In this document: piece after piece, positions 1-16,955 of the stretch
Position numbering within the stretch: the first letter of the stretch is position 1
Layout of the letters: the number at the start of each line of letters is the position of its first letter
Virus record (IMG/VR): IMGVR_UViG_2595698371_000001
Length of the DNA: 16,955 nt
From: Bongovirus bongo
Taxonomy: Duplodnaviria; Heunggongvirae; Uroviricota; Caudoviricetes; Vilmaviridae
Strand: one strand, 5' to 3'
Translations under genes and position numbers: made by a program
The notes under the pieces: generated by a model
The model's input: only the letters and a program-made list of their open reading frames with translations
Database searches by the model: none
What the model was told of the DNA's origin: nothing

Positions 1-33
1 ATCAGCCCCTCTCTCCCCGGCAAGTTTGAGTGC

Positions 34-64
34 CAAGTATCCAATTCCAATTTGCTGGTATGAT
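34..64 (+). promoter_or_regulatory. Putative rightward promoter, copy 1 of motif CAAGTA-N9-AATTTGCTGG-TANNNT (extended -10 TGG-TATGAT)
   Basis: CAAGTA at 34-39, AATTTGCTGG at 49-58 and TATGAT at 59-64. The same elements recur with identical spacing at 3990-4020. TGn-TANNNT is the mycobacterial SigA extended -10 pattern. Confidence 0.6.
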
Positions 65-170
65 GGAGGGGGGTTTGGGGGGAGGCCTTTTGAACCCCCA
101 ACTGCTGGTCGAAGCCTTGAGAAGCTTCCCATCTGCGGTTCGGCTCCTGGTTGAGGGGTTTGCTGTATGT

Positions 171-223
171 AAAAAACCCCAGGTCGAGTGCGACAAAACT
201 GCAGGTCGCACCTCCCTGGGGTT
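171..223 (-). terminator. Intrinsic terminator of the leftward accessory genes
   Basis: Compound hairpin: CCCCAGG (177-183) pairs with CCTGGGG (215-221) and GTGCGAC (188-194) with GTCGCAC (205-211). A6 at 171-176 gives a U6 tail on the minus strand. The hairpin begins 13 nt past the stop at 237. Confidence 0.85.
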
Positions 224-236
224 GGCCGGGACGAGG

Positions 237-530
237 TCAGGCTGGCGTGAGCGTCAGGTAGGTCGTCTTCACGTACTTGGTGTTTGGCGTGACGGTCATG
301 TAGCCGGTGGCCCCTTCGCCCTCGATGATCTCGTGGTGAATTGGCATGCCGCAGTTGGCGTCTGCGCATAGCGCGTAGGCCCCTTCCTCCCAGCCGACCA
401 CTTTGTACATGTAGTCGCCGGGGGCGATGTCGGTGCCGACGCGGTACATCGCGGACCTGGCCTCCGCTGCGGGGGCGAGTGCGATGGCGGCGCAGATTGC
501 TGCGATGAGCGCGGTGAGTGTGGTTCTCAT
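237..530 (-). CDS. Small secreted protein (Sec signal peptide, 97 aa)
   Basis: MRTTLTALIAAICAAIALAPAAEA| has a basic N-terminus, hydrophobic core and AxA cleavage site. The mature part starts with YRVGTDIAPGDY, resembling the VGxDIxPGxY motif of actinobacterial secreted proteins, and has a Cys pair (CADANC). Confidence 0.8.
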   Translation of the reverse strand: MRTTLTALIAAICAAIALAPAAEARSAMYRVGTDIAPGDYMYKVVGWEEGAYALCADANCGMPIHHEIIEGEGATGYMTVTPNTKYVKTTYLTLTPA

Positions 531-559
531 GAGCCTTCACAGTAGAGGAGAGGCCGTAC

Positions 560-808
560 ATGGCCGTTTGCAAGGTTGAGGGTTGCGGCCGTCGTGTGAC
601 GGCGCGTGGCTGGTGTAGTACGCACTATCGGTGGTGGCGTCAGGGTAAGCCGATGGATCGGCCGGTGCGGACGTATCAGCGATATGAAGAGGGGCCGGAT
701 GGCAGCTGTGTGATTGCCGCTATCCGACCCCGTCGAAGGCTCGGGCGGGAGCCGTTCGCTAAGGAGCTGTCTCTCCTCCAGGAGCTTGGTCTCCGGAAGG
801 GGGGATGA
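560..808 (+). CDS. Small Cys/His zinc-finger protein (CxxxGC...GxCxxHY), no nuclease domain
   Basis: Strong SD AGAGGAGAGG at 544-553. N-terminal CKVEGCGRRVTARGWCSTHY matches the Zn-binding module often found at the N-terminus of actinophage HNH proteins. Overlaps the convergent gene at 759 by 50 nt. Confidence 0.7.
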   Translation: MAVCKVEGCGRRVTARGWCSTHYRWWRQGKPMDRPVRTYQRYEEGPDGSCVIAAIRPRRRLGREPFAKELSLLQELGLRKGG

Positions 809-1190
809 TCCACTCCGAGCGGACTGCGTTCATCCGCTCGTAGAGATCGAGGACGGCGTCGAGGACTGGGTACGAGTCGCCTGCTTCGTCGGCGGGCCCA
901 GTGACGATGACGGTGCCGTGGAGTGAGTCTCGGCCTTCCATCTCGGGCTGGAGTTTCCACCAGAGGTAGGTTGCCATGGGGTTCGTTGGCAAACCGAGGA
1001 GCTTGCCTTCTTCGTTGCACCAGAGGGTGGCGTGCTCGGTGGTGACCGCCTCGATGTGACCACCGACGAGTTTGCGCATGGCGGGTAAGGCCTGGTCGAT
1101 CACGCGCACTTCGCGCGTGCCTTCTGGCGTGATGATTAACGCGCGTATTGACGGTGCTGTCACGGTTGCACTGTAGCCTGTCGTGGTCAT
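759..1190 (-). CDS. DUF3846-like protein (143 aa)
   Basis: Motifs ALIITPEG, LVGGHIEAV, LWCNEEGKLLGLPTNPMAT and LHGTVIVTG are characteristic of DUF3846. SD AAGGAGG. ATG overlaps the upstream TGA. Confidence 0.8.
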   Translation of the reverse strand: MTTTGYSATVTAPSIRALIITPEGTREVRVIDQALPAMRKLVGGHIEAVTTEHATLWCNEEGKLLGLPTNPMATYLWWKLQPEMEGRDSLHGTVIVTGPADEAGDSYPVLDAVLDLYERMNAVRSEWIIPPSGDQAPGGETAP

Positions 1191-1498
1191 GAAATCCTCC
1201 TTCGTCGTCGTGGGTTGCGCCCAGTCACTTCTATAAGCCTTAGTTCACTCCTCTCGGTTGGAGTTAAGGCCCCGCCACCTTTGAAAAGGTAGCCGTCAGC
1301 GTAGCTGTATCGACTGCCTTTTGTCTCCCCCGTGCGGGAGTGAATCCGCAGGAATCTCTCAGTTGAACACCTAATACAGATGAGGCCCTGGATGTAGGCC
1401 ACGCCCTCCTTCTTAACTGTGGTGTAGTCCCAGGCGTGACCGAAAACACGGCACATCCGGTGTTGCGGCTTAACAACTCGGTCTTCTGTGTCGCTCAT
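1187..1498 (-). CDS. Putative Zn-binding protein (C-x3-GH-x-W ... CxxC; DUF1660-like)
   Basis: CRVFGHAW and CIRC provide four potential metal ligands. Basic C-terminus RRRRR. ATGA overlaps at both ends. Confidence 0.7.
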   Translation of the reverse strand: MSDTEDRVVKPQHRMCRVFGHAWDYTTVKKEGVAYIQGLICIRCSTERFLRIHSRTGETKGSRYSYADGYLFKGGGALTPTERSELRLIEVTGRNPRRRRRIS

Positions 1499-1872
1499 TT
1501 ATGTGCGTTCTTCCAAGCTTCTATGACGGCCGGTTTGATGTACCCACGCTTGGAGACTGTGAAACCGTTTTTGCCCGCCCATTCGCGCACAGCGCGACGC
1601 TCTTCCTTTGTGAGGGCCGTGGTGGGATGGGCCGGTGGCTGCTCGCTTACAGCCGGTGTAACGCTCACCTCTTTCTGCGTCCTCTTTGGCCACTTCTTCT
1701 TCTCGTGAGCAACGCTTAGCCACTTATCGAGTGTGCGCTCTAGCTCATCTGCGTGTTCTTGCGTTAGGTCGATCTCATACAAGAAGCCTCGGTACCCGAT
1801 GACTTCGGTTACCGAGGCTTCTTTGGATGGATCAAGATCATCTGTAGTTAGAACAATGACTTGCCGTGCCAC
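1495..1872 (-). CDS. lsr2: Lsr2-like nucleoid-associated / xenogeneic silencer protein (125 aa)
   Basis: N-terminal oligomerisation domain (VIVLTTDDLD...YEIDL...L...W) and C-terminal DNA-binding domain (AVREWAGKNGFTVSKRGYI..VIEAW) align by eye with mycobacterial Lsr2. GTG start with purine-rich SD GGGAGAAAGGGAAAG. Confidence 0.93.
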   Translation of the reverse strand: MARQVIVLTTDDLDPSKEASVTEVIGYRGFLYEIDLTQEHADELERTLDKWLSVAHEKKKWPKRTQKEVSVTPAVSEQPPAHPTTALTKEERRAVREWAGKNGFTVSKRGYIKPAVIEAWKNAHK

Positions 1873-1882
1873 TTCTTTCCCT

Positions 1883-1928
1883 TTCTCCCTGCGAGGAGAA
1901 CACTATCGAAGTGGGGCTAATTTTCGAT
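1883..1928 (-). promoter_or_regulatory. Putative lsr2 promoter/leader: -10 TAGTGT, inverted repeat and SD-overlapping hairpin
   Basis: Minus-strand TAGTGT at 1905-1900. Inverted repeat ATCGAA-N12-TTCGAT at 1905-1928. Hairpin TTCTCC/GGAGAA at 1883-1900. Lies in the only sizeable gap (1873-1949) of the leftward block. Confidence 0.4.
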
Positions 1929-1949
1929 CACATCAGGTGGGCGAGTTGC

Positions 1950-2135
1950 CTAGTCGGCGTGGTCAATTATCGCCATGAACACGAAGGCGATGAGGGTGAT
2001 GACCGCCCACATGCCCGCTCCTACTGCCAGATTGATGGCTTCTGGTGAGACCGTGGAGGCGAGTATGGATCCGAGGAGGGCCGTAACCCAGTAGGTCGCG
2101 CTCAGCCAGCCTAGGACTTGGGTGAGGGCGCTCAC
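1950..2135 (-). CDS. Small membrane protein with two predicted TM helices (about 61 aa)
   Basis: Two hydrophobic stretches: VLGWLSATYWVTALLGSILA and LAVGAGMWAVITLIAFVFMAII. GTG at 2135 overlaps the upstream TGA (GTGA), so it is preferred over the track start at 2156. Confidence 0.75.
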   Translation of the reverse strand: MSALTQVLGWLSATYWVTALLGSILASTVSPEAINLAVGAGMWAVITLIAFVFMAIIDHAD

Positions 2136-2365
2136 TTGGCGTTGGCCCAGTCGCACGAGGGGCCGCCGTCGCGCCGGGACTGGCGAGTCTCGTACACGCA
2201 GAGCACCTTGCGCCCATCGGGCAGGTCGACGTAGTGCGCGTTGGAAGCGACTCCGAAGTCGGAGCTGTTGGCGGTCCCGCCTGCGGGCGTAGAGCCACAG
2301 GCCACTGTCATAGCCCCTACGGGGATGAGGAAGATCGCAGCCAGCATGGTCTTGAGTTTGGTCAT
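2132..2365 (-). CDS. Putative lipoprotein (77 aa)
   Basis: MTKLKTMLAAIFLIPVGAMTVA|C is a signal peptide with a relaxed lipobox TVAC. The C-terminal LPDGRKVLCV...GGPSCDW carries a Cys pair. SD AGAAAGGGA. Confidence 0.8.
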   Translation of the reverse strand: MTKLKTMLAAIFLIPVGAMTVACGSTPAGGTANSSDFGVASNAHYVDLPDGRKVLCVYETRQSRRDGGPSCDWANAK

Positions 2366-2574
2366 GTGTCCCTTTCTGGCTCTCGGTACCAGTCCCGGTA
2401 GGTCTCCAGGTCGGCCCTGAGCGCGTCCGTTACGTCGTCTATGTCGTTGAGCAGATCCGGCGTGGTCCGGTCCTCGTCCACGAGCTTGGTGACGTGCCCC
2501 CTGACGTAGCCGAGGGTGTTGATGGCCGTTCGGAAGGCTCGCTCAGTGCCTTGCCGGTCGAGCCCGTTACTCAT
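2362..2574 (-). CDS. Hypothetical protein (70 aa, helical/acidic)
   Basis: ATGA overlaps with both neighbours and phage-like codon usage. Confidence 0.75.
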   Translation of the reverse strand: MSNGLDRQGTERAFRTAINTLGYVRGHVTKLVDEDRTTPDLLNDIDDVTDALRADLETYRDWYREPERDT

Positions 2575-2837
2575 TGCTCGCCGTTGGCACTGGCGATCTC
2601 CTCCCAGTGGTCGGCGAACTCCTTGGCTTCCTTGAGGGTGTCGGCCATGTAGATGGTGGCCAGTGGGATGCCTGGCTTGGGCCTGACGAAGAGTCGCCAG
2701 CCGACTGGTGTGAACTCTTCGGTCTTGCGCTTTTGGCGAATGACGTAGAGCACATCGGGGTTACGCGTGGGGGAGGCGTGGTAGACGCTGAAACCTGGGT
2801 TGTCCTTAGAGACGTTGTGCCACTTCAGGTTTCCCAT
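2571..2837 (-). CDS. Hypothetical protein (about 88 aa, MGNLKWH...TLKEAKEFA)
   Basis: ATG at 2837 is preceded by SD AAGGAGAAAG. The longer track start (2933) lies inside the upstream gene. Confidence 0.75.
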   Translation of the reverse strand: MGNLKWHNVSKDNPGFSVYHASPTRNPDVLYVIRQKRKTEEFTPVGWRLFVRPKPGIPLATIYMADTLKEAKEFADHWEEIASANGEQ

Positions 2838-3133
2838 ACTTTCTCCTTGATCCAGGTCTTGATGTCGTCGTCGTGGGCCTGCTTGTTCCACATGTCGTGG
2901 GCGAGGCAGCGGACGGCCGACGCGAATGCCCACTCGTCGGCCATGTCTCGTGCGCTGAAGTAGCGCGAGTCGAGGGGGTAGCTGCCGCGACGCATCACAA
3001 CCATCACGTCGTACTCGCTGCCGGTGTCATGGACTCGCGTAACCTCGAACGAGTAGTTCTCGGGCACTTCGGGCATCCGGTCGTACGGCGACTTGACAAA
3101 CCACGAGCCGGTCTTGCTGGTTGGTTTGCTCAT
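2825..3133 (-). CDS. Hypothetical protein (about 102 aa)
   Basis: ATG at 3133 overlaps the upstream TGA (ATGA). The 3' end overlaps the next gene by 13 nt and contains its SD. Confidence 0.75.
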   Translation of the reverse strand: MSKPTSKTGSWFVKSPYDRMPEVPENYSFEVTRVHDTGSEYDVMVVMRRGSYPLDSRYFSARDMADEWAFASAVRCLAHDMWNKQAHDDDIKTWIKEKVWET

Positions 3134-3417
3134 GCCCACTCCACCGAGACTTCAGGCAGGAGATCGGGCCACATACCGTCTCCCAGGGGCCCTTCGTCGG
3201 GGATGGTGACGGTGAGGATCCGGATATCCCGAACAGGACGGTCTGGTTCGCGTTTCTGCCGGAAGTGGTCACTTCGGTGGCATTCGTCGCGGTAGTTCTC
3301 GGCCGCACCCTTGCGGGTGTAGGCCCGCGTCTTCTCGTGCGTCCACAGGTGGGCCCCAATTGCGGTGCGGGGCTTGCCGTCCCGGTACTCGACTAGGATG
3401 CTGACCTGCTGGCTCAT
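3130..3417 (-). CDS. Hypothetical protein (about 95 aa), paralogue of 3414-3644
   Basis: ATG at 3417 overlaps the upstream TGA. Shares RxYxxxGxAxN[FY]R and D[IV]RILxxTI motifs with its neighbour. Confidence 0.75.
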   Translation of the reverse strand: MSQQVSILVEYRDGKPRTAIGAHLWTHEKTRAYTRKGAAENYRDECHRSDHFRQKREPDRPVRDIRILTVTIPDEGPLGDGMWPDLLPEVSVEWA

Positions 3418-3644
3418 CCGACCCATTCCGTCTCGACGGTGCCGTCGGCGTGGATGGTGGTCCGCAGGATGCGGACATCGTGGGGCATGTTCAAGCGCTT
3501 CAGCTCGTTGGCGAAGCGGGTGCGGAAGTTGCGGGCCATGCCGAGGACGCCGTAGGACCGCACGTCTCGCTGCCGGTAGCTGCTGCCGAGTGCGAGGCTG
3601 GGCTCTGGGGTGAAGTTGACCAGGGTGTGCATCTTGACGGCCAT
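3414..3644 (-). CDS. Hypothetical protein (about 76 aa), paralogue of 3130-3417
   Basis: ATG at 3644 in a TGATG overlap, with SD GAAGGAAGG upstream. Shares motifs with its neighbour. Confidence 0.75.
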   Translation of the reverse strand: MAVKMHTLVNFTPEPSLALGSSYRQRDVRSYGVLGMARNFRTRFANELKRLNMPHDVRILRTTIHADGTVETEWVG

Positions 3645-3943
3645 CAGGCACCTTCCTTCACTTCGCCGCGCGACTTCAGTTGTTGCGCGATGGGATTCAG
3701 GACGAGATCCTTGTAGTCCTTCTTGGCCATCAGGTACCGGATCGCCTTCTTGCCGGTGGGGAACCACTGGATCTCGTCGGACTCGATGTCCGTCCTTGGC
3801 GGCAACACGAACCAGGACATACCCTCTGGCGGCTTCACGCCTTCGGTCTGCTTGCCTGGCTCCCACTTGGCGCACAGCCAGTGATCCCACGCGGCCCTGA
3901 ACCTTCCAGGGGTGCCCGGTGGGGCGGTGTTGGTTGCGGTCAT
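3644..3943 (-). CDS. Hypothetical protein (99 aa), first gene of the leftward operon
   Basis: ORF heads the coupled chain. No SD; possibly leaderless. Confidence 0.75.
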   Translation of the reverse strand: MTATNTAPPGTPGRFRAAWDHWLCAKWEPGKQTEGVKPPEGMSWFVLPPRTDIESDEIQWFPTGKKAIRYLMAKKDYKDLVLNPIAQQLKSRGEVKEGA

Positions 3944-3950
3944 GGCGGCA

Positions 3951-3956
3951 ACTTTA
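3951..3956 (-). promoter_or_regulatory. Putative -10 (TAAAGT) of a leaderless leftward promoter
   Basis: TANNNT hexamer 7 nt upstream of the ATG at 3943, with no SD in between. No convincing -35. Confidence 0.5.
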
Positions 3957-3989
3957 TGACGGCCGTAGGGGTGATTACAGGACGTTTAT

Positions 3990-4020
3990 CAAGTACGTCT
4001 AATGAATTTGCTGGTAAACT
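3990..4020 (+). promoter_or_regulatory. Putative promoter of the virion operon, copy 2 of motif CAAGTA-N9-AATTTGCTGG-TANNNT (TGG-TAAACT)
   Basis: CAAGTA at 3990-3995, AATTTGCTGG at 4005-4014 and TAAACT at 4015-4020, followed by SD AGGAGGT (4027-4033) and TTG at 4041. Confidence 0.7.
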
Positions 4021-4040
4021 AGGGGCAGGAGGTACCTCTC

Positions 4041-4364
4041 TTGATCACGCCATCGATCAACTGGGCACGCCTTGAGAATTGCCCCCCAATCTGGGAGACG
4101 CTCTCACTTGAGGACGTTCAGAAGATGTTGCAGGTGGACGTTCAAGAGCTAGCCCATCTGTATCAGATACAGGCCGAGGACGCGGCCGAAGCTCAGGCAG
4201 CCGGTCGGCAGCCGAACTATCGGATTCGCATCCTCATTCGAGCCTGGGAGCGCACACAGGACGCGCATTGGTCCTGGTACAAGGAGATCAGCAACCATGT
4301 CCGCAATTCAGCCACCCGAGGGCCTTCGCGCCTGGGGGCAGCAGCTGTGGGACAAGGTAACTGA
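4041..4364 (+). CDS. Hypothetical protein (107 aa), first gene of the rightward operon
   Basis: Consensus SD AGGAGGT 7 nt before TTG. Overlaps terS by 68 nt. Confidence 0.7.
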   Translation: MITPSINWARLENCPPIWETLSLEDVQKMLQVDVQELAHLYQIQAEDAAEAQAAGRQPNYRIRILIRAWERTQDAHWSWYKEISNHVRNSATRGPSRLGAAAVGQGN

Positions 4365-4692
4365 GACCACCTCGTTTGACCCGGCTGGGTATTACATCCT
4401 GGCCGAAGCCTGCCGCACGGCAGACATCATTGAGCGTCTCAGCGGCGCTCTGCGGGCTGGAAGCTCCCAGTGGGTGAGCCTGTCAGACGAAATCGTTGAG
4501 GCAGTTCAGATTTCAGGCGTTGACGTTGCCGAGATCAATCTCGTCGTCAACCCGATCCTGGGTGAGATCCGCCAGCAGCGGCTCACCCTTCGCCAGCTTC
4601 TGGCACAACTCAAACTCGGTAAGACCGAGGCAGAAACGGTAGAGGACGACCCCATCGCGAAGTTGATGGCCGAGTTCTCCACTCCGGATTGA
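4297..4692 (+). CDS. terS: Terminase small subunit
   Basis: Actinophage TerS pattern: PPEGL..WG..LW..VT, LAEACRTAD, NPILGEIRQQR.TLRQLL.QLKL. SD AAGGAG. Immediately upstream of TerL. Confidence 0.85.
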   Translation: MSAIQPPEGLRAWGQQLWDKVTETTSFDPAGYYILAEACRTADIIERLSGALRAGSSQWVSLSDEIVEAVQISGVDVAEINLVVNPILGEIRQQRLTLRQLLAQLKLGKTEAETVEDDPIAKLMAEFSTPD

Positions 4693-4717
4693 TTTTTCAG
4701 TTAGGACGGTTGGGCCC

Positions 4718-6262
4718 TTGCAGGTCGCAATCGGTGATTCGTCGTGCACTGTCTCTGAAGACGGTGTGTGGTTCGACGCCAATGGAACTCGGATCGGGAA
4801 TCAGATCCCGCCGAACTACTGGTGCCCGCCATACGCTCGTACGCGCGGCGATAAGGCCATCGCATTCCTGGATGCCATTGGATACCACCTGGATCCGTGG
4901 CAGAAGCTGATCCTACGCGACCTCGTTGGTGAGCGTGAGGATCGCAAGTGGGCTGCGCTGGAAGCGGTGCTGCTGATTCCCCGGCAGAACGGCAAGACGG
5001 CGATCACAGAGGCTCTGGAGATCGTCCACCTGTTCCTCTTTGGAACACGCCTGATCATTCACACGGCGCACCTGTTCGACACTGCGTATGAGTCCTACCT
5101 CCGCATGGTCGACATCATCGAGAACTGCCCAGCTCTCGACAAGTACGTTGCTTCCAAGCCCAAGGGCAATGGCAGCGTTGGTATCCACCTGAAGAACGGT
5201 TCCCGCCTTCTGTACAAGGCGCGTGGGACCGGCCAGGGCCGTGGATTCTCTGGCGATCTGGTCATCCTGGACGAGGCGTACGACCTCGATCCGGACATGG
5301 TCGCCGCTCTCATCCCTGCGCTGTCGGCGCGGAAGAACCCCCAGGTTATCTACACCTCTTCGACTGGTGACGAGGATTCGACTGTTCTGATTCGGGCCCG
5401 TGACCGTGGCCTGGCTCATGAGCCGCGTATTGCGCTGTTCGAGTGGTGTGGTGACCAGGCTTGTGATCTGGACTCGATTGAGCAGTGGTACAAGGCCAAT
5501 CCGGCGTTGGGCATTCGTCTCGATGAGGAGTACATCGCCAACGTTGAGCGTGGCTCGATGGAGGACGCGAAGTTCGCCCGCGAGCGCCTGGGACTGTGGC
5601 ATGACAACTCGGTCAAGACGCCTATCGATGTGAACGCGTGGCGTGAGCTGGCTCAGCCGGATTCGAAGATCACGAGCCGCATCGTCCTGGCTGTGGATGC
5701 CGCACCGGATCGGTCGATGTCCACCATTGCGTTGGCGGGCTATACCGCTGACGGCAAGAAGCAGGTTGAGGTCGAGTCGTCCGGTAAGGGCGTGTCCTGG
5801 TGCGTGGAGGCGATTGACCAGATCTACAAGGGTCTGGCGAAGTCTGGCCAGGAGCCGCTGGCGGTGTGTGTCCAGTCTGGTGCTCGTGCAGGCGCTTTGA
5901 TCCCTGAGCTGGAGGCCCTCGACATTGAGGTGATCCCGTTCGGGTCGAAGGAAATCATGGCCTCGACGGGCTTCCTCTACGACTCGGTTGAAGACAAATC
6001 CCTTGTGCACCTGGGTGATTCAACGATTGAAGATGGACTGTCCGGTGCCCGTAAGTACAACATCGGCGGCAAGGTTTCGAACAACAAGAACGGCGACGAC
6101 GAATACAACGGCTGGGGCTGGACCCGCGTCGACACAACCGTTGACATCACTGGCGTTTGCGCCATCACTTACGCCCTCTGGGGCCTGAACATGAAGCGAG
6201 CTGAGGCCTTCGTGGAGAAGAAGCCGTACGAAGGAAAGCCTCGCGGAGGACGTATCTGGTGA
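4718..6262 (+). CDS. terL: Terminase large subunit
   Basis: Walker A LLIPRQNGKT, Walker B LVILDEA, coupling motif YTSS, and C-terminal nuclease LAVDAAP. The TTG start is uncertain. Confidence 0.96.
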   Translation: MQVAIGDSSCTVSEDGVWFDANGTRIGNQIPPNYWCPPYARTRGDKAIAFLDAIGYHLDPWQKLILRDLVGEREDRKWAALEAVLLIPRQNGKTAITEALEIVHLFLFGTRLIIHTAHLFDTAYESYLRMVDIIENCPALDKYVASKPKGNGSVGIHLKNGSRLLYKARGTGQGRGFSGDLVILDEAYDLDPDMVAALIPALSARKNPQVIYTSSTGDEDSTVLIRARDRGLAHEPRIALFEWCGDQACDLDSIEQWYKANPALGIRLDEEYIANVERGSMEDAKFARERLGLWHDNSVKTPIDVNAWRELAQPDSKITSRIVLAVDAAPDRSMSTIALAGYTADGKKQVEVESSGKGVSWCVEAIDQIYKGLAKSGQEPLAVCVQSGARAGALIPELEALDIEVIPFGSKEIMASTGFLYDSVEDKSLVHLGDSTIEDGLSGARKYNIGGKVSNNKNGDDEYNGWGWTRVDTTVDITGVCAITYALWGLNMKRAEAFVEKKPYEGKPRGGRIW

Positions 6263-7881
6263 GCATCTTTTACATGTCCGACGTATACGCGCCGGATGAG
6301 CCAAACACCACTCTCGAGTTCCCTGCGGCGAACCTGTCGACCAAGGGCCTGAGCGAGTACATCACCAAGAAGCTGTACCCGGTGTTCCAGCAGGAGCGCA
6401 TGCGCCTTGAGCGCCTTGAGCTTTGGGGGACCGGCCGTCAGCCTGAGGTGCGTCCGCTGAAGCGCAACACGGAGCGTGCGGTGCTGCAGCGCATGGCGCG
6501 TACCGCGTGGCTGCCGTTGGCGATCTCGACGTTCGCCCAGCAGATGGTCGTGGACGGCTACCGCAAGGAAGGCGACGCCGAGAACTACAAGGCTGCGTGG
6601 GAGTCGTGGCTGCGCAACAAGATGAGCATGCAGCAGCTGGCCATCAACCGCGCCACGATGATTTTCGGCTACTCGTTTGTCCGCGTCACTGACGGTGCGG
6701 TCGAGGAGGGTGGCGAGCAGGGCCCTCAGAAGAAGTCGATGGCCGTGATGCGTGCGGTCAGCCCGATGGACTTCTTCGCCCTGTACGAGGATGCCTACCT
6801 GGACGAGTACCCGAAGTACGGGTTCGAGCGTCTTCCAAACGGCAACTATCGGTTCTGGCTGCCGAAGGGTGACTACTACAAGGTTACCTACAAGGACGGC
6901 AAGTTCACTGTCGGCGACCTGGTGACCACTCCGTACGGTGTGCCGCCGTTCGTGCGCTACGTCAACCAGATCGATCTCCGTGGTCGCTGCTGGGGCGATG
7001 TGGAGCCGGTCATCGACCTGGCTGCCCGTATCGACAAGACGGCGTTCGACCGCCTGATGGTGCAGCACTTCAACAGCTTCAAGGTCCGCTGGGCCACTGG
7101 CCTGGAGCAGGCCGACACCCCTGAGGGTGTGCAGGAAGACAAGATCCGAATTGGTAACGAGGACATCCTCATTGCGTCGGATGTGCAGGCCAAGTTTGGC
7201 ACGCTCGATGAGACCCAGATGGGTGGCTTCATCGAGGCGTACAAGGCTGACCTGGAGACGTTTGCGGCCGTGATGCAGCTGCCGCCGAACCTGTTCGGCC
7301 AGGTGGTCAATGTGACTGGCGACGCCCTGGACGGCGCACGTCGCCAGACCTACCAGCGCCTGTTCGAGAAGCAGACTGTGATGTCTGAGTCGCACGGTCA
7401 GGTGATGCGTCTGGCTGCCCTGATCGAGGGCCGCGAGGATGACGCTGACGACTTCATGGCCCGCATCACTTGGCAGGACGTTGAGGTCCGTTCGCTGGCC
7501 CAGTTCGCGGATGCCTGGGGCAAGATCGTCACCCAGCTCGGTGTGCCGAAGTGGGCTGCCTGGAGCAAGATCCCCGGCGTCGAGCAGTCCGAGGTCGACG
7601 GTTGGCGTGAGCACGCTCTGGACGACGATCCGCTGTCGAACTACCTGCGCGAGGTGGTTGGCAAGACGACCACTGATCTGGCCATGGATCGCAAGACCGG
7701 TGACCCGAAGGCCCCTCCGGTGAACATGGAGGCGCTGGAGATGCAGGCCAAGGTGAAGGCCCAGCAGCCTGGCGGCGGCAATCCCGGCAACCGTAATGCC
7801 AAGGGTGGGTCGAACAGCACCCAGAACCAGCGTCCGGTGAATCCGAAGACGGGCGCTGATCGCGGAACGGCGACGAAGTAA
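6259..7881 (+). CDS. Portal protein (SPP1 gp6-like)
   Basis: 540 aa directly after TerL with a GTGA overlap. Motifs GDVEPVIDLAARID and ITWQDVEVRSLAQFADAWGK. Low-complexity G/N/Q-rich C-terminal tail. Confidence 0.93.
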   Translation: MSIFYMSDVYAPDEPNTTLEFPAANLSTKGLSEYITKKLYPVFQQERMRLERLELWGTGRQPEVRPLKRNTERAVLQRMARTAWLPLAISTFAQQMVVDGYRKEGDAENYKAAWESWLRNKMSMQQLAINRATMIFGYSFVRVTDGAVEEGGEQGPQKKSMAVMRAVSPMDFFALYEDAYLDEYPKYGFERLPNGNYRFWLPKGDYYKVTYKDGKFTVGDLVTTPYGVPPFVRYVNQIDLRGRCWGDVEPVIDLAARIDKTAFDRLMVQHFNSFKVRWATGLEQADTPEGVQEDKIRIGNEDILIASDVQAKFGTLDETQMGGFIEAYKADLETFAAVMQLPPNLFGQVVNVTGDALDGARRQTYQRLFEKQTVMSESHGQVMRLAALIEGREDDADDFMARITWQDVEVRSLAQFADAWGKIVTQLGVPKWAAWSKIPGVEQSEVDGWREHALDDDPLSNYLREVVGKTTTDLAMDRKTGDPKAPPVNMEALEMQAKVKAQQPGGGNPGNRNAKGGSNSTQNQRPVNPKTGADRGTATK

Positions 7882-9041
7882 TGACCGCGCCCCAGGAGCA
7901 GAAGGGGCTCGGCGCACTTGAGGCCTACATCGCTTGGCGCTCCATCAAACATTCGGAAGATCAGGATGCGATTGCCGCATGGCTCGCTTTGAAGCTGTAC
8001 CCCCTGTGGGCGATTCAGTCGTTCACGGAACTGGATCAGACGACTCCGCTGTGGGTGGAAGCTGTTCTGCCCCATGTGGAAACTGCGTATCTGCAGTCCC
8101 AGCGCGTTGCCGCTGTATTCGCGGAGGATGTGCGGTACGCCAGCCTTGCGCTGGAGGATCCGCTGCCAATGGAGCTGCCGGATGTGCAGCAGCCCGAAGA
8201 TGTCCCTGCTGCCCGGTTCGATGCTGTGCATGTCCCGCGTCGGCGTGTGCGCCGCGACCGCAATCGTGCCGTTGTCCCGGTTTTGGACGATGTGGATGCC
8301 GAGGATCTGGAGCCCGTCACATTTGATCCGTTCCCTCGCGATGACGCCGCCCTGTCGCTAGTCATCAGCGGGAACTCGAAGGTGAAGGCGTTGATGCCTG
8401 CACCTGAGGACGAGGCGATGTACAGCGGGCTGTCGAACAGCTCGGGTGCAGCGATCCGCCAGGCGATGAACGGTGGCCGCAATGCGACCGGCCGTGTCGT
8501 CAAGTTTGACCGCAAGATCGTGGGCTATGCCCGCGTGACTGACGGAAACCCTTGCTGGTACTGCGCTCTGCTCGCTAGCCGTGGCGCAGTGTTCGCGAAG
8601 GACTCGTTCACTAAGGGTGGCCGCACTCGGTTTGACGGCACTCTGACGAAGGCTGATCACGAGTTCGAGGCCCCGAAGGATGGCCCCGAGTTGCCTGAGG
8701 GGTACTCGAATGCGGCGAAGGTTCACAACCATTGCCGCTGCCAGCTCCGTCCGGTGTACGCGAACGAAACCAGCTATGCCCGAACACGTTTCGAGGCGAA
8801 GCGCGACGAAGAGGCGCAGTTCTACTTCGACCAGTGGGAGGCCGTCTCCCGCGAATGGTACTGGCTGTCCAACCGCGAGAAGCTCCGCAAGTTCCGCGAC
8901 CAGTACCGCCCCTTCCAGCGTAAGCCCGCCGATCTCACCGACATTCGACGGGAACTGGAAGACCGGATCGAGGCCCTGCCCGATCCTCTCTCGCCTCAGC
9001 GCGAGTGGGCGAATGCCCAACTGTCACAACTGGCGTCCTAA
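7881..9041 (+). CDS. MuF-like minor head protein (usually annotated capsid maturation protease in actinophages)
   Basis: Located between portal and scaffold. GYARVTDGNPCWYCALLASRG and HNHCRCQLRPV carry the MuF-type Cys/His motifs. Confidence 0.82.
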   Translation: MTAPQEQKGLGALEAYIAWRSIKHSEDQDAIAAWLALKLYPLWAIQSFTELDQTTPLWVEAVLPHVETAYLQSQRVAAVFAEDVRYASLALEDPLPMELPDVQQPEDVPAARFDAVHVPRRRVRRDRNRAVVPVLDDVDAEDLEPVTFDPFPRDDAALSLVISGNSKVKALMPAPEDEAMYSGLSNSSGAAIRQAMNGGRNATGRVVKFDRKIVGYARVTDGNPCWYCALLASRGAVFAKDSFTKGGRTRFDGTLTKADHEFEAPKDGPELPEGYSNAAKVHNHCRCQLRPVYANETSYARTRFEAKRDEEAQFYFDQWEAVSREWYWLSNREKLRKFRDQYRPFQRKPADLTDIRRELEDRIEALPDPLSPQREWANAQLSQLAS

Positions 9042-9091
9042 GCCAGGCGGCGTCACAAGCGGCCGATAACTGCTTGGAGAGAAGAGAAATC

Positions 9092-9808
9092 ATGCCCAAC
9101 TCGACTACCACCAATGGCGACACCCCGGCAGCTGGCGCTCCCGCTGGAGACCCTGCCGACCTCACTGCGGGTGACCCGAGCGGCGGCGAGGACAGCCTCG
9201 ACGCAGGTGACATCACCCCTCCTTCAGCAAACGCTTGGTGGAAGTTTGAGACCCAGGAAGAGGCCGAGACGTGGGCCAATAACCTGGTGACAAAGCGTCT
9301 TTCGCGGGTCAAGAAGACCCAGATCGACCCCCTCGAGCAAATGCGTGCTACACTTGAGGCAGAAGTTGCTCGGCTGAAGCCTTTCGAAGAGGCTGCGATG
9401 ACCGAGGACGAGAAGCGCCAGGCCCGCGAGGCTGAGAAGGATCAGCAGATCGCCGAACTCCTGGAGTACAAGCAGACCGTCGAGCGCCAGCAGCTTGTGA
9501 ACGAAGTCTTGGCTGAGGTGGGTGTAGATCCCAAGTTCGCCAAGTTCGTCAATACCGACGGCGACGCGGATTCGATCCGTGCGAGCGCCGAGGAACTACT
9601 CAACGCCCTGAGTGAGGGCGGTTTGAACGCCGGAAAGCGTACCCCAAAGACCAAGGTTCCCAAGGCAGATGATGCCGATGAGGACGGAGGCACTGGGCGT
9701 GGCAACGGTGGTGGCGGAAACGGGGATGAGTCGGACGAGGCTCTGATCGCCGCGATCCTCGAAGAGACCGCAAAGACCCGTGCAAACGGCGGAATCCGTT
9801 TCGCCTGA
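9092..9808 (+). CDS. Capsid scaffolding protein (about 238 aa)
   Basis: ATG at 9092 after SD GGAGAGAAGAG. Acidic flexible N-terminus, coiled-coil core (KRLSR...EAEVARLK), located just before the major capsid gene. Confidence 0.88.
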   Translation: MPNSTTTNGDTPAAGAPAGDPADLTAGDPSGGEDSLDAGDITPPSANAWWKFETQEEAETWANNLVTKRLSRVKKTQIDPLEQMRATLEAEVARLKPFEEAAMTEDEKRQAREAEKDQQIAELLEYKQTVERQQLVNEVLAEVGVDPKFAKFVNTDGDADSIRASAEELLNALSEGGLNAGKRTPKTKVPKADDADEDGGTGRGNGGGGNGDESDEALIAAILEETAKTRANGGIRFA

Positions 9809-9852
9809 GCGGGTCTCGCAACCGAAACTAACCCAAAGGATTGATCTAACCG

Positions 9853-11016
9853 ATGGCCAACGCCTTTATCAAGCCTCCGGTAATCATCGCCAGCATTCTC
9901 GGACAGCTGCAGCATGAGCTGGTCCTGCCGAACTTCGTGTTCAAGAACGGCTACGGCGATGTTGCCCACAAGTTCAACGACACCATCACGATCCGCATCC
10001 CGGTTCCGACCATCGCCCACACGCGTGGTCTCCGCGCGACCGGCGCTGACCGAAACATGGTGGCGAGTGACCTGACTGAGGTCACTGTCGACATCAAGCT
10101 GACGGATGTCATCTACAACCGCATCGACCTCACGGACGAGGAGCGGGAGCTGGATGTGCGTTCGTTCGCCGTCGACGTGCTGCCTCGCCAGGTCCGCGCC
10201 GTTGCGGAGCAGATCGAGGACGCGGTGTCGTACCTCATCACCAAGGCTCCGTACGAGAAGGTCTCGCTCGTGGACGAGGACGAGATCTGGAACGGCGTCG
10301 TGTCGAACCGCCGCTGGCTCAACGAGCAGAAGGTGCCGAAGGACGGCCGCGTTCTGCTGGTCGGCTCGGCCGTGGAAGAGGCGCTCCTCCTGGACGACCG
10401 CTTCATCCGCTACGACTCGGCCGGTGAGGCTGGCGCAAGCCGCCTGCAGACCGCCCGTATCGGCCGTCTGGCCCAGTACGACGTGGTGACTGTGGACACG
10501 CTGCCTCACGGCGATGCGTACCTGTCGCACCCGACCGCCTACGCGATGCTGACCCGTTCGCCAGGTCGTCCGATGACCAACACCGTCGCCACTTCGACTG
10601 TGGCCACCGAGAACGGTGTGCAGCTCCGCTGGCTGGGTGACTACGACGCCACCTCGACCACTGAGCGTTCCATCGTGGACACCTGGATCGGCGTGAAGGC
10701 CGTTCTGGATCCGGTGACCGCCAACCTGGATGACGAGCCTCGCTTCGTGCGCGGTACCCGCATCCACCTGAAGGCGACCGACGCCGAGATCGAGGGCGAG
10801 ACCGTCAAGGCGGGCGAGAAGCTGGCCCTGGCCCTGGAGGACTCGAACGGTGACAACCGTGCCGGGGATCCTCTGGTGACTTGGACTTCGGGCACCACTG
10901 CCAAGGCCACCATCGACGCCAACGGTGTCGTGACTGGTGTCGCGGCGGGTACGTCGGAGATCACTGCGGTGGTCGACGGCCTGACTGTCAAGAAGACCAT
11001 CACCGTTACTGCTTGA
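9853..11016 (+). CDS. Major capsid protein (P22 coat/HK97-fold type) with C-terminal Ig-like (Big_2-type) domain
   Basis: N-terminal MANAFIKP, FNDTITIRIP. C-terminal VTWTS..TAKATIDANGVVTGVAAGTSEITA is a typical Ig-like signature. Strongly biased codons. Confidence 0.93.
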   Translation: MANAFIKPPVIIASILGQLQHELVLPNFVFKNGYGDVAHKFNDTITIRIPVPTIAHTRGLRATGADRNMVASDLTEVTVDIKLTDVIYNRIDLTDEERELDVRSFAVDVLPRQVRAVAEQIEDAVSYLITKAPYEKVSLVDEDEIWNGVVSNRRWLNEQKVPKDGRVLLVGSAVEEALLLDDRFIRYDSAGEAGASRLQTARIGRLAQYDVVTVDTLPHGDAYLSHPTAYAMLTRSPGRPMTNTVATSTVATENGVQLRWLGDYDATSTTERSIVDTWIGVKAVLDPVTANLDDEPRFVRGTRIHLKATDAEIEGETVKAGEKLALALEDSNGDNRAGDPLVTWTSGTTAKATIDANGVVTGVAAGTSEITAVVDGLTVKKTITVTA

Positions 11017-11029
11017 TCGGAGTAGCTCA

Positions 11030-11512
11030 GTGGCAGATCATGCCGACCAGCTCGCCACTGTCGCTGAGCTTTCCACCTGGATGGGCGCGTCCTTCGATGC
11101 GGAGGACGTTGCCCGTGCAGAGTTCATCCTCCGCGTAGGCAGCGGGTGGGCTCGGCAGATTGCAGGCAAGCTTTGGCCCAATCGAGACGCTCCTGATTTT
11201 CCGATCACGGTGCGCGGCATCATTCTCGGTGCCGCGCGCCGTGAGTTCGAGAATCCACGACGCGTCATCTACGAGGTCAAGGGCCCTGAGTCCTCGACCT
11301 ACCACAACCAGCAGTACGCTCCCGGCTTCTTCACGGAGGCCGAGGAGAAGGTTCTGAAGCGTTTCCGCCCTGGAGGGGGACTGTTCTCAGTCTCCACGTA
11401 TCGAGACGATCCTGTGTTCGCTCTCGGGTACATCGGCATGGGCAACGGCTCTAAGCCGCTTCCATACTTCAATCCCGGCGATCCCGGCTGGGAGGAGAGC
11501 GAGCACCTGTGA
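11030..11512 (+). CDS. Head-to-tail adaptor
   Basis: LATVAEL..W, RAEFIL...S.WAR, ARREFENP motifs. Located after the capsid gene. Confidence 0.85.
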   Translation: MADHADQLATVAELSTWMGASFDAEDVARAEFILRVGSGWARQIAGKLWPNRDAPDFPITVRGIILGAARREFENPRRVIYEVKGPESSTYHNQQYAPGFFTEAEEKVLKRFRPGGGLFSVSTYRDDPVFALGYIGMGNGSKPLPYFNPGDPGWEESEHL

Positions 11513-11877
11513 TTCGCGGTGGACGTACGGGGAAGGTTTACCGGACGCCGCAGCGCAATGCACACGGTGACGCTATTGACGCGCAGGGCAACGTCATTCG
11601 CGTTGGTGCGAATGGGACTGAGCTTGGCGAGGTCAAGGGAATCATCATGGGTGGCCTGAGTGCCAGCCCAGCTCTGGCCCGTGGCGAGTATTCGAGCACT
11701 GAGAGCCAGATCGGGATTCCAAACAAGAACGCGATCAAGGTGAAGTTCGGGGACCGGATCCTCATCGACGGCGTCCTGTACAAGGTCGTGTCGGCTCCGA
11801 TGTGGGATTACTCGAACTCCCTGTCTGGCACCAAGCCTGAGTATCACTGGGTTCGAGTCGAGGGCACTGTTGACTAA
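11509..11877 (+). CDS. Head-to-tail stopper / head closure protein
   Basis: Beta-rich, with GDRILIDGVLYKV...P.W motif. Synteny. Confidence 0.8.
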   Translation: MIRGGRTGKVYRTPQRNAHGDAIDAQGNVIRVGANGTELGEVKGIIMGGLSASPALARGEYSSTESQIGIPNKNAIKVKFGDRILIDGVLYKVVSAPMWDYSNSLSGTKPEYHWVRVEGTVD

Positions 11878-12274
11878 CCGCAGCCGCGCTGTCCTTGAGC
11901 CTAATCTGTATGGCGGGATTGCCTACTTCTACCAGGAGCCGAACCCGGCTCTGTCAGAGATTTTGCTCTCGACCGACGTTGAGATGCTGGTGGCGAGCTA
12001 CACGGAACGTGTTGCTACGAACTACATCGCACGCGTGTCGGGGCGTTCGGATCCGAGTGATCCGACCAGTCTGGCCGGTGCGGTTCGGGCGTCTGTGTTC
12101 ATCGGTGGCTACAAGAACGACCGCCACGTTGGTGAGATCACGGTCGGCGTCGAGTACGCGATGGCTGACGAGTTTGGTCGACACAGTCCCGCTGATGGCC
12201 AGAACAATTCGACTTACGAGGGCTCCGGTGATCTGCGAGCCGCTCTGTACGCGGAGCTTCCCGCGCGTATCTAA
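11870..12274 (+). CDS. Neck / tail completion protein (HK97 gp10-like)
   Basis: FIGGYKNDRHVGEITVGVEYAMADEFG motif. Located between stopper and terminator. Confidence 0.65.
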   Translation: MTNRSRAVLEPNLYGGIAYFYQEPNPALSEILLSTDVEMLVASYTERVATNYIARVSGRSDPSDPTSLAGAVRASVFIGGYKNDRHVGEITVGVEYAMADEFGRHSPADGQNNSTYEGSGDLRAALYAELPARI

Positions 12275-12283
12275 GGACCGTCA

Positions 12284-12796
12284 TTGTCCGACATGCTTGA
12301 GCTGCCCGAGTGGTACGAGGGTGGTTTCGTAGATGCGGAAGAGCTTGTTATGAGCTACTTCCGGCGACTTCTCGGTGACAGGGTGTTCCTCTGTACGTGG
12401 TTGCCCCAGGGGCATTACGTGCTGAGTCCTGGCGAGAAGGTTGGAGGCACGCAGCCTACTCTGCGGATTTGGCGTCAGCCAGGTCGTTTCGATCCGTCTC
12501 TGCGACGGGACGAGGCTCTGGTCCAGATCGCCGCTATCACACCGACTCGTTATGAGTCTTGGAAGCTGATCGACTTCGTGCGCCGCATGTTGGATCACGA
12601 TGTCTGCGTTGGTTTTCCGGTCGAATTGCCTGACGGCGAGACGACTTCCATGCACAGCTCCGAAGAGTGGCAGGGTCCGCAGCTCGTTCCTGAACGGTTG
12701 GTGGACGAAAAGTTCATTCCAGTCACATTCAAGATCGGCATCCGCGAGCCGTTCGACCTACCCAACTACCGGAAGATTCTGAACGCTCTTCCGTAA
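12284..12796 (+). CDS. Tail terminator protein
   Basis: DAEELVMSY, DEALVQIAAITPTRYESWKL motifs. Immediately precedes the major tail protein. Confidence 0.8.
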   Translation: MSDMLELPEWYEGGFVDAEELVMSYFRRLLGDRVFLCTWLPQGHYVLSPGEKVGGTQPTLRIWRQPGRFDPSLRRDEALVQIAAITPTRYESWKLIDFVRRMLDHDVCVGFPVELPDGETTSMHSSEEWQGPQLVPERLVDEKFIPVTFKIGIREPFDLPNYRKILNALP

Positions 12797-12814
12797 CAAG
12801 AGGATTCATTACCA

Positions 12815-13714
12815 ATGGCTGATTTTGAGACCATTCGCGACGCTCACAACGAGCTGGTACGCGCCCACCTCCACTTCGCGATCCTGTTCGACAGCATGGA
12901 CAACGAAGCTGTCGAGACTCTCGAGGACACCGTAACCGGCGAGCTGGTCGTGCCGGTGACTGCCGAGTCGGCGGGCGTCATCGAGAAGCAGGCTGGCGTC
13001 TCGCTGACCCACGAGATCGACTCGACGGACATCGACGGCTACGGCGACGCCGAGCCGGTTCGTACCATCATCTCGCGCCGCGTCGTGCAGTTCCAGGCGA
13101 ACTTCCTGGAGACCAACAAGGTTGTGCTGGAGAAGTTCTGGGGAACCGTCTTCGATGACAGCAACCTGGAGGTCTCGGCTCACGGTGGCGTGACGCTGAA
13201 GGCTCCGTCGCTGCCGAAGAACGTCTTCTACCGCGCCTACCTGGTGACCGAGGATGACGTGAACGGCGAGGTTCTGAACGCCTACTACATCATGCCTCGC
13301 GTCAAGCTGGTCAACGTCGACACGCAGACCTCGCAGGACGACGGCTCTGTGTCGTACAACATGACCTTCCAGGCCTTCAAGGACTCGGATCTCGGGTTCG
13401 CGGTCCTGCAGGGTTGGTGCGGCCCAGGCTGGCTGCGTCTGGTCGACAAGACCGGCTTCGTTGCCCCGGTGACCTCCATCGAGGCTGAGGCTGCGGACGC
13501 CTCCATCGAGGTGGGCGAGGACACGCAGATCACCGTGACCGGCTCGAACGGCATCAACTACACGCCCATCGCCAAGTACGCGGTGACCACCGGGCCTGAC
13601 AAGGTCTCGGTCTCGAAGACCGGCGAGGTCACTGGCCTGGCGACTGGTAGCGCGACCGTGACCGTCACCTACGGCGGCAAGACCCAGACTGTGAGCATCA
13701 CCGTTTCCGTCTGA
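12815..13714 (+). CDS. Major tail (tube) protein with C-terminal Ig-like domain
   Basis: Siphoviral tube pattern (GVIEKQAGVSLT, FQANFLETNK, YNMTFQAFKD). C-terminal KVSVSKTGEVTGLATGSATVTVTYGG is Ig-like. Confidence 0.92.
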   Translation: MADFETIRDAHNELVRAHLHFAILFDSMDNEAVETLEDTVTGELVVPVTAESAGVIEKQAGVSLTHEIDSTDIDGYGDAEPVRTIISRRVVQFQANFLETNKVVLEKFWGTVFDDSNLEVSAHGGVTLKAPSLPKNVFYRAYLVTEDDVNGEVLNAYYIMPRVKLVNVDTQTSQDDGSVSYNMTFQAFKDSDLGFAVLQGWCGPGWLRLVDKTGFVAPVTSIEAEAADASIEVGEDTQITVTGSNGINYTPIAKYAVTTGPDKVSVSKTGEVTGLATGSATVTVTYGGKTQTVSITVSV

Positions 13715-13726
13715 TCCATCTCACTT

Positions 13727-13764
13727 GGCCCCGGCCCCATGACTTTGGTTGTGGGGCTGGGGTT
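13727..13764 (+). terminator. Long GC-rich hairpin after the major tail gene (weak terminator or mRNA stabiliser)
   Basis: GGCCCCGGCCCCATGAC (13727-13743) pairs with GTTGTGGGGCTGGGGTT (13748-13764): 17 bp including G-U pairs, 4-nt loop. Only a short T run follows. Confidence 0.65.
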
Positions 13765-13802
13765 TCCAGGTAACAACGCCAAACGATAAGGAGCAGAATC
13801 AC

Positions 13803-14138
13803 ATGGCGGCACGTAAGAGCACCAACGCTGACGAGAACGAGGCTGTGAACGCGGCGGTGGCCGAGGTTGACGAGGTTTGGGCGAAGCTCCAGACTGAGAA
13901 CCACATTCCGCCGCTGACGTTCAAGGGACTGACGTTCCATGAGCCAACGAAGGCCCAGATCGACGCTTGGCGCGCAGCCAAGACTGTCGAGGAGGGTGAG
14001 CGTGCCCTGTTTGGCGATCTGTATGACGCCGTACACGAACTCTTTGACCCGCTGCCCCAGCACATCTGGGAGAACTTCAACGTTCTCTACCTGAAGCACA
14101 TGTTCGGGACGGCGGGGGATGACGCCCTAAAAGGGTGA
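13803..14138 (+). CDS. Tail assembly chaperone (gpG-like, about 111 aa)
   Basis: ATG at 13803 after SD AAGGAG. Small acidic protein following the major tail gene. Confidence 0.88.
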   Translation: MAARKSTNADENEAVNAAVAEVDEVWAKLQTENHIPPLTFKGLTFHEPTKAQIDAWRAAKTVEEGERALFGDLYDAVHELFDPLPQHIWENFNVLYLKHMFGTAGDDALKG

Positions 14139-14632
14139 TTCGGATCGTTGACCGTTACTGGTCCGCGATCTGCTGGGACTGCCAGCACATTCTCCATTTC
14201 TCTGCACACGAGTACTTCCAGTGGGAGCACGTCGGCTACAAGGCTGACGGCTCCTCCTGGTGGCAGCGTAAGCGACCACTGGAAGAGCTACTCGGATTCT
14301 TCGAGACCCTGATGAACATGCCGGGGTCTCTCACCAATGAAGCTGTCCTCCTCGACCCAGAAACTATTGAATGGATGGGGTCTTCGAAGGACTCTGACGA
14401 TGGTTCGAAGCGTCCCCGCATTTTTGGTCACACGGAGCTTGTTTCGTTGATCAAGACGGGGATCTATTTGGCGTCCGGACAACAGCTTCCGCGTCCCGTC
14501 ATTCCTGGTTTGGAGTTGCGCACTCAGCGCAAGGTGCTCCGGATCCAGAACTCCGTGTCGGCCGCACAGGATCGTGCGAAGGCCCTCGCGGAGAAGCGGG
14601 CGAAGAAGGCGAAGAAGACAGCTAAGGATTAA
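14135..14632 (+). CDS. Tail assembly chaperone C-terminal extension (gpT-like), in the -1 frame
   Basis: In the -1 frame relative to 13803-14138 and open from 14123. Directly precedes the tape measure gene. Lys/Ala-rich tail. Confidence 0.82.
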   Translation: MIRIVDRYWSAICWDCQHILHFSAHEYFQWEHVGYKADGSSWWQRKRPLEELLGFFETLMNMPGSLTNEAVLLDPETIEWMGSSKDSDDGSKRPRIFGHTELVSLIKTGIYLASGQQLPRPVIPGLELRTQRKVLRIQNSVSAAQDRAKALAEKRAKKAKKTAKD

Positions 14633-14634
14633 AT

Positions 14635-16955
14635 ATGGCCAAGGCCCTTGTGGGCGAGGCTGCGATCCGTATTGTCCCCACTCTTCGGGGATTTAAGCCT
14701 GAGGCGGATCGTCGTCTCAAGGCGATGACCTTCGACCCTCTTGAAGTGCAGATCGACCCTGCCTTCAAGAAGGCCGAAGCTCAGATGAAGGCGTGGCGCG
14801 CTAAGGAGCGGCTGAACGCCATCAATGTTCCGGTGAAGGCCGACTTTTCGGAGAGTCGTGCGAGCTTCGCGGCGTTCCGTCGTGAGCTGACCACCGTTGA
14901 GCACATCTTCAAGCGTTCGGCGCTGCAGCGTGCTATGCGCCTGAACGTCAAGATCATTGGTCTCGATGCTCTGCCTGCGCTGGCCTATGCGGCTGGTAGC
15001 GCTGCGGCTGGTGTCGATGGCCTGGCGAAGTCCCTGCTGGCCCTGCCGGGTATTGCTGGTGGCGCTCTGGCGTCTATCGGTGCCCTGGCTGTGGGCCTAC
15101 GTGGCGTTGGGGACGCTTTCCGTGCGTTCGGTGAGCAGCAGAAGAACGCTGCCCAGAATGCGCGTGACATTGAGTCGGCGAACCGTGACATCCAGCGGTC
15201 GTACCGCAATTACCGTTCGGCCGTTCGTGACACGGTGCGTGAGATCCAGGATCTCAACGCGGAGAACCGTCGTTCGAGCCTGAACATTGCTGACGCGGTG
15301 CTGTCGGTGCAGGAGGCTGCTGACAAGCTGCGCAAGGGTGGGCAGAAGTCCATCAACGAGCTGCGCCGCGACCAGCTCGACCTGGCGATGTCGATTGAGC
15401 ATCTGCAGGACGTGCAAACGCGTGCGAACCGCACCATGCAGGACACTGCGGAGGCGAACGCCAAGGGTGTGGCTGGCGCTGACCGCGTGGTGGATGCGCT
15501 GGACCGTATTGCCGAGGCTACTGATCAGCTGAATCAGAAGCAGGGCAAGGGGAATGACTACGCGGAGAAGTTGGCCGCGCTCGCCCCTGAGGCCCGCAAG
15601 GCCGTGGAGGCCGTCCTCGCTTTCGAGGGTCAGTGGAAGAGCCTGACCCTGACGGTCCAGAACAACCTGTGGGATGGGCTGGATCGTTCGATCACCAATC
15701 TGGGACAGAAGGCGCTACCTGGTCTCGAGATTGGCCTTTCCCGTGTGGCGTCGGGTCTGAACGCCAACTTCAAGACTGTTGCTGAGTCGCTGGGTGGGGA
15801 TACCTCCCAGGGGCTGCTGGCGCGCATCTTCGGTAACACCGAGGGTGGTCTGAAGAACTTCTCGAAGGCGATGAACCCTCTGATTGAGGGTGTTCTGCGT
15901 CTGACGAAGGAGGGCTCGGATTACCTGCCGCGCCTGGGCGAGGCGGCTGAGAAGGTCTTCACGCGTTTCGATGACTGGACGAAGCGCATCTCCGAGGACG
16001 GTTCGCTGGATAAGTGGATCGACAATGGCCTCAAGACGCTGACCGATCTGGGCAATGCGGCGTCGAACATCATGTCGATCATCTCGTCGGTGTCGGATGC
16101 GTTCCGTGAGGCTGGCGGCGATGAGACTGGTTTTGTCGGCACGCTGGAGAAGCTGACGCGCAAGTGGGCCGAGTTCCTGAAGTCGACTGACGGCAAGAAC
16201 AAGCTGGCCGAGTACTTTGACCGTGCTCGCGAGTTCATGAACGACCTGCGTGAGGCGTTCAGCAAGATGCGTCCGTTCATCAAGGACGTTGTTGACACTG
16301 CCCGCGAGTGGTCGGTTGTCCTGCTGGATACTGTTGGCGCGCTGGCGAAGACGGCTGCGTGGATCGAAGAGAACACGGGCCTGCTGAAGGTGTTCCTGGG
16401 CACCTACCTGCTGGTTCGGACTGCGACGCCAATCGTCAACGGTCTGACCACGGCGTGGAAGAACTACAACACCGTCATCGAGAAGGCGGCTACGAGCGCG
16501 AACTCGCCTTCGTGGCTGCGCAATAACTCGTACCTGCAGTGGACTCGTGGTCAGCTGCAGAAGGCTAAGGGCAACGTCGGGGAGCTGTCGAAGCTTCAGT
16601 CGAACCTGAACACGTCGGTTGCGACGACTGGTTCGCGTTATGACGTGATGGGCAGCAAGATTGATGCTGCCAAGAGCAAGGTGGTGCAGCTCCGTACCGA
16701 GATGGAGCGGATGGCGAGCACGCCTATGGCTCCACCGGCCGTGGCTTCGGTGCAGAACGCTGCGAATACGGCTCTGGTGACTAGCCGTGCGGATGAGAAG
16801 GCTCGTCGTGCTGCGGCCGGTATTGGCCTGTCGTCCACTCCTCTGCAGGAGCGTTTGGCAGCGGCGAATACCGCGTACATCTCTCGTGAGACTGCGCGTA
16901 AGGGGCTGGGCTCGGATCGTGGTGCAGTCCAGCAGGTGGCGAGTGCTCTTGCGCT
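14635..16955 (+). CDS. Tape measure protein (5' part, runs off the window)
   Basis: My own translation from ATG 14635 (MAKALVGEAAIRIVPTLRGF...) found no stop for about 773 codons. It is absent from the supplied track, presumably because it has no stop in the window. Ala/Gly-rich hydrophobic and coiled-coil segments. Follows the chaperones. Confidence 0.95.
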   Translation, partial: MAKALVGEAAIRIVPTLRGFKPEADRRLKAMTFDPLEVQIDPAFKKAEAQMKAWRAKERLNAINVPVKADFSESRASFAAFRRELTTVEHIFKRSALQRAMRLNVKIIGLDALPALAYAAGSAAAGVDGLAKSLLALPGIAGGALASIGALAVGLRGVGDAFRAFGEQQKNAAQNARDIESANRDIQRSYRNYRSAVRDTVREIQDLNAENRRSSLNIADAVLSVQEAADKLRKGGQKSINELRRDQLDLAMSIEHLQDVQTRANRTMQDTAEANAKGVAGADRVVDALDRIAEATDQLNQKQGKGNDYAEKLAALAPEARKAVEAVLAFEGQWKSLTLTVQNNLWDGLDRSITNLGQKALPGLEIGLSRVASGLNANFKTVAESLGGDTSQGLLARIFGNTEGGLKNFSKAMNPLIEGVLRLTKEGSDYLPRLGEAAEKVFTRFDDWTKRISEDGSLDKWIDNGLKTLTDLGNAASNIMSIISSVSDAFREAGGDETGFVGTLEKLTRKWAEFLKSTDGKNKLAEYFDRAREFMNDLREAFSKMRPFIKDVVDTAREWSVVLLDTVGALAKTAAWIEENTGLLKVFLGTYLLVRTATPIVNGLTTAWKNYNTVIEKAATSANSPSWLRNNSYLQWTRGQLQKAKGNVGELSKLQSNLNTSVATTGSRYDVMGSKIDAAKSKVVQLRTEMERMASTPMAPPAVASVQNAANTALVTSRADEKARRAAAGIGLSSTPLQERLAAANTAYISRETARKGLGSDRGAVQQVASALA

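Follow-up and report, generated by a model that had tools for sequence, protein, structure and literature searches.

What do two short, matching, non-coding sites do in one phage genome when one lies beside the left cohesive end and the other ahead of the virion genes? The window, by which the whole analysed stretch of 16,955 nucleotides is meant, is the left end of a cluster M1 mycobacteriophage, and the phage SirSheldon is 99.9% identical to it. On the + strand, positions 34-60 and 3990-4016 match exactly over 27 nt, CAAGTA-N9-AATTTGCTGGTA. No further copy was found at up to 3 mismatches, nor any in 200 dinucleotide shuffles, and the match is real and beyond chance. Hexamers follow in the same register at both sites, TATGAT (59-64) and TAAACT (4015-4020), with TGG before each. 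Neither site is in coding sequence, and across the 81.7 kb of the SirSheldon genome the 12-mer is found nowhere else as an exact copy. The original prediction had described this exact bipartite repeat and the G-rich runs that trail it (GGAGGGGGG and AGGGGCAGGAGG), and both are confirmed. The relatives compared were Reindeer, five M2 phages and the MabI prophages of Mycobacterium abscessus; these phages share kinship, and conservation among them is partly inheritance.

The two sites and their surroundings

The left end contains the following features, in window coordinates:
34-39, + strand: CAAGTA, the upstream half of site 1, exact in the window and inside a fast-evolving stretch (21-43)
49-64, + strand: core of site 1, AATTTGCTGGTATGAT, with TTTGC at 51-55, TG at 56-57 and the -10 hexamer TATGAT at 59-64
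70-72, + strand: predicted transcription start of site 1, a G about 7 nt past the hexamer, placed by mycobacterial -10 spacing (PMC6448022)
105-111, + strand: CTGGTCG block 3' of site 1, with C105, G107, G108, T109, C110 and G111 invariant in 8 genomes
159-165, + strand: third copy of TTTGCTG, without a TANNNT hexamer after it
171-221, - strand: hairpin and T-run, read directly from the sequence as the terminator of leftward gene 1, facing site 1

The stretch 21-43 beside site 1 shows almost no conservation. Further in, the block at 105-111 resembles, in our reading, the reverse complement of the TGACCTG box, and the copy at 159-165 belongs to a GGTTGAGGGGTTTGCTGTATG block that is conserved in M1 and M2 phages and of which Nanosmite retains only GTTTGC. 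The terminator has stems at 177-183/215-221 and 188-194/205-211, with an A-run on the + strand at 171-176; the hairpin was not reported by a simple scan. In MabI, a small rightward gene is annotated 3' of site 1. The cluster M ORFs past site 1 vary in frame and length among phages, and the stretch is probably non-coding there. One small protein (..VEGFAVCKKP) was considered and rejected: its frame is partly retained, its start, frame and length vary, and it has no PHROG or Pfam match. A structured RNA 3' of site 1 was rejected as well, with an unfavourable covariation term and a long-range pairing of G-run and A-run that never varies; an Rfam search of 1-4400 gave a single sub-threshold chance match.

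The second site lies between a leftward promoter and the rightward operon:
3951-3980, - strand: leftward promoter of gene 11, with the CTGTAATC box at 3980-3973, 16 nt, TAAAGT at 3956-3951, 7 nt, and ATG at 3943
3990-3995, + strand: CAAGTA of site 2, at about -37 to -32
4005-4020, + strand: core of site 2, AATTTGCTGGTAAACT, with TTTGC at 4007-4011, TG at 4012-4013 and the -10 hexamer TAAACT at 4015-4020
4026-4032, + strand: C(-1) and A(+1), then GGAGG; predicted start at A4027 and a 14-nt leader that has the Shine-Dalgarno sequence at its 5' end
4041-4364, + strand: 107-aa gene opening the rightward operon, with a TTG start, matching phrog_14015 over its full length (E 7e-61)
4297-4692, + strand: terminase small subunit gene (phrog_1496, E 2e-39), annotated as such in SlimJimmy and Reindeer

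The gene at 4041-4364 is without annotation in SirSheldon, SlimJimmy and Reindeer. Orthologues 48-81% identical are found in M and MabI, the start always lies 34 nt past the first T of TTTGCTG, and this is a genuine gene heading the terS and virion operon. Its product has no Pfam or PDB sequence match, and TerS has no match in Pfam. The idea that the 107-residue product binds DNA was dropped: the Atlas model looks like a helical hairpin, and nothing indicates DNA binding. On the other strand, the gene 11 promoter is of the leaderless type, all M phages retain its CTGTAATC box, and the same arrangement of box, -10 and ATG recurs at four further GATTACAG copies of this genome. That the leftward promoter would lack the repeated motif was borne out, with the CTGTAATC box standing at -35 instead. 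A scan of 1-4700 for -35/-10 type promoters found none, and a search for regulators among leftward genes 1-11 returned only families of unknown function.

Conservation among relatives

It is the 3' half of the repeat that is conserved. A-N-TT(T/C)GCTG-R-TANNNT is present exactly twice per genome and always on the + strand. The pattern TTYGCTG-N1-3-TANNNT has exactly 2 matches, both +, in each of SirSheldon, Rey, Nanosmite, prophiT49-2 and prophiGD54-2, against 0-1 for reversed-pattern controls, and Reindeer likewise has two sites. At site 1, 7 cluster M phages and 2 MabI prophages all have the first base of TT(T/C)GCTG at nt 51, counted from the cohesive end, and the hexamers (TATGAT, TACCAT, TATACT and TAAACT) all keep TGn-TANNNT. 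At site 2, TTTGCTG-R-TANNNT is found in all M phages and 9 MabI-like contigs, with the hexamers TAAACT, TAAAAT and TACACT, and CAGGAGGTA is invariant in cluster M and present in MabI too. The TG and the hexamer bases T1, A2 and T6 do not vary across the orthologous sites, and in every genome the TG stands one base 5' of the hexamer (-15/-14) at both sites; NNN, by contrast, takes six forms, all of them fitting TANNNT. Such a combination is the hallmark of an extended -10 promoter for SigA. The M2 phages have a 2-nt TG insertion at site 1, which displaces TTTGC 2 bp from the hexamer and yet leaves TGn-TANNNT intact, and Nanosmite and MabI have the variant TTCGCTG at site 1, so the TTTGCTG word is neither strict in register nor invariant. 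Judged by these alignments, the motif pair is retained in every relative examined.

The upstream half behaves differently. The motif as a whole had been expected to be conserved in relatives, which holds for its 3' half and not for CAAGTA: identity of this half between sites 1 and 2 is confined to SirSheldon-like phages, and site 2 elsewhere keeps AGT only. The site 1 counterpart is AATGAC in Reindeer and is unrelated in M2, Nanosmite and MabI, and a bipartite element with fixed spacing is not supported. At site 2, AGT (3992-3994) and TCTAA (3998-4002) are invariant in 7 M phages, and MabI has AAGG, shifted one base upstream relative to the CAAGTA region.

Outside this group, a search of wider genome contigs with the site 2 pattern gave chance matches only, in unrelated AT-rich genomes, and matches in non-mycobacterial viruses were rejected as coding sequence from another virus group. 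The shorter pattern TGnTANNNT occurs 8 times genome-wide against about 42-49 in Markov simulations, a comparison that is confounded by codon-position GC bias and carries no weight here.

Probable twin extended -10 promoters

The best explanation, and on balance a probable one, is that both sites are rightward promoters of the extended -10 type (TGn-TANNNT) that lack a -35 and are used by the host RNA polymerase carrying SigA. In M. smegmatis, SigA prefers TANNNT as its -10 and shows no -35 consensus, the -10 being reported as sufficient, and transcription starts favour A or G at +1 and C at -1 (PMC6448022). At site 2 the C-1/A+1 pair is invariant, with the gene 14 nt further on, and site 1 has G at the expected start. 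The earlier view that both sites are promoter-like and point rightward agrees with the sequence, with starts predicted near 71 and 4027. It had also been argued that a -35 other than TTGACA implies an activator; since M. smegmatis SigA has no -35 consensus (PMC6448022), the sequence implies none. Nor is a promoter class supported, with just two members in each genome.

From the observed sequence, conservation, copy number and positions of the sites we infer their promoter activity, start sites and timing, as well as the binding protein discussed below. Site 2 would drive the operon for virion assembly and lysis, with transcription starting at A4027; the 14-nt leader would open with AGGAGG, and translation would begin at TTG 4041, followed by terS, terL and the structural genes. 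This would fit mycobacteriophage late transcription, which begins 5' of the virion genes and for which few promoters have been characterised (PMC9262239). Site 1 would be an equally old twin, 50 bp inside the left cohesive end, which in cluster M would aim into about 100 nt without a convincing gene and end at the terminator hairpin of gene 1. Several points count against the model of twin promoters. Cluster M site 1 lacks a credible gene and opposes a convergent one, its predicted transcript shows no structure backed by covariation, and a plain SigA promoter ahead of lysis genes would need silencing in lysogens, for which the model does not account.

The TTTGCTG word

In the aligned sequences, conservation of A-N-TT(T/C)GC 5' of the TG exceeds the needs of a promoter spacer. 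Whether these extra bases are the TTTGCTG word of a putative DNA-binding protein that couples both promoters is roughly an even call. A protein bound to the word, at -20 to -14, would cover part of the RNA polymerase contact, and occlusion (repression) is therefore likelier than activation. TTTGCTG is a top intergenic 7-mer, with 13 of its 15 copies in non-coding sequence, which makes up 12.7% of the DNA, and 7 of them around cos; some copies sit in larger repeats, and the counts are not independent. Its 13 non-coding copies compare with a mean of 1.7 for 105 permutations of the same composition, and it ties with GATTACA. Enrichment in the cos-spanning 1.66 kb is seen in four phages (P<=0.001). 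Relative to transcription, as counted from the annotation, 10 of the non-coding copies are co-directional and 3 opposed. Copies distant from cos are found at 37051, 55133, 55187, 58260, 66483 and 79028, and a search for a wider consensus among the other copies found none. That TTTGCTG is the recognition word of a putative cluster M/MabI protein, placed on both extended -10s and in arrays flanking cos, is possible, though on the unlikely side. A palindromic operator, TTTGC-NN-GCAAA, was tried as the cause of the pair and rejected: site 1 and MabI fail to fit it and the overall count is near chance. An exact copy of it lies in the right end of SirSheldon and of Rey, and site 2 matches at 1-2 mismatches.

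Alternative explanations

A packaging role had been named as an alternative, and the constant 50 bp between site 1 and the cohesive end lend it some support. In this explanation TTTGCTG is the packaging signal, the copies at +51 and +159 form a cosB-like array for TerS or a partner, the copy at the terS operon serves autoregulation, and the -10-like hexamers are secondary. In every M and MabI genome exactly 50 bp separate the end from site 1, even though 21-43 varies freely; a second copy is kept at 159-160 in all six M1/M2 phages examined, despite intervening indels (Nanosmite is without it), and the M2 insertion preserves the distance from word to cos while changing that from word to hexamer. 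The enrichment of TTTGCTG around cos and the terS operon directly 3' of site 2 point the same way. However, the conservation of T-A-NNN-T and TG at both sites is predicted by a promoter and not by a terminase site. At the right end, M1 and M2 carry their copies at different positions, 100 to 1200 bp away from cos; the word also occurs at six positions far from cos, and MabI has neither the +159 copy nor a mirrored orientation. We consider packaging an unlikely account of the pair.

The phage-specific class proposed at the outset, CAAGTA-N9-AATTTGCTGG-TANNNT, with a late activator of the phage docking on CAAGTA at the -35 of both sites, is very improbable. CAAGTA matches exactly, at identical spacing, between the two sites of the window, late operons usually require timing control, and the invariant AGT and TCTAA at site 2 in cluster M mean that an upstream element may exist there. 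Against this, CAAGTA is missing from site 1 of Reindeer, M2, Nanosmite and MabI, similarity between the sites in the upstream part alone is at chance level in 5 of 5 phages tested, there are two sites per genome only, and the absence of TTGACA is normal in M. smegmatis SigA promoters (PMC6448022). It is also quite doubtful that site 2 alone is functional and that in cluster M the promoter of a former left-end gene survives at site 1 only as a decaying relic, the likeness of the two sites being inheritance plus chance. Cluster M has no credible gene past site 1 while MabI still has its left-end gene, searches past site 1 for RNA families and covarying structure found none, and the extra patches of identity (CAAGTA and GCCTTGAGAA) are restricted to the SirSheldon lineage. 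But TGn-TANNNT and its position were kept in nine genomes while 21-43 diverged, which argues for ongoing selection. A segmental duplication of site 2 was rejected: in Reindeer, Rey, MrMagoo and Nanosmite the flanks are no more alike than expected by chance, and a weak similarity (P about 0.01) is confined to the SirSheldon lineage.

Comparison with known systems

The middle and late promoters of Thermus phage P23-45 are extended -10 promoters without a -35, which the host holoenzyme uses once phage proteins have switched off its recognition of the -35. The twin promoters proposed here would resemble them in placing late genes on an extended -10 that has no -35, while other promoters of the same phage need an upstream box. 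In lambda, the R sites of cosB are bound by gpNu1, and the present sites are similar in that short words are repeated within about 200 bp of the cohesive end; they differ in that terS lies 4 kb off behind a leftward gene block and in that the proximal site doubles as a promoter-like element. Cluster M phages reportedly carry conserved repeats, CR1-CR4, described by Pope and colleagues, and the sites share with these the phage group and the form of a short conserved intergenic word. CR1-CR4 are short intergenic words suggested to act in the control of transcription or translation (Pope et al. 2014, as cited in PMC7953290). The sites match the extended -10 of mycobacterial SigA promoters, as known from genome-wide maps of M. 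smegmatis start sites (PMC6448022), in TANNNT with its free NNN, the TG and the lack of a -35, and site 2 also in the C-1 and purine +1 of its predicted start and in its place before a co-oriented gene. Unlike that element, they carry an invariant TT(T/C)GC 5' of the TG, preceded at three bases by an A, and each phage genome has just two of them, one of which keeps a constant distance to the cohesive end. The operator and stoperator sites of the L5 repressor gp71 are asymmetric words of 13-14 nt (PMC9934374, PMC9262239). TTTGCTG is likewise asymmetric, intergenic and dense near the cohesive end, with one copy overlapping a proposed promoter, but it is 7 nt long, its 13 non-coding copies are in mixed orientation, and no repressor is linked to it.

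Implications

Should both sites be ordinary SigA promoters and nothing else, the value of the finding is that of annotation and goes no further. It gives a precise candidate for the virion-operon promoter in cluster M phages and the related M. abscessus prophages, and mycobacteriophage late promoters are sought as strong expression tools (PMC9262239). The same candidate has a conserved twin whose distance to the cohesive end is always 50 bp, and TTTGCTG joins the GATTACAG and TGACCTGC boxes as a third abundant intergenic word in these genomes. If TTTGCTG is indeed the recognition word of a protein, that protein would couple the switching-on of the virion genes to the condition of the genome ends, be it circularisation, replication or packaging.

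Identity and layout of the window

From base 1, positions 1-4400 of the window are 99.9% identical to SirSheldon (MW713383.1; 81,714 bp), a Mycobacterium phage of cluster M (M1) and the genus Bongovirus; over the whole window, 20 positions differ. SlimJimmy and Bricole are close relatives, Reindeer is ~84% identical, and ~75% identity is found for the Reyvirus phages (M2) Rey, MrMagoo, Estes, Aziz, GenevaB15, GardenSalsa and Nanosmite. In the MabI prophages of Mycobacterium abscessus, which include prophiT49-2 and prophiGD54-2, similarity is seen inside genes only. Going right from the left cohesive end (cos), a leftward gene block (237-3943) comes first, followed by the terminase and virion genes, which point rightward; this layout has been reported for cluster M (PMC7953290). 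A 103 aa ORF in this block (1187-1498, - strand) gives a full-length match to phrog_4480 (E 4.5e-38). The MrMagoo, Estes and Aziz records carry it as a gene; that of SirSheldon lacks it and has a 385-bp gap in its place.

Conservation of the repeated motif

CAAGTA-N9-AATTTGCTGGTA is indeed repeated exactly on the + strand, at 34-60 (site 1) and 3990-4016 (site 2). In register with it are the hexamers TATGAT (59-64) and TAAACT (4015-4020), each directly preceded by TGG. No third copy occurs at up to 3 mismatches, none was seen among 200 shuffles, and the whole SirSheldon genome holds no further exact copy of the 12-mer AATTTGCTGGTA.

Judged by comparison with relatives, the bipartite identity is a peculiarity of the SirSheldon lineage, since CAAGTA is not conserved at site 1 and, in each of the five phages tested, the upstream parts of the two sites are no more alike than expected by chance. 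Reindeer has AATGAC in place of the site 1 CAAGTA and other relatives have unrelated bases there, within a stretch (21-43) that shows almost no conservation. At site 2, the AGT of CAAGTA and the TCTAA after it are invariant in cluster M; in MabI a related AAGG is found, displaced upstream by one base. The original prediction of a bipartite motif thus stands for the window and not for the CAAGTA half at site 1 outside this lineage; a phage activator docking on CAAGTA fails the comparative test at that site. A 10-nt block, GCCTTGAGAA, is also identical at 114-123 and 4069-4078 in the SirSheldon lineage only, beginning 63 nt (site 1) and 62 nt (site 2) after the TTTGCTG copies; it may reflect patchy exchange between both loci.

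The expected conservation in relatives was borne out for the 3' half, which is kept in two copies per genome in the cluster M and MabI genomes compared. TTYGCTG-N1-3-TANNNT has exactly two matches, both forward, in each of SirSheldon, Rey, Nanosmite, prophiT49-2 and prophiGD54-2 (reversed patterns give 0-1), and Reindeer likewise has two copies. Site 2 reads TTTGCTG-(G/A)- followed by TAAACT, TAAAAT or TACACT; site 1 reads TTTGCTG-(G/A)-TATGAT, TTCGCTGATATACT or TTCGCTGATAAACT, and in M2 TTTGCTG-TG-(G/A)-TACCAT. At both sites, hexamer positions 1, 2 and 6 (T, A, T) are invariant, as is the TG two bases upstream, the middle NNN is free to vary, and at M2 site 1 a 2-nt insertion restored the TG. 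A SigA extended -10 promoter would be expected to show such a pattern. M. smegmatis favours TANNNT as its -10, with unbiased NNN, and has no -35 consensus (PMC6448022).

The base between TG and hexamer (58 and 4014) is alike at both sites in six of eight genome types (G/G in SirSheldon, Rey and MrMagoo; A/A in Reindeer, Nanosmite and MabI; A/G in Estes and Aziz); either concerted change or chance may account for this. SirSheldon has just two further intergenic TGnTANNNT, at 48265-48273 (+, TGATACAAT) and 55144-55152 (+, TGCTACACT); both point at rightward genes, and the latter adjoins an inverted TTTGCTG. Genome-wide, TANNNT (235 vs ~600) and TGnTANNNT (8 vs ~45) are rarer than Markov expectation, probably largely owing to GC-rich third codon positions.

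Site 2 and the start of the virion operon

Features around site 2
3944-4040: intergenic gap, 97 bp, holding two back-to-back predicted promoters
3951-3980, - strand: predicted leftward promoter of gene 11, with box CTGTAATC, complement of GATTACAG at 3973-3980
4041-4364, + strand: first operon gene, 107 aa, TTG start; phrog_14015 full length, E 7e-61
4297-4692, + strand: terS (terminase small subunit), phrog_1496

The motif at site 2 would be the rightward promoter of the virion operon. An invariant C-A lies seven bases past TAAACT, followed by GGAGGTA, and on these grounds the message would begin at A4027 with its ribosome-binding site at the extreme 5' end. The first gene is missing from the SirSheldon, SlimJimmy and Reindeer annotations and present in those of M2 and MabI (48-81% identity between products). 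In 6/6 genomes examined, its start lies 34 nt from the T that opens TTTGCTG. It shares 68 nt with terS, and its product has a helical-hairpin-like Atlas model. Downstream of terS follow terL, portal, capsid, tail and lysis genes, to 33 kb. Late transcription in mycobacteriophages begins 5' of the virion genes, from promoters of which few have been defined (PMC9262239).

As predicted, the leftward promoter lacks the motif, carrying the cluster M box CTGTAATC instead, followed by 16 nt, TAAAGT, 7 nt and ATG, a leaderless arrangement. Four other GATTACAG copies in SirSheldon (~36.7, 48.4, 50.3 and 55.5 kb) have a similar box-16 nt-hexamer layout, and the counts and -35 placement of GATTACAG and TGACCTGC boxes were confirmed in that genome. 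The CTGTAATC box is at -35 in all five sites, with an ANNNT-type hexamer (TANNNT in 4/5, GAAGCT at ~36.7 kb). The hexamer-to-ATG distance is 6-10 nt at the four gene-preceding copies, three of them leaderless-type (6-7 nt); the ~55.5 kb copy sits before a tRNA array. The composite form TGACCTGCGATTACAG has TGACCT at -35 and an 18-nt spacer.

Site 1 and the cohesive end

The first base of TT(T/C)GCTG is nt 51 from the cohesive end in 7/7 cluster M phages. In prophiT49-2 the joined ends are recognisable at 1200/1201, the word begins 51 nt on, and TAAACT is at 59-64; prophiGD54-2 has the same arrangement. These joined ends, ~1.2 kb from the left attachment site, were recognised by likeness to cluster M termini (1190-1264 of L030, the prophiT49-2 sequence: ...cacctcttgcaa / atcagcatccctctcccc). 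With the word at 51 nt in both cluster M and MabI, the site 1 twin is, by this comparison, as old as site 2. A mere relic would not readily explain its conservation next to freely diverging flanks.

MabI has an annotated rightward gene of ~60 codons, without a family match, ~115 nt 3' of site 1. In cluster M, no convincing gene, Rfam match or covariation-supported fold was found downstream. The hairpin and T-run ending the convergent gene 1 (171-221) lie in the path of the predicted transcript. Candidate roles for this transcript are regulation as a short RNA, interfering with leftward transcription that reads through the joined ends, and a function tied to the genome ends themselves. The G-run GGAGGGGGGTTTGGGGGG (65-82), invariant in M1 and M2 and absent from Nanosmite and MabI, can pair with AAAAAACCCC of the gene 1 terminator (171-180), with no covariation support.

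The TTTGCTG word

Every genome retains TT(T/C)GC and the A three bases upstream at both sites, which is more than an ordinary promoter spacer requires. TTTGCTG is among the most over-represented non-coding 7-mers in SirSheldon: 13 of 15 copies are non-coding (non-coding DNA being 12.7%), equalled by GATTACA, and the 105 permutations of its letters average 1.7. Seven copies fall in the non-coding DNA across the cos junction, those to its right on the + strand and those to its left on the - strand. The word is enriched around cos in SirSheldon, Reindeer, Rey and MrMagoo alike (P<=0.001 vs dinucleotide shuffles). Further SirSheldon copies, away from cos and site 2, are at 37051, 55133, 55187, 58260, 66483 and 79028. 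A perfect 14-bp palindrome of the TTTGC half-word occurs in the non-coding right end of SirSheldon (ATTTGC-TA-GCAAAT, 80857-80870; 36857-36870 of genome piece L002) and Rey (GTTTGC-TG-GCAAAC, 83095-83108), and is degenerate in Reindeer and Nanosmite.

The extra conservation at both sites, together with the non-coding and cos enrichment, suggests that a putative protein reads the word. Against this, site 1 has TTCGCTG in Nanosmite and MabI, the word is displaced by 2 bp at M2 site 1, and some copies are parts of larger repeats. Outside sites 1 and 2 the copies have no hexamer and no wider common consensus. A packaging role, with the word as a cosB-like site for TerS, is a candidate, in keeping with the fixed distance of site 1 from the cohesive end and a second TTTGCTG at 159-160; promoter-type conservation at both sites and copies scattered far from cos argue against it. 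On present evidence, the motif pair appears to belong to an established promoter type, set apart by the additional word, which that type does not account for, and by the unusual presence of a twin at the end of the genome.

Follow-up and report, generated by a model that had tools for sequence, protein, structure and literature searches.

The window analysed here, a 16,955-nucleotide stretch of Bongovirus bongo (IMG/VR record IMGVR_UViG_2595698371_000001), matches in its first 8 kb the left ends of SirSheldon, SlimJimmy and Bricole, cluster M Mycobacterium phages of the genus Bongovirus, at 99.3–99.9% identity. It is organized as a leftward block of small genes (237–3943) followed by terminase, portal, capsid and tail genes, conforming to the published cluster M layout, in which leftward genes precede the terminase and an integration cassette is present (PMC7953290). 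SirSheldon encodes a serine integrase at 69288–70748 and about 20 tRNA genes in the same genome; the integrase, together with the published cluster M integration cassette, identifies the phage as temperate. Gene 3 of the phage (1495–1872, minus strand) is an lsr2 gene encoding 125 amino acids plus stop (phrog_1223, E = 4.9e-36; open reading frame and Pfam evidence concur). Its start codon is GTG, with the purine-rich stretch GGGAGAAAGGGAAAGAA directly 5′ of it, the ribosome-binding stretch being contained in the upstream intergenic region (1873–1949, minus strand), and no sigma-70 consensus promoter was found in 1–4400. The gene occupies the same genomic position in every cluster M phage examined and is itself already known and annotated, namely as 'Lsr2-like DNA bridging protein' in SirSheldon and Bricole and as 'hypothetical protein' in SlimJimmy (OQ995428.1). 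With a genome GC content of 61.5%, the segment 1601–2100, covering lsr2 sequence and the upstream region, reaches a minimum of 50.7%, the lowest-GC stretch of the left arm. It ranks among the three lowest-GC islands genome-wide, together with those at 36.55–37.1 kb and 80.4–81.15 kb. The latter two lie outside the window, at SirSheldon 36551–37100 (GC 49.7% versus 61.5% of the genome), between divergent gene blocks, and at SirSheldon 80401–81150 (GC 44.3%), at the right end beside cos, which adjoins lsr2 once the genome is circular; they are candidate Lsr2 target regions. Elsewhere in the leftward block, the 77-aa product of 2132–2365 (minus strand) gave a match to phrog_3641 and a weak one to the C-terminus of an HNH endonuclease PHROG (E = 5.4e-06).

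The gene 3 product is an intact two-domain Lsr2-family protein, in agreement with the initial annotation, which had called both domains intact from the sequence alone. The N-terminal dimerisation/oligomerisation domain (residues 1–56; 1705–1872, minus strand) scored 53.2 bits against PF11774 (cut-off 29.6), and the C-terminal helix-loop-helix DNA-binding domain (residues 87–125; 1498–1614, minus strand) scored 39.4 bits against PF23359 over residues 89–123 (cut-off 26.9); NCBIfam gave a match to neither a host Lsr2 nor the gene 3 product and is thus uninformative here. An AlphaFold2 model built from a 46-sequence alignment had a pLDDT of 88.5 overall, 93–97 in the C-domain and 66–77 in the linker. 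Its N-domain superimposed on 4E1P with a TM score of 0.84–0.86 and an rmsd of 1.6–1.7 Å at 34% identity, and its C-domain on 2KNG with a TM score of 0.61 and an rmsd of 2.0 Å over 38 columns, so the architecture and folds are the same as those of the M. tuberculosis and M. smegmatis Lsr2 (Rv3597c; 4E1P, 2KNG).

The hook that replaces the canonical RGR, R109-G110-Y111, is encoded by CGT GGG TAC (1540–1548, minus strand; codons 1548–1540), exactly as first read. By gapless HMMER alignment to 2KNG and 6QKQ, SKRGYIKP falls on STRGRIPA and Y111 on Arg99 of M. tuberculosis Lsr2, and in the model the RGY sits in the loop between helices 89–101 and 114–124. Helix 1 carries two arginines (1585–1599, minus strand): R92 (1597–1599), a clade signature that takes the position of Ser80 of M. 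tuberculosis Lsr2 by gapless register, and R96 (1585–1587), the equivalent of Arg84, which is a phosphate contact in M. tuberculosis Lsr2 (PMC8476142). Across the alignments R96, W98, G103 and G110 are invariant, and of the host Lsr2 features the phage protein keeps the Arg84 equivalent, W98, the hook Gly and the first hook Arg. Unlike host Lsr2, it has Tyr as the third hook residue, has no Gly/Arg linker repeats, is only 34–35% identical in the N-domain (19 of 55 residues, or 35%, against M. septicum), and is phage-encoded with a coupled zinc-ribbon gene downstream. The canonical cell-encoded silencer features for which it offers no match are the basic third hook residue and the Gly/Arg-rich linker.

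That linker (residues 57–86; 1615–1704, minus strand) had been described as basic Gly/Arg sequence replaced by a Pro/Thr/Glu-rich one, which largely holds, with no Gly and five Pro where the host linker is Gly/Arg-rich, but the first ten residues, KKKWPKRTQK (1672–1701), form a strongly basic patch with six K/R ahead of the Pro/Thr/Glu-rich part. The net charges of N-domain, linker and C-domain are −7, +3 and +6 in the phage protein versus −6, +8 and +1 in a mycobacterial host Lsr2, namely that positive charge has moved from the linker to the C-domain. The gene is under purifying selection, with a dN/dS of about 0.13 (range 0.11–0.15), determined as 0.134 for SirSheldon–Reindeer, 0.114 for SirSheldon–Nanosmite and 0.142 for Rey–MrMagoo; Tyr111 is encoded by TAC in SirSheldon and Nanosmite and by TAT in Reindeer, three phages whose proteins are 52–74% identical.

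The occurrence of the hook in cell genomes was sampled without selection on the hook. Searches anchored on the N-domain gave RGR at all 80 Mycobacterium loci recovered with a 53-residue M. tuberculosis N-domain string and in all 28 copies recovered with the Pfam N-domain model from 301 genomes of the phylum. The best 30 matches to a phage-like clade profile in 401 Mycobacteriaceae genomes were RGR as well; second copies in genomes of the phylum (n = 16) read RGR in 14 cases, and HGR and VGR in one each, while weak matches in five small genomes read RGK. The third hook residue was thus basic in all 159 cell copies sampled (Arg 154, Lys 5). The initial annotation had named commonness of RGY in canonical silencers as the finding that would speak against its functional reading; not one of the 159 copies has a non-basic residue there, and RGY sets the phage protein apart from cell-encoded silencers. 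The five genomes with RGK (G339, G425, G490, G563 and G614) are Mycobacteriaceae genomes of 2.1–2.7 Mb, probably Corynebacterium-like, each with a single divergent Lsr2-like protein that combines this hook with a very short linker.

Among phages the position behaves differently. Within cluster M, RGY occurs in the SirSheldon group, Reindeer and Nanosmite, and RGV in Rey, MrMagoo and Aziz; Kumao has RGL, the cluster A phages 40AC, Gail and Jeeves have KGI, Gordonia phage Switzerland has KGV, and two IMG/VR contigs have RGF and KGY. KGR, RGR or TGR is kept in clusters E, J and L, in Gordonia phages ClubL/Sephiroth and in Streptomyces phages, whose Lsr2 proteins are likewise full-length and phage-encoded but retain the third-position Arg and group with cell copies. 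Among the 150 closest Lsr2-like representatives, taken at 50% identity from 1.8 billion proteins, the third Arg is absent in about half of the DNA-binding domains, with Tyr as the commonest replacement. When these 150 were pooled with the query, its database copy and Reindeer, 42 of the 153 proteins (e.g. P0009, P0012, P0013 and P0017) were seen to consist of one N-domain followed by two or three tandem DNA-binding domains, which usually differ in hook (RGM + TGM; RGI + GGY).

A maximum-likelihood tree of 180 single-domain proteins was computed on 116 columns after removal of the three hook columns. It contains a 37-row group (SH-aLRT 80) made up of 13 known phages and 24 rows without an assigned origin, with all 57 cell rows falling outside it. 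Of the 37 rows, 35 lack Arg as the third hook residue (Tyr 11, Val 8, Ile 8, Leu 2, and Phe, Trp, His, Ala, Ser and Thr one each), and the Arg/non-Arg label requires 8 changes on the tree versus 39.6 (minimum 33) when shuffled. The group is further marked by R92, present in 83% of its rows versus 11% of the others, by H56 (89%; the others have Arg in 89%), and by K58, R3, an aromatic residue at 27, T37 and H40. R92 co-occurs with a non-Arg hook at an odds ratio of 66, which after phylogenetic correction comes down to a single independent pair and so to about one independent event. The Lsr2 proteins of cluster M, a cluster A subset, Kumao and Gordonia phages share with the window's protein this tree group, the signature residues and an RG- or KG-hydrophobic hook, the third residue varying by cluster (Tyr or Val in cluster M, Ile in cluster A, Leu in Kumao); those of Rey (cluster M) and Gail (cluster A) are about 40–43% identical to it. 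Separation of the phage-borne clade from cell Lsr2 is only moderately supported: a topology uniting the SirSheldon group with mycobacterial host Lsr2 had a log-likelihood lower by 61.6 but was not rejected by the AU test (p = 0.222), and 116 columns do not settle the deep branching. At the sequence level, RGY is a lineage trait common to these phages rather than a point lesion; in this conserved phage-borne lineage the third hook position is relaxed and mostly hydrophobic, and Tyr is the state it takes here.

Directly downstream of lsr2, and overlapping its stop codon with its own ATG (ATGA), lies a gene for a zinc-ribbon-like protein of 103 aa (P0271; 1187–1498, minus strand), which matches phrog_4480 over its full length (E = 4.5e-38) and has been left unannotated in both SirSheldon and SlimJimmy. 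The protein has invariant C16, H21, C41 and C44 and an Arg-rich tail. Its homologues immediately follow lsr2, their starts overlapping or abutting it, in 13 of the 14 RG-hydrophobic loci for which downstream DNA was examined, namely in all of the six cluster M phages, in four cluster A genomes, in Gordonia phage Switzerland and in the two IMG/VR contigs; in cluster A the pair directly follows a minor-tail or structural gene. The exception is Kumao (locus 644–957), where the RGL-type lsr2 is followed by another small gene and then by a DUF3846-like gene as in cluster M. No partner gene was found beside the x-G-Arg phage lsr2 genes, including those of clusters E, J and L, ClubL/Sephiroth and Streptomyces phages, within the flanks examined, nor did the tblastn matches listed for the partner include a record from cluster E, J or L. 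By tblastn the partner occurs in 39 Mycobacterium phage records, whereas 267 have an Lsr2 match. The linkage, a character drawn from outside the Lsr2 alignment, supports a common origin of the module. The partner is 57–88% identical across phages, whereas the Lsr2 proteins of Reindeer, Rey and Gail are 40–74% identical to the window's Lsr2, and distant relatives of the partner exist away from lsr2 in other Gordonia phages.

For the partner, Pfam returned a weak, sub-threshold match to DUF1660 only, a family for which no mention was found in the literature searched; a PDB profile search gave no match, and the AlphaFold2 model was poor (pLDDT 47). Neither Lsr2 nor the partner had a meaningful match among the PADLOC defence models, and a match to a methyltransferase tail was judged spurious. 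The coupled chain continues with gene 2 (759–1190, minus strand), encoding a DUF3846 protein (PF12957, E = 2e-24), whose start overlaps the partner stop when the long form, with its start at 1190, is taken; SlimJimmy is annotated accordingly (759–1190). The PF12957 match begins at residue 15 of this long form, and with the shorter form annotated in SirSheldon, which starts at 1109, the domain would be truncated.

[quoted passage not shown] The best-known precedent for a hydrophobic third residue is CgpS (Cg1966) of the C. glutamicum CGP3 prophage, which is (pro)phage-encoded as well and, by its published description, has the hook RGI, binds AT-rich DNA, silences the CGP3 prophage and complements an hns mutant (PMC5137423); its recognition sites combine a fall in GC near a transcription start site with a short AT-rich motif (PMC7002338). 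The window's protein differs from CgpS in having Tyr rather than Ile and in belonging to an active temperate phage rather than the cryptic prophage CGP3. In the H-NS family, MvaT with its 'AT-pincer' and Ler have likewise diverged from the Q/RGR hook with DNA binding retained (PMC8476142; PMC5137423), but they belong to a different fold family and are substituted at other positions. No paper was found on the hook split or on the partner gene, and in the literature searched hook plasticity was met only for CgpS (RGI).

From the RGY hook the initial annotation had proposed a possible counter-silencer. Such a protein would co-oligomerise with host Lsr2, poison its filaments through a weakened hook, and so de-repress phage or host genes or hinder superinfecting phages that depend on Lsr2. 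An intact N-domain fold, by Pfam and by the model, and a hook lacking an Arg that contributes to binding (PMC8476142) are in line with it, as are the dominant-negative action proposed for phage Lsr2 (PMC10066036), the counter-silencing caused by overproduced CgpS N-domain (PMC5137423) and the disturbance that an expressed foreign silencer can bring to silencing complexes (PMC8612146). A decoy, however, needs no DNA-binding domain, and the known antagonists are truncated: H-NST and the N-domain-only phage Lsr2 of clusters BD, BK, EE and EH, which share with the window's protein the oligomerisation domain and the idea of interference (PMC10066036; PMC8612146), lack the DNA-binding domain that is conserved here. 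A domain that is maintained under purifying selection (dN/dS 0.11–0.15) and is more basic than its host counterpart (+6 versus +1), with R92, R96, W98 and G110 all present and a hook state that follows the lineage, is not what a decoy would be expected to look like, and the RGI hook of CgpS, a working silencer, also opposes equating a non-Arg third residue with a weakened hook. Mixed oligomers with host Lsr2 are in doubt too, as the N-domain is only 35% identical to that of the host, with clade-specific changes at core positions 25, 27, 33–34, 37 and 40, and the N-domains of M. tuberculosis and C. diphtheriae failed to counter-silence in the CgpS system (PMC5137423). Moreover, productive infection by many mycobacteriophages needs host Lsr2, and poisoning it could be costly for the phage (PMC10066036). 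We therefore consider counter-silencing unlikely, and the other option raised at the outset, an altered specificity for organising phage DNA, fits better. Still far less credible is an inert passenger, i.e. a captured host gene drifting after hook loss: although the hook position varies widely in the clade (Y, V, I, L, F, W, H, A, S, T), the three low dN/dS values, the Tyr kept through a synonymous codon change across proteins only 52% identical, the four invariant residues R96, W98, G103 and G110 and the constant gene position in cluster M make this highly improbable.

A more serious competitor, if a doubtful one, is that Lsr2 and its partner form a two-protein module with a role other than silencing, for example a prophage-expressed exclusion or defence function directed at other phages, or organisation of the phage replication zone. 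Lsr2 would then serve as DNA scaffold for a specific activity residing in the partner. Such a role would agree with an overlapping-start linkage kept across the unrelated clusters M and A and Gordonia phages, with a partner more conserved than Lsr2 and present in only 39 Mycobacterium phage records, compared with 267 for Lsr2, and with the placement of the cluster A pair directly after a minor-tail or structural gene; a part in competition between phages has also been suggested for phage lsr2, and lysogens express the lsr2 gene of LadyBird (PMC10066036). Against it stand the absence of a meaningful PADLOC match for either protein, a partner characterized by a weak DUF1660 match and a model of pLDDT 47, an RG-hydrophobic Lsr2 without partner in Kumao, and distant partner homologues that lie away from lsr2 in other Gordonia phages.

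Taken on its sequence features, the RG-hydrophobic Lsr2 is probably a working DNA binder and not a crippled decoy, and with roughly even confidence we read the gene 3 product as a DNA-binding phage silencer or organiser of altered specificity, probably acting together with the coupled zinc-ribbon protein. The phage Lsr2 would self-oligomerise through its N-domain and would bind AT-rich DNA via R109-G110, R92, R96, the very basic C-domain and the basic linker patch, with a sequence preference that probably differs from that of host Lsr2. Its likely targets would be the phage's own low-GC islands, i.e. its own promoter region, the divergent region at 36.5–37.1 kb and the right end beside cos, and phage DNA may thereby be silenced or organised during lysogeny or early infection, probably in joint action with the translationally coupled zinc-ribbon protein, whose part in it is a putative one. 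A bolder form of this idea, which we put forward tentatively, is that phage Lsr2 falls into two functional classes, a host-like x-G-Arg class and an RG-hydrophobic class that works only as a module with the phrog_4480 partner, the latter supplying or redirecting DNA targeting, e.g. by its Arg-rich tail, or gating Lsr2 oligomerisation.

For phage-encoded Lsr2, lysogeny maintenance, dominant-negative interference and inter-phage competition have been proposed as roles, loss of host lsr2 is not compensated by phage Lsr2 (PMC10066036; PMC8612146), and host Lsr2 matters for productive mycobacteriophage infection. What began as a single odd residue has turned out to mark a clear split between host-like and RG-hydrophobic hooks that follows lineage and origin, the RG-hydrophobic class being maintained by selection and linked to a conserved, unannotated partner gene, and this hook split and partner linkage appear new. 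The results suggest that the partner gene should be added to phage genome annotations, and the hook split, the selection and the linkage offer direct handles for experiments in M. smegmatis. If the two-class module holds true, phages would have a chromatin system of their own, separate from the xenogeneic silencing of the host.
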